A stretch of 64,000 bases of DNA, taken from positions 1-64,000 of the forward strand of contig CM074806.1 in NCBI GenBank assembly GCA_037447605.1. Direction: 5' to 3'. The DNA is from Zygnema circumcarinatum SAG 698-1b. Taxonomy: Eukaryota > Plantae > Zygnematophyceae. The notes beneath the pieces are model-generated. The model was not told where the DNA came from. It saw only the letters and a program-made list of their open reading frames with translations, and did not search any database. Both the position numbers and the translations under genes were made by a program. Shown in pieces: positions 1-64,000 of this stretch (position 1 is its first letter; each line of letters begins with the position of its first letter).

Positions 1-557
1 GGCCACAAGGGCCTAAGGGCCTGAGGGCCTGGGGCCTAAAAAGAGGCCACCAAGAGGCCACAAGAGGCCACAAGGCCTGGGGCCACAGGGCCACAAAGTA
101 CAAGAGGCCACAAAGGGCCACAAGAGGCCGCAAGGGCCACAGAGCCTGGGGCCTGAGGCCTGAGGCCACAAGAGGCCTGGGCCTGAGGCCATAAGGGCCT
201 GAGGGGCCCTCTCAAGACCCTGAGAGGCCACAAGGGCCTGAGGGCCCTAGGGCCACAAGGGCCACAAAGACCCTAAGGGCCACAAGGAGCCCTGAGGCCC
301 TGAGATCCTGGGGCCACCAAGGCCACCAAGGGCCCTAAAGAGGCCACAAGGCCTGAGGCCACAAAGAGGCCTGAGACCCACAAGAGGCCCTAAAGGCCCT
401 AGAGGCCTAAGAGGCCACAAAGGGCCACAAAGGGCCACAAAGGGCCACAAGAGGCCACAAGAGGCCACAAAGGAGCCCTGAGGCCACAAAGGCCTAAAAG
501 AGGCAGCTAAGGCCACAAAAGGAGCCCTAAGAGGCCTAAAGGAGCCACCAGGAGGCA
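1..557. repeat. GGCC-rich degenerate satellite (GGCCACAA / GGCCTGA / GGCCCTAA short units)
   Basis: GGCC recurs roughly every 8-12 bp with CACAAG/TGAG/CTAAG spacers. The + strand is T-poor. The array ends at telomere-like repeats. Confidence 0.85.
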
Positions 558-581
558 CCCTAAAACCCTAAAACCCTAAAA
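558..581 (+). repeat. Telomere-like (CCCTAAAA)3 tract
   Basis: ccctaaaa ccctaaaa ccctaaaa, i.e. TTTTAGGG on the minus strand. A similar degenerate tract lies at ~1221-1250. Confidence 0.7.
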
Positions 582-909
582 AACCGGGACGGAGGGAGGG
601 CCGCTGGGTAACAAACAGAGCTTTTTAAGTGGAGGCAGCTTGCAGCCTTGAGGAATGAGGAGATCTTGAGGAGGAGAAGCGAGAGGGAGAGGCGTCGTAC
701 GGACGGCTTAAGATTGCATAGAACGTGTACATTTCGTTCAGAATCCGTAAGAAAAATTAGCACGGGTTACAGTTTCACTTTCAGTTCCAGGTCCAGGTCA
801 CACTGACTTTAAAAGTATGAATTTGTGTGCAAGAACCAAACATGAAGGCCCATACTTCAACAAGGACAATGTCTATGCTCTAGCATTGGTTGTGTAGGGT
901 TTTTTGGGG

Positions 910-1220
910 CAAAATATCAAGATATATCCAGAAAATTTCGAGTGGAATTTATTGTTATACATCGTTGGGGGATTCAAGTGCAGAATATCGAGATATATGC
1001 CAGAGGGATTCTCGTGAAATTTATAGTTATACATCGTTGGGTGATTCAAGTGCAAAATATCGGGATATATGCCAGAGGGATTCTAGTGCAATTTATATTT
1101 ATATATCGTTGGAGGATTGAAACGCAAAATATCGACATATTGCAACGGGATTCGAGTACAATTTGTTATTATATATCGTTGGGGCATTCAAGTGCAGAAT
1201 ATAGGGATATATTGCAAAGG
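910..1220. repeat. 72-bp minisatellite, ~4.3 copies
   Basis: Units beginning cgagatatat/cgggatatat/cgacatat/agggatat start at 989, 1061, 1133 and 1203. They share the core ATCGTTGG-GATTCAAGTGCA-AATAT. Confidence 0.9.
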
Positions 1221-1252
1221 CTAAAACCCAAAAAACCCTAAAAACCCTAATA

Positions 1253-1525
1253 ATATGGTGGAGGTTTTTTTTTGTGCCTTGGTTGGCTTTAGTCAGTCAC
1301 TGCCTCGTGCGAAGGGTTGGCCACGGACCTCTGAGAAATGGTTAACCATATGGTCGAGGCTTTTTCTGCGCCTTGGCAGACTTTACTCAGTCACTGCCTA
1401 ATGCAAATGGTTAGCCACAAAGCCTCAACCAGATGGTTAACCAAATGTTCGAGGTTTTTTTGCGCCTTGGCTGGCTTTAATCAGACACCGCCTCGTGCAA
1501 ATGGTTAGCCACAAGATTAGCCATG
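1253..1525. repeat. 95-bp minisatellite, ~3 copies
   Basis: Units atatggtggagg / atatggtcgagg / aaatgttcgagg start at 1253, 1348 and 1443. They share gccttgg..cttta.tcag.cac.gcct..tgc.aa.ggtt.gccac. Confidence 0.9.
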
Positions 1526-1803
1526 CAGCATAAATGTTCAAGCCATACAACTCTATGCGCATCCATGGATAACTTCTCAGTTGCTCTCTCTCACTCACAA
1601 ACACACACACACACACAGCTTGGCCAGCATTGGACAATTCAAGCGGAAAGAATGCATGCCTTTACCATGACATGACAGGAGAGGCCAATATGACACAGTG
1701 CGAACCGCATGCACCCATCAGAGCTCTAAATAGCGAACTCTCCCCTATACATTGAAACCTCGCGCATCTGTCATAAACAGAGTTTTTAGTCAATAAGCCA
1801 CCT

Positions 1804-4122
1804 TCACGACGTCAGGGCGGGGAAGTACACGCCCTCTGTGGCCACCCACACGTTGTCCGCATTCTTGTACTGCACGGCACACACCTGTACCCAGGAAATT
1901 CCTACTTCTGAGTCATGCACCCAAGAAATTCTGTCTCTCGATTCAATTGAAAAAATTGCAAAAGATGCTTAAAATGGAGTTCCAAGATCCTGATAGCAAC
2001 CGGAGAAGCCATCCCCCTGTTCACCTGAATATAACAGGGAGTCCACCAAAGGGAAGGGGGAAAGGACGCGGGAGGAAAAGAGCCCAGGAAAGTAAGTATG
2101 AAAGGTATTCCCACCTCGTGCTGCCCTGCGATTGGCCTGCCATACTTTTTGTCGTGGCTGTGCAGGAGGGCCTGCGTGGCCACATGGCGTAGCCTCACCT
2201 TCTGGTCGCGATGCCACACATTCCCCTTGCCTTCAATCTCCACCCTGCAGAAACAGGATTCAGATCACGTCATAGCTAATCAGTTTCAGGACAGTGCAGA
2301 GCATCCAGCCTTCTGCCTTGAAAAGTCATGTTCAAATGCATCGGTTTCTAAATTCGTACAAGCCATAGATGGAGCTTGACAAGGATTGTCTGCTAGTTCA
2401 TGACGGAGCCTACTGAAGTTAGTATGTAGAACTAATCTGGCCATAGCACATGTTCAAACTATCAAAGATGTGAGAGATGAGGGAAACTTGCCAACAATAC
2501 TGCTCGGAACTTCCCTGAAAAATCCGAGGTTGGATTCATATGACATTCTGTGAAATAATCATCTGATGGAGCAAAAATGTCCAGAAACTTACTTCCACAC
2601 ATCGCTGTCGTCGCTCTGCTGGTCGGATCCAAATCCACTAACCTGCAGAACGTCAAAAAATAGGTCAGCTAAAAGAGCTGCATCCTGACTCTCAGTCATT
2701 AGGGTATACTTTCATGATTAAATGCTTGTCCAACCTAATGTCCAATGCCTAATGCTTGTTTTTGCTACCCTCATTCGTTTTTTTCTGCGAACTTGATGCA
2801 GTCCACATATGACTTTCATATTCATAGGCCTTTGCGTACAGGGGGCTAGACCTCTGAGAACTCTTATTTTCACCCAAATAAGGAATGCGTATATTTCACT
2901 CGGTTTCACATTCAACACTTCAACAGGCAGTGCAACGAGGAATAGCTGACCGCTCAACCTACCACCATTCTATCTAACCATCCATCAACTATCTACCAGT
3001 CCATCGGCTGAAACCCTCAAGACTTACTGCAACCGCAGGGAATGAGGTTGGGGTCGTACCTCGAAATTATTTGAGATCGGGGAGGCATGCATGTGGGAAT
3101 GCAGCCATGTCCGTGTCTTCATATGCTGCAGTCGGATGAGCGCATGGTTCTGAACCTTCTCACCCTGCTTACATTTCGCATCTTTTTGACATTTCACAAT
3201 CTGCACAAACAAAATCCCTGTAACCGACTTTGAGAACAACTATTCACCGCACATGCTCAGATCATCTGTCGTCCTAACTTGCCAACCGCAGAGAAGCTTT
3301 CCCAAACATGTAAAAAAAGGCGAAGCAAAACCCAACCATCTTCCAAAGTAATTTTTTCAACTTTGTCTTTTCTTTTGTCTTTTCTGTTTCCGCAGCAATA
3401 GCCAATTACTGAGTATTAGAGGCTTCAATTCACCTTACCCAGTAATCGTTTGCATCGTCTCCGCCTTGAAATCCTGTGACGGACTGTTGACCGCTGCCAG
3501 AACCGTACTTGACGTCATGAGAGTGAAGCTTTAACTTCAGGCGGTCGTGCTGGAGCTTAATGGCGCTGCCAATTGTGACCTGCATGTTACACCCAGTTGA
3601 ACAGTATCCAGTTGAGGGAGGGGAGGGGGAGAGGAACAGAGGTGTGCGGTGTGAAAGAGGTGAAAAAAAGGTCAGAAAGTTGTGAGCGGAGGAAAAGCCG
3701 GAAGGGAGAAAAGGCAGATAGAAGAGACGAAACAAAAGCAGGAAAAGCAGGCTTAGGGGAGAATAAAGGGCGGAAGCGAAGAGAGAGATAGCATGGAACG
3801 AGAGGACAGAGGAGAGGACAGGGAGCTGAGAGAAGAGAAAGGAGGCAGACGCATATTTGAGGTTCCAAATGACCCTATAACGAAGGTGACAAACGCCATG
3901 CACTAATAAACTGATGCATCGGCTTGACAGCAGATGCGTCAGAAAAAACCACAGCGAAGGTATCTAGAAAAACAGAATGAAGTAGCGATAATTCACCACA
4001 AATGGACGGCCAGAAATCTGTACCTCACGCATCTTGTCATCATCGTCGGCCCAAGTGACTGAGCAACCAACACTAAGAAGAATGCACATGAAAAGAGCAG
4101 ATGGAAATTTAAATGCAGCCAT
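1804..4122 (-). CDS. SDF2: Stromal cell-derived factor 2-like ER protein (MIR domains), 6 exons
   Basis: Exons with GT-AG borders: 4122-4024 (signal peptide MAAFKFPSALFMCILLSVGCSVTWA), 3579-3439 (VTIGSAIKLQH..LHSHDVKYGSGSGQQSVTG), 3200-3060 (IRLQHMKTRTWLHSHMHASPISNNFE), 2642-2593 (VSGFGSDQQSDDSDVW), 2244-2115 (VRLRHVATQALLHSHDKKY), 1884-1804 (VCAV..VWVATEGVYFP*). These match the known SDF2 pattern. Confidence 0.95.
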
Positions 4123-4544
4123 GGCTGCTCCTACACTTTCCCACAAGGACTTCCCAAAATTTCAGGGGCGAAATATATTCAAATGTTAGTCGATAAGCAG
4201 AAAATGAATGCTGCAACAGCTCGGAACTACAGGACAGCACGCGCTGTGCCAATACTGTCTGCTTGCAATATCCAAGCGGGTGATCCGTGTGCTGCGCCTC
4301 CCTCCCCTCCTCCCTCCGTGACTGGTGATGACACCTTCCAGAGTCCAGGCTGTTCCATGCACCGCTCAGTTCCAGTCCGCGTGCCAGCACGGAAGGCCGG
4401 CCTGGTGCCGTGCCAGTCCGCTCTCCTGAGCGCGTCTCGCAGCGCCGCGTGGCGGGCGCGACGAGAGCCGTCCAGACCGCCAGCGTGGCGATCTGAACGG
4501 CGGAGGAGGGCCGCGACATACCTGCCTGCGCGCGGACCAAAATA

Positions 4545-4580
4545 GTGATAATAATAATTATTATTATTATTATTATTATA
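4545..4580. repeat. (ATA/ATT)n microsatellite
   Basis: gataataataattattattattattattattata. Confidence 0.8.
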
Positions 4581-5348
4581 GTGCGCTGCTATGCGTCGCA
4601 TGACGTTGCGTTAAATCGCATTCAAGTTTGGGACGAGGCTCCATTCGCCGTCCCCCGCGTTCGGGCAAGCGGCGGGCAGGCAGGCAGGCAGGCAGGCGGC
4701 GTGTCCTCTGCTGTCCTCAGAAGGCCGCCCTGCGGCACGATCGGTCCCACACACTGCTCACAGCCGACCTCGCCACATCACATGCGCTCTGCAGTCCAGG
4801 ATCACACCAACGGTGCAGGAGACCAAAATTGGATTTTTGCACATTCTTGGACCACATACATACATACATACGTTGGAATCCAGCTTTTAACTCCAGACAT
4901 TTAAGAAAATGCGTTCAGCTCGAATTGCCTACGTGACCTCTTCCCCAGCCGAACCAAATGCGGAGCACTCCAGTTTGGCGTGAAGACTGGCTGGCTTCCT
5001 ATCTTTACAATCGCCGCTACACAGTCTTCGTATTGTTCTTTGCAGCGAAGGCCTTCACTAGAAGCGCTTGTTTGGACTCCAGGGCGGAGCTGTCATACGG
5101 GTTGCTGCACAGGCAGACAACACTGGAGGCCAAGGTCATGCAAAAACAAGCTGCGCACACGCTCGCTCTCTCGCTCTCAATGCGGCGGGTGTCAACCCTT
5201 TAGCGCAGATGAACCTCGGCATTGACTCAAACTTTTCCCATCGATTCGGCCACTCCCACCGGCCACAAGCACGGTAGGAACAGCCACCGCGTAGTGGGAC
5301 CATGACTCATTCCACAGAGAATGGACAAATACTTCTACCAAGGTTTGG

Positions 5349-5367
5349 TCAGCCTGTGATAGGCGCC

Positions 5368-5406
<39 letters not shown>

Positions 5407-8400
5407 NNNNNNNNNNGGAGGGGGGAGGGAGAGGGGGAAGACAGATACAAACACGTATTTTGTAGGTTTCCATCGTGGAAATACCATGTCTAAGTGTCTT
5501 TCTTTTCCCAAATGATGAACCACCCCATACAATTCCGCCTTCTGCATCCCTATCCATGCCGCACTGGCGGCAAATGTTTTTACAGGGATTTGCTGGAGAG
5601 GAGAAAGCAACATGCCTGTAATGACTGAGTGCAGACAGGCGGTAAACGCTCAGGAAGACGAGCACGTGCAGGGCAATGGAGTAGAAGAAAACAAAGGTTC
5701 TCGCATGCCTGTTCCCATCCATGCCACCAGCGGGGCTTCACCTCCTAAGGCCGTCTCGAACAGAAAGTTTAGAATTGAATCAGGAACACCATAAAAGCTA
5801 AACTCAGGAGTAGACTAGCGATGAACAAAAGGTTAGTACGCTTTTTGTAGGAGGATCACATCGCAATGCGATGTCGACAGGTTTTTGTTTACACCAGAAA
5901 GGTAAGAATTTGCATAATGAAAGCATATTCAAGGCCTCAAATTGCCGTAGGTAAGCGTTTGAGCTACACACTTATTTCCCATTAGAAATCGGCCACTTGT
6001 GAGCGTGATGCGATCCCTAAGGCCGAGTTCCTTGTAGCGCTGCTCCTTCTCCTGTAGCCAAAACGACACGTCCCCTTGAGAGGACAAACCGCCAGGCGCC
6101 TATAGAGTTCAAAGTAGAAAGACAACAAACTGACTCCAACACTTGCAAGAGCAGTGTCGAAGCTGAAGGGGCAAAGACATCGAGAGCAACACGCAGAAAC
6201 TGTTCAGTATAACAACACAGTTTTCCACATGCGCAGACATTCGCAGAGTGCACAAGACGTGAAAACGGATTTGGAGCTGACCTTGTTTGAAAAAGCAGCA
6301 AAAGGGTTAATAGTTTCTTCATATATCTTTTTGTATCTTGCCTCAACTTCAGACCCTCCACCTGCTTCAAGGTCTTCCTCGCGCTGCCAGCACAAGGAAA
6401 GAAAGTGCTTCTTTAACACAGCTTCTTTTATGCGACGTGTACTGTCAAACTAGCGCTTAGGTCTTCCTTTTCCAAGGTTGATACTATTCGTATGGTGGAT
6501 TGTCCTAAAGAAAAACAGTAAAAAAGATTAGGTATTTGCTTCCAGCCCCATGGCCAAACAGTCTATCATCTTGCTCTCACGCCAAGGCCCACCACATATA
6601 GAATAGGAGGCTCTCTGCTACCTTTGCTTGGATACCAGTCATGCCGCTAAATGGAGTGATATTCCAGTTTGCTCAAGATTAAAACAATTTTGCATACAAA
6701 CCTTTCTAAGTCTATGCTGCGGACCTCCTCGTTCCTTCGTGTACTCCTGAACGTAACGGAACTTTTCGTATAGCTTCACATTATCATTCTTTGTGCGTTC
6801 CAGCTCTGCGGTCAGCGTGCTACATTTTTCCCGCATTCTTCTCAGCTCCTGCATAAGACCCAAGGCACACCGCTTCCAGAGTCACAGACAGATCTTGAGC
6901 ATACGGTAGCTTCACCAGAAAAGTGTGTACCGTTGATATGATAACCGCGAAGCCAAAACAGCAAATCACTACAATATGAAACCTCCCTAGCACATAGGAA
7001 ACCAGCTACCACAAGTGCGCAAAAGTGAGATTTCACATTTTCCAGATCTTTAACTTGTACAAGCTTTTCCGCCTACACTGCGTTCCCCTTCATAAACACA
7101 TGTGATTGCCTCACGATAACTTCTGAGCCATCGGCAATCAGTTACCAACCTCCTCTACTTCCACAAGCTTTTGGCGGAAACGGTCGCGCTGCCCACAGAC
7201 GACTGACAGCATCGATTTCTCCTCTTCCTCCACTGGTGCCTCCTTGCCGCTGGTGGCACCGTTGCCATTTCGCTGCAGCAAGTCGGTGATTCGTGCATCT
7301 GGAGCATCCCATTCGTCGGCATTCCCTGGCCGTCGTTCTCCGGACCCATAACCCTGCAAAAGGCACAGCAAGATGCGATCAGCTTCGGCGTCACCTGCAA
7401 AGTTTGCGCCAGAATTGGTCCTACATGGCAATGACTAAAATGACATGTTCGTATCCACTGAATCTGTGAATTTTGCTTAGGTTTATGAACGGCACCCTTC
7501 TTCACGGATACACAAGTAGAAAATAAAATATGGTGCATTGGGGACAAGATAAGATGATTGGAAACATAGGCGAGACGTTTTTCAACAGCTGGACTGAAGT
7601 TCTGGCAAGGTATTTGTGAGGTTTCGAATAGGGCACTCCTGCTCTTATCAATCTCCTTTCTTGAAACACCGCCATTGGTCATATCCAGTATATACTAGCT
7701 TTGCTGAGGCACGACTGGCGGGGTTCTTGATGAAACCATTCATCCAGACTGATTCATGCAGTAAATAGTTTCACCCCAAAGAATTCATTTCTTTTGATTT
7801 TAATCAGCCTTCCGCACAGCTTTCGTGACTTGAGGCTGGGGAAATGGGGCTCAGACGCTTTCCGGTTTGGTATGCATCTGCACAACCTGATAGACCAGTT
7901 TGGACACCTCACCTTTACAATATCATCTTCCAGCCGTGAGATCAGAGCCTTCTGTTCTGCAACCTTGGCCTCCAGCTCTTGCAGTTGCGACACTGCGTCT
8001 TCTGCCTCTTTCACCTTCCCTGACAGTTGAACCTGTTCTCCGCCAGTAGACATAGGCCCCCCGGCAAGTGAAAGGTTACATCGCAGCTGGGACATGGTTA
8101 ACTTCTGCATTGTAGGCATTTCAAGCTTACGTTTCAAACCAGCTGGTAAACAATAGGACAAATCGGACTTTTTCCACAGATAAAAGGACAGGCCTTGCAA
8201 CAGCGTCTAAGTTTTGGCAACCTCGATTTGCCGTAGGGATTTGCAGATTCTGACCTTCACTTGCGTTAGCTCATGCTCCACCTTGCGGTTCTTTTCCAAA
8301 AGCAAAGTCTCCAACTTGCCCATGTCTCCATTTCTCCCCGGAGTATCCCAATCTTCAACTTCCACGGAGTTGTAGCCAACTGCCTGCTACCCCATAATTT

Positions 8401-11400
8401 TCTGATTCTGTTAGACGGAACACGGTATCAAATAATTGTCCACCAACAATGAACGTATACCCGATAGCAGAAACAGATGCCGCAAAACACATGATCATAA
8501 GCAATTACCTGCATAAGGCATCTAGGCATGCTCTATTCCTCAGTTCGCAGAGCAAGTAAAAGTGTCAAGGTGCCACGAATAAGCAGATGTTCACATCCTC
8601 AGTGAAAAAAGAAAGATCACGGAAGTTCATAGCGTTAAAGTCCGCTCTTTTCTCCTCTGTGCAATCATAGAGTCACCATCTTTCCAGAATGTCCATTTCA
8701 AACAAGATCGGCCAGCTCGATAAATTTCTGGCCCAGTCCGGTCACGAAGGCCCTGATGTGACTGGAGGAATATAGGAGCTATAGACTAACCTGGAGAATC
8801 TTCACTTGTTTCCGCAAGTCTTCAACCTGCTTTTCTGTTGGTCGGACACTTAATTCTGCTTGCAGATTTGAAACCAGAGTCTCCTGCAGATATGGCAAAG
8901 CAAGCTATAAATTGAAATTCTTACGTGGTGTTCAATCTGCTCCTTTGCTGAATCGCGAGGTCCGCTTTAACTTACAAAACAAAAGAAAAAGCAAAATTAA
9001 AAATACCAGTGTAATGAAACAACAGCCAGAATTGACTAAAATGATCATGTCATTCACCTTCTCATCCAATATGCTATGAAGCTTCTTCAGCTCAATCAGA
9101 TGGTTGTCACGCTCTGTCGCAAGAGCTGTTTCTACGTTGTGAAGCTCCACATGCAACTCGGAAATGATCTTTTCTTTGGCGCTGAGTGAGACCTCAAGGC
9201 TGCTGCTTGCCTCGAGGTCGAACCTGCGCCCTTGCCATTGGACAACACGGAGCTTTGGCCAAAGAAAACATAGTATGCTAGTGGCAATATCTCTGCTCCA
9301 ATCACAATAACAGGCAGCAACCCTGACACAGGTTCGAAGTCCATGTGTTATCTGAAATTACACCGCGTGACAAAAGGACTTATTGAATGTGAAGGTAGTA
9401 ACACACCGCATAATTCCAGTAATCATGCAAAGTGGAGTATACAAGCTCAAATGACCATAGGTTACTCTTTCCGAGGCAATTTAATGACTCGGAATAGCCC
9501 ACGGAGTGGAATAAACTTTAGAGTGCATCGTGCTATTTGTCAAGGGTCGTTCATGTCGCCGCTGGACATCTCCCTTGAAGTCCCAAAAAAAAAATCTAAG
9601 AGGACCCAGCCTTTTGAGATAAAAGTGGAATTACATGTCAAAGTGCGGAGCCTCCTGTGATTGGGCCTGGTGCAGCTGCGCCTTCAAAGCTTCCTGCGTC
9701 AATGGCCAGCACAAAGGTTAGGATTCAGATTGTTACATCAAATACTGTCCAGTATCATCCGCATTCCCACATTCTCTATCTTCATCCTGGTTCGTGTTCA
9801 CACACGCCTAAAATAAAATAATGTTAGTCTATACATGCTCTAGTCTCAGAATGAAAGTCCCCCACAATTCAAAGCGACGCACATTGTCCGGGCCACCCAC
9901 CAGCTCTTCATCAAAGTGGAGGACGAGATTTGCAACTCCTGTTTACACTCCGTTGATTCAACGTTCTTCCTACACTATGTCTAGTATTACGTCCTCTTCT
10001 CTGTGAGTAATTCCGATCCCGTCGTAACCTACGCAGGGATTTGATGTTTATGGATGCTGAAAACAACCGCCTGCGCCGCACCTTCTCTCTTTCCAAACTC
10101 AAGAGACGAGAGGTTGCACGTTCCACCTCATCCGTCAGCAACGTCATCTCCGACTGCTTTGCCGCTCTCTCTTCCTCTGCCCGGTTTCAGCAATCGTGAA
10201 CAGTTAGGAACTGTCTCACATATTCAAATCAGTTCTCCATGCAGACAAGCCATAGTCGAAGCAACATATATGCCTGTCATAATGATGCCCAGCACATTCC
10301 TAGGCAGCATTTCAACTCTGACAAAAAAGGAAAAGGAAACTCTGCATTTCCTGTTCAAAAGACCGTGGAGTCTAAACCATGTCCGTGGCACACCTGACTG
10401 AGCTCGTAACTCAAACAGTTGGCTTTGCCCAAGCTCATGCAACCGTTGCATATTCTGCACGCTTTCACGGGCCGCCCTAAGCTGGTCATGAAGCTGATTT
10501 TCCCTGCAATACATAAAATTAAACTCGTGTCAGCGCCAAGGCTATATTGACTATTGGTTCACCTACGAGCAGGAGTGGGTTGAGGCAGTAAATGGTCTAA
10601 TGAAATGGCTCCTGGGAAAGCCCAGGACGATACTTCGTCTTTCAAGGTGAGACTGGTCAATGCAATTCATCTCAGTCCTGCAAAGGTTGAAAACGACCCT
10701 CCAGTAAAGGCTAAACTCATCTACAAACCAAGACATTAACAAGCTACGGTAGGGAAACAGACTGAAACTTTCCAAAAACCCGACTACCAATAAAGCACGA
10801 ATAGGAGGTTAAGAAAAGATAGGACAGAAGGACTCGCACCCACGGTCTTCGACTTGACGACAGCTGCTCTGAAGGTTTCAAGGAAGGCAAGAAATAACGT
10901 CCATACCTATCTTTTAAAGTTTCAAAACTCTTCTGGCTCTCTTCGGCAAGGACTTGTTGTTTCATGGCCACCATTTCCTTCACTTTCTCTTCCATCTGTA
11001 GAGCCATAACAAGGCTGGAATCACGATATGGCAAGAAAACCCGAAGGTAGAAAAAAAAAAATCATTTTGAAGATCGAGATTTTCGTGAGTGCTTTGTGCT
11101 TTGTGACCAAATGCTTCGAAGAATGAAGGAACTTAAAGAATACGCTTTCATAAGCGGCCCGTTTTTTATATGTCAAAGCCTATTAGGGAGCATTAGTCTC
11201 ACAGGCTGAAAAGATCAGAGCTACTTAAGTCTTGAAAGGCCAAATGCTGATGTTCAAAGTGCCAGTCTAGCGCACGTCATCCTCCAGAATCAACGTTAGC
11301 ACAGGTCGCCTGCAAGTGACGAGAATAGCTGGACACTAAACGAAGACCTCCAGACAGCTCACCTGCTGTTCCAGTTGCCTATTCCGCTCGTCCAGACGCC

Positions 11401-12542
11401 GAACAGTAGCTTGTTGGTTTTTCAAATGGGCGGATTCTGCTCGAAATTCCTCCAGCTCTTGTTTCATCTTTCTGTTCTCTTGCTCAAGCTCACTGACACG
11501 AGAGGAAACCTCCTGTAGAAGCTCAATAAAAAATTGAACGCTTACACGTCAGTTTCTTCAAAAGTTCAAAAAACTATTTCCACTCAATGATACTTCACAT
11601 TCGATTATTGAGGCACCACTACACTGGGTGATTTAAATCTGTCGCTTTAAATACATGAACATATTGATCAACAGCACATGGCGTGCAAGTTTTCCTGTAT
11701 TCGTCCTCTCCACTCATCAACACCCAATAAATAAATGACGGAATATCGCGTGAGGATCGACTGGTCGTTAATGGGCTTTAAAGAAGCAATGCTAAAGGCT
11801 CTAATTGTGACGAGCGGACAGGGTGCATAAGCCATACCGCTGCCGAGGCCAGGGCAGGCAGCGGATCAGGCGCCTCGTACAGCTTTTGATACACATTGAG
11901 GAAGGCATTTTCCCCAAATTTCGCTCGTTTTGTGAGATTGTCAACCTCCTCTTGAAATGCCTTGAGAAGACCATTGAAATGTTTAGCCTTCTCCTCTGAA
12001 GATGCCTTTTTAAAGTCTGCAGTTGCATCGTGCTCAACCATAACAATAAGCACGCAGATAACCTTGACCAGCGTACCTCAAAAATAAATATTTAGGAAAA
12101 GAAAATGCACTCGTTCCTTGTGTACTGATTGCCATAAGAAACATTTGGAAAACATTGGAATCACAGATTAAAATTTCGCAACCTGCAGGGTGGTCCAATC
12201 ACTTGCCTCTTGTGAGCTCCGCCAGTTTGCGACGATTTTTCAGACTGCTTTCCTGATTTTCAGCAATCTTCAGACCTTGTTCGTCCAGCAAGCCTCGAGC
12301 ATTCTCCAAATCAAATTCTGCGAGCAGAGAGCTACATTTATTCGCCATACAGAAATGTTGTGCACACCCTTCCCAATGCTTTCAAGTACGCACTTCCTGC
12401 TAAAGGAGCCAGGATTACCTTTCCAGTATGCAAAAACGACGGAAATAGGAGATGCAGCGCTGTACGCAGCGGCATCCGACGACCTCGTTTTCGCGGCTTC
12501 TTGGCGCACATCCGCGTCTGGTCCGTCGTCCATGGGATCCAT
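5349..12542 (-). CDS. CASP: Golgin CASP (CUX1/CASP family coiled-coil Golgi membrane protein), multi-exon; last exon uncertain
   Basis: N-terminal exon MDPMDDG..SPISVVFAYWK. Internal segments DFKKASSEEKAKHFNGLLKAFQEEVDNLTKRAKFGENAFLNVYQKLYEAPDP, VCGQRDRFRQKL, DNVKLYEKFRYVQEY and EARYKKIYEETINPFAAF. C-terminal TM segment ARTFVFFYSIALHVLVFLSVYRLSALS. The 3' end (~5349) is a tentative reconstruction. Confidence 0.93.
5369..5426. other. Poly-G run containing a 10-N assembly gap
   Basis: About 38 G, then N at 5407-5416, then further G/GA-rich sequence. Confidence 0.95.
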
Positions 12543-13052
12543 GTTCAGGCGACAGAAGCTCCGAGCCGCCCTAGCGCTTCCCCCCGCGTGTCCGCAGCAT
12601 CCGCCTCGCCTCGGCTCGCCTCTCGCCCCTTCCTGGAGGAGGCCGCAGGGCAGTCCGAGCTCAGCTCAGCTCAACTCAGCTCATGTCGCGTCCGTCCGAC
12701 CCTCTCTCCCTGCGTCGGTCCGCCCTCGGAACGTCGCGCCCAGCCCTGCCTGTCTCTGTCCGCGCTCTACCGGACGGTGAGCGACGACTGCAAAGCAACG
12801 ACGACGAAGCAAAGCGGATCGAGCGCACAACAACAACAACGCGCAGTCGAACACAACCACGAAGGGGAAGGACGGAGCTCGAGGAACCACTCACTGACTG
12901 GCAGGAATGATTGCCGGGCCTGCCCGCTACCATTAGGCGGCGCCAGACCACGTAATGTTACGAACCAGAAAGTTTCGGAAGTACTCTGCCGCACGAGGAT
13001 CGCTATGTCACCGGAATACTTGTTCTGGCCTCAAACTTACCAATAACTTTAG

Positions 13053-13579
13053 GAGTACTATATACCGCCCCCATTTTGGTTATCCCGCCCCTGTTTTTTT
13101 AAATCCCACTCTCCCATTTTGGCTATTCCGCCCCCTCCCATTTCGGGATATCCCGCCCCCTACTTTGGACCTTCCCCCCTTGTTTTCTCCTTCTCAAACA
13201 TCAGCGCAACGTCCGTAAAGACATTTGCAAAGAGAGGGCAGAGCAGAGAAGAGAGGGAGAGAGAGAATGAGCAGAGGAGAGAGAGAGAGACTAAAGGAGA
13301 GAGCAGAGGAGAGAGAGAGAGCAGAGGAGTGAGAGCCGAGGAGAGAGAGTATAGAGGAGAGAGAGAGAGCAGAGGAGTGAGAGCAAAGGAGAGAGAGACT
13401 AGAGGAGAGAGCAGAGGAGAGCAAAGGAGCGAGAGAGAATGAGCAGAATCTCCTCCCGAAATATCCAAAATGGGGGGATAGCTTAAATGGGAGGGGGGCG
13501 GAATAGCCAAAATGGGAGAGTGGGATTTCAAAAAAACAGTGGCGGGATAACCAAAAGGGGGGGGGGGTATATAGTTCTC
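13053..13579. mobile_element. MITE-like element with ~90-bp terminal inverted repeats and a GA-rich core
   Basis: The left end gagtactatataccgcccccattttggttatcccgcc..aaatcccactctcccattttggctattccgccccc is the reverse complement of 13494-13579. No convincing TSD was found. Confidence 0.8.
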
Positions 13580-14440
13580 ATTACTTCAAAGTCTGACACC
13601 AACTGTGGCGATGATTGCAACCATTCGAAACAACGATGAGCAATCCTTGTCAATGATTCCAACCATTGTTTGCCAACCATTGACAATGGTGTCAACCACT
13701 GGCTACCAAACAACAGTCAACCATTGGCCAATCATCGGGTGATCTGATGATCCGACCTGGCATTGCATTCCAGTGTCCCATTATGACAACAAAATGGGAA
13801 AAGTCTGCTCGACGCGCTCACAGCGGCCCGCCGAGCAGTGCGCAGTGGGCAGCACCGAGAGCGGGAAGGCCGTTCAGGCGGGCACAAAGGCTGCAGCGGG
13901 AATGGGCCGGCCGAACATGAGCAACGGCCTCCCCCGTTCGAGAGCAAAGAACATGTGCGCCAGACACCGGCAGCTTCAGAAACAATGTGCACACTATGCA
14001 ATTAATATTGTATCCCGAGCCCACTTGCTACCCCTACTTATTTTCCCAAGGGATACTTTCTAACAGTCTACAATATTCGCTTGCTATCTTCAGCGCCACT
14101 GGGGACATAACACTTCAAACTAAACTACAGCTGCAACTGCAACTCTAATTTGCACCAGTTGCAGAGAAAGGCAAAAATGGACTCAGAATGGGGTTCCATT
14201 GTCCAAGCCAGGCAATACAGACGAGGGGGCGGGATCAGAACAGGGCCTCATCGGCTGTGTACCCATCCTAAATCCTGAGTCTGATAAACATCGACAATGC
14301 TTAGAACGCGCGGAGGCGCAGGATGGGAACAGTCTCCTGAAAGGGGCGAGTACAATGTCAGAGCTGACGCATCTCCACCATGCCCCTCGTTGCATCGTTC
14401 AACAGGCCAATAAGAATCACCAGTTCTGTGCCAGACAGCG

Positions 14441-17400
14441 TCAGCCCCACCGGAAGATAGCCGACGCCCAGGTGAGGCCGGCTCCGAAGCCTGCAGTGGC
14501 CACCACATGGCCGGGCTGCACCTTTCCGGCTCGAATGGCTTCATCCAGAGCCAAGGGGATCGACGCAGCACTTGTATTGCCATAGTTCTGCAAATTCGAT
14601 ATTACTCGCTCCGAAGGGATGGACATTTTTTCAGAGACTGCATCCAGGATTCGTTGATTTGCCTGCGAGGTACGACAACCAACTTAAACAAACACTTAGA
14701 TACAAATAGTGGGTCTAGTTGCAAATATCTGGTTGTCTTCCTGACATTTCAACAGTCAGAACTGGATTGTTTCCACGTGTACAACAACGGATAAGTTTTC
14801 GGTACATCTGCGTGACAGCCGTAGCCTGTATCTATTGCAGAAAATGCCGGTTTGGCACGAAATATCTACATTCTCCCAAAGAAAGCAAGCAAAGAATGGG
14901 TGAGCGAAAGAGAAGACTAACCTTGGAGAACACTTTCATTTATGGGGTTATGGGTTCAAGTCTGCAAGAGTTTGAAGCTGTGTAGGACTGACCTGGTGAA
15001 GCAAAAGCCAGTCCAAATCAGCAGGCGTAAGACCCGCTTCTTCCATGGCGGTGTCTACGACCTGTAAATCCCAATGGCGCCAAAAATCCCGCTGTCATCT
15101 CAGTGTGGAAGAAAACTCCGTTGAATGAAGAAATTAAACAGAAAATTCACGACCAAGCCCAGCTAGGACTGGGTTTCACCATTGTCCCACATTTCTTTTC
15201 GACGACAAGAACTCCAAGTTCCGATTACACCGGTTTGCATAGTTTTTCTTAAGGCTTATATCACCGAAATAGGAGATAACTACCCTCAAGAAATTCAAGA
15301 AGGAACCAACCTGTGGTACTGCTCTGACAGCAAATTTGAAGACTTCTTTCCCATTCATTTGAATGTAATTAGCGTTTGCTTTGCCGGGCAGCTGCAAGGC
15401 AGCCGCTCCGTTCCCTGCTACTGCTCCGTTGGATGTAGCGTTAACAGTTGCATGGAGATGCCTGTTTCGGCAGCCCAAAAAAAATACAAAATGGAAAAAG
15501 TACTTAGAGAACGAACCTACGATAAGCTGACCTTGCACCATGGCCACTTTGGGCCCCCTAGTTTAGTTTTTTGCATCTTGGGCCTTCTATGCCAAGCTCA
15601 ACAAAGGTTATCCGTGAAAAAATGCCTGCCTGTTGCCTTGGCCGTCACTTCGCATATCAAAGCCCAACAGTCCATCTTCTTCATCATCAGCAGCAGCCTG
15701 TTCACCCAAAATCCTCTCGCATCAAAATTTGACGTAGAGGAAGCTTTCAAAATGAACTCCACTAATCCGACCCAAGGGTTGATATTATCGTGGGATGCAT
15801 CTTAATGTTGACACTCCCATGAGAGACAGCGTCCTGAAAATAATTTCCTTCCAGCCTCCCCTTTCTGCTCACCCGTACAAGCACTGCCCCGCATCCATCC
15901 CCAAAGAGGATGCAGGTGCCTCTGTCTGTCCAGTCCACATATCTCGAGAGGGCGTCAGCCCCAATAACGAGCACGTTCTCAAAGCCACCCCCTGCCGAAA
16001 ACCCAAGCGCCAAGAGCAAGCAGATAAACATAGCAGAAAAGTGCATTGACGAGAAAACAAGAAAGAGCTCAAGACGTTGTGTCTAATCGCCTCAATTATA
16101 AACCTCAAATGGTTAGATGCAAATATTTTATAATGCTGTTGATTAAGTTACTTTACTCTATCCTCCTCCTCCTCGCCATACATCCCCTGCTGATGTACAT
16201 TGTGCCAGCCTCTGCATGTGGCTGATGTTGCATGAAATTGCCTCGTACTACGATTGGAAGCTAAATCACATAGACTTCTCACACTTGGTCATAGCATAAT
16301 GACACAAATCAAACGAAGCACATCTAATACCTACATCCACAAACTTCCAAAACTAAAGAGAAAAACACATCGTAAAGGGAGTCCGTGAATTGATTGTCCG
16401 ATCCACAGAGAGAGCAAGCGTGTTGGACCAATCATCTAAACAACATCCTCGAGTGTTCCAATTTCCAAAGCGCCTGAATACTACCTCGAATGAAGCGAGT
16501 AGCGGTCACCAACCCCATCACAAAGCCACTGCAAGCAGCAGTCAAATCAAAAGCAACAGCTCTTTTGCAACCAAGAGCCGCTTGAATCTGCAAATCAAAG
16601 AAAATAAAAAGAGAACATTCTAATTAGCCCCTCGGCTTGGTGGAAAATTCGTGCTCGTTTGGATAGTGCAAAATGTGCTCACGGTTGAGCCATTCTATGA
16701 GGGATTTTTGTCCATCACGCACAACAGATTGCACGTGATGAATGCGAAATTCTCTCCGCTAATCTCGTGTCTCCAGTATTCACCGATGGCTTAAACAATG
16801 TACTTTCATATAGAAATGGAAAACGCGAAAGACACTCTCAGAAGACATGGGAGGGGAAGTGAGACAGGGAGAGGGAGTGGAAGTGGCTGAGGGGCGGGGA
16901 CAAGAGGAAGGCATACGGAGAGGAGAGGGGGCAAGAAGTGAGAGGGACAAGCACAAGGAGTGGGAGGAGCGAGAGTAAAGGGGACAAAGAGAGAGAGGTC
17001 GAGAGGAGCAAGCGAAAAAGAGATGGGAAGGACAAGGTGGAGACATAGTATGGAGAGGAGAGCAAGATTGCCTACCATGCAAGCTCCACCAAAAATGTCT
17101 TCAGGAGTGGACGTGCAGAGAATAACAAGATCAACGTTCTCCGCATCCACTTTCCCCATCTCTAACGCTTTTTGGCACGCCTCTACTGCTAGGCCCGTTA
17201 AGCTTTCCTCGCCTGCACGGCCATAAGTGAACAACATGCTTCATCAGCACCATGCTTAATGCCCACCTTCAGATAACACTAAAGACTATAGCACACGTGC
17301 CACGTTGTGACCTGAAAGGTCTACGAGCAGTAATAAAAGAACCACTAATATTCCGGACATTTCCCGTGCGCAAATTTCACTATCGATGTCATTTTGAAAT

Positions 17401-18257
17401 AAGAGCAGAAAGGCGGGTCGCTCTTCATGTTCAGATGTCTGATCTCTCCATCAAACAAAAAGAAATCACTGTGAGAAAGATTGTTATCAACATTAAGATG
17501 GTGTTGCGAAAACTGGTACCGGACAAGATTCTCCTGTTTCGGATTCCAGTTCGAGTCGATATCCATTCGTCGTTAGTTTCAACAAGAGCTGAAAGTGCTT
17601 CATTACTGACCACTACGCTCGGAATAGCGGAGCCGGAGCCGATCAGACGTGAACCTCTCCCTACGCTCCTGCCATGTCACATCCTCTGAGCAAATAGAAT
17701 TAACTCATACATATACATTTTTTAACTTGCTGAATGGTGCTGCAACCATAAAGATAAGATGCTACGGGCAAATATTCTTTGAAGCACTCTGGACAGAGCT
17801 TGAATCACTGCCTTCAGAGGCCCAGGAAATTGAGAATGAATAACCAATATGAAGTGTCATGACTATTTTATTGCACTGTTCAGGTGCAACCACTGTTACC
17901 CTCTTTACTTTTTACTCACCGCTTGCCAGCAAGCTTCGCCACTGCTGGTCCAGCAGTGTCTGCAGCTACAGCAGCAGTGCAGATTCGAGTGAAACCCTGT
18001 AAAGAACATCTGCTTGCTCCCAAAACATCCTGCAGCTGTTTCAAGGAACTGCAAAACAAGTGGTTGATAACGCGCGATGAGAAGTGCGAACGCCTCTCTA
18101 TGCATGTCAGCCTCCTCTGCCTTCTGCTAAACACTGAAGAAACCGATGCTGCAGGAGAAGTGCTATTTGCAGCAGCGGCATAGCCATGGCTTTGAGAGGC
18201 AGAGCTCGAGGATGGTCTCCATAATGCAGCTCCGCACGCAGCTCCAATTCCAGCCAT
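14441..18257 (-). CDS. KASIII: 3-oxoacyl-ACP synthase III (KASIII/FabH), plastid-targeted, multi-exon
   Basis: Ser/Ala-rich transit peptide from ATG 18257. Segments [49 protein letters not shown] (catalytic Cys, ~16520), [40 protein letters not shown] (His), NYGNTSAAS (Asn) and [16 protein letters not shown]. Confidence 0.97.
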
Positions 18258-19058
18258 GGCTCACTTTTCCACCCAATTCCCCTCACTCCGTCTTTCTCTC
18301 CCCTCTCTCCCTCTTCCTCCGAGGAAATGAGGCGTAATGCGGTTAAAGCATCAGCTTCAGAGATGCAAGTCGATACAGAGAGCCTCTGTCTTGCTGAAAC
18401 GAGCTGCCTCTGCCCTGCCCTGCCTGCAAGCAAGCCCTGTTGCCAGAAGACTGGAAGCTGCAGTTTGCAAGATCAGCAACAGCAGCCCAGGGACCGCGCC
18501 ATGTTCGGCTTCCAAGAAACAGGCAGCCCGCACACACTCCAGCGTCCTTCTCTCCACACAGGCCAAATACAGCAAATACTCTGCTCCGTCAGGACCTGCC
18601 TTCCCTCCCTCGAGGGTTGGAAGCGCGGCCCCGCCCCAAGAACGGGGGCATGCCCCCTTCTCGTGCCCGTGACGTGACCACATAGAACAGTTAAAATCGG
18701 ACCAATTGTAGTACGGAAAATGTATGAAAAGTACAAAAAGGTACGGAAACTGTGTAACTAACAGTACGGATTGCGCGCGTGCCTCCCTCCGCCCGCAGGA
18801 GAGGGAGGGCCGCGGCACCCGTCACCGTCCCGGCCGGTACCGTGGTGCGCTCACGCAGGGGGCGCGGCGGAGGGGCACGGCTCGTACGGTTTTTCGTGCC
18901 CTGGGCATGCCCCCCCGTGCCCCCGTGCCTCCAACCGTACCTCCCTCCCCTGCTGCCGTACGGTACTCTCTGCGCGCAGTCCGAGGGCTACAGTGCAGGC
19001 TGCAAGCCTGCAGCCCACTGCCGCTGCTGCAGGCTGCTCCCTCCGCGCGATGTGATGT

Positions 19059-19262
19059 GATGTGCCGCACATCGATCGGCGACCTTCGCGGCTGCTTCGA
19101 GGGAGGGAGGGCTTGAAGCGGTGTTGAGCCTAGGCGTAGCTTTGCGCTCCTAGCTTTTTTCTTTTGTGCTTAGGTCCTCTGCGACCAATCCCTCGTGGTT
19201 CCACATGCACCTTTTGTCCATGTACATTTGATGGCCTCGCCATCGTGAGTTCAACGCCATTT
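19059..19262 (+). repeat. Dispersed ~200-bp repeat, copy 1
   Basis: Shares gatgtgcc.cacatc..gaccttcgcggctgcttc..cctaggcgtag..ctcgtggttccacatg..catgtacatttgatggcctcgccatcgtgagt with 51212-51390 and, inverted, with 32970-33100. Confidence 0.85.
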
Positions 19263-20262
19263 TCCCCTTCGCTGAGTGCTGACTGTGCGGCAAAAGGTCG
19301 AATTAACTGCCGTACAATTTCAAGGCGTTAGCCCGTAAAACAAGAGATGTTTGACTTTGTAAAGACTTCATGGTTTCTGTAAAGTAATCCTGACATTACA
19401 TTATGGGAATTCGACAAAGTCAAGGATTGCGGACTAACACGTGCCTCACAATGCACTGCATTGACTGGAGTGACGAATTTGTCACTGGCAAAAACCTCCT
19501 CAACCGGAAATGCTTGCGTTTATTGAACAGCAGCATCGGAAGAAAGAAAGACAAAAGATTTTGTAGCAGTTAACTACAGCCCGAAACAGAGACAAGAAGA
19601 GACAGCCAAGGGAGAAAGGAGAGCAGGACGGGAGGAAAAGGAGGTCATTTGGACCCTGACCACCCGGAGCAATCTGCCTTTTGCAGCTCATCGGAGCCCA
19701 ACACGACAATCTCCTCATTCGGACGGGGGGAGCTGATAGTAGTCGGGAGGGGAACAATGATATCAAATATTCCGAGCAGTGCCCAACTTATTGTTATGCC
19801 GCGTACGGCGACACCTACTATGGCTGCGAGTCCACTGTACAGTGGCTAAAGTCTACGTTTCGCCTGCTTCTATCAGGCAAAACCGGGCGAGTGAGTGACG
19901 CGCCCAGTCTCTAACTATGAATAGACAAGACAACTCGTTCCCCCAACAGTCCACAATTTGTGGCCTACAATTTGTGGCCTATATCTTCTGTAGGACAGGT
20001 GTAACGGTGACTAAACCTATCCAATTCCTGACTGCTTACAGCTGTACAGAGGTGTAAAGAAGTGTCACGCACTAAGTCCAATCGCAGAACCCACTAGAAG
20101 CCCCCGATTCCTGTATGCCCTAAACTCCTGACGAATGTCTTCAGCCCCGTTCACACCACATCGTTGGAGAAAAGGAATTCGTTGCAGCAGCTTCGTATGT
20201 TCGTATGTAAGCAAAAAATGGTACAGAGAGGACGAGAACTTCAGAAGTAGTGGGCCGTTGAG

Positions 20263-22744
20263 CTACCTGTAACGGGCGTCGTAGACGGCAAAAACGTTAT
20301 CGGCAAGTACTACTGGCAGCTTATCAATGTACAGAAAGAGGCGACGAAGGTTCTCCTTTTGGATAGTTTTGAGATCCACCACCTCATTCGTTTCCATAAA
20401 CACCCAAAGGTCCTCTGTTTTCACCCTCTTCATAGCATCTCGGCAGAATGGACAGGATGACGATCTAGTTTGCCTGCACATAACAACCGACACGAACACC
20501 ATAGGTGGTGATTGAGTGTAGGTCGGCCTTCAGCATTATGCAAACAGACCTCGTCAATTGAGGCTTTTTGGCCTCTAACAGAAAATTTGCTGCTCGGTCG
20601 TATCAAAGTCAAGGACCTGCTTAAGGTTGGAAGACTGGACTAATCCAACCACATAATTCGCGAACACTTGGTGAGACAATGAAGTGCCGCCTATACATGA
20701 ACGGCAACAAAATTGAGCGAATTTTCTCGATGTCTTCATTACTCTCTATCGTGCTGTGTCCAAGTGTTTAACACGCTAGCAAAGCAATGCACCAGATATC
20801 TGCAGTCTATTCCGAAAAAATCCAGAACGAGGTAGACAAAATCCAATTAAGTAAGTCGGATACAGCCAAAGCAAACAAACAAAGCAAAGGAAAGAATATT
20901 TTGACGACAAATCAGCACGTCATTAGAGATACAAGTGCAGTCAAAAGGAATCACAAACAATATCCACCGTCATATCAAGATGAGGAATGTGACTTCACCA
21001 GTCATTGAAGCATTTAATACACATGGCATGGACGCAGCCCGGCAACGCCACCCTTGGTTGATCCTCCATGCAGATGCCGCACTCTCTGTCAATCTCCCGC
21101 TGAGTTTCTCTCTCTCTCTCAGTCAAGCATCCATGTATCTGCCCTCCTTTTGGAAACCGCAGCTCGCAAATAGCCTTCTGCCGAGCAAGTTCAACATCTG
21201 AGAGACCGCCATGAAGCTGTCTAAGGGACGGGTATATGCAACCTGCAAACAATTACGCTTGATTGAAATCAACCGACTTCGGACGAGGAAAATCCTATGA
21301 TTCTCCACAACAAAATACTGAAAGCAGGGTTATCACCTGTGCCAACGGGCAGCCAAAGGGAGAATAGGCAGAAATTTCTAGAGTTTTGCTCTCGTGATGT
21401 ACATACAGGAAATAGTAGAAGTATCTTCTCCGAACAGATATCTCCCGATAATAACATACAAACCACAACATGACAGAACTGTAGCAAGAATGCCTCAATC
21501 TAGCACACGAAATAATTTAGGCAACAAGACATGTAAGAACCAAAACACCGCTCCCACTGACTAATCAAGAAGCACGCAGAGGATCCAGTTCCAGTTACGT
21601 CAGGAGCACGGATTGTTTGCTGGGGGTAGAATGGGAGCTCCCATGATCTCTCCGCTTTTTAGTTGGACAATTGTAAGAAGACTGACAGGAGCTGAAGGAG
21701 GAGGATGATGGAGGTGCATGATGAGCTGGTTTTCCTCACCGTAAAACTCACGAAGACTTGCACGTTTCTCATGCACAGTCATTGTGGTTGACCCATTCAT
21801 GTGTACCTGCTCACACAGTACAGATACATTAAAGGTACGGAAATCAGGGCTGCTTGGGTCAAATGCAGTCTGCAGACACAGCAATGCTTCAACGAAACAT
21901 TTAAGCAAAACAAATGCAGACATAACCTTTCCTACAGCCATATAAGTAAACGAAATGCCATGCTGAACCAATTAGCACCTAATCTTCAACATTCATGCTG
22001 GGTAGATAAGCAGCTCTTCTGTTTAAAAGTCGCTTCAGATAGCCATCTACACGGATCATGAAACCACCGATGTTCGTCCATAATGAAGCAGGAGTCTAGA
22101 CTGGCGGCAATTAGTGCAAGTTAGGAAAACGGACCTTGTAAATGAGAATGTGCATGAGACCAAGAGCCCCTGCTAGACTGCAGTCAGCCCAACGCGTAAG
22201 GAAGAGGAAAAAGGGAGCCGCAGGACTATAAGCGAGGCGTAATTGGAAATACACCCCGTCACATTCGCGAGGACACCAAGTTGCTCTGCAGTTCACACAA
22301 CCACAACGAGGTAAAGAACGCGAAAAAAATGGTCATCAATTATAAGCTTAACGGCAAACCACACTATAGGTTGGCTCGGAATGTCAGACTTCGACTAGTT
22401 CGCAATTCTCGATTTATTCGTTGAGTTGCTCAAATAGCCTTTGACGATGTGAGCATGCACAAGTGCATGTCCTTCACTCGCTGTCACGGTTTCAATTCAT
22501 CAGCAACCGAGAAGTAACGGTGTTGTACGGGAGCAGAGCAGATGGTAGCAACTTGCTTAAAAGAAACGAGAAACTTCTACCAGTAGCCTTACCAGAGATA
22601 AAGAGTCAGTCAACAAAAGAAAGAAGTTCTGAACTTCTACGGACGAGCTTGTGACCCTCATACTTACAGATTGTTTGCATGTTGAATGTCGGCTTCGAGG
22701 CTCTTGAGAGACTCTTTGAATGTCTTTTGCTGTCCCATTGCCAT
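20263..22744 (-). CDS. AIRP2: AIRP2-like C3HC4 RING E3 ubiquitin ligase
   Basis: Segments MAMGQQKTFKESLKSLEADIQHANNL, ECDGVYFQLRLAYSPAAPFFLFLTRWADCSLAGALG and VHEKRASLREFY. RING CGICMEDQPRVALPGCVHAMCIKCFNDW..SCPFCR. C-terminus ENLRRLFLYIDKLP..RYR*. Confidence 0.93.
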
Positions 22745-24626
22745 TTGCAGATAACACCTTTTACCTGCTTATGGCCTTCACAGTTCAGCGACAGTCCCGC
22801 CTTGGCTTTGCTGTTCACCTAAAACATCTACGTCTTCGGCCGTCAAGAAAGCACAAGCCTTCCAAACTCGCTAGCACTAACGTTTCCTGCAACAGAAGTG
22901 GGAGCAAGGAGCAGCCTCGCCTACCAGCGTTAGGAATCCACAAGATACTATTTCTCCAACCAGTCGAGTACCAGGCCTTGGAGTCTTTTCTGCAAGCTCT
23001 GCAAGCTTCTTTCGGGCGCTTGCTTGCTTTAAATGTCGGAACTTCTGAACGAACGTCCCTTTCCTGTCAACCAGAGACCGTCCAGGCCAGTCTTCTTGCT
23101 GAAAACAGCACAAGTGGTAGTTTCCCGGTCCCAGCAGGCGGTGCCCGCCGCAACTGCGGCCCCTCCTGCAGGCATCAATGCTCCTCCTCCTCCTCCTCCT
23201 CCTCCCACTGCAGGCAGTACAATACAGTGCAGTGCAGTCCAGTACCGCAAACGCGCACCCTCCCTCCCCAATTCCCCTCCCTCGCTCCCTCTTGCAGGGA
23301 GGGAGGGCCCGGGGAGGGCCGGGGCGGCGCCGCCCGCCACGTCATCCGGGACCCTCATCACATGGCCGACCGCACGCGCGCGCTCGGCCCTCAATCCAAC
23401 ATCGGTACATCGCACTCTCATTACAGCACGGTTCAAATGTACCAATTCTCGATCGGCAAAAGGACTCCGAAAGGCATGCGACTCGCCCTAGGCACGTCAA
23501 CCGCAATTTCCCGCGCTACGTGGAATGCGTATTCTTCAAGTATGATGTGGGTCGAAAGGGGTATCAAAAAAGGTACTGCCTCTACTCCGGCGAGGCGTGC
23601 CCTCGCGGGATTAGGTCGAGCCGTACATGCATGTCCCGTCAGCACGCACGCAAAATCAGTACAGCGGATCGCATTCAGTTCGTTGCGTTGCGCCGTACAG
23701 GTGCGTGACGCCTCGTTCGTACAACCCGCACGTCCAGCCGTACAGTGCGTCCGTCCGGTCCCAAGAAAGTGGGAGTGCGCCTCCCGACGCGTCGCGCCGT
23801 GATTGGTTCTAAAAGTCAAGATGGGCCCGCGAGGCCGACCAGCCCGGTGCTGCCGACCGTCCGATGGGCATCGGACGGTGCACATTGCGCACACTCTCGC
23901 GTGTCGTCGGCCAACTGACAAGACAAGATCCGTTGCCCCCACGAGTCCGATTGATCCCCATCGGACGGCGCACACGCCTCGCCTCGTCGCCCTGACCGAC
24001 CAACTGCGGCGGGACCGTCCGATGTAGTGCGGACCGCGGGCCGGTCCGAATCTTGTCGTGTAACTCGTGTTCCGAGTCTCCACTCTTGAGGCGGCCAGAT
24101 CTACCACCAAGGCCGGGTCCACACGCAGCTCATACGAGTTGATCCGTTGATGCCGGAGATATGCTTTGTGGCGATGGTGGATCTGGGTCCACTTCTTTCG
24201 ACGAGGACAGCGATGTTGAGCTGGCAGGATAACGAGACGGAGCGCACCGCTGTACGGAGAGTCTACCCCTACCGTACGACTAGGCACGGACAGGCGGCGG
24301 GCAGAAGGGAGCCGCCGGGTTGTTGGGACAGGCACGGGGGCAGGGCAGGGCAGGGCAGGGCAGGGCAGGGCAGGGCAGGGCAGGGCAGCGGGGGAGGGCG
24401 GCGCGCCCCCTCGGATTCATTCATTCACTCATTCACTCATTCATTGGTTGATTTCATTGGTTGATTGATTGGTTGCCGGCGGGCGCAGGCAGGCACGCAC
24501 GCACGCCCCTGTCTACAGGCCCCGCCCCGCCCCGCCCCGCCCCGCGCTCCTGCCTACGACTGCACGGGTGGGTTCCTGCCTTCTTGGTGCCACATGGAGA
24601 ACGGCACTGCTGCCACGTGTTGCGGT

Positions 24627-27600
24627 TCACCCATCCTCCGCCAGGTCGTTTTGCATGGGAACAGCCTCAGTTCCGTAGACTACAACCGGTGCATACTGCA
24701 ACCAATGATAAACGAATGAGAAGTGCGCACGCTGCTCTTTCCTCTTTCCTCCTCCTCCTATTCCTCTCCCGCGCTCTCCCTCCCTCTTCCTCGCCCTCCC
24801 TCTTCCTCGCCCTCATTGGCTCGTCCCTTCTCCTCCCTCCATCCATCTCCCTCCTCTCCCTCCATCCATCTCCCTCCTCTCCCTCCATGTCCGCCTCCCC
24901 CACTCCCGCCCTCTTCTCCCATCTCCCCTCTATCGTTTGACTCAATAACGCTCCTCACATGACTTAAGTCCAATGTGACATTCGTGATTCCCATGACAGT
25001 GGACCATGACTCAACCATGCAAGCAGGCCCGCTCACAGAAACCGCCTCAGAACTGGACAATACGAATGCGACATGGGATGCGCGGCAGCAATTTAGGGTG
25101 ACAAAAGAAAAATTCAAAAACGTTTTTCTCACCTCGTCGTCCTCGTCATGGCCGCCGTCCGCGAAGGCCCAGCCCGCCGCGTCCTCCAGAAGGCTCTTCA
25201 AGCGCTTCGACTGCAGAATACGGGGCCAGTAGATGCATGCCACCTGTCAGATTGTCCTTTGCTCAACTGCTCTTGCCGCGCCAATGGCCGGCACGGCCCT
25301 CCCCGTCGCGGGAAAGCAAAGCGGACAAAGCGGGGGACTTCCGTGTCACCTGTTCTGCCAGGTCGGCGTCCAGCTGGCGAGCTTCTCTCAGCATGCTGAA
25401 CCAATCCTGCGCCGCCACGCGCCCCCCGCTTTTTCAGGGAAAGAACAAAACATCCCCGCCGAGGCGCAGCGCACAGCCTGGGGCCCGCCATGCGGAAGAA
25501 GAGTCCGTACCGAAAAGAGGGCCCGCAAGAAGTTGTCGTCTGCGAGCCAGGCGGAGGCCGCCAGAGCGTCCAAGTTTCCGTTGCTTTCACCTGGGCGGCG
25601 GTCCGCCCGCAGGCCGTACAGGAGCTGCGCGCGGAGCACTCGGAGCCACTGCGCGCCGCCGGGGGGGGACTTCAGGGGACTTCAGGGGGACTTCAGGGGA
25701 CTTCAGGGGACCGGACAGTCACCCGCCCCGCGCAGGCAGTGCTTGGATCGGCCAACGCTCGGTTCCGCAACGATAGCGGCAGCAGTCAAAAATAAAAACG
25801 TGAGGCAGCTTTCTGGGGCTATACTCTTCGGGCAGCGCACCTTGATGAAAAGCTTCGTCCGAGTACGAAGTGGCTGCAAGGCAAAAGGACATTGGAAAAG
25901 GCCATAAATGGGCAGCCCAAGCATAGGGGTACTCCACATTTTCGCACCAACAAAACAAAATCAATAAAAAATAAGGATGGGGTATTCACCGCTTCATAGC
26001 AACCGCCCATGAGGTGAATGATGCTCTTCCATTGGCTGAATGATTCAAGGGATTGACCCATCTGAAAAAATGAATCCACAGATCCAGAAAAATGCAGTTG
26101 CTTTACCTTAACTAGCGTTAGTCAACTGGTAAATACGATAACATCTCCACGCAAACGTGTACAAAATGTCTTCTACAGCCTTCTTTAGATGATCTTGCAA
26201 AAGGCCAAAACAATCTGTCAGCAAAAAGGCACGAGTCCCTGCAAGAGGCCCCGAAGGACGCGGACAGGCTCACCAAAAACGCGACGAAGGCAAACTGCAG
26301 TTCGCCCAGAAGGGCCTCCTCCCTGCCGCCGTACTGCTCCAGCAAAAACTTCTCCAAAACTTCCGTCTGCAAACCAAAACACGTAAACAAGGACAAAGCT
26401 GATCAACGAAGGACTCGCTCTTGCAGACCTCCAACGCCCACTCGCTCACCGAGAGTTACGCCAACTTCCCCTTTCTCTCCTCCCTCCGCTTTCACTTCCT
26501 CCTACTCTCCCTCCACCTTTCCTGCTCCCATGTCCCCAGCCCCCTACCCTACCTCCCCAATCCTCCTCCCTTCCCATCTTACCCTCCCTCTCCTTCCTCT
26601 CTCCCCTCTCCATAACTCTCCCCCTACTTCCTCCAAACCCTACAATTCAATTCCCACCTTATCCATGTTCAGAGCAGTCAGTTCTGTAGCGGACATTCCC
26701 TTCAACTTCACGAGCCGCGGTACCTCCGTATAAAAGCATCGCCCTATCTTTTTCTTCTTGTCTTTGTCCCTCAGGCTTCCTTCATTCAGCAGATCTCCTC
26801 TGTCCATGTCTAAGTCTTTCGGAATTTCTATCGTTTCTGGACTTTCTAAGGTCGTCGTGGTTTCTCCTCGTCCCATCCCTCCGTCAACTTCTCCCTCCAT
26901 CCTCTCTGCGATACTACCAAGTGGTGTTGAGCCTGGCAGAAGTGATGTTGCCGGCACATTAATGTCGGACCTTGAAGCGGACGATGATGATGATGCAGTG
27001 GGGGGCGCACCATCGGGAGGAGGTGCGTCCGCGGGAGATGAGTTTTGCGGCATCCATTTTTTGCGCATTTCCATGAGATGCTCTTTTAGGCGCTTTTCCG
27101 CTCCGGTCGGAGGGAGCAGCTCCGCGATTTCACCTTCGGCGGTCACGCTGACGTCACCGCCGACAGGCTCTGCACCAGACATCGCTGAAAAGCTCAAAAG
27201 GTCCGGAAAGCCCTACCAGTCCCAAACGTTTAAAACACTGAAAATCATCAAACCTGCAAATGCGCACATATATATACTAATCCTACGTCCGGAAAACCGC
27301 CAAATTTCTAAAGACTGTGTGAGCTCCAAAATGTTCCCTTGATACAATTTGCAGCCAACAAGGCAAAGTATATAGTACATAACATGAAGTACAAAACACA
27401 TAGTTCACTCACCATGACGTTCAATAACGGAAGGTGTGATGTAACTTGCCAACCGCTGCCATGCCTTCATATTGTGAATATTGTATGGCCCCAAATACGC
27501 ATCAAATTCGAACTTCCTCACCGCTAATACGAGGCGGGCCGTCTACAGGAAGCAAGGAACGCACTGAACAGTATTCAGAGATGGTTGATGGGCATTAAGC

Positions 27601-28891
27601 TGTGGGGGAGGGAGTGGGGGGGACAGGGTCGGGAGGGACGCAGAGAGAGAAAGAGGACAAAGTGAGGGATAGAAAAAAAAAGAGGGGGGTGAGAGCTGGT
27701 GAGTAAGCAACTATCTCACCTGCTCACTGTCCTCCAAAGGCAGCAATCGCTCTTCATGCAGGCTCCACTGTCGGACCACAACCTGCAAAAGGGACGTTTT
27801 CTCTCTCGAATAATCCTCCACTGAAGCTGAGAACAAGCAAAATAAAATCCTACAGTTTCCATGCGAAAAAACGAGACAGGTCGATATCCGCCTATCCGCC
27901 TATAATGCGTACACACTCATTTAACGGTGCAAGAAAAGAGGTATACTATCCTCTTGGGCAAACCCTTGGTGTTTAGCATGTGAGACAACCTGCGCGGATT
28001 GGAGATGCACGAAAAAGCCTATGATTGGAGCAACGTCAGATCCCTCCCTGAGGAATAAACAAATTGACAACATGAGCACTTTCTCAATTTCGGGTCGATA
28101 AGCCCGTGTAAGAACGAGAATTATTAACAAGGGAAAAAAATAAAAGGGGCCCCAATAGAAACAATGAACTTTCGAGCAAAAATAAGAACGTTATCAAGTA
28201 GCGGCAAAACTTACTTGCTCGCCGCACAATAGTACACAAAGTGAGTGCCTGGAGGAATCATTTTAAATCCATTAAACTTTGGTCCTGCAACAAACATCTG
28301 CCACCCTGTAAAATTTGTGAGGCAAGAGACATCGACGACAGACATAAACTTCAAGAACCCTGAATCTGCTAAGGTAACCCAAACGCGTATTCAACATTTG
28401 CGCTCGCTCAAAATCCTTACCTTTATCCTTACCCTTTCTTTAATTCCCCCCTTAATTTACTCTAAATTTTTCTGTGACACTGACCGGCCATAATCCTCAG
28501 GCTGATTCTGACATGATCGTTGGTTGACTTGAACTTTAGCCTTGACTCTTGAAACTAGGTTCGCCAAAGAAATCAACCTAAATTCCACGTTCTCGAAAAA
28601 GGCAGTGCATCCAAACGTAGAGATCAAAAGCCAGACCACGAGCCTTATCCATTAATCTCCAGAAGCTTTGAAATCCCTTCAGGTCTTCAGGTGTAAGACC
28701 CAAAACATCGACCGAAAAAAAACGAGTTTCAGCTCCCAAACGCCTGCTTGGTTGGACGAATAGTTTGAAGTTCAGAAACAAAAGAATGGAGTTACCTGCT
28801 GATCGATGCCGACGTGGGTATTAAGGGGCACGTCGAGGAGGAGCAGAGTGCCCCCCTGCTCTGCCAGCTGGCGTGCGCTGTCTGGATCCAT
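24627..28891 (-). CDS. AAR2: AAR2 homolog (U5 snRNP/Prp8 assembly factor)
   Basis: Segments MDPDSARQLAEQGGTLLLLDVPLNTHVGIDQQ, APIIGFFV, EPVGGDVSV, CFYTEVPRLVKLKG, YGGREEALLGELQFAFVAFL, MGQSLESFSQWK and GWAFADGGHDEDDE/YAPVVV..G*. Confidence 0.93.
25662..25712. repeat. (GGGGACTTCA)4 minisatellite in an AAR2 intron
   Basis: ggggacttca repeated four times in tandem, with variation in G-run length. Confidence 0.85.
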
Positions 28892-29007
28892 GGATACTCA
28901 AGAGCAGCTTCCGAGCTGCCTGACGGGGGGCGGATGTGGACTAACGTTCTGGTCAGGTTGAGGGACTGAGAATCAGGGCTTGGCTTTGGCGTTAGGGCTA
29001 AAGGATC

Positions 29008-29025
29008 AGGGTTAGGGTTAGGGTT
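29008..29025 (-). promoter_or_regulatory. Telo-box-like (ACCCTA)n motif upstream of AAR2
   Basis: The minus strand reads aaccctaaccctaaccct about 120 bp upstream of the ATG. Similar motifs lie at 34921 (before TCP) and ~44963 (before EamA). Telo-boxes are known in plant housekeeping promoters. Confidence 0.45.
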
Positions 29026-30334
29026 GAGGCTATGAATGCTCGCGCTCTCGGGGCGGGCCGGTCGTCTGCATCTGCCTGTGCACTTCTTTACCGTACCGAT
29101 CACGAAGGAGTGGACGCTGCCAGTCGGGTAGATAACTAGAGATGCGACACGGTCTACCAATTTACTTTCAAAAAAAAAAGTGGGTTGATTTCACTTTCCG
29201 TTGCTGTGGTTTACTGTGCTTGAGTTTGGGCGCAATTGAGGAGAATGTGATTCTGCTGCACAGAGACACACTTGTGTTGGGTCCGAGTAGGGGGATTAGG
29301 GGGAAGGGAGGAGTACGAAGGGAGCTGTTTCTCCGAACTCTCAGTCCGTACTAGGTTTCTTCTGTGATTGGCCCTTGGGTCGTTGGATCTGGGATGGTTC
29401 CTCGAGAAGATGTCAGTTTGGTGAGGATGCAGGAAATTTGGAGGATCCCGTGCAAACGGAGGCAAAGGTGAAAAGCACGCCTTGCTTCCTTCGAGATTTT
29501 AACTACGGTATATCACTTCAGGGTCACTTGTTCAACCAAACAAGGTCAATTTTCGTTTTACCATAAAGAACATCGGACGAGGTCAGGGGGAGGAAGAAGG
29601 AGAAGGGGAGGCAGAGAGGGAGAGGCAGGCGCATGTAGGGGCAGAGGAGTCAAAGTAGAAGGCTTCACGTCGTTGGAAACAGCCAAGATTGTCCAAAATC
29701 ACACGTATTTCGGTCCTCGCAGAAGAGATAGAAAATCAATCCTCGTAATGTAATCTCCTCCTGCAACGAAGGACGGAAAGGGATAGCATCTCCACTGTGA
29801 AACCTTTTGGTACCGAGGAGCGTCTCACAACCGTGACTGTAACCTCGAGCTGCAGCACCCTAACTGCTGCGAGCTGCTTCATTGTTCTATTAATAGCGTC
29901 AGGATGTACTCTCGGCCACAGGTGAAACCCATCTCCTGAAGTCTCATCCTTCCCGTCACATGTGACTGCAAACATCACTGCCAAGACGGCCTGAGCCTTG
30001 AAATCTGCGAAGCGGATGGCTCTGTCCAGAACGCTTTGACGGGTTGTGGTTCATCGCTCCACAGTCGGCGAGACATCCGCAGTTCTGGCGGAGAGGAGGG
30101 AGGGGAGCCGGCAAGGGCACAGTCCGCCCTGTCTCGGTGCATCACCTTCATCTCCGCCGTTCACCAGCAGGTACGCATAAAGTGGAACCCATGGAATGCA
30201 ATCAAATTACACCTAATTCCAATAAACCTTAAAAGGGGAAAGAAATTGGGCGACCTGTGCAGCTCCCTCCAGTAAGCATTGAACAGTAAAAACACATCGC
30301 CTTCGGACAATAAGATGAACGAACAGGTGTGTGC

Positions 30335-32714
30335 CTATATCTCAACGCCATGTGCCCGAAGGTCCCTTTCCAACTGACAGGCGTCCTGGAAAATCACTCC
30401 TTTCATGCCGATCGCACACGCAGCCTCCACGTTCACAGGCCTGCGAAACCTCAACCCTCACAACATTATCGCACATTCCACCTCTCCACTACAGATTCCG
30501 GCATCCTCTTTCCATGGACCTAATCATCCAAATGCTTCTTGCCTGCCACCAGAGAGGCAAACATAATGGTGAAGCATAAAGGGAAAGTGGCAGTTTTAAG
30601 TTTACCTGTCATCGACAAATATGCAGTCTTCCGGCTGAACATTTAGATGTTGTGCTGCTTCAACGTATATCGCCTTGTCTGGCTTCCGCTTACCTGCGAA
30701 AGGATTCAACAGGAACATTGCATGCATTAAGGGGGACCTCAGGGACGTCGTTTTTTACTTCACAGACATACATGCTGGTCTATGCTGGAAGTTTCTCACC
30801 AAGAAAAAATAGAGCAAAGAAGCAAACTCATCGTGGCCTTCCCTCGATGCCAATTACCACCAGTACTGTGAATAGCTTCTGGGATGATGCGAGGACCTTA
30901 CCGACATGGCAGGACACAAAGGTCCAAGGCAAGTACTGCGACAAGTTCAGTTTGTCCTCTATCATCTGATACCTGCGACAGGCCATGGCTCGAGGAATGT
31001 CATCCAACCCGAAACCGTCTGGGATGCTTAAAAGTTTCTCCAAATTCAGACTTAGCAAACAGTGTTTATAGAGGCAAGACAAGCCACAGACAAGTTCGCG
31101 CTCATAGTTCACGCTTCTCAAATAGCTGCAAGTACTTTGCACATGAAAACACGATAGCGAGTCTCGGAAGAGCATTGATCATATGACGTTTCACGCAAAG
31201 TAGGAGTACGAAACACATGACAAGCTGCGCCTAAATGCTTGGGAGCGGACACGTGGACATGTTTCAACGCGTTCAGAACACAAGACCAGTTAAGTGCCAT
31301 CTTCTGCACACGGTGTAAACGATCCCCGTAAACTCACACAACCTCAAGAGACCCATGCTTCGGATAGACGTAAGCTACATCCAAAAGTTGCACTAATCGT
31401 GGCAGCAATTTAAATGCGTGGGAAGCATTAATCCGGCGAGTATTAGTTCCGATGAATAGTTAGGCTCCCCTCACCATTTTCCAATAATTGTTCCACAACC
31501 TAAAAATATTGCGCTTCCCAATCCATGAAGACTCATGCAATCATTCGTCCTGACAAGGGAGATACGGTTAGAAGGGACCTTAGTGGGGCACGACGACTTA
31601 CCAGCAAGGGTAATTGGTGAAGGCATGTAAGGAATAACCACGTGAACTCAATCTCGTTAAAAGATCTTCAATGCCATCCAAGTAACGGTAACCATCCGTC
31701 ATGCACTGTTTGAGACCTGGAATTTAGAAAAGGATGCAACAAAAAGTGTGAATGAGGAAAGTGAGCAACTTGGCATCATCCCGGGGCATGCAACGCGAGC
31801 AGAATATAAATGGGGAGTAGCGCACCGTGACAATCGAATTCTCGGCCGTCTGCAAAGAATTTAGCGATCAGCTCCGCCTCTGTCAGGTGTCCCGTTTCAA
31901 ATTCCACCCAAGCTGTCGGATGCTTCTGGCGAAGGAGCTCTGGCATCGTAAGCCTGCCCTGCCGCATGAGGCGAGAGCAAAGGCGAGCAGCATTGTCATT
32001 ACCGTCCAACCGGTGCAGGTGGCATTCTAACAGCATCAATGAGAGGGGCGAGGATTCCATCTGACAAAACTGACCGAATAGGAAGTCTCGTTCCAAACAA
32101 CAGTGGTACGCTCGTGTCGTCCTTGCGGGAGCCATTCAGATAAAAAACTCAAAAACATTTAAATTCAGCATTGAGTGGTTCAAATACTCAAATTCACGAG
32201 TAGAGTTAAATCTGCCCGAGCCTCACCCAAAGAACTGTGGTATGTCTTCATGGAACGGGTCTCGCACGAGGGTTCCCATCACATCGAGCAGCAGCACCGG
32301 GCGCTGCGGAGGTGGCCATGGCCTCGCGTCCATGGCGGCTACGGGTGATGAACGCTGTCGAACGGCCTCCGAGTCAAAGCGCCGTGACGGCCATGCTGTG
32401 CCCCTTCCCCTTGACAAACAATGTGACCCAATTCGCCGAAGAATCCTGGGATCCTCGCAAACTGCAGAAAGCCCAGAAATCCCTACGGGCTGCTTGAGGT
32501 GCTCCTTAAAAACTGCAACGGAGTGGAGAAAGCAGCCCTCAGTGTAGGGCAGGAACCGGGAGGAGGGAGCCGGCACGGTGAGAGGGCTGCACCGCGGCCC
32601 GGCCGTAGGCGGGGCGGGCAGCGGGCGGCGGGGAAGCGGAAGGGGAAGGGGAAGAGCACGTGGCGCGTGCAGGCGAGGGCCAGGTGGCACGCGCGCGAGC
32701 AGCGCCCCCCCCAT
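30335..32714 (-). CDS. FHY1: HAD-superfamily flavin mononucleotide hydrolase FHY1-like, probably plastid-targeted
   Basis: Segments RPVLLLDVMGTLVRDPFHEDIPQFFG (HAD motif I), KHPTAWVEFETG..FFADGREFD, YQMIEDKLNLSQYLPWTFVSC, GKRKPDKAIY..DCIFVDDR (motifs III/IV) and NVEAACAIGMKGVIF..EI*. The start codon at 32714 is tentative. Confidence 0.9.
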
Positions 32715-32969
32715 TCCCCCCCTCCGCTCGAGTCGAGGGCAGGGCCGCGGCCCGCGCCAGGCAGAGGAAGCGAGGGAGGGAGGGTCGCATCGTATCGTAT
32801 CGCATCTCAACATTTCTGAATGTGTCGATATATCGTGAGGGAGGGGCAGTTTGCCATGCGGGGATTGAGAGCAACATGACATGACATGACATGACATGAC
32901 ATGACATGCGATTGGCTGCTGAACAGTAGGCAGGCACGTCATGGATACATGCATGACATGGAGGAAAAT

Positions 32970-33100
32970 GTGGCATTGATCTGACGATGGCGATGAGGCC
33001 ATCAAATGTACATGGACAGAATCATCATGGGGGAACCACGAGAAACTGGTCGCAAAGGACCTAAGGACAAAAGAAAAACGCTAGGAGCGGAAAGCTCGTC
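32970..33100 (-). repeat. Dispersed ~200-bp repeat, copy 2 (partial, inverted)
   Basis: The minus strand reads ttccgctcctagcgtttttcttttgtccttaggtcctttgcgacc..ctcgtggttcc..gtccatgtacatttgatggcctcatcgccatcg. Confidence 0.8.
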
Positions 33101-33225
33101 GACTGCTGGTTTGGGCGCGTAGCGCACACGCAGCACGTGGCTGCTCGCGTCACCGTTCGCCGCTGCTCGCCGGCTCGACCGCTTCGCCGTGACCCCGCCG
33201 TGCCAGGCAGACTAGCCAGCCTAGC

Positions 33226-34153
33226 CGCTCTGTAGGGGGTGTATGCAAACGAAACTGACGGAAGTACTGAGCCGCAGCAGGATCGCGGTGTCACCGGAGG
33301 GAGTACTGTACTCGTTCTCGCCTCAAACTCACGAACACCGTTCAAGTCCGCCACCCCCCCGTTCTCGAGAGGCGCGTTGCTATGCGATTACGAGATTTTT
33401 GTATGCCGGTATTCACCGTTCGTCACCTCCCGTGTGGGAAATCGAGTACAAGGAAATCATTTTCCAAATTAGCTTCGAACAACAACTTCCAAAATCAAGC
33501 TGATCAAATGTTAAGCTTCAACATTGATTCAGATTCTTGTTGGTGCATGGACAGGTGTGGGAAGCTGATCTTCAAGTCGAGCACGACTTATGGCCCCTTT
33601 GTGAGGCCAAGCAATAAAGATAGGTGTTAGATAATAAAGTTATTTTCTTTCGTTTACAATCTGAAGACGTACCGACTGCCCATACGAAGGCGCGTCAGCC
33701 TGCTGCCTCCTGCTTGTGCAGCGGGGAAGGCGACCGAAAGGACTCCCACGGGCTGCATGACTACAAGGCCGAATTCCGGGAAACAAATAGACATTTTTTG
33801 GCATTGTTGTTTCATGCAAAAGACTATAAGAATATAAGACTTGAGATTCTCCACAATTCACGGATGGAGCCAAGTGCACCACTGCAGCCTTCCAGTAGAG
33901 AATGGGCCTTGGAACCAGTCCGTGGGTCCTCTCGTGGCCAGACATTTGGACACCGTCACAATTGCATCGATTGAATTGCGGAAATTAATACGCAAATCGG
34001 GCAATCGAGTAAGCAACCATGGGCCAACCATTGTGCTATTCAGTTTCTGCAACCATGTTCTGTTCGAACCATTGGCAATGGTTGCCAGCCATTGGTACCC
34101 AATGGTTGCAACCATCGCCAACGGCTGGCTGGGCCGCACCCCCGCACAGAGCG
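33226..34153. mobile_element. Putative degenerate non-autonomous DNA element
   Basis: Imperfect inverted ends cgctctgtagggggtg (33226) and cacccccgcacagagcg (34137). Its left arm and its CAACCATTG array are also found at 12960-13045 and 13610-13735. No TSD was found. Confidence 0.4.
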
Positions 34154-35209
34154 CACAGACCCTCCGACAGACGCGCTCCACGTGGCGGCGCGGGGGCGCT
34201 CGGCCGCCCGCCCGCCCGCGGCGCCGCGCAGCGACGGCCGCCTGCGCGCGCGAGCCCGCCGCCGCCGCCCCGGCGCGCGGCCCGTTCGCCACTCCGCGCG
34301 CGCCACGTCGTGCTCCGCGCGGGGGGGCGGACCGCTCGCCCGGACCACCTCGACGGCCCCCGTCCGCCCCCGCGCGCGGTATCGCTTCCGCCCCGCGCCG
34401 CCCCGCCTCGCCGCAAGCGCCAATACGGAGGCGGTACTCCGCGGGGGCGCGCGCGGGGCGGGGCGCCACCTCAGCGGCCAGGTCGGCTCCGCGCTGTCGG
34501 CCCGGAGATCGCACGGGGGAGGAGGGCCGCTCGATGGCGCCACGTGGCGGAGCTCGCCCCCGTGGTAGGTGGCCCTCCCACAATGTGGGAGGGCGGGGGC
34601 GGCGCCGCCCGGGACCGGGTCGGGCCGAAAAGAACGGGGGGGTGGGGAGGGGGACGGTCACCGCTACGGGCAGCGCCGGGCGGGCGAGGGAGCGAGCGAG
34701 GGAGGGAGGGAGGCAGGCAGGCAGGCAGGCAGGGGCTGCCTTACGGCCGGGGCGGGCCTAGGGCGGGGGCCGGTGACGAAGTGGCACGCACGTGGGAGGA
34801 GGGGGCCTGACTGGCGGGAACGGCCGGCTCGCGGGGACTGTGTAGGCGGAGGCCCGCTCCTCCGCGGCTCTCTCCGCTCACCTGTAAAGCTCTCGCGTCC
34901 CCAGACGCCTGTTCATGACTAAACCCTAACCTAAAGTAGAAAGGATACTGCTGCCCCCCGAAGCTGCTTCACGGGATTGGAGGAAGCAATGGGGTTGGCC
35001 GCTGCCCAGCTGGGAGCTCCAACGAGCTTCCGTGAGAGGCACATAGCGGAAGTCTCCGCGTATTTTCTTGGTGTTGCACCTGCTGTAGCAGTAGGGTAGT
35101 GGAAGCTAGCGGGGGTTTATTTTCTTGCTGCGGTTTGGGAAGAGCATCCCGGGGAAGTAGCGCAGGCAGCTCTAGGGCAACACATGCCGTCTCCACGGGC
35201 CAGGCGGCC

Positions 35210-37069
35210 ATGTCCGCGCAGCCCACTGTGTCACACTCCCACTCTGAAAGCCCTCCCACGTCACAGCAATCTCCTCTCCTGACCCTTTCTCACGCGCAAG
35301 CTCCTCTTTCTGAGAGCTCGGGTCCTGCATACAGCTTTCTGCCCGAGCAGGAGCAGGTAGGACACGTGGCAGCTGGAGAGACACCATCGCAGAGCAGGGT
35401 GCAGAGTCAGCAGTTGACACCACATAGCGAGGAGCAGCAGGCTACGTCGCAGAGGTCGCGCAAGCGGGAGCACCAGGCGGGGGTTGAGGGGGAAGGGGAG
35501 CTCGAGGCGCCTGCAGCAAAGCGGCAGCGCGGCGTGTCTACGGGCAGCAAGGACCGCCACAGCAAGGTACAGACACACTCGGGGCTCAGAGACCGGCGAG
35601 TGCGTCTCTCCGTTCCCGCTGCTCTCGCATTCTATGAAGTGCAGGACAGGCTGGGAGTGGAGCACCCCTCGGCCGCAGTAGAGTGGCTGCTGCACCACGC
35701 ATCCCACGCCATTGCAGATCTTCCTCCGCTGCCCCCTCGCCCGGGAGTGCCGCACTTCCCGCTGAGCCCCACAGGCCCGCGCCCAGCAGCCATGGGTCCG
35801 CCGCCCCCTCTGCCACTGCCAGCTCCTCCGAAACTCACCTCCTCAGCTCCCCTCTACCGACGTCCCGCTCAGGGAGGAGCCAGACCAGGAACATTTCCAA
35901 GTCCGGTGCACTACAGGTATGGAGCAGCTGTGGGAATGGGCTTCGGCATGGAAGCCGGGGCGAGCTACCCGGAAGAGATGACGGCGATTGGGGTCGGCAC
36001 AAGCCCGGGCGTGGGGGTCCACATGGCGGGCGTTGAGGCGCCATCTTACGTACTGCCGTTGGGCGGGGGAGATTCCTTCGATCCTCTTGGAAGCAGCTCC
36101 ACGCGGCAGGAGGCGAGGGCTAGGGCCCGGGAAAGGGCAAAGATGAGAACCACGGTCGGGAGAGAGAGCTTTCTTGATACCGACACCTATCCCTCTGAGC
36201 TTTTCCCATCTTTTCAGGGAAGTGTGCCCTATCGGCCTGCCATGCCGCATTTTCAAGCGCACAGCCACCCGCCTCCCAGGCGGCACATGTCGAGTTTGCA
36301 GCCCCAGCACATGCAGGCAGGCTACGTCATGCCTCCAAATGTGCTGCAGACGCACTCCACGCGGACCGGGGAAGAAGCAGGAGCGGTGGTCACGTCACCG
36401 CGGGGCCTCACATTGGAGCCCTCCTTGTACGGAGAAGCCCATTCCCCTCCCTCACCTCTTTCGCCGCTCTCCCCCGCTTTCTACTCCTCCAGCCTGGATA
36501 GTCTTGGCTACCAAGCGAGTCCGCAGATGCGGCCTTCACCTTCCGGGCCTCCCCATGGCTTTGAAGCACCCATGTCTGCTTTGGCCTATCCTCCTGCTCT
36601 GCCACCCCTCCCGCAACCTCCACGCACCTCCATTGCTGCAGGACTATCTGGTTATCCCCAAACGTTTTTCCCGCCTTTCCATCATCCCGGTCATCGAAGC
36701 GGAGCTCTTGGCCGGCCTCCTTCCGCGTCAGCGGCCTACCAGAGTTCCCCAGGAAGCGCAGCTTACGGGCGGGGGGAAGGAACCCACGGCCTGTACCCCC
36801 ATCTGCAGGCGTACGGAGGAGGAATCCCGTACCACCCGCCCCCCCCTCCCCAGGCGACGCAGTGGCACGAGCACGGGCACTACACGCCGGAGGAGATCAT
36901 GACGATGCTGCGCACGACCACGACCGCCACCGAGGCCGCATCCTCGCCCGGGTACGGCGGCCGCCACGTGTCCAGCCGAGCGCGCAGCGCGGGGGGGGAC
37001 GCCGCCGGCGCCGAGGAGGAGGCGGCGAAGCCGGACTCGTCTCGGCATCGCCGCTCCTCCTTTCGATAG
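35210..37069 (+). CDS. TCP: Class II (CIN-like) TCP transcription factor, intronless, with an R domain
   Basis: TCP domain [48 protein letters not shown], of the class [10 protein letters not shown] type. R-domain-like [16 protein letters not shown]. The single ORF is open from 35099, and the first in-frame ATG is at 35210. Confidence 0.95.
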
Positions 37070-38481
37070 GATAGGGAGGGTGGAGGGCTCAGACGATGAA
37101 ATGAAAAAGTGATCTGCGATTTGCTTTGACATGCCGGTGAACCTGGCGGGGCTGCAGCGGAGGGGGGAGCTGGCATTGTTGCACAGGCGGAACTGTAAAG
37201 TGGAAGACAGAGAAGAGGCGGACCCAGCTTCCTTTTCCCTTGCTGAGACGTGTATAAACTCCACGTTTGTAGTCAGGCCCCTAGGTTGAAACTGGCACGG
37301 AATCTTTTGCATTCAATTAGTTGGCTGCTGTGTAAAGAGTAGAATAGATTTTTCACGCATGGAACTATGTCATCAGGTCATCATTTGTTTGACAGGTCTG
37401 TCGTAGATGAGTTCAATAATAAGGAACGACGAGTCAGCCAAGTCTCCGATATTTTGTTGGGGAACGGCCCCATTAGACTCGGGATGGTGATAGAGGGTTA
37501 GTGTAGGCGGCGCAGGAAGAGGGCATTTGGCTTTAGACACGCATCGTCCCTCTTCCAGCCCTTTTTTTGTCGTCGGAAACTTTTTGGCTCGTCGTGTCCA
37601 CATTCTTTTCGAACGGGCGGCCTCGTCTCTGCGCCCTGCATAGCGGGCTGCGTGCGGAGCACCGCATGGAGACGAGGCCTCCGCCCTAGAGGTGCTGGCG
37701 GTGGTGGTGATAGGTGAACGCAGGCATTCTGCCGGTAGAGATGATCCCAAAGAAATTCACGTCGATGAAAGGGAAATGTTCGCCCTGCCTGCCTGCCTGC
37801 CTGCCTTCGGTTCTTTCTTTCTTTCGGACGCTTGCCTTGTTGTTTTGCTCTGCTTGTTTGAGCATAGAGCCGCATGCGTGTGGTGGTCATCGAGGTAACT
37901 GAGTTTAAGAAAGAAACGGGCTGGCTGTCTTCGGTTGCTGGAGGGAACCCGACGGGGATGTCATGCCTCGCTATCTTGTAGTGACCGAGGCGAGGCGAGG
38001 CGCGGCGGGGCTCGAGACTGACTGACTGACTGACTGAGTCGAGAGGCGGTTCGAGGCCTTCGCCTGCCTGCGACCGTACGGACGCACGTACGTACGAGCA
38101 CAGTAGTAAGCGATGGCTGGCTGGCTTGCTGCCTTGCCGCCCCAGTCTGTCGGTCGGTTGGTCGGTCGATCGGTCGGCTAGAGCGAGTCAACGGGCGACT
38201 GGTCAACGGGCGGGCGGGAGGGCGCGATCTGTTGGCTGGTTAGTTAGCTGGTTGGTTGGCTGGCTGGCTGGCTGGTTGGTTGCGGAGACACCGTACACGG
38301 GAGGCGAACTAGAGAGGCGGACGGGCGTTCGTATTCGTTGGTTCGCGCCCGCACGCTCGCTCGATCAGGCAGGTCGAGCAGGCAGGTCGAGCAGGCAGGC
38401 CGCCAGGGAGAGAAAGAGAGAGAGAGAGACAAACAGACAGGCCGACAGGTAGACAGACGCGCTGCCACGGCAGGCACCGCC

Positions 38482-41400
38482 ATGGATGCCCTCGCGCTGC
38501 TGGAGGACCTGGACAGGCTGCTGCGCTGCGACCCTCTCCTGTACTACTTACTGCCTCGTCCCTCACATCTGCTCTGCTGCTCACCCCGTGCTCATGCACA
38601 ACCCCTGAGAACGAAGATCCTCCACAACATAGAAGGAAACGATGCTTCCAGCCACTCTTTGAGCATCACAAGCAATTATTTTCAAATTTCGTAAAGAAAG
38701 CTGATAGGCAAGTCCAAGTCGACGTTCCGGTATAATCGTCATCTTTGGTGGTTTGAACCTGCCTTGCGATTTCTTTTGTGATGTCGATGCAGAAATGAAT
38801 TAGGATTGGTACCAAGGCCTCTCTTTGAAACGTTGGGAACAGAGTTTGCAGACGCGAATGCAGCCAGGTCAAATTCTAGTCTTCAGGAGAACATCGAGCT
38901 CAGGTCGAGAGCTGAAGCACTTGGGCACGACCAGGAGGAAAGCGTAGTTCATGTTCCGGAGTATGACAGGAACTTTTTTTGGTATGGAGAACATAGGCTC
39001 GCTGTTGCTTTGGACTGTGTGGGGCCCCTCTTCCACGCAGCTTCGACACGTTTCAATGACGTCCAAGCACTTCGCAAGCAGAGACAGGCAGGCGAATCAA
39101 GTTACTGCAGGGATAACGAAAACGATATTGACAACTGTAGCAGACATCCCGGAGATGGTGGACAGTTTGATGGCAGTGATACGTCTGTCCAGTCACTTCG
39201 AGTGGGAAAAAGTTTGTGGAATAATGAAAATGAACTTCCTGGGAGTTCGGCGGATAACTTAACCCTTCGCGAAGCAAATGCAATGCTGATGAAATGGACG
39301 AGGGCTCTGGTACTCTTCAACGGAGATCACTTAACTGCATGGAACGCACGGTATGCAAAACCATGCTTCATACGTTTTAACAGATAGTAAAGTCCGTTTT
39401 TTTAAAGATAGTCGGTTATAGTACTGCAAATCATTTAATCAATGCTCAAGATCAATCAACCTTACGTTTTGCGTGACTTTGAAACGTTTATCAAGTGTAT
39501 GTTGTTCCGCATCATAAATTTGAAATCCAAGCCTAATTTCCTTTGGCAGAGATTCAACATCCAATGCTACTTGCGTGCATGCACCCCGTCGATTGTTGAG
39601 ACATAGACGATGGTTAGAAGCAAGAAATTTGATCTTCCCCTGGCAGTCGGTCGAATTCAGGAATTGGGGTGCGCTGTCGATGGTGGAACTTGCATGCGCT
39701 TGAGGGGGCAGAGCAGAAAAAGAGCTTTATGCCAGATGGACCTTTCCTCTTCATCCAAGGAGCTGAAGGAGGAGCTGCAGCTCTCGCAACTTGTCTTGTC
39801 ACATAACCCGAAATGTGCAGAAACGTGGGCACACAGGTGTGTGTAGAAGTCATGTCAGGCCTCGATAATTTGAAATGAACTAAAAACGGATTCCCGTTTC
39901 ATAAACATCACGGACTAGTTGAACGCTACAATGGTCATGTGATTACCAATCCTTTCATGCTCATGCTTTGCTTATGCTGTTTCCAAATTTTCGTTTACCG
40001 TACGAAGGAAGGATAAAAGGTAACGTGTCACAGCACCTTTTCTCGTACAGGCAGCGTAAGGCAGACAAGGAAGCATGGGAGGCATATGACAGAAACTGGA
40101 TTTCACAAAGGCTACCTTGATGATATTCAATCGCTTTCATGACCATGATTACTTTGGTGCTATGTTTCTGCAGAAGATGGACGTTGAAGCAAACAGCAAT
40201 AATCCATGGCTGGAGCTCACAAGCGCTGGAGTGCCACCTGGCGATGGAGTCGCTTCTTGTGCAACAATTTGCAGAGGTGAGAATCTATCTTGCTGGAACT
40301 TGAATGGGAGTCTTACCTTCTGATACGGAGCTGGGAGCTGTTTCATGCCCATTGTTTCTACAAGGCTTATCAGAGATGGGACAGATTCTGGGTGCAGAGA
40401 ACCCCGATGAACTACCGAGCATGGAGCCATCGCTGTTGGGTCGCCGGTCGGATGATGCTTCAACAGGTGCTCTGCATTTTGATCCCATAGCAATTCACGG
40501 CAGGCACGCAAAACTGTCTTGCAGGCCTATGGTTGCAGTGTGTATGCTCGATGTTGTCCATGGAATATGAATTGAACGATTGCTACTTTCAAGTGACCCA
40601 TTTCTCACTCAGACGAGAATCTCCTATGTCTCGTTCTTTCCGATTTTTTCCTCTCTCGCCGGTGTATTACTTTTCCAACACTGCCCTGACATGTAAGTTT
40701 GGGCGAGGTAGGCAGGTCCGCGGGGAGCTTGAGGCAAGCAAGCGGTGGGTGCGGCAGTATGCGGAGGACAACTGTGGTCTCCATTATCGGCGGGTGCGGG
40801 ACTCTCCTTCATCCAAGCCACGCCTTATGAGCATATTCAGTTATTTCGAAATCTTCAAATTGACTCAATAGCTTTGAAAGTTTGGATTGAGTTGAACATT
40901 TGAACTTTCTTTTTTGCCGCGGAAGTGTTCATTCTGTCCAGTCACACGCGCGGATTCCAATTTATTACGGCTCAGAATCGGGATAATGGATCTTGTTCCT
41001 CTGCTGGCTAAACAACAAGAAAAAAAAAGCGACATCAAGTCCGAAAGGAAAAGAAAATATTTCAACATATTTCAAGTTCAATCTTGTATTGAGATTCAGA
41101 ATTGAGATATTCCAAATGTTTATTTTTTATAGTTCGTCAGGCTCAGTTGACGGTAAGGTGTTAGTGCTAACTTCCGTACGGATGTGCCGTCTCCCATTTC
41201 CAGCCGCCTTCTTGCCTTCGATTTAGTCCGAAACTTGCAGTGTAGTTCGTGACATAGGGCGTTGGAGGGATGGGGGTATTGCGCAGTTTCTGCTCCATCG
41301 CCTGCTTGAAGGTGCGCGCGCGGAGGGATTCCCAGAAGAAGAGAGACGCGGAGACGGGCGGGAGCACACGTGGCGCCCATCTCAAGCAGACGCAACAAAG

Positions 41401-42644
41401 CTCTGGGAAGTGAGTGCAAACCTGAGTCTTGAGCATTGGGTGGCCTGCCGGGTTGCAGGACACGGTGTTTCGAAATCTGTTTTTGGTGTAGGAGTATTGG
41501 CTTGGCTTTTGTTACTTTTCCTCTGAACGTTTTTTGCGCTGGTAGCCATGGTCGGCATCCTGAGGAGTCTTTTGGGCTAGGGACTCCTTTTACTTCGGGC
41601 ACCAGATTCGTCTTTCAGGCTGCATGTGTGGGTTTGATCCTGATGAATGCAGGAGTTGGGATAGTATAGGCAGAATTCTTTCTTTCCTGCTGGAGGTAGG
41701 AAAGGTTTTACCTCCTGGAACTGCTCTGCCTTTCGATGGACTTCTACTGCATGGAGAATTGCATAGACAAGATTTATTTTGCGGGTGTGAGCTGTGCAGA
41801 ATGAGGCGGAGTGGGTCGAGGAGCTTCTAAGGTTATATCCTGGTCGAGAGGTGTGGAACATCCTTAAAAATGCACTTCGTACGGATGCTGGAGCTTTGAG
41901 AGTTCTGCACGTTGTGTACTCCTGTTTTTATTACGGCTTGTCCATGGAGTCCTTTGGCGCAGGGCACAGACGTGCATACCAGGCAGTGTGTGCGCCTGCG
42001 TTTTTGCTTCACTTCAATCTTGCTTTCTTGATGTTGTGTGTCCAGGCTCTTTGGATTCATCGCCGATTTGTCTTCAGTCATTTGTGCATCCGTTTGGTAT
42101 TACCAGGAGGGCTGTCCGCAGATCAGACTTCTCGGGGGTGTGTAGATTTCCGCAAAGAGATTATACTGGCTGAGGGCTTTGCCAAAGAGAGGGACAGCAA
42201 AAGCAGCAGGGAAGCCATGCAGCAAAAAGGCCTGGCCTCGGCATACCATGCATGGCTTCTTTGGACGGTAAGCCTTCCGTCTTTTTCATTGGACAAAACG
42301 TTAGGATGCGTGGTGCGCACTTCTGACCTCACACGTGAACGTGTCCGCAGAAGCAGTCGAGTGCAACAAATGATGTTTTACTTTAGAGAGCTCGGCATGA
42401 CTGCAGTCATGGACGAAGTGGTCGGTTTCTCGCGTTGCCGACTGCGCAGATGAACACGACCGCGGAGGGGGGCCAGGACTGGGCGCGGCAGTGGCGTGAC
42501 GTGACCCGCCAGTGCGAGGCGCTCATGCCGTCGCGGGAGCGCCTCTGGACAGCGCTCGCGCTCGCGCTCTCGAGGGGCGGCGGGGCGAGCCCTCCTGCCC
42601 TGCCCGCTGCCGGGCTGCTCTGCAAGCCTTGCCATTCTGCCTAA
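38482..42644 (+). CDS. PTAR1: Protein prenyltransferase alpha-subunit repeat protein (PTAR1-like)
   Basis: N-terminus MDALALLEDLDRLLRCDPLL, then FFWYGEHRLAV. PFTA repeats DHLTAWNAR, NPKCAETWAHR, MNYRAWSHRCW, EDNCGLHYRR and YPGRE..LWIHRR. Last exon 42449-42644. Confidence 0.88.
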
Positions 42645-43045
42645 TGTTGACATTGACATTGACATTGACATTGATGTTGATGTTGATTTTGATGTGGATA
42701 TGGATGTGGATGTGGATGTGGATGTGGATGTGGATGTGGATGTGGATGTGGATGTGGATGTGGATGTGGATGTGGATGTGGATGTGGATGTGGATGTGGA
42801 TGTGGATGTGGATGTGGATGTGGATGTGGATGTGGATGTGGATGTGGATGTGGATGTGGATGTGGATGTGGATGTGGATGTGGATGTGGATGTGGATGTG
42901 GATGTGGATGTGGATGTGGATGTGGATGTGGATGTGGATGTGGATGTGGATGTGGATGTGGATGTGGATGTGGATGTGGATGTGGATGTGGATGTGGATG
43001 TTGATGTTGATGTTGATGTGGATGTTGATGTTGATGTTGACGTCG
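42645..43045. repeat. (GATGTG)n hexamer array with GACATT/GATGTT flanking variants
   Basis: About 50 perfect GATGTG units starting immediately after the PTAR1 stop codon. Confidence 0.97.
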
Positions 43046-43568
43046 TTGTTGACGTCCAACTTTGACATTAACATGGAATGGTTGGCACCTGTTCACATCC
43101 GCAACAGATGACATCTGACAGCTCGCGTACACAAGTCCGAGATCAGAGGGCGCTGAGGGGACACCCCAACACGCAGGGCGTTGCCCACAGCACGGATTCA
43201 CACTGCATGCAAGAGCAAATCAGGGTGGTCGAGCCGCGAGTACCAGAGCGAGCGGCCCACGACTGAATCCCTCCCTCCCTCCCGCCCACTGAACTTCCCC
43301 GCCAGCAGCCTCGCTGAACTGCCCCTCACGGCGGCCGACCCCTCACCCATGTCCGCAGAAGCCGCCCCCCCCCCCCCCGGTCAGTCATGGCTGCGGGCAG
43401 GAGCGAGCTCTCACGAGGCTCCAGCCCCTCCCTCCGCCCTCGCCGCCCGCCGCTTCCACGTGTCCCGGTCGCCCCCGTTCCCGTCCATGGCGCCGCCGTG
43501 CCGCCCTCGCTCGTCCGTACATCGTACGGCGCCACGAGGGTCGGTGGCCCAAAACCTCCCCCGCCGAC

Positions 43569-44891
43569 TAGGGATGGCCCGCGTTATAAATTCCGAATAT
43601 ATTATATAATTTACAACGGGTTTAAAATTAGTAATATATTACAAACTAAAACACTTTATTACATATATCATACCCACTCGTTTTGAACAATTAACGACCG
43701 TACTCGTACGGTCGTACGGTCGTACCATACCAAAATTAGGTCGTTTTGGCGTTGGCGTTGCGAAATGCGTCCGTCTGGTTCACTCTGTCTGCTCGTGCTC
43801 GGGCCGCATAATACCGTACAGGCGTACCACCGTGCGACCGTACATGTTGTAAAGGCGTTGTAAATTAATATATATCAGCCGTTATCTAGTCGTCACAGTT
43901 GTATAATATAATATATAATATATGGGTAGTGATATTTCCACCCCTTTTTTGGATCCAAACACCCCTTCCCGGCCGGGCAGATTTCAAAAAGGATTAAAAA
44001 CGGAAAATGCTTTTTCACACCTTTTTGGAATCGATACCCACCCTCCATCGGCAGATTTTATTTTTGCGAAACAAGGAAATGATAACCCGTCACCCCATTT
44101 TGAATATCCCACCTACCTGATTTTTTTTCACGCCTGCGGTCAATCGCAGCCGTCGATTCCCTCGCAGATCGCAACACGGCAGATCATTATTTGATCTGCA
44201 GCCGGGCTCGGTCACAGTGAATGGCTCGTGCCCACGTATCCCGCCAAAGTCCTCTCAAAAATATTTGCGTACAAATTTCGTACGGTCGCAACTTGAGAAA
44301 CCCAAAATTTCGTACATTGAGACCAATCAAAAATTTCCACGTCAAAAATGTAACACGTGGCAAATGTTGATTGGCTGATAGCTGACAATGAACGAGATCT
44401 CGGGCCGAGGGACGCGCGCACTCGCACGTGCGATCTGGCTTTGACGGGACTCGTGGGCGCTTTCCATTCGCTGAGATCGAGCCCGGCTGCAAACCGAACG
44501 GTGATCTGCAGTGGTGCGATCTGCGAGGGAATCGACAGCTGCGATTGACATACACGTGTGAAGGACGGACACCCGCGAACGATCTCTTGGCGGACGGATC
44601 TTCCGCTCCGAGCGGATTCGGGCAGGCAGATATTTCTTTTCCTCAAAAAAAAATTCAGGGAGGCGGGATACAGTATTCAAAATGCGGTGACGGAGTATCA
44701 TTTGCCTTGGTTAGCAAAAATAAAATCAGCCGACGGAAGAAGGTGGGTATCGATTCCAAAAAGGTGTGAAAAAAGCATTTTCCGTTTTTAATCCCTTTTG
44801 AAATCTGCCCGGCCGGGAAGGGGTGTTTGGATCCAAAAAAGGGGTGGAAATATCACTACCCTAATATATAGTCGTAACTAATCCATCCCTA
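43569..44891. mobile_element. Non-autonomous hAT element
   Basis: TIRs TAGGGATGG (43569-43577) and CCATCCCTA (44883-44891), resembling the Ac/Ds TAGGGATGAAA end. Perfect 8-bp TSD CCGCCGAC at 43561-43568 and 44892-44899. Subterminal CGTACGG/ACCGTAC repeats. Confidence 0.88.
43924..44861. mobile_element. Foldback/long-TIR element nested in the hAT element
   Basis: A TIR of over 200 bp starts gggtagtgatatttccacccc..ggatccaaacaccccttcccggccgggcagatttc. Further inverted blocks continue inward (44131-44250 vs 44430-44550). TAATAT flanks both ends directly. Confidence 0.88.
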
Positions 44892-45107
44892 CCGCCGACA
44901 CGGCACAGAGAGTGGCGGTCAACGGTCAACGGTCAACGCCCCCGCGCGCCTCTCCCTTCTCCCTAACCCTAGTCGCTGTGGGCGGGCGGGCGGGCGGGCG
45001 GGCGGGCGGGCGGGCACATCGGGGAGGGAGGGAGGCGATGGCGGCAGCGGGCGGAGGCACGGGCGGAGGGTGCCCGGGGAGGAGGGCCTGAGGAGTGAGG
45101 AGGGGAC

Positions 45108-48100
45108 ATGGCCGCGTCCATGGACGGGCTGCGGGGGGAGGAGGTGGAGGCGCGCCTGCACGTCAAGGACCTGCGCGACCACGCCCGCCAGGACCCCTTT
45201 GCGGACAGTCCGCGGAGCGCCCGCATTGGACGGACGCGCAAGCACAAGCCATGGCCGCTGCGCATCAGCAGAACTTTCTCCTCTGTTAGCTGGATATGGG
45301 GCGGCTCCGCCTACTCCGGCGTCGCTTGCATGGCGCTCTCATCCATGTCGTACAGCTTCATGGGACTTCTGGTGAAGCTATTAGCAGGTATACGGCATAC
45401 GCGTTCATTTTATGCATGTGATGTGCAGTTGAATTCCTTTCTCCCAAGAGGAAGTGCCCCGCAGTCTCAAAATTGAGGGCCAAGTGAACCAGTCAGAGTG
45501 GCGCGCACGCAGTGCAGGGTGTGCCGGCGCTGGAGGCGGTCATGGTTCGCTGCGTGATCGTGAGCGCGCTCTCCGGCTGGGAGCTCCGCAGGGCGGGCCA
45601 CCCGCTCCTCGGGTCGCCGCGCGTGCGCCGCCTCGTGCTGGCGCGGGCTCTCGTGGGCTTTGTGGCGCTCTCCGCGTACTTCTACAGGCGAGCTGCCTGC
45701 CCCTGCTACCCGCCCCGGCCCGTTTTCCGCTTCTCTAGCCAGCGACACGTGTTAAAGCTCTTCTGAGAAGACTGCCCGGTCAGTTCAATATGAAAGACGG
45801 AATTTCGAACGTTGCCCTCAATGCTCTATCGGGGTCCTTTGGATGCATCGCATCCGTTAACGGGAGAAGTGATGCGCGTGGCCGGAGATGCAGCATTGAG
45901 GCTCTGCCATTGCGCGACGCGACAGTTCTCAATTTCACAATGCCTGTCTTTACAGCGCTGCTGGCGGCGGGGCTCCTGGGAGAGCGCTGGGGGCCGGGGG
46001 AAATGGCAGGTACAGTGCTTATGCTGAACATCCCCTCGTTGGTTTGCTGGAGCAGCCGCGTAAGGATACAAGATGGTATCGTTCAGCAATTAGTAGGCCT
46101 TCATCCAGGTGCAATCTTTTGGAAAGGAACGGAAAGGAAATTGGTCGTGCTAGAGTACCGTCGATGTGTGGAAGTCAAACTGAGACACGGCTTAGTTGCG
46201 ACTTTACATGGCAGAGTATTCTGGGTGAACGTGAAGGATTGTCAAAATTTTACTTTCCATTGTCCCCATCCCTCATCTTGCTTTTCAAAAGGGAACAAAA
46301 TTTTCTGTATCATTCACGGTGTGCTCTGAAGGTGTGCTTCTCCTCCGAGCAGATGTCTATTCGTTACTCAAGCAGCGGCGTTCACTTTTTTTAATTTTCT
46401 CTTGTTGTTTTTCTTTACTGTGGTTTATGGGTGTTGTGGCGCGGAGGTTGCAGGCAGCATGTGCAGCTTTGCAGGTGTCCTCTTGGTGACGCAGCCCGAC
46501 CTTCTCTTTCCCGGTCCGTCCCCTCTGCCCCCCCCGCTCCGGGTCACTCCACAGTCCCCTCGGTCCGCTCTCAACTTGTTGTCGCATTTGATCTACTAGC
46601 AATGTGAACAATCTGCATTCAGGAGTAGCAAAAATGTGCTTGTTCACTTTTTGGACTCCCTCTGCCGCTAAGGGTAGTTTTCCAACTGAGATGTATAAAA
46701 CAGCTTTCATGCTTACCGATTAGTCACACGAGTTTTTTCCTCAGGCTGTAGTCGCTTCATTTTTTCGAGGGCTCTCTCTGCCCTCTCTGTGCTTCACAAT
46801 GCTCTCATCTTGAAGTCAAGGGTCCAACCCGTGGCGGCTCTGCTATGGGGGCAGAGCAGGGTGAGGGCGGCCGCCCCCCCGGCGGGCGCGACCCCCTCGG
46901 AACGTTCATGGCTCTCGTGGGCGCCTCCGCGGGGGCTCTCTCGTACATCCTCGTGCGGGCCGTCGGCAAGCAGGGCGAGCCGCCCATGTGCGTGCCCGGA
47001 AACTGCTCGTCTTCCGGCTGTTCTTTGTGCCTTTTTCTGCAATGCCAGGGACGGGGGATGGCAGTGATGAGGGAACGGTGGTCTGCAGGGTCTGCGTGTT
47101 CGCCTTCGCTGTTCTCTCTGCACCGCTCGCAGGCCTTGGAGCTTGTTTTCAGGTCAGTAGCTTTTATCGCCTGCCAGCACGACTACTGACTTGAAAGCTG
47201 TTTTGGGAGGGCCAGTTTGCGCAACATGTGGTAGAGCGTGAAATCCCCCAATTGAAATCCGAGCCAGTTTAGGGATGCACAGATGCGGAAAACAGCCCGA
47301 CTGAAGAGAAAGACATTTTTCTTCCTTACCAGCCAACATTTTCAAAAGTAGGCGAAATTTTCCGTCATGTCAGTCCAGTCTCTCCCATTGGCGTGTACCG
47401 CGTTGCACTTGACCGGGGGGGGGGCACATTTCAAGAGGAGTCGCAGGTGGCTCCCTTCCTTCTCTTTCTCAAAGCCACAGCATGACCGACGCTGGAGGAA
47501 CGCCTCTGAGCTTAGCAAAGTTCCTCTCTTTGACACCCAAATGAGCAGGAACAAGTCTGGTAATTGGCTGGAGTAGTCATTGCAGACACTAACTTTAGCT
47601 GTCTTGAAATCACTCTAGCAAGGTCTCACCTATGCGTCTACGTGCAGACGTTCAAGCTGCCAAATGCCATTGAAACGTTGGGCCTTCTTGGCGTTGGACT
47701 CACGGCTTTTCTTGCACAGGTGGGATCCCCACGCGAAGTGTTCACAAGGCTGAAAATCATTTTCTTTTATCGCCCGCCTATGCGGCGACAAACATTACAC
47801 AATTGAGAGCCCCGAGTGCTTCCCTTCACTTTCTGCAATGCGTGGTTTTGTCTCTTTTGCAAACGTCGTGGCCAGCTATCGGTAGTATGGACCCTCTAGA
47901 GATAGACATGTTGTAGAAGTTAAGTACGTGACTTGTTTTTTGAGTGGAGCTCCCTCTTGAGAGCTTGTTCCCAGTGCAAGCAGGGGTTGAGACACACCGA
48001 AACCATGCCAAGGCAGTGAGATTTTACACCTCTGGAGGCTTCTGCAGGTGTTCTTGACGCGAGGCCTCCAACTGGAGAAGGCGGGCCGAGCAACGTCTAT

Positions 48101-48462
48101 GCAATACGTCAAGGTGCCTGCTTGGTTGTGGGCTGTTCTTTCAAATTCTGGGCTGTGTTGTATGAGGAGTTTTTCGCTGCTGTCGTTTCCATGCTATCCT
48201 GATAAGCCTGTCGCCATAGCTCCATGAGCGATGGAGACCCGGACCATCGCATTCCCAGTGTGCGCCTGCCTGCTACTGCGCGAGGCAGCCTTGCAAAGGA
48301 AGGCGTTTCATGAGTTGGTCCGCGCCGTCTCGTCCCCAGGTGGTGGCCACGTACGCGCTGGGCGTGGCGTTCCTCCGCGAGGCGCCCACGGCCGTCGGAG
48401 CGGTCGGCGCGCTGCTCATTGCAGCGAGCGCGGCCTTCCTCGCCTGCAGCGGCGCCTCCTGA
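45108..48462 (+). CDS. EamA/DMT-superfamily integral membrane transporter (two EamA repeats)
   Basis: TM-rich exons: GVACMALSSMSYSFMGLLVKLLA, EAVMVRCVIV..RALVGFVALSAYFY, LPLRDATVLNFTMPVFTALLAAGLLGERW, FAGVLLVTQP, ALSYILVRAVGK, GLTAFLAQ/VFLTRGLQLEKAGRATSMQY, and LGVAFLREAP..GALLI..S*. Confidence 0.9.
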
Positions 48463-49429
48463 AGGACCCGTCTACAAAGAGGCTGCCAACGCTTTGGTTT
48501 TGGTTTCTTTTTGTCGAAGGGCTTTACGCATGCTTCTTGGGCCCTTCAATTTGTAACTCTGATTTTGCCACAGTACATACATCCACTGAGCCACTCTTCG
48601 TTCTGGCTTCGACCTACAGAAAGGGAGTCCCCTGGATCACATGTTCCTCTCATGATTTCCGCGTTTATGGTGAGTGTTGACCGTCACCCATCAAACATAC
48701 GAGACCGGGGAGGTGGACAGCCAGCCGCCAGGCCGCCTCGGCCCCACACCGACAAGCCAAGACGGACGGACGGACGGACGGAAGAACGGACAGACGGACG
48801 GGGTCGCGGAAGTCCCGAGAGCGTCCGCGCTCCGAAGGTCGCACGGTGCGCAGTGCAGTGCAGTGCAACGCAGAGCAGTTCCGTTCACGCACGCGGGAGG
48901 GCACGCGGGAGGCAAGGGAAGGGCGAGTAAGCAACGAGGAGTCGGAGAGTTGGCCAGAATGCCCACGATGCAAGCACTGCCAGGGTCTGGTTCTCCATCT
49001 TGGGACAGTGCAGCGGCCCCTACTCTGTGTTTTTATCGAACGCACCTGAGCCCTCATCCTCGCTCACAACTCACACTCAAGTGCGCCCTTCGTCTACCTC
49101 TCTCATACAAACATTGTAACCCGCCCTTTGTCTCTCATCCGTCTTTCTACTTTCGTCTCGCCCTTCCTACTCCTAGACAGGACGCTTGCTCGCTATATTT
49201 CAGCACCTAGCTCCGCAGGCACATGCAATGGTGGGCGACCCTGTTGCGATCTCCGGCCGTGTTCCGATCCTCGCCCGATCCCATTCCCCGCCTCCCTTAC
49301 CTCCAACCCCACCCAGTATACATGACAAACCCAACAACTAACATAAGCAACACAATATACTTTTTATGTAGAAAAATGCAGAAGCAGTCCATAAATAAAA
49401 AAAGTCAAGCAAAACCATGAATCTGCAGC

Positions 49430-50790
49430 TTCCTCTTCTCCCTCTTCCTCTCCCACTTTCTCTCCCTCTCCCGCTCTCTCTCACGCTCCCTCTAGCATAC
49501 TCTCTCCCACTGCCACTGCCTGTCTCTCCCTATCTGCCTCACCATCTCCCTCTTCCCCCCGGCCCCTCCCCCCACGAACCCACATCCTCCACAACTCCCT
49601 CCCCCTTCCCTCTCCCCACCCCACCTCACCCCACCCCTGCACCTCTTCCCTTCCTCTCCTTCTCCCACTCCCTAGGCATCTCCCATTCCCTACCACTTCT
49701 CTTTGCATCCCCGCCTTGCGACTGCGCCGGCATCCCCCTCCTTGTCTGTCCTATCTCCCCCACTTCATCCCTCTCTCCCCGCCCCTTCTCCCTCTCACTC
49801 TCCGTCTCCCTCTCCCTCTCCCTCTTCTTTTCCCTCTCCCTTTCCCTCGCCTGTTTTTCTCCCTCTCTCGCTCTCTGCCATTCCCCTTCACATCCTCCCA
49901 CTTAATGCCTCTGCCTCTTCCTCTGCCTGCCTCTCACCCTCTGCATTCCCATCTCCCTATTCCTCTCCCACCCCTCCTCCCCGCTCCCCCTCCCCTCCCA
50001 CCTTCCCCCTCCCCCATCCTCCCCACCTCCCCCGTCCATCTCTCTGGCCTCCCTCACCCTACCCCTGCGACCCATCCCTCCTAACCACTCCTTCTCCCTC
50101 TTTCTCTCCCACCGCATCTACTCTCTGCATCCTGCCTCTGCCTAAACCTCGGCATTCCCCTCCCTGCCTGTCCCACCTCCACCACTTTCCCCCTTTCCTC
50201 CGCCTCCTTCTCCCCCACTCTCACTCACTGCCCCTCTTCCTCTCCCTGCCATTTCCTCTCCCATCCTCTCTCGCACTGCCGATGCCTTTGCCTGCATCTC
50301 CCTCTCTGCCTCGATGTCGCTCGTCCTTTCCCCCCCCCTATACTCCCCAGTCATATCCCTCTTCCAACCTCTTTCTCAGCCTCTGCACCCTGCCTAGGCC
50401 GAGGTATTCTTCTCCCTCTCATCCTCCTTCTCCACTTCCCCGCTCACCCCCACGCACCTCCCCCACTTCCCCCCTCTCCCTCACGAACTCTCATTGTCCC
50501 TCGCCCTCTCCCTTTCCCTCGTCTTGTTTTCTTTCCCCTCCTCTCCCTACAAATCCCTCTACCATCCGCTCTCAAACTGCCTCTGCCTGCCTCTCCCTCT
50601 CTTGCTTTCCTTCTCGCCCTTCCACCCCTCTCCCTATCCTTTCCCTCTCCCTCACCCCCTCCCCCTCTCCACTCCTTCCCCCCTTTCCCCATCCACCTAT
50701 CCTGCCTTCATCCCCTCCTCCTCTTTTTCCTTCTCCATCTCCCTATTACCTGACGCTACTTCCCTTCCCCTCTCCCTCTCACCTCCGCAT
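49430..50790 (+). repeat. ~1.35-kb CT-rich low-complexity tract
   Basis: Near-continuous pyrimidine-rich degenerate CT/CCT/CCCT units. The long Pro/Ser/Leu ORFs here are compositional artefacts. Confidence 0.9.
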
Positions 50791-51211
50791 CTCTGAAAGT
50801 GGGAAATGATTTCCACAATGAGTCTTGTTTTCATTCATTGAAGGCTATTATGGAAAATCGTTCTTCAATTTAACTGAGACTTCTTCTAGTTCAAATCTTT
50901 CCATCACTTCTTTGATACTTTTGGGGTTAATGCAGTTTTTTTTTTTTGGTTTATGTTATATTTGGAAATAGAATGTGCAATTTAATTTTTAAGTACAAAG
51001 CATAGCGGGTAAAGGTGGGGGCAGAGGAGGGTGAGAGGCGGGAGGCAGACAAGAGAAAAGAGCGGCAGGAGTTGAGAGCGGCAGGCAGTGCAAGTGCGAC
51101 GAGGCACGAGGCGAGGTGCGAGGTGCGAGGTGCCCAGTTCGCTGAGATAGGTCCCCGCGAGTGCTGAATGCCCCCGGCAACTCCAACACTTGAAGTGGAA
51201 GTCCTCCTCGC

Positions 51212-51390
51212 GATGTGCCTCACATCGGTGACCTTCGCGGCTGCTTCTAGGGGCTGCGTTGTTGTGCCTAGGCGTAGTTTTCCGCTCCTAGCGTTTTTCT
51301 TTTGTACGTGTCCCTCGTGGTTCCACATGCTGCTTTTGTTCATGTACATTTGATGGCCTCGCCATCGTGAGTCCAATGCGATTCTTTCAA
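51212..51390 (+). repeat. Dispersed ~200-bp repeat, copy 3
   Basis: Aligns by eye to 19059-19262, with identical blocks such as gaccttcgcggctgcttc and catgtacatttgatggcctcgccatcgtgagt. Confidence 0.85.
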
Positions 51391-51672
51391 TCAGTCAATG
51401 CCACATCCTGTGCCAAGTACTGTCCGTACTTTGCATATCCAGTCCGTACAGATCGTACCTTCAACGTAATCACGTCACGGGGCAAGAAAAAGGGGCATGC
51501 TCCCCCCTGCTCCGGAGGGAAGAGGAGAGGAGAGGAGAGGAGAGGAGAGAAGAGGGGAGGGGAGGAGAGGAGAAGAGAGAGGAGGGGAGAGGGGCAGCCG
51601 TCTCGCCCGTCGCCCGCCCGGCACGGCCCGGCCCGGCCCGGCCCTGCGCAGGCGGTGCGCTGGCGGAACGCG

Positions 51673-54600
51673 ATGTGGCGGCGGCGCTCCAGCCGAGCCA
51701 ACCTCCTCCGCGAGTCGGGCCAGCTGGAGAAGCCGGCGCTCTTTGCCCTCCACATGTGCACCGCCGTTCTTGTCACCGTCAAGGTCCGTCATTTCCTGCC
51801 TACACTGCAATTAGTTGGTCGCTAGGCTTGCTTCTCATTCGTACGGCGACGTCTGCTTGCAAGTGTGGCTGGAAGGCGTCAAAACAATGCACGGCACAGT
51901 TATTGAGAATGCAGCGTATAAAAATGTAAAGGAACAATTAAGTTTTCCTATTGATATATGCCCAAGAAGTATTCTCAACGTGTATTTTCACTTGCCATGT
52001 ATAGAAATGGGGATCAGATGACATGCTAATGTTCACACTGTCATGCATCTTCTTTTGCTGGTCGTAAAATCAACGCAAAGGGGGGTGGATTTGGGTCTGC
52101 ACTTGCTTTTGAAAGGCAATTCACGAATAACTTTGATACTAAACGGGAAATAAAGGTTTGGACACCACACGCCCAATACGCCAAGGCGGATTTTAGTGTC
52201 AAGTAGAATCTGCATCCTGCTGAAGCCAAGTGAAAAAAATCTGGAACATGTCAACTTTTCCTCACTTTGTGCGTGAACGTGTTTACGAAAGGAGCCAGTT
52301 TTTTTTGGCGGCATGGTGTCAGGCCTATTGCATCTTTCTTGGGTGTCTGCGATAACGGGATACGATATAAGTACTACCTTTTTCTTCACGGGGTAGCAAG
52401 AAAAAGTTGACATATTCCAGTTCCGAAGTAGACAAGCTTTTCGTTCAGCTGAATGCAGTGGCATGAATTTAAACGTTTCAGTAGGAAGAAAATGGCCAAA
52501 ATCCACCTGAGGAACTTGGTCTATGTGTGGCCTGCATTTTCATTTCCATTCTCAAAACTATTGGTGACGCCAACTTAAAAGTTAGGGGTTGACTACGCAT
52601 GCCGATTTGAAGTGGAGCTTATTGTCTATCCCTATCATAGCTCGTTCTCCGCATGTCAATATGTTTTTGATTTTCCAAAGTAGATAGTGCAAGATGGCGG
52701 TGTCTGATGTGGCTAAGCCATTCCTTGTTGTCTGAGCAGATTGCAGCTATGGTCAGTGAAGATACACCCTTTATTGTGGCATCGCGAGGGACATTCATGG
52801 ACATGTTTCTTGCAGGGGTCACTGTGAGTCTTGCCTGCTCCCTATTGATCATTCAATCCTTGTCATCCTGCAAGCTCTTCTTTGTCAGCTCTTGAGCCGT
52901 GGTAGTCAAGAGACTCAGATGATACCATACAGAACTTGTCTAGCCTGATATTGCAACCTCCTTACCCCTCTTGTCAGTTCTTTTTCGACCACGATCCTGC
53001 GTGTTCTTCTCTCAGAGTCATTTTTGCTTTTTTAGATAGTGGCTCGTAAACGTGCCGGAAAAAATCGCCCTTGGTAAGCTGCATGTAGGTGCAAATGCTG
53101 CTATTGGTTTCTGTGACTGCTGAAACAAAAAGTTTACAACATTTGCAGCGTTGGATGTCCTGCAGAGACAAGGCGACACCGGCTTCATCTATGAAATTGA
53201 CTCTTGCCTGGACTCCATCAACCGGTCAATCCACACGGTGGGCAGACTGATTCACTGCACAATATTTTTTGCGCTCCTCAGACTTAGGGTCATTGACTGT
53301 AATGGAGAACATATGTAACTCAAAAAAAATGGTTGGAAGAGTTGGACTCTACATTTCTTGCGGACATTGCTTACACTGGAGCACGGAGGTTCACGGTTGA
53401 GTAGGCTTCTCCATTTTGTTGCTTTTGACGTGGAAAATTTGTTTTGCTTGCAGTATTACAATCTGCCATCGGTGGGGCTGGACGTCTACGATGCCCTATC
53501 AACTCCAATCCAAATCCACCTTGTAAGCTGGCTTAGACTCAAGTCTACGTTGGCACAAACGCAATACAAAGGAGTTAGCTTAACTAAGAGCAAATGGTGC
53601 TGCATTCTGCTAAGGCTCTTTCATATAGGACTTTCACCTTTGCAGGTGCATCTAAAGGAGAATCCGCGCCAAGTACTGCCTCGGCGGAACAACAGGCTTG
53701 TACAGGATTTGGAGACGAACGAACGTAAGTTTGAGGCTGACTTACTTCGAATGGACAATATTGTTATTTTTGTCTAAATGATTTCTGCAGCAGTTTCAGT
53801 CCAACCGGGCATCAACTCTTTGATGGTCGATGCTGCTTGAGGGTGGTAACGGGAGAATGGACTTGTGTCTCAGGATATGCGAATGTGTCTGGAAAGGGCG
53901 ACGATTGGATGGCCTTGTTGGGGATCGATGCGAAATCCATGAGCAAGAAGCGAAGTTTTTTCAATTCTTTGGTAGGCTACCCACCTGACCCTCCATCTTT
54001 GCGTTTCTTCCGTTTCGAATCCAAATCTGTAAGCTGCAACCAACACTTGCTTTTTGATAGTCCTTAGGAGGCACGGTGGCGGTGCAGATTGCATGCTTCT
54101 CAAGCATTCCAGAGCCTGATTTGCAGTTTTTGCCCTGTGGGAGGCTGTCAGGTGCAGCTAGATCTGCTTTTTCAGCTGAGGACGCTCCATCGGGAGTTTG
54201 ACCATGTGCAACTTTTTGACTGGGATATATGGGTATAGCTTTCTTGCCGAGCGTCTCTTTGTTAGAGCTATTGAAAAATGAGTCATGGCATTTGCAAATT
54301 AATGGGACAAACAACATGATAGCAAGTCTGTATTTGAGGAAGAGTCTTCTGGACATGCCACACTCGGTAAACTAACATGTTTGATTAATAGTCACATCGT
54401 CAAATAAGAGGCAAGGGTACGCGCACAGCGATTGAAGGATGGTTAGAGGGAGAACCCGTATACTATTTAACAGGGAGCAAATTACTAGTATCAGTGGACG
54501 CATGCTTGACGGGAAAATGATTCTTATTTCTTTCTTAAATAGTCGGGGCTTGAACTCTTTACCTCTGTGTAATCAGTGACGCATGCTCGCGGACTGTACT

Positions 54601-57048
54601 CCAGGGAAAAGAGACAGGATGAAGAGCGTGGGCTTTGTGAAATGGCATGCAGATCCATTACAGCTTCATTGCGCGCGGAGGGCGCATAGAGTTAACTCTT
54701 ACGGTCAAGGGGTCGCATGTCCGTTTGGGTATCTACCTCTTGCCCTGAACCTTGCAGTCTTGCGTGGCGATTCTTTCACTGGGTATAAAGGCCAACAATT
54801 GTAGCTCGCCTTCCTTTTTTGTTGCAGAAATGAGCTCTCTCCCTGCCCCTCTGAACTAGAAGGTAGCCGTAATAGTGTTGGTGACGGCGGTCGTGACGGG
54901 CCGGCGTGCAGGCTGCCTCACGGTGTGATTGAGGCGATGGGGGGGGGCGGCCTGCGAGCAGACACGAGCCTCCACTGGGAGCTGGCACTGGACGCGCTCA
55001 TGGCGGCCATGGCCCTCTTCAGCCAGCTCACAGCGCACCGCTGGAAGCAGGGCCTGCTCTCTGCACCTGTGAGCGACCCCTTTGCTCCTACTGCAAAACG
55101 TTTTGAATGCCCTCTTGCTCCTCACATGGTTTGCTTGTGAGTAGAAGGGGGAGCATAGGTGACGAGGAGCAAAAATGGGGAGGTGCAGGGGGGTGGAAGC
55201 CGGTGGATACATCGCAATGTATGGATGTTGGTGACAGCCGGCGCCGATTTGTTGATCTTGACGAGCGCTTTCCTGGATTTCAGTTAGTAATTCCTCCTGT
55301 CCGTAGCATTTGACTCTTTATGGGCATTTGTGCATTGTCTGAACTGGAAGCTTTCAGGTTGTAGTGCAATTGTATTTTTCGTTCCTACACAATCTGCTCA
55401 CTTGTATTATGAGTGCAGGTTATTTCTGCAACTCCTCTGCCTGATGGGCTCTCACTCCGCCTAAGGGTGAGCGCAGGTGATTACTTACGCCTCACTGGGG
55501 AAATGCGATCTTATGACATTTATGTCACAGGTGCACCCACCCACCCACCCACTCCTGCAAGGTGCACTGCTTTAGGTCGAGGAATTCACGATGGTCGTGT
55601 ATCTCGTTCGTGTATTTGTTTACGGTCGCTTTTTTTCGAGCTAACTGTGGAAACGTGACTCTTTCTGCATAGTTTGAGCTCCTCGTGGAGCTTAGTCTTT
55701 CCATGCCCATCGGAGGAGTGTAGGCTTAAATCTCTCTCTATGAAGGCGTACGGAGTTGTCGGAGATTGCTGACCCCAGCGGGCCACCTGGGGACGATGCA
55801 GGCATGGCATGCATGCTCTCGTGGTCGAGCATCATCCAACACCTCCAGCCGGTGCAGCCCTACAATGTAAGCAAGGCGGTCACGGACAGCCAATGCCCGC
55901 CTGCCACTCTGGAGGTGATTCATTCTGAGGTTTCTTCACCAAAAGCTCCGCACTGGATGGCCCTGACCTTCTCTTTTGTACTGCCTTGCACTACAGATGC
56001 TCATTCTCGCCATGGCTCGAGGCGTGCCTGTTGTTGCAAGGTATCCGATCGCCATCATCATGAGGCCATACAATCAGCTTATCCGCTTTGCAATCTGACC
56101 GAAACTGATCATATTCCCAATGTTGACTGTGTCGGCATCGCTTAGGTTCTTGATCGGAAGCATCCCATTATTGATGGGATTTGCAGGACTGGGCATGGCT
56201 CTCTTCTCAGAACACACGGAGAAGGTGCTCGCTTCTTTCCTATTTTACTCCACATCAAGTTAATGCTACTTTGTCGTTGCAAGTTTCAGCTTATTAACTG
56301 GCCCGATATGGATCTCACTGAAATGTGGAGGGTTCCATTTTGATGCCCTAAGGTTCACGAATATTGATGTCCGGGAGGCTGCAGTTTTCCAGCCTGGAGA
56401 ACAGTGCGGTGACTCTGTTTTCTGTGCTCAACGGGGACGTGCTGCTGGAAACTTGGCGAGAGATACGGCCGGCAGGCTTTATGGGGGATGTGTTTCTGGT
56501 GTCGTTCGTGTGCATTTTCGTATACAGCGGCCTCAATGTCTTCATCTCAATCATTCAAGATGCCTACATGAGTGCGAAGGAGGTAAGAGAGGTTGCGAAC
56601 GGACACTTCTTTAATTGTAACGAGTGGAGACTGGGGGAAAGGAATTAAAGAATTGACCTCTCTGTGAATGCAGCAAACTTCAAGTGGCCCAGGTCGACAG
56701 AGTACGGGAAGCTCTGAGCGGATTCAAGACAGGGGTCCTGAGAGACAAGAGCCTCTCATGGCTGCCGACCGAGTGGACGATCGGCTAGAGGCCTTGGAAG
56801 TGCAGCTGCGGGAGATACTGAACCTGCAGCGGCAGGTCCTCCTCCTGTGCAGCCCTCGGCCAGCTCCTCCGCCGGACGCGGCGGAGTCTCAGACGCGTGA
56901 CAGCTCGCCAGCGGCTGCCCTGCCCAGTGAGAGGGTCGTGACCGTGGAGCAGCTGAGCTTCAGCTCGTGGACGAATGCAGCCGCGGTCGGACATGAGCCT
57001 CGGCGGAACTCCGTGAAGGGGCGAGGCAAACAGCATTTGACGGAATAG
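51673..57048 (+). CDS. Mucolipin/TRPML-like cation channel (polycystin-mucolipin superfamily), multi-exon
   Basis: Exons colinear with mucolipin-1 motifs. S1: KPALFALHMCTAVLVTVK/IAAMV..FMDMFL. Luminal: YYNLPSVGLDVY (cf YLALPDVSLGRY) and IHYSFIARGGRIELTL (cf ITFDNKAHSGRIPISL). S2: LDALMAAMALFSQL. S3: RNVWMLVTAGADLLIL (cf NGWYILLVTSDVLTI). S4: SYDIYVT/GMACMLSWSSIIQHLQPVQPYN. S4-S5: MLILAMARGVPVVAR/FLIGSIPLLMGFAGLGMALF. Pore and S6: FSSLENSAVTLFSVLNGDVLLETW..FLVSFVCIFVYSGLNVFISIIQDAY. Coiled-coil-like tail. Confidence 0.92.
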
Positions 57049-57384
57049 CGCGGTGCATGACTCGGGAGTTTCCGAGCTTTGCTTTCAGTTTCCAGCTTTG
57101 CATTATTATTGTTCGTCGAGAGCATCTCTTAGTCAACCAGAGTCAAGGGTTCAGCAGCGCCGGAGAAGGTGTCGGCCAGCCCGCAGCAGACAGACAGCAT
57201 GTGGTGGTGGCAAGAGACAGGAAGTGTGGTCGCAGGATAGAAACATTCCTGAGCTTGTGCGGCTCGGCCGGCCCCCTGCATTGTGAATATGATGACATGA
57301 AATGTACCATATATTGTAGTGCCTACGTACCTTCTCGTTCTCACCTTCTTCATCTGTCTGCTCCCGAGGGTCGATGGACCGCGC

Positions 57385-57655
57385 CTCTCTCTTTCTTTCC
57401 CCCTCTCCCTCTCCTTCCCCCTCTCCCTCTCCCTCTCCCTCTCCCTCTCCCTCTCCCTCTCCCTCTCCCTCTCCCTCTCCCTCTCCTTCTCCCTCTCCCT
57501 CTCCCTCTCCCTCTCCTCTCCCTCTCCCTCCCTCTCCTCTCCTCTCCCTCTCTCTCCTCTCCCTCTCCTCTCCCTCCCTCTCCCTCTCTCCCTCTCCCTC
57601 TCCCTCTCCCTCCCTCTCCTCTCCTCTCCCTCTCCCTCTCCCTCTTTCTTTTTTC
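57385..57655 (+). repeat. (CTCTCC)n / CT-rich tract
   Basis: Tandem ctccct/ctctcc units between the mucolipin and KASII genes. Confidence 0.9.
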
Positions 57656-58203
57656 TGTGGCCCTGTTGTGCCTCGTTCGCTCGCTCTGTGGCGGCCGCCG
57701 GACAGTGCGTGCGCGCGCCTGTCGAACCAAAGGGAAGGGCCGTGCGATATGGCGATACGGAGATATTCCGATAATACTGGGATTTCCAAATTCTGCGATA
57801 TTGACGCGTTGCAATATGTTGAGGCACACCGATATTATTGCGATACGTAGATTTGACGCGCCCTGCGGATGGCGTGCGACGGCTGCGCGCGTGCCACGTG
57901 GCGCGCGGGCGCGCCTCCGTCGACGGCCAATGGCGCGCGAGCGTCCCCCGAGACTGGCCCGAATGGCGCTGACGTGGCACTCATCTGCTGACGTGGTGCA
58001 CGCAGCTGGGCAGCCGCACGATCGGACATCGACGGTCCCTCGTCGCCGCCCTTGAGCTCCCCTGAGCTAGGCCCGCGGAGGCAGGGAGAGGGAGGGAGAG
58101 TGGGAGAGAGGGAGGGGGAGAGCGAAAGGGAGAGAGAGAGAAAAAGGGAGAGGAGAGAGAGGGCGGAGAGGGAAGGTCAGACGCGGTTGCTCAGCAGGCA
58201 GCC

Positions 58204-61200
58204 ATGGCGCTCGCTGCGGCGGTGCCGCTCTGCGGGTGGCTCCTCGCCGCCTGCGTGTCCTCCGGCGTGGCGTGGCGCCTGCACGACGGCGAGGAGCCGC
58301 GGGCCGCGGTCGGGGGCGGGGGCTGCCGGCGGGCCCGGCACGCGCGCAAGCTCTCCGCGGGCTTCACCTCGCTGGGCCGGGCCCCTCCGGCCACCGCGGC
58401 CCGCGCTGGAGGCGGGCGGGCCCGCAGCCGCTGCGTTGGGATGGAGGGCGGCTGGCTGGGGACGGGCCGGCTTGGGCTTGGACTTGGGCGCACCGCGGAG
58501 GGAGGCGCTGCTGGAGTGGACGGAGGCCTTTTTCCTCTGAGCGAGCGGCCCCGCAGGGGCAGGTCGGCCAAGGCATCCGCTGGTGCGCGTCAAGGCTTGG
58601 TTGGGAAAGACGCGGAACCGGTCGTGTCGTGGCTGCATTGCTTCATTTGCATTGCTGAAGTATCTGCACTTCACCATTTTTTAAGCTCCACTTTACCTTG
58701 TTCTGCCCTACATTAGGTTCTTTCGTCCCTTTGATGAGCATTATGCGAATACTCATGCATGCTTTTAGGCTTCATGGTTCGGATGTTTAATGCGACGGCT
58801 CCATCTTCGTTCTTTACGCGAAATATATATTCCATTTAAGGACTCGAGCTTCTGTATTTTTCTGTCGTGGGGTTTGCGTTTCTTGACCAATAGCTCACCA
58901 TACTCGGATACTTGCTCAATTCATCGTATCTTTCTTCCCTTACCTTACGTCCTTACTATTTTCTGTTCATGCGGTCTGAAAGTTTACTTGCAACCGTGTG
59001 GATATTCCTTCAATTAGCTCATTCCTCTTCCTATGTCGTTCCGTTTCTTTCTTACAACGCAGGACGAATTATGGCAGTTGCCACTGAGCCAGTAAAACAG
59101 ACCACCGAAAAGCAACAGACAGCAGTTAAGAAGCGGCGAGTTGTAGTTACAGGCATGGGCGTAGTCTCTTGCCTTGGTCAGGATCCAACTTCTCTTTATG
59201 ATAACTTACTTGCCGGCACAAGTGGCATCACACAGATTGAAGGCTTTAATGCCAGTGATTATCCCACGGTAAATATTTGCTGCCATTTCCAACTGGGCAT
59301 GCTAATTGTAATGTTTGTTTACAATATGGAAAGGTTTCCTCTAAACTCCCTGAACTCTTTTGGAATCATCGGCTGTGTACAGCTCACACTGTCAAAAGAA
59401 GTATAAAATTTGCACCTATGCCCCTCGCGCCTCCCGTTCTTAGGAAAATGAAGGCTCCAGCAGGCTCACTTGGCGAGAAAGGCCATGTTTCCGCTCAGAT
59501 TGACTTGAAATACCTGGTATGCTGTCTGCTTGTACAGAGAATTGCAGGTGAGATTAAGGATTTCAATGTTAACGGCTACGTGAATCCTAAAATGGCTAAA
59601 CGAATGGACAAATTCATGATGTACGCGCTGACTGCCGGCAAGCGAGCCGTGGCGGATGCCGGCATGACCTCTGAAGTGCTTGCGAGACTCGACAAGAAGC
59701 AATGTGGAATTCTCATAGGCTCCGCCATGGGAGGAATGCAGGTAGTGCCGCCTGGCAAACTGACCTTCTTCACACGCTGAGGGCAGCAAGGCCTTTTAAG
59801 ATAGGAGCAGAAATCTTTTCATTATTTGGGGTCGAATTATAGCTCCCAAAACTCTGAGGCAAGCAGTGTGCCCTTGCGCTGTGTGGAGTAACGCCCCCTG
59901 TTTGTGCCCCTTCAGGTGTTCCACGATGCGCTCGAAGCCCTCACGGTCTCGTATCGAAAAATGAACCCGTTCTGCATTCCCTTCGCCACTACCAACATGG
60001 GGTCGGCCATGCTCGCAATGGACCTTGTGAGTGGCCTGAATGCTGCGCACTTCCACTGACCAACCACGCGATCGCCGACACGTTTTGTGGGGCTGCATAT
60101 GTTGAGTCACGTGTAGATGTGCGGCATTTTGGTGGAAGTGCAGTCCCCTGCCTTCGCCTGGCAGAGAGAGAATGTAATTGTGTCATTCTTGTAGTTATTA
60201 GAGAGAGAGGGAGAGAGAGAGAGAGGAGTTGTGGGCAGCTCCTGCGAGCGCGGCCCTCTCGCTGCATGTCCCGCGCTGAGGGGGTCCCCGCCCTCCTTTG
60301 CGCGCAGGGGTGGATGGGCCCCAACTACTCCATCTCCACCGCGTGCGCGACCGGCAACTACTGCCTCCTCAGCGCGGCCAACCACATCGTGCGGGGGGAA
60401 GCGGTCAGCCTCTTGGGCTCTCTGCCGTCCTCTTCTGCACGATTCTTTCGCAGTGAATTCTGTTTGCTCTTGACCGTCAACAAGGGTGGGATTTCTCTGT
60501 GACTCTTTTGATTTGCGCGCTTGTTCTGTGTTGTGTGCAGGATGTCATGCTGTCAGGAGGATCGGATGCTGCCATTATACCCGTGGGTAAGGAAACTTAC
60601 GCCTGCATATGCGTCCTTGCATGGATAAGTTGACATCTGAACGTCAGCTTTATTAGCTCCATATGTGGTGCTCTGAATTACCGGTCGGAAAATTCTGATT
60701 CTGCTACCAATCTGAAGCGCGGCCATGGCTGGGTGAACTGAGGCTTGTGCATCCTTTTGTGGCAGGACTGGGCGGGTTTGTTGCTTGCCGGGCCCTCTCC
60801 AAGCGGAACGATGAGCCGGAGAAGGCCTCCAGACCGTGGGACAAGGTGCGCCCTCTGCCCTCTGCCCTCTGCCCTCTGCCCTCTGCCCTCTGCCCTCTGC
60901 CCTCTGCCCTCTGCCCTCTGCCCTCTGCCCTCTGCCCTCTGCCCTCTGCCCCCTGCCCCCTGCCTCTGCCCCCTGCCCTCTGCCCTCTGCCCTCTGCCCT
61001 CTACCCTCTGCCCTCTGCCTCTCTCTCCCTCTCCCTCTCCCTCTCCCTCTGCCCTCTCTGCCCTCTCTCTCTCTGCCCTCTGCCTCTACCTCTGCCCTCT
61101 GCCCTCTCTCTCTCTCCCTCTGCCCTCTCCCTCTCCCTCTCTCTCCCTCTCCCTCTCCCTCTCTCTCCCTCTGCCCTCTCCCTCTCCCTCTGCCCTCTGC

Positions 61201-62100
61201 CCTCTGCCCTCTGCCCTCTGCCCTCTGCCCTCTGCCCTGCCCTCTGCCCTCTGCCCTCTGCCCTCTGCCCTCTGCCCTCTGCCCTCTGCCCTCTGCCCTC
61301 TGCCCTCTGCCCTCTGCCCTCTGCCCTCTGCCCTCTGCCCTCTGCCCTCTGCCCTCTGCCCTCTGCCCTCTGCCCTCTGCCCTCTGCCCTCTGCCCTCTG
61401 CCCTCTGCCCTCTGCCCTCTGCCCTCTGCCCTCTGCCCTCTGCCCTCTGCCCTCTGCCCTCTGCCCTCTGCCCTCTGCCCTCTGCCCTCTGCCCTCTGCC
61501 CTCTGCCCTCTGCCCTCTGCCCTCTGCCCTCTGCCCTCTGCCCTCTGCCCTCTGCCCTCTGCCCTCTGCCCTCTGCCCTCTGCCCTCTGCCCTCTGCCCT
61601 CTGCCCTCTGCCCTCTGCCCTCTGCCCTCTGCCCTCTGCCCTCTGCCCTCTGCCCTCTGCCCTCTGCCCTCTGCCCTCTGCCCTCTGCCCTCTGCCCTCT
61701 GCCCTCTGCCCTCTGCCCTCTGCCCTCTGCCCTCTGCCCTCTGCCCTCTGCCCTCAGGGGCTGACTCTGAGTGGGTGCTGCTCGCGCGTGTGCAGGGCCG
61801 CGACGGGTTCGTGATGGGCGAGGGCGCGGGCGTGCTCGTGCTCGAGGAGCTCGAACACGCCAAGGTGCGCCGCCGCCGGATAATGGCCCCTGCAATATGC
61901 TTCCCCCTGCTGCTGCTGCTTGAGCAGGACGGGTGAGGGATGAGGAGGGCTGAGGAGGGCAGAGGGGTGAGGGCGCAGAGTCGCGGCGCGAGCATCTACG
62001 CGGAGTTCCTCGGGGGGAGCTTCAGCTGCGACGCGTACCACATGACGGAGCCGCACCCCGAGGGTGCGCCATCTCGCCCGCCCCTCCTACCGAACCGAAC

Positions 62101-62131
<31 letters not shown>

Positions 62132-63048
62132 AGGAGGAGGAGGAGGAGGAGGAGGTCTCACACCGCGCGCTGAGGGGTGCAGGCCATGGCGTCAGCCTCT
62201 GCATCGAGCAGGCTCTGCAGTCGAGTGGGGTTCGGAGGGAGGATGTGAACTACATCAACGCGCATGCAACCTCCACACAGGCGGGCGACTTGCAGGAGTA
62301 CAAGGCCATTGTCAAGTCATTTGGTGGCAATGAGCAGGTCCGCATGCGTCACGCTGAGCCGTCCTGGGCCTTTGCATATGCACTGCACTTTAAGGTCATG
62401 CTGTTCGTGTCTTGTCCTCACGGGGCTTTCACCCGAATGTCAACGCTGGTTCTTTGCTTTTAATTCTGACAAGGGCGCAATGTGGCGAACATGTCCAGCT
62501 CAAAATCAACTCCACCAAGTCAATGATAGGCCATCTTTTGGGCGCTGCCGGCGCGGTGGAGGCCGTGGCGACAATCCAGGTGAAGGGCGCGCAGTGACTG
62601 CCGAGCAGCTTTCCGCCTTCCGTGCTGTTCCCTTGGCTGAACCCCCTGCTGACCCGGCCCGTGTGTGTGTGCGTCTCTGCAGGCCATCCGCAGCGGGTGG
62701 GTCCATCCCAACCTCAACGTGGACAACCCCGAGGACTTGGTGGTGAGGCCTCCTCGCCCTCCGCTGTTGGCAGCACTCGTCGTCTTGAAAGATGCATGAC
62801 ATGCATTGCACCGTGCGTGTCCTCCGGCATTCCGAACGAACCCGGGGGCTCGCTCGCTGGATTGTGGTCTGACCAGAGGACGTGCTGGGAGGGTGTCACT
62901 GCAGGACCCGAAGCTCATCGTGGGCCCCAAGAAAGAGAGGATGGACATAAAAGTCGCCCTCTCCAACTCCTTCGGCTTTGGAGGCCACAACTCGTCAATC
63001 CTCTTCGCACCGTATCGCGAGGAGGGGGCGGAGGCGCGCTCTGCATAG
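58204..63048 (+). CDS. KASII: 3-oxoacyl-ACP synthase II (KASII/FabF), plastid-targeted, multi-exon
   Basis: KASII-type N-terminus MALAAAVPLCGWLLAACVSS. Segments KRRVVVTGMGVV, RMDKFMMYALTAG, GILIGSAMGGM, MNPFCIPFATTNMG, GPNYSISTACATGNYC (Cys), RDGFVMGEGAG, YINAHATST (His), KSMIGHLLGAAG (His) and NSFGFGGHNSSILF. Confidence 0.97.
60851..61755 (+). repeat. (CCCTCTG)n heptamer satellite inside a KASII intron (60846-61795)
   Basis: About 900 bp of ccctctg units with a degenerate CT-rich middle block. The flanking exons join in frame as WDK/GRDGF. Confidence 0.97.
62100..62155 (+). repeat. Compound (CAG)n-(GGA)n microsatellite in a short KASII intron
   Basis: gcagcagcag..caaaggaggaggagg.., located between exons HPE|G and HGVSLC. 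Confidence 0.85.
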
Positions 63049-63609
63049 ACAGTGAACTTGAACACATGTATAATACATATATATTTTTATTCTTCGCTTC
63101 TAGGACTGGGATTTGAACGTGTGAATAGAAACACTGAAGATTTTGAGATAGTTCAGATTTTCACTTGAAGCTCTGCTCGTGTAATGCGTGTTCGATGTCA
63201 GTTGCCAGCGACTGTGACCAGACGCTCCATTGCCTGCCTGACTGCCTGCATGCACGACGCTCGCAAGGTCGCGGTCGCTCGCCGTGGCCGCCGCGCGGCC
63301 CCTGCCGGCGGGGGCGGCTAACTCAGAGTCAGAGTTTTGGGCGAAACAAACAAAGTGCGCGTGCATGCCTCCCCCGCTCCGTTCCGTCCCGGTCCTTGCC
63401 GCTCGGCGCCGTGTCGTTCCGTTCCGTTTCGTCCCGTTCCGCTCCGTGAACATGGGCATGGACGCGGCGGAGGTCCAGAGTGAAGGGCCGTACGGTATGG
63501 TACGGTACGGTACGGCTGCAGGCTGGCGGGCGCCCGGGCGGAGGGGGGGCGCGGCCATGGCGGGGTGAAGGCGCGAGGAGGGCAGAGAGGGGAGGGGGCG
63601 GGGGGCGCC

Positions 63610-63630
63610 ATGGAGAGTCTCATTTCTCAG
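63610..63630 (+). CDS. Possible first exon of the next gene (partial, unidentified)
   Basis: gcgccATGgagagtctcatttctcag|gtac at the end of a GC-rich island, matching the 5' architecture of other genes here. Too short to identify. Confidence 0.3.
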
Positions 63631-64000
63631 GTACTTTCTTCCCTGCTCCCTCCCGAGCCCTGGGCTGCTTCCCGCCAGCGCTGGCGCAGTGGCGCTTTGC
63701 GGAGAGCGTCAGCCTCCGCCCGCGGCGGGCGATGGGGGGCAGACAAGGCTCTTCGATGTTTCCAGAAATTAAACTGAAAATCTGCTGAAATCAGAGCACA
63801 GCTATGATATCCCTGGTTATTTCTGGAGGAAAAATAATTAACATGAAGACATCTCTTTAATTTCCCTTTTGGGGGGAGCGGTTGTAGGCCGAACTGGCCT
63901 TGCTCTCTTTCACATGGTCTTCTTCGAGTGACATAAATTAAACCGCATAAAATTTCCCGCGGGATCAATGATGATTGCGTTTCCATGGAAGCCTGCAGGT

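What the first reader, a model, noticed from the sequence alone, without database searches (positions are those of the whole stretch)
51673..57048. Complete mucolipin/TRPML-type TRP channel in a streptophyte-type genome
Seen in sequence: about 13 GT-AG exons give all six TM segments, the large S1-S2 luminal domain, the pore helix and S6, colinear with animal TRPML. Established: land plants lack TRP channels, whereas chlorophytes and some early streptophytes retain them. The neighbours (class II TCP, AIRP2, FHY1, KASII N-terminus) are land-plant-like. Inference: this is a host-encoded endolysosomal or vacuolar Ca2+/metal channel retained in a close algal relative of land plants, which would help time TRP loss. 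I cannot say whether this locus has been described.
Basis: partly seen in the sequence, partly recalled or inferred. Interest (0 to 1): 0.85.

Follow-up and report, generated by a model that had tools for sequence, protein, structure and literature searches.

The report
Mucolipin-type channel gene in streptophyte alga
This alga, a relative of land plants, has an intact, spliced and transcribed gene for an ion channel of the mucolipin (TRPML) kind, a family that published surveys report as missing from land plants; an unnamed counterpart from the alga Klebsormidium is already in public databases, so this is a useful data point rather than a surprise.

Summary
A + strand gene at 51673-57048 is real. 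Transcript contigs from four runs (three studies) show 15 GT..AG introns, so there are 16 exons, not about 13. The product is a 561-aa six-helix channel.

- **Sequence family:** the pore exon passes Pfam PKD_channel and hits PDB mucolipins best.
- **Closest named relative:** Klebsormidium nitens KFL_000560160, a "hypothetical protein" about 50% identical. Six of its eight introns share position and phase with window introns.
- **Subfamily profile against PDB:** mucolipin-2/3/1 match over the full length (E 1e-37 to 1e-30). Polycystins match only the transmembrane core (1e-15).
- **Structure:** an AlphaFold model of the Klebsormidium luminal domain finds only TRPML luminal domains (ranks 1-49).

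It is therefore a host-encoded mucolipin-type group-II TRP channel on a scaffold that also carries a TCP gene. It belongs to a distinct old clade with a Klebsormidium protein and diplonemid and unidentified-eukaryote sequences. A Pyramimonas fragment was assigned to it by profile score only.

The clade keeps the N-G-D filter but has Val where TRPML has a second Asp. It lacks a cysteine pair kept in the luminal domain of most other TRPML-like proteins, and it has a long C-terminal helix.

Localisation, ligand and selectivity are untested. I could not check absence from land plants or the alga's exact position myself. Verdict: new member of a known kind, moderate interest.

The parts
51595..51672 (+). 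5' UTR, minimum extent. It is preceded by a (GGAGAG)n-type purine repeat at about 51511-51594.
   Evidence: Transcript contigs begin at 51595 in all four runs, and the repeat was skipped by the reads tool. Sequence read.
51673..51783 (+). Exon 1 (aa 1-37): start codon, short basic N-terminus (R3 R4 R5 R8 R13) and the first half of S1.
   Evidence: Joint 51783|52740 in four runs; translation; aligns to the pre-S1/S1 region of mucolipin-2 in the profile alignment.
52740..52823 (+). Exon 2 (aa 38-65): end of S1 and start of the luminal domain. It holds the clade-typical D-T-P-F-I-V-A-S motif.
53166..54728 (+). Exons 3-8 (53166-53237, 53454-53522, 53646-53724, 53874-53971, 54152-54232, 54653-54728; aa 66-224): the S1-S2 luminal (extracytosolic) domain.
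   Evidence: Joints. It is 56% identical to the K. nitens domain. That domain's model matches only TRPML luminal domains at ranks 1-49. Profiles of the domain hit only mucolipins in PDB.
54962..55068 (+). Exon 9 (aa 224-259): S2. An alternative acceptor at 54912 adds 50 nt and shifts the frame.
   Evidence: The 54728|54912 joint appears in X1 and X2 contigs. The 54961/2 start appears in X3 record 19 and X4 record 23. Stop at codon 229 for the long form. A K. nitens intron shares the same column and phase.
55189..55282 (+). Exon 10 (aa 260-291): S3.
   Evidence: helix map taken from the ortholog's model.
55477..55530 (+). Exon 11 (aa 291-309): S3-S4 linker and start of S4.
   Evidence: Joints 55282|55477 and 55530|55802 in four runs. 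They replaced my wrong first guess of 55414-55476.
55802..56224 (+). Exons 12-14 (55802-55866, 55997-56040, 56146-56224; aa 309-371): S4, S4-S5 linker and S5.
56385..56582 (+). Exon 15 (aa 372-437): pore helices, selectivity filter and S6. The filter is N387-G388-D389 at 56430-56438, followed by V390.
   Evidence: Pfam PKD_channel 1.3e-5, 25.2 bits against a cut-off of 22.4. PDB mucolipin-2/3 at 1e-5, mucolipin-1 at 5e-3 and polycystin-2 at 6e-3. 80% identical to K. nitens. N, G and D are invariant in 40 relatives.
56674..57048 (+). Exon 16 (aa 438-561): cytosolic C-terminal tail with a heptad-like helix (about aa 470-496), then the TAG stop.
   Evidence: The ortholog's model has one long helix at the matching place, 481-519. 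The tail sequence itself is not conserved with K. nitens.
57049..57323 (+). 3' UTR, minimum extent.
   Evidence: Contigs of X2 and X3 run to 57323.

Best explanation
The locus is a functional nuclear gene of the alga itself. It has 16 exons and encodes a 561-aa subunit of a tetrameric six-transmembrane cation channel of the mucolipin (TRPML) branch of group-II TRP channels.

Each subunit has, in order:
- a short basic N-terminus;
- S1;
- a mucolipin-fold luminal cap domain of about 180 aa between S1 and S2;
- S2-S4;
- an S5 / two-pore-helix / S6 pore with an N-G-D filter, giving one ring of Asp (the next residue is Val);
- a cytosolic tail with a long helix.

By analogy with animal and Dictyostelium mucolipins, it most likely releases or takes up cations (Ca2+, perhaps other metals) across an acidic endomembrane such as a vacuole or lysosome-like compartment. 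The luminal cap would sense luminal ions or pH, and the basic pre-S1 stretch is a possible phosphoinositide site.

Shown here: the gene, its splicing, its transcription, its family and fold, and its vertical descent shared with Klebsormidium. Inferred only: tetramer formation, ions carried, membrane of residence and ligand.
For: - **Splicing and transcription:** GT..AG joints in contigs of four runs from three studies, giving an open 561-codon CDS.
- **Family by sequence:** the pore exon passes the Pfam PKD_channel cut-off and hits mucolipin-2/3 best in PDB. A profile of six clade members hits mucolipin-2 at 1.3e-37, mucolipin-3 at 3e-32 and mucolipin-1 at 1e-30 over profile positions 5-436. 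PKD2L1 and PKD2 reach only about 1e-15, over positions 223-472.
- **Family by fold:** the AF2 model of the K. nitens ortholog (pLDDT 81, pTM 0.70) gives Foldseek ranks 1-36 that are all TRPML1-3, with PKD2 from rank 37. The luminal-domain model (pLDDT 90) gives ranks 1-49 that are all TRPML luminal domains (E 4e-10 to 4.5e-6, TM 0.62-0.72). The first polycystin hit is at E 7.8e-3 and TM 0.43. Luminal-domain profiles hit only mucolipins in PDB. The ESM Atlas model of the ortholog aligns to a 'Mucolipin TRP cation channel 1' cluster at TM 0.65.
- **Host origin:** six of the eight K. nitens introns coincide in column and phase with window introns. The window protein and the K. nitens protein are sisters at 100/99 support. 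A TCP-domain gene lies on the same scaffold.
Against: - Pfam's MCLN_ECD model does not hit the clade even at E<=1.
- The second Asp of the TRPML N-G-D-D filter is Val.
- The cysteine pair kept in the luminal domain of about 77% of other TRPML-like proteins is absent.
- No animal TRPML or TRPP sequence could be placed in my tree, so orthology with animal TRPML is not shown.
- The fold evidence comes from the roughly 50%-identical K. nitens ortholog, not from the window protein itself.
- A frame-shifted splice form is present in two of the four runs.
- Nothing here bears on localisation, gating or ion selectivity.
Confidence: 0.8

Rival explanations
1. It is a polycystin-2 (TRPP)-type channel, for example a ciliary or plasma-membrane sensor, rather than a mucolipin-type one.
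For: Pfam names only PKD_channel and Ion_trans. UniRef labels the K. nitens ortholog by the polycystin channel domain. PKD2 structures also match the whole-chain model, with TM 0.61-0.65. The C-terminal long helix recalls the PKD2 coiled coil; that comparison is from my own knowledge.
Against: Polycystin_dom (PF20519) hits 0 of 40 relatives, while MCLN_ECD hits 8 of 40. The clade profile scores mucolipins 22 orders of magnitude better and over the full length. The luminal-domain model matches polycystins only at E 7.8e-3 and TM 0.43, against 49 TRPML hits. PKD_channel is the Pfam model that mucolipins themselves carry (cluster rows).
Confidence: 0.07
2. It is a member of a separate, ancient TRPML-like clade that is not orthologous to animal TRPML and may work differently, with another membrane, no PI(3,5)P2 gating, or another selectivity.
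For: The clade scores over 500 bits with its own profile against 208 bits or less for all other relatives, and it forms one branch at 100/98. The Val after N-G-D is not specific to the clade, since the 40-sequence TRPML-like consensus also reads N-G-D-V. The clade lacks the luminal cysteine pair and has a long C-terminal helix. Its members include hemistasiid diplonemids as well as green algae.
Against: This refines the best explanation more than it competes with it, because fold, domain order and the N-G-D filter are those of mucolipins. No functional data separate the two readings.
Confidence: 0.45
3. The locus is a decaying or non-productive gene, or foreign DNA from contamination or recent transfer.
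For: One splice form (acceptor 54912) carries a premature stop. This genome's own protein was not found in the protein collection.
Against: The in-frame form is assembled in X4 and is consistent with X3. The CDS is fully open, and the pore exon is 80% identical to K. nitens. Six intron positions are shared with K. nitens. The contigs are identical to the window, with no differing letters in four runs labelled as the same organism. A TCP gene lies on the same scaffold.
Confidence: 0.03

Closest known systems
Mammalian mucolipins TRPML1-3 (for example PDB 5WJ5, 7SQ7, 9EKW, 6AYE; luminal domains 5TJA, 6HRR)
   Same: Six-TM architecture. Mucolipin-fold S1-S2 luminal domain. Two pore helices. N-G-D in the filter. 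S6 sequence pattern. Full-length colinearity.
   Different: Only 18-21% identity in structural alignments of the ortholog's model. Val in place of the second filter Asp. No luminal cysteine pair. A much shorter N-terminus. A long C-terminal helix instead of the short TRPML tail. No dileucine motif of the [DE]xxxL[LIM] type in either tail; the only match is at residue 149 in the luminal domain. Pfam MCLN_ECD does not detect it.
Klebsormidium nitens KFL_000560160 (hypothetical protein, 561 aa; GCA_000708835.1 DF237005.1)
   Same: Same length. About 49-52% identity overall: 80% in the pore exon and 56-58% in the luminal domain and TM core. Six shared intron positions. Sister in the tree.
   Different: 9 exons against 16 in the window gene. 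An N-terminus 17 aa longer. The C-terminal tail is not alignable apart from the helix. No shared gene neighbours.
Protist proteins annotated as mucolipin (Anaeramoeba flamelloides 'mucolipin'; Plasmopara halstedii 'Mucolipidin and related proteins'; Hemistasia MCOLN3 by KEGG)
   Same: Same domain order and N-G-D filter. They align over the full length.
   Different: Apart from the Hemistasia protein, which is itself a clade member, they fall outside the window's clade. Most keep the luminal cysteine pair.
Polycystin-2 / PKD2L1 (TRPP)
   Same: Group-II TRP transmembrane core, a pore with G-D, and a large S1-S2 domain.
   Different: The luminal domain is not the polycystin/TOP domain. Similarity is limited to S2-S6 at about 1e-15.

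Membership tests
TRPML (mucolipin) branch of group-II TRP channels | Six-TM cation-channel core with a pore loop, matched by Pfam PKD_channel / Ion_trans | tested here: met
   Exon 15 alone scores PKD_channel 25.2 bits against a cut-off of 22.4. All 40 relatives carry it. The ortholog's model shows S1-S6 and two pore helices.
TRPML (mucolipin) branch of group-II TRP channels | S1-S2 luminal domain with the mucolipin extracytosolic fold | tested here: met
   Tested on the K. nitens ortholog, which is 56% identical in this domain. The model has pLDDT 90, and Foldseek ranks 1-49 are all TRPML luminal domains. Domain profiles hit only mucolipins in PDB, at 1e-14 for the broad set and 1.4e-4 for the clade alone.
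TRPML (mucolipin) branch of group-II TRP channels | Recognition by the curated Pfam model MCLN_ECD (PF21381) | tested here: not met
   No hit at E<=1 on three clade members or on single window exons. Only 8 of 40 wider relatives hit, the best at 1e-5.
TRPML (mucolipin) branch of group-II TRP channels | Closer to TRPML than to TRPP over the whole length | tested here: met
   Profile against PDB: mucolipins at 1e-37 to 1e-27 over the full length, polycystins at 1e-15 or weaker over S2-S6 only. Foldseek ranks 1-36 are TRPML.
TRPML (mucolipin) branch of group-II TRP channels | Selectivity filter N-G-D-D (two acidic rings; the motif is recalled from the TRPML literature and is seen in the PDB alignments) | tested here: not met
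   N387-G388-D389 are present and invariant in 40 relatives, but residue 390 is Val.
TRPML (mucolipin) branch of group-II TRP channels | Conserved cysteine pair in the luminal domain | tested here: not met
   Two columns hold Cys in 79% and 76% of 33 other TRPML-like proteins. The same columns hold Leu and Val in the clade. The window protein has a single Cys in the luminal domain.
TRPML (mucolipin) branch of group-II TRP channels | Clade membership in a rooted tree with animal TRPML and TRPP references | not tested
   No animal TRPML or TRPP sequence could be brought in by reference. My tree holds only protist and algal relatives and is midpoint-rooted.
TRPML (mucolipin) branch of group-II TRP channels | Endolysosomal residence and PI(3,5)P2 activation | not testable with these tools
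   Only a basic pre-S1 stretch is seen. No dileucine sorting motif occurs in the tails.
TRPP (polycystin-2) branch | Polycystin/TOP domain between S1 and S2 (Pfam PF20519) | tested here: not met
   0 of 40 relatives hit it, and there is no hit at E<=1 on clade members. The best polycystin match of the luminal-domain model is E 7.8e-3 at TM 0.43.

The most novel reading that the evidence does not exclude
The gene marks a previously undescribed, ancient clade of mucolipin-like channels. The clade has a single-Asp filter, a luminal cap without the cysteine pair, and a tail with a long helix. It would have survived in the plant lineage right up to the algal sister group of land plants, which would place the final loss of all TRP channels on the stem of land plants.
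Probability: 0.3. Interest if true: 0.55.

Novelty: new member of a known kind. Interest (0 to 1): 0.42.

Why it matters
Reviews and surveys agree that land plants have no TRP channels, although green algae do (PMC7312350, PMC12806904, PMC11085791). When the family was lost within streptophytes is not stated in any paper I could find.

This locus gives transcript-backed proof of an intact mucolipin-type gene in a second streptophyte alga besides Klebsormidium, with shared introns that show vertical descent. If the alga is a zygnematophyte, as earlier notes of this scan say, the loss is pushed to the land-plant stem.

The gene also offers a plant-lineage model for asking what a mucolipin does beside the plant-type vacuolar channel TPC1.

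Tried and rejected
1. **Sequence-only gene model.** It was wrong at two places: exon 8/9 (donor 54711, acceptor 54828) and exon 11 (55414-55476). Transcript joints replaced both.

2. **The search for homologous proteins, three searches.**
   - The exon-plus-homolog alignment A1 returned 3 proteins.
   - P0157 alone returned 4.
   - The P0157 pore region returned only P0157 itself.
   - Known relatives that were in the query alignment were not returned, so these blanks say little about distribution.

3. **This genome's own protein set.** An exact look-up of the window's TCP protein found nothing. The set seems to be outside the collection, so I cannot say whether this gene is already annotated for this species.

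4. **Land-plant absence.** I could not test it directly. Three things are consistent with absence but do not prove it:
   - the labelled best hits of the exhaustive pore-exon search are protists and metagenomes;
   - the nearest large Atlas clusters include none dominated by Streptophyta;
   - the papers cited above say the family is absent.

5. **Literature.** Searches joining TRP, polycystin or mucolipin with Klebsormidium, streptophyte or zygnematophyte found no description of such a gene.

6. **Second copy.** None was found in the window (tblastn).

7. **Synteny.** There is none with the K. nitens locus.

8. **Species identity.** Notes of earlier agents give only 'zygnematophyte', not a species.
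Full report
**1. What is there**

The region 51673-57048 on the + strand reads as a chain of short open segments bounded by GT and AG. I first spliced it by eye into 16 exons. I then laid public data on window 51400-57350.

Four runs from three studies, all labelled as the same organism, hold contigs identical to the window that skip the introns. Such contigs can only come from RNA.

- The joints confirm introns 1-7 and 9-15 as GT..AG.
- They corrected my model at two places. Exon 8 ends at 54728. Exon 11 is 55477-55530, not 55414-55476.
- For intron 8, the listed joint (X1 and X2) uses acceptor 54912. That shifts the frame and stops at codon 229.
- In X4, record 23 leaves exactly 157 nt between pieces 53874-53970 and 54961-55068. 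That is the length of exons 7 plus 8, so this transcript uses acceptor 54962, which keeps the frame. X3 record 19 starts at the same point.

The final model has 16 exons, 1686 nt and 561 codons, with the stop at 57046-57048. The 5' UTR reaches back at least to 51595 and the 3' UTR runs at least to 57323.

**2. What family it belongs to**

*The window protein itself*
- Exon 15 alone (66 aa: pore helices, filter, S6) passes Pfam's PKD_channel cut-off.
- In the PDB it hits mucolipin-2/3 at 1e-5, mucolipin-1 at 5e-3 and polycystin-2 at 6e-3.

*Relatives found*
- An exhaustive HMMER search of 1.84 billion cluster representatives with this exon gave 301 hits.
- The spliced model aligns over its whole length with a few of them.
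- A word-index search added the only named close relative: Klebsormidium nitens KFL_000560160, a 561-aa 'hypothetical protein'. It is 49-52% identical overall: 80% in the pore exon and 56-58% in the luminal domain and TM core.

*The clade*
- With their own profile, seven clade members score over 500 bits; the window protein scores 550. Every other full-length relative scores 208 bits or less.
- The members are the K. nitens protein, two hemistasiid diplonemid proteins (Hemistasia and Artemidia), an intron-less metagenome gene, an MMETSP transcript and a Logan/ENA protein.
- In an IQ-TREE (LG+C20) tree of 40 rows, the window protein and the K. nitens protein are sisters (100/99). The seven-member clade is one branch (100/98).
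- A Pyramimonas obovata fragment scores 206 bits over its 162 residues and appears to belong to the clade too, but I did not put it in the tree.

*Mucolipin or polycystin*
- Profile against PDB sequences: a six-member clade profile hits mucolipin-2 at 1.3e-37, mucolipin-3 at 3e-32 and mucolipin-1 at 1e-30. These matches run from pre-S1 through the luminal domain to S6. PKD2L1 and PKD2 reach about 1e-15, over S2-S6 only.
- Whole-chain fold: I modelled the K. nitens ortholog, because a spliced window protein cannot be passed by reference. The model has pLDDT 81 and pTM 0.70. Foldseek ranks 1-36 are all TRPML1-3 and PKD2 starts at rank 37.
- Luminal domain alone: the model has pLDDT 90. Ranks 1-49 are all TRPML luminal domains, including the isolated crystal structures (TM 0.63-0.70 on both sides). 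The first polycystin hit comes at E 7.8e-3 and TM 0.43.
- Luminal-domain profiles: they hit only mucolipins in PDB, at 1e-14 for 40 relatives and 1.4e-4 for the clade alone.
- Pfam across 40 relatives: MCLN_ECD hits 8 and Polycystin_dom hits none.
- ESM Atlas: its own model of the ortholog aligns to a 'Mucolipin TRP cation channel 1' cluster at TM 0.65.

*Where it differs from textbook TRPML*
- Pfam MCLN_ECD does not detect the clade.
- The filter reads N-G-D-V, not N-G-D-D. N, G and D are invariant across 40 relatives.
- Two columns that hold Cys in 76-79% of other TRPML-like proteins hold Leu and Val in the clade.
- The N-terminus is short.
- The tail carries a long helix, at 481-519 in the ortholog's model.
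- There is no dileucine motif in either tail.

**3. Is it the alga's own gene?**

I mapped the K. nitens protein onto its genomic locus and aligned the two proteins. Six of the eight K. nitens introns fall in the same alignment column and phase as window introns. The script's tenth, zero-length 'exon' is an artefact that split one intron in two.

A single-ORF gene with a TCP domain (E 2.3e-24), a streptophyte transcription-factor family, lies at 35099-37069 on the same scaffold. The transcript contigs show no differing letters. Contamination or recent transfer is therefore very unlikely.

**4. How it probably works**

This section is inference from the family. The fold implies four subunits forming a cation pore, with the four luminal domains capping its outer mouth and one ring of Asp389 in the filter. 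Mucolipins of animals and Dictyostelium work on acidic endomembranes (PMC7312350), so a vacuole or lysosome-like compartment is the most likely site. The basic pre-S1 residues could bind a phosphoinositide, and the tail helix could help assembly or regulation. None of this was tested here.

**5. What is known already**

Papers state that TRP channels are absent from land plants and present in chlorophytes (PMC7312350, PMC12806904, PMC11085791, PMC4844392). [quoted passage not shown] I found no paper that describes a TRP, mucolipin or polycystin gene in Klebsormidium or any zygnematophyte.

The K. nitens ortholog has been public since that genome's release, but it is unnamed. This genome's own protein set seems to be outside the collections I could search.

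Earlier notes of this scan call the genome a zygnematophyte and report other 'animal-type' channels in it: an IP3 receptor, pLGICs and Orai. I did not test these notes.

**6. Limits**

- I did not verify absence from land plants or the species identity.
- No animal TRPML or TRPP sequences could be placed in the tree.
- Fold evidence is from the ortholog, not the window protein.
- The in-frame intron-8 joint is inferred from contig arithmetic and intron conservation. It was not read from the listed joint table.

**7. Verdict**

This is a real, expressed mucolipin-type channel gene of a streptophyte alga: a new member of a known kind, belonging to a distinct old clade. Interest is moderate.

Noticed in passing
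window 54728-54962: Intron 8 has two acceptors. 54962 keeps the frame. 54912 adds 50 nt and gives a stop at codon 229. The frame-shifted form is the one assembled in runs X1 and X2, and the in-frame form is the one assembled in X3 and X4. This may be unproductive splicing used for regulation, or simply noise.
   Followed up: partly
window 51511-51594 and about 57395-57800: A purine-rich (GGAGAG)n-type repeat sits just upstream of or inside the 5' UTR. Its complement, a (CTCTCC)n-type repeat, follows the 3' UTR. The gene is therefore bracketed by low-complexity tracts in inverted orientation.
   Followed up: no
window 51470: Contigs of X1 and X3 carry 58-68 unmatched letters upstream of 51470, and the two differ from each other. 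They may be alternative upstream 5' exons or chimeric contigs. If the transcript starts upstream of 51497, an ATG there opens a 105-codon out-of-frame ORF that overlaps the main start.
   Followed up: no
window 35099-37069 (+): A single long ORF encodes a TCP-domain protein (Pfam TCP, E 2.3e-24, domain at ORF residues 149-209). The protein read from its first ATG (35210) is not on record in the assembly collection.
   Followed up: partly
proteins P0009, P0159 (relatives, not in the window): The window's channel clade includes two hemistasiid diplonemids (Artemidia motanka and Hemistasia), which are predatory protists. They sit on their own long branch. This could be ancient shared ancestry or an old transfer from algal prey.
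   Followed up: no
L001:3001-4752: A clade member of 583 aa, 44% identical to the window protein, is intron-less on a 22-kb metagenome contig next to a dynein heavy-chain gene. That suggests a compact-genome, flagellate eukaryote.
   Followed up: no
window 51784-52739 and other introns: Low-depth contigs (2-19, against 47-236 for the spliced contigs) cover several introns in all runs. This is consistent with unspliced precursor RNA or some DNA in the libraries.
   Followed up: no
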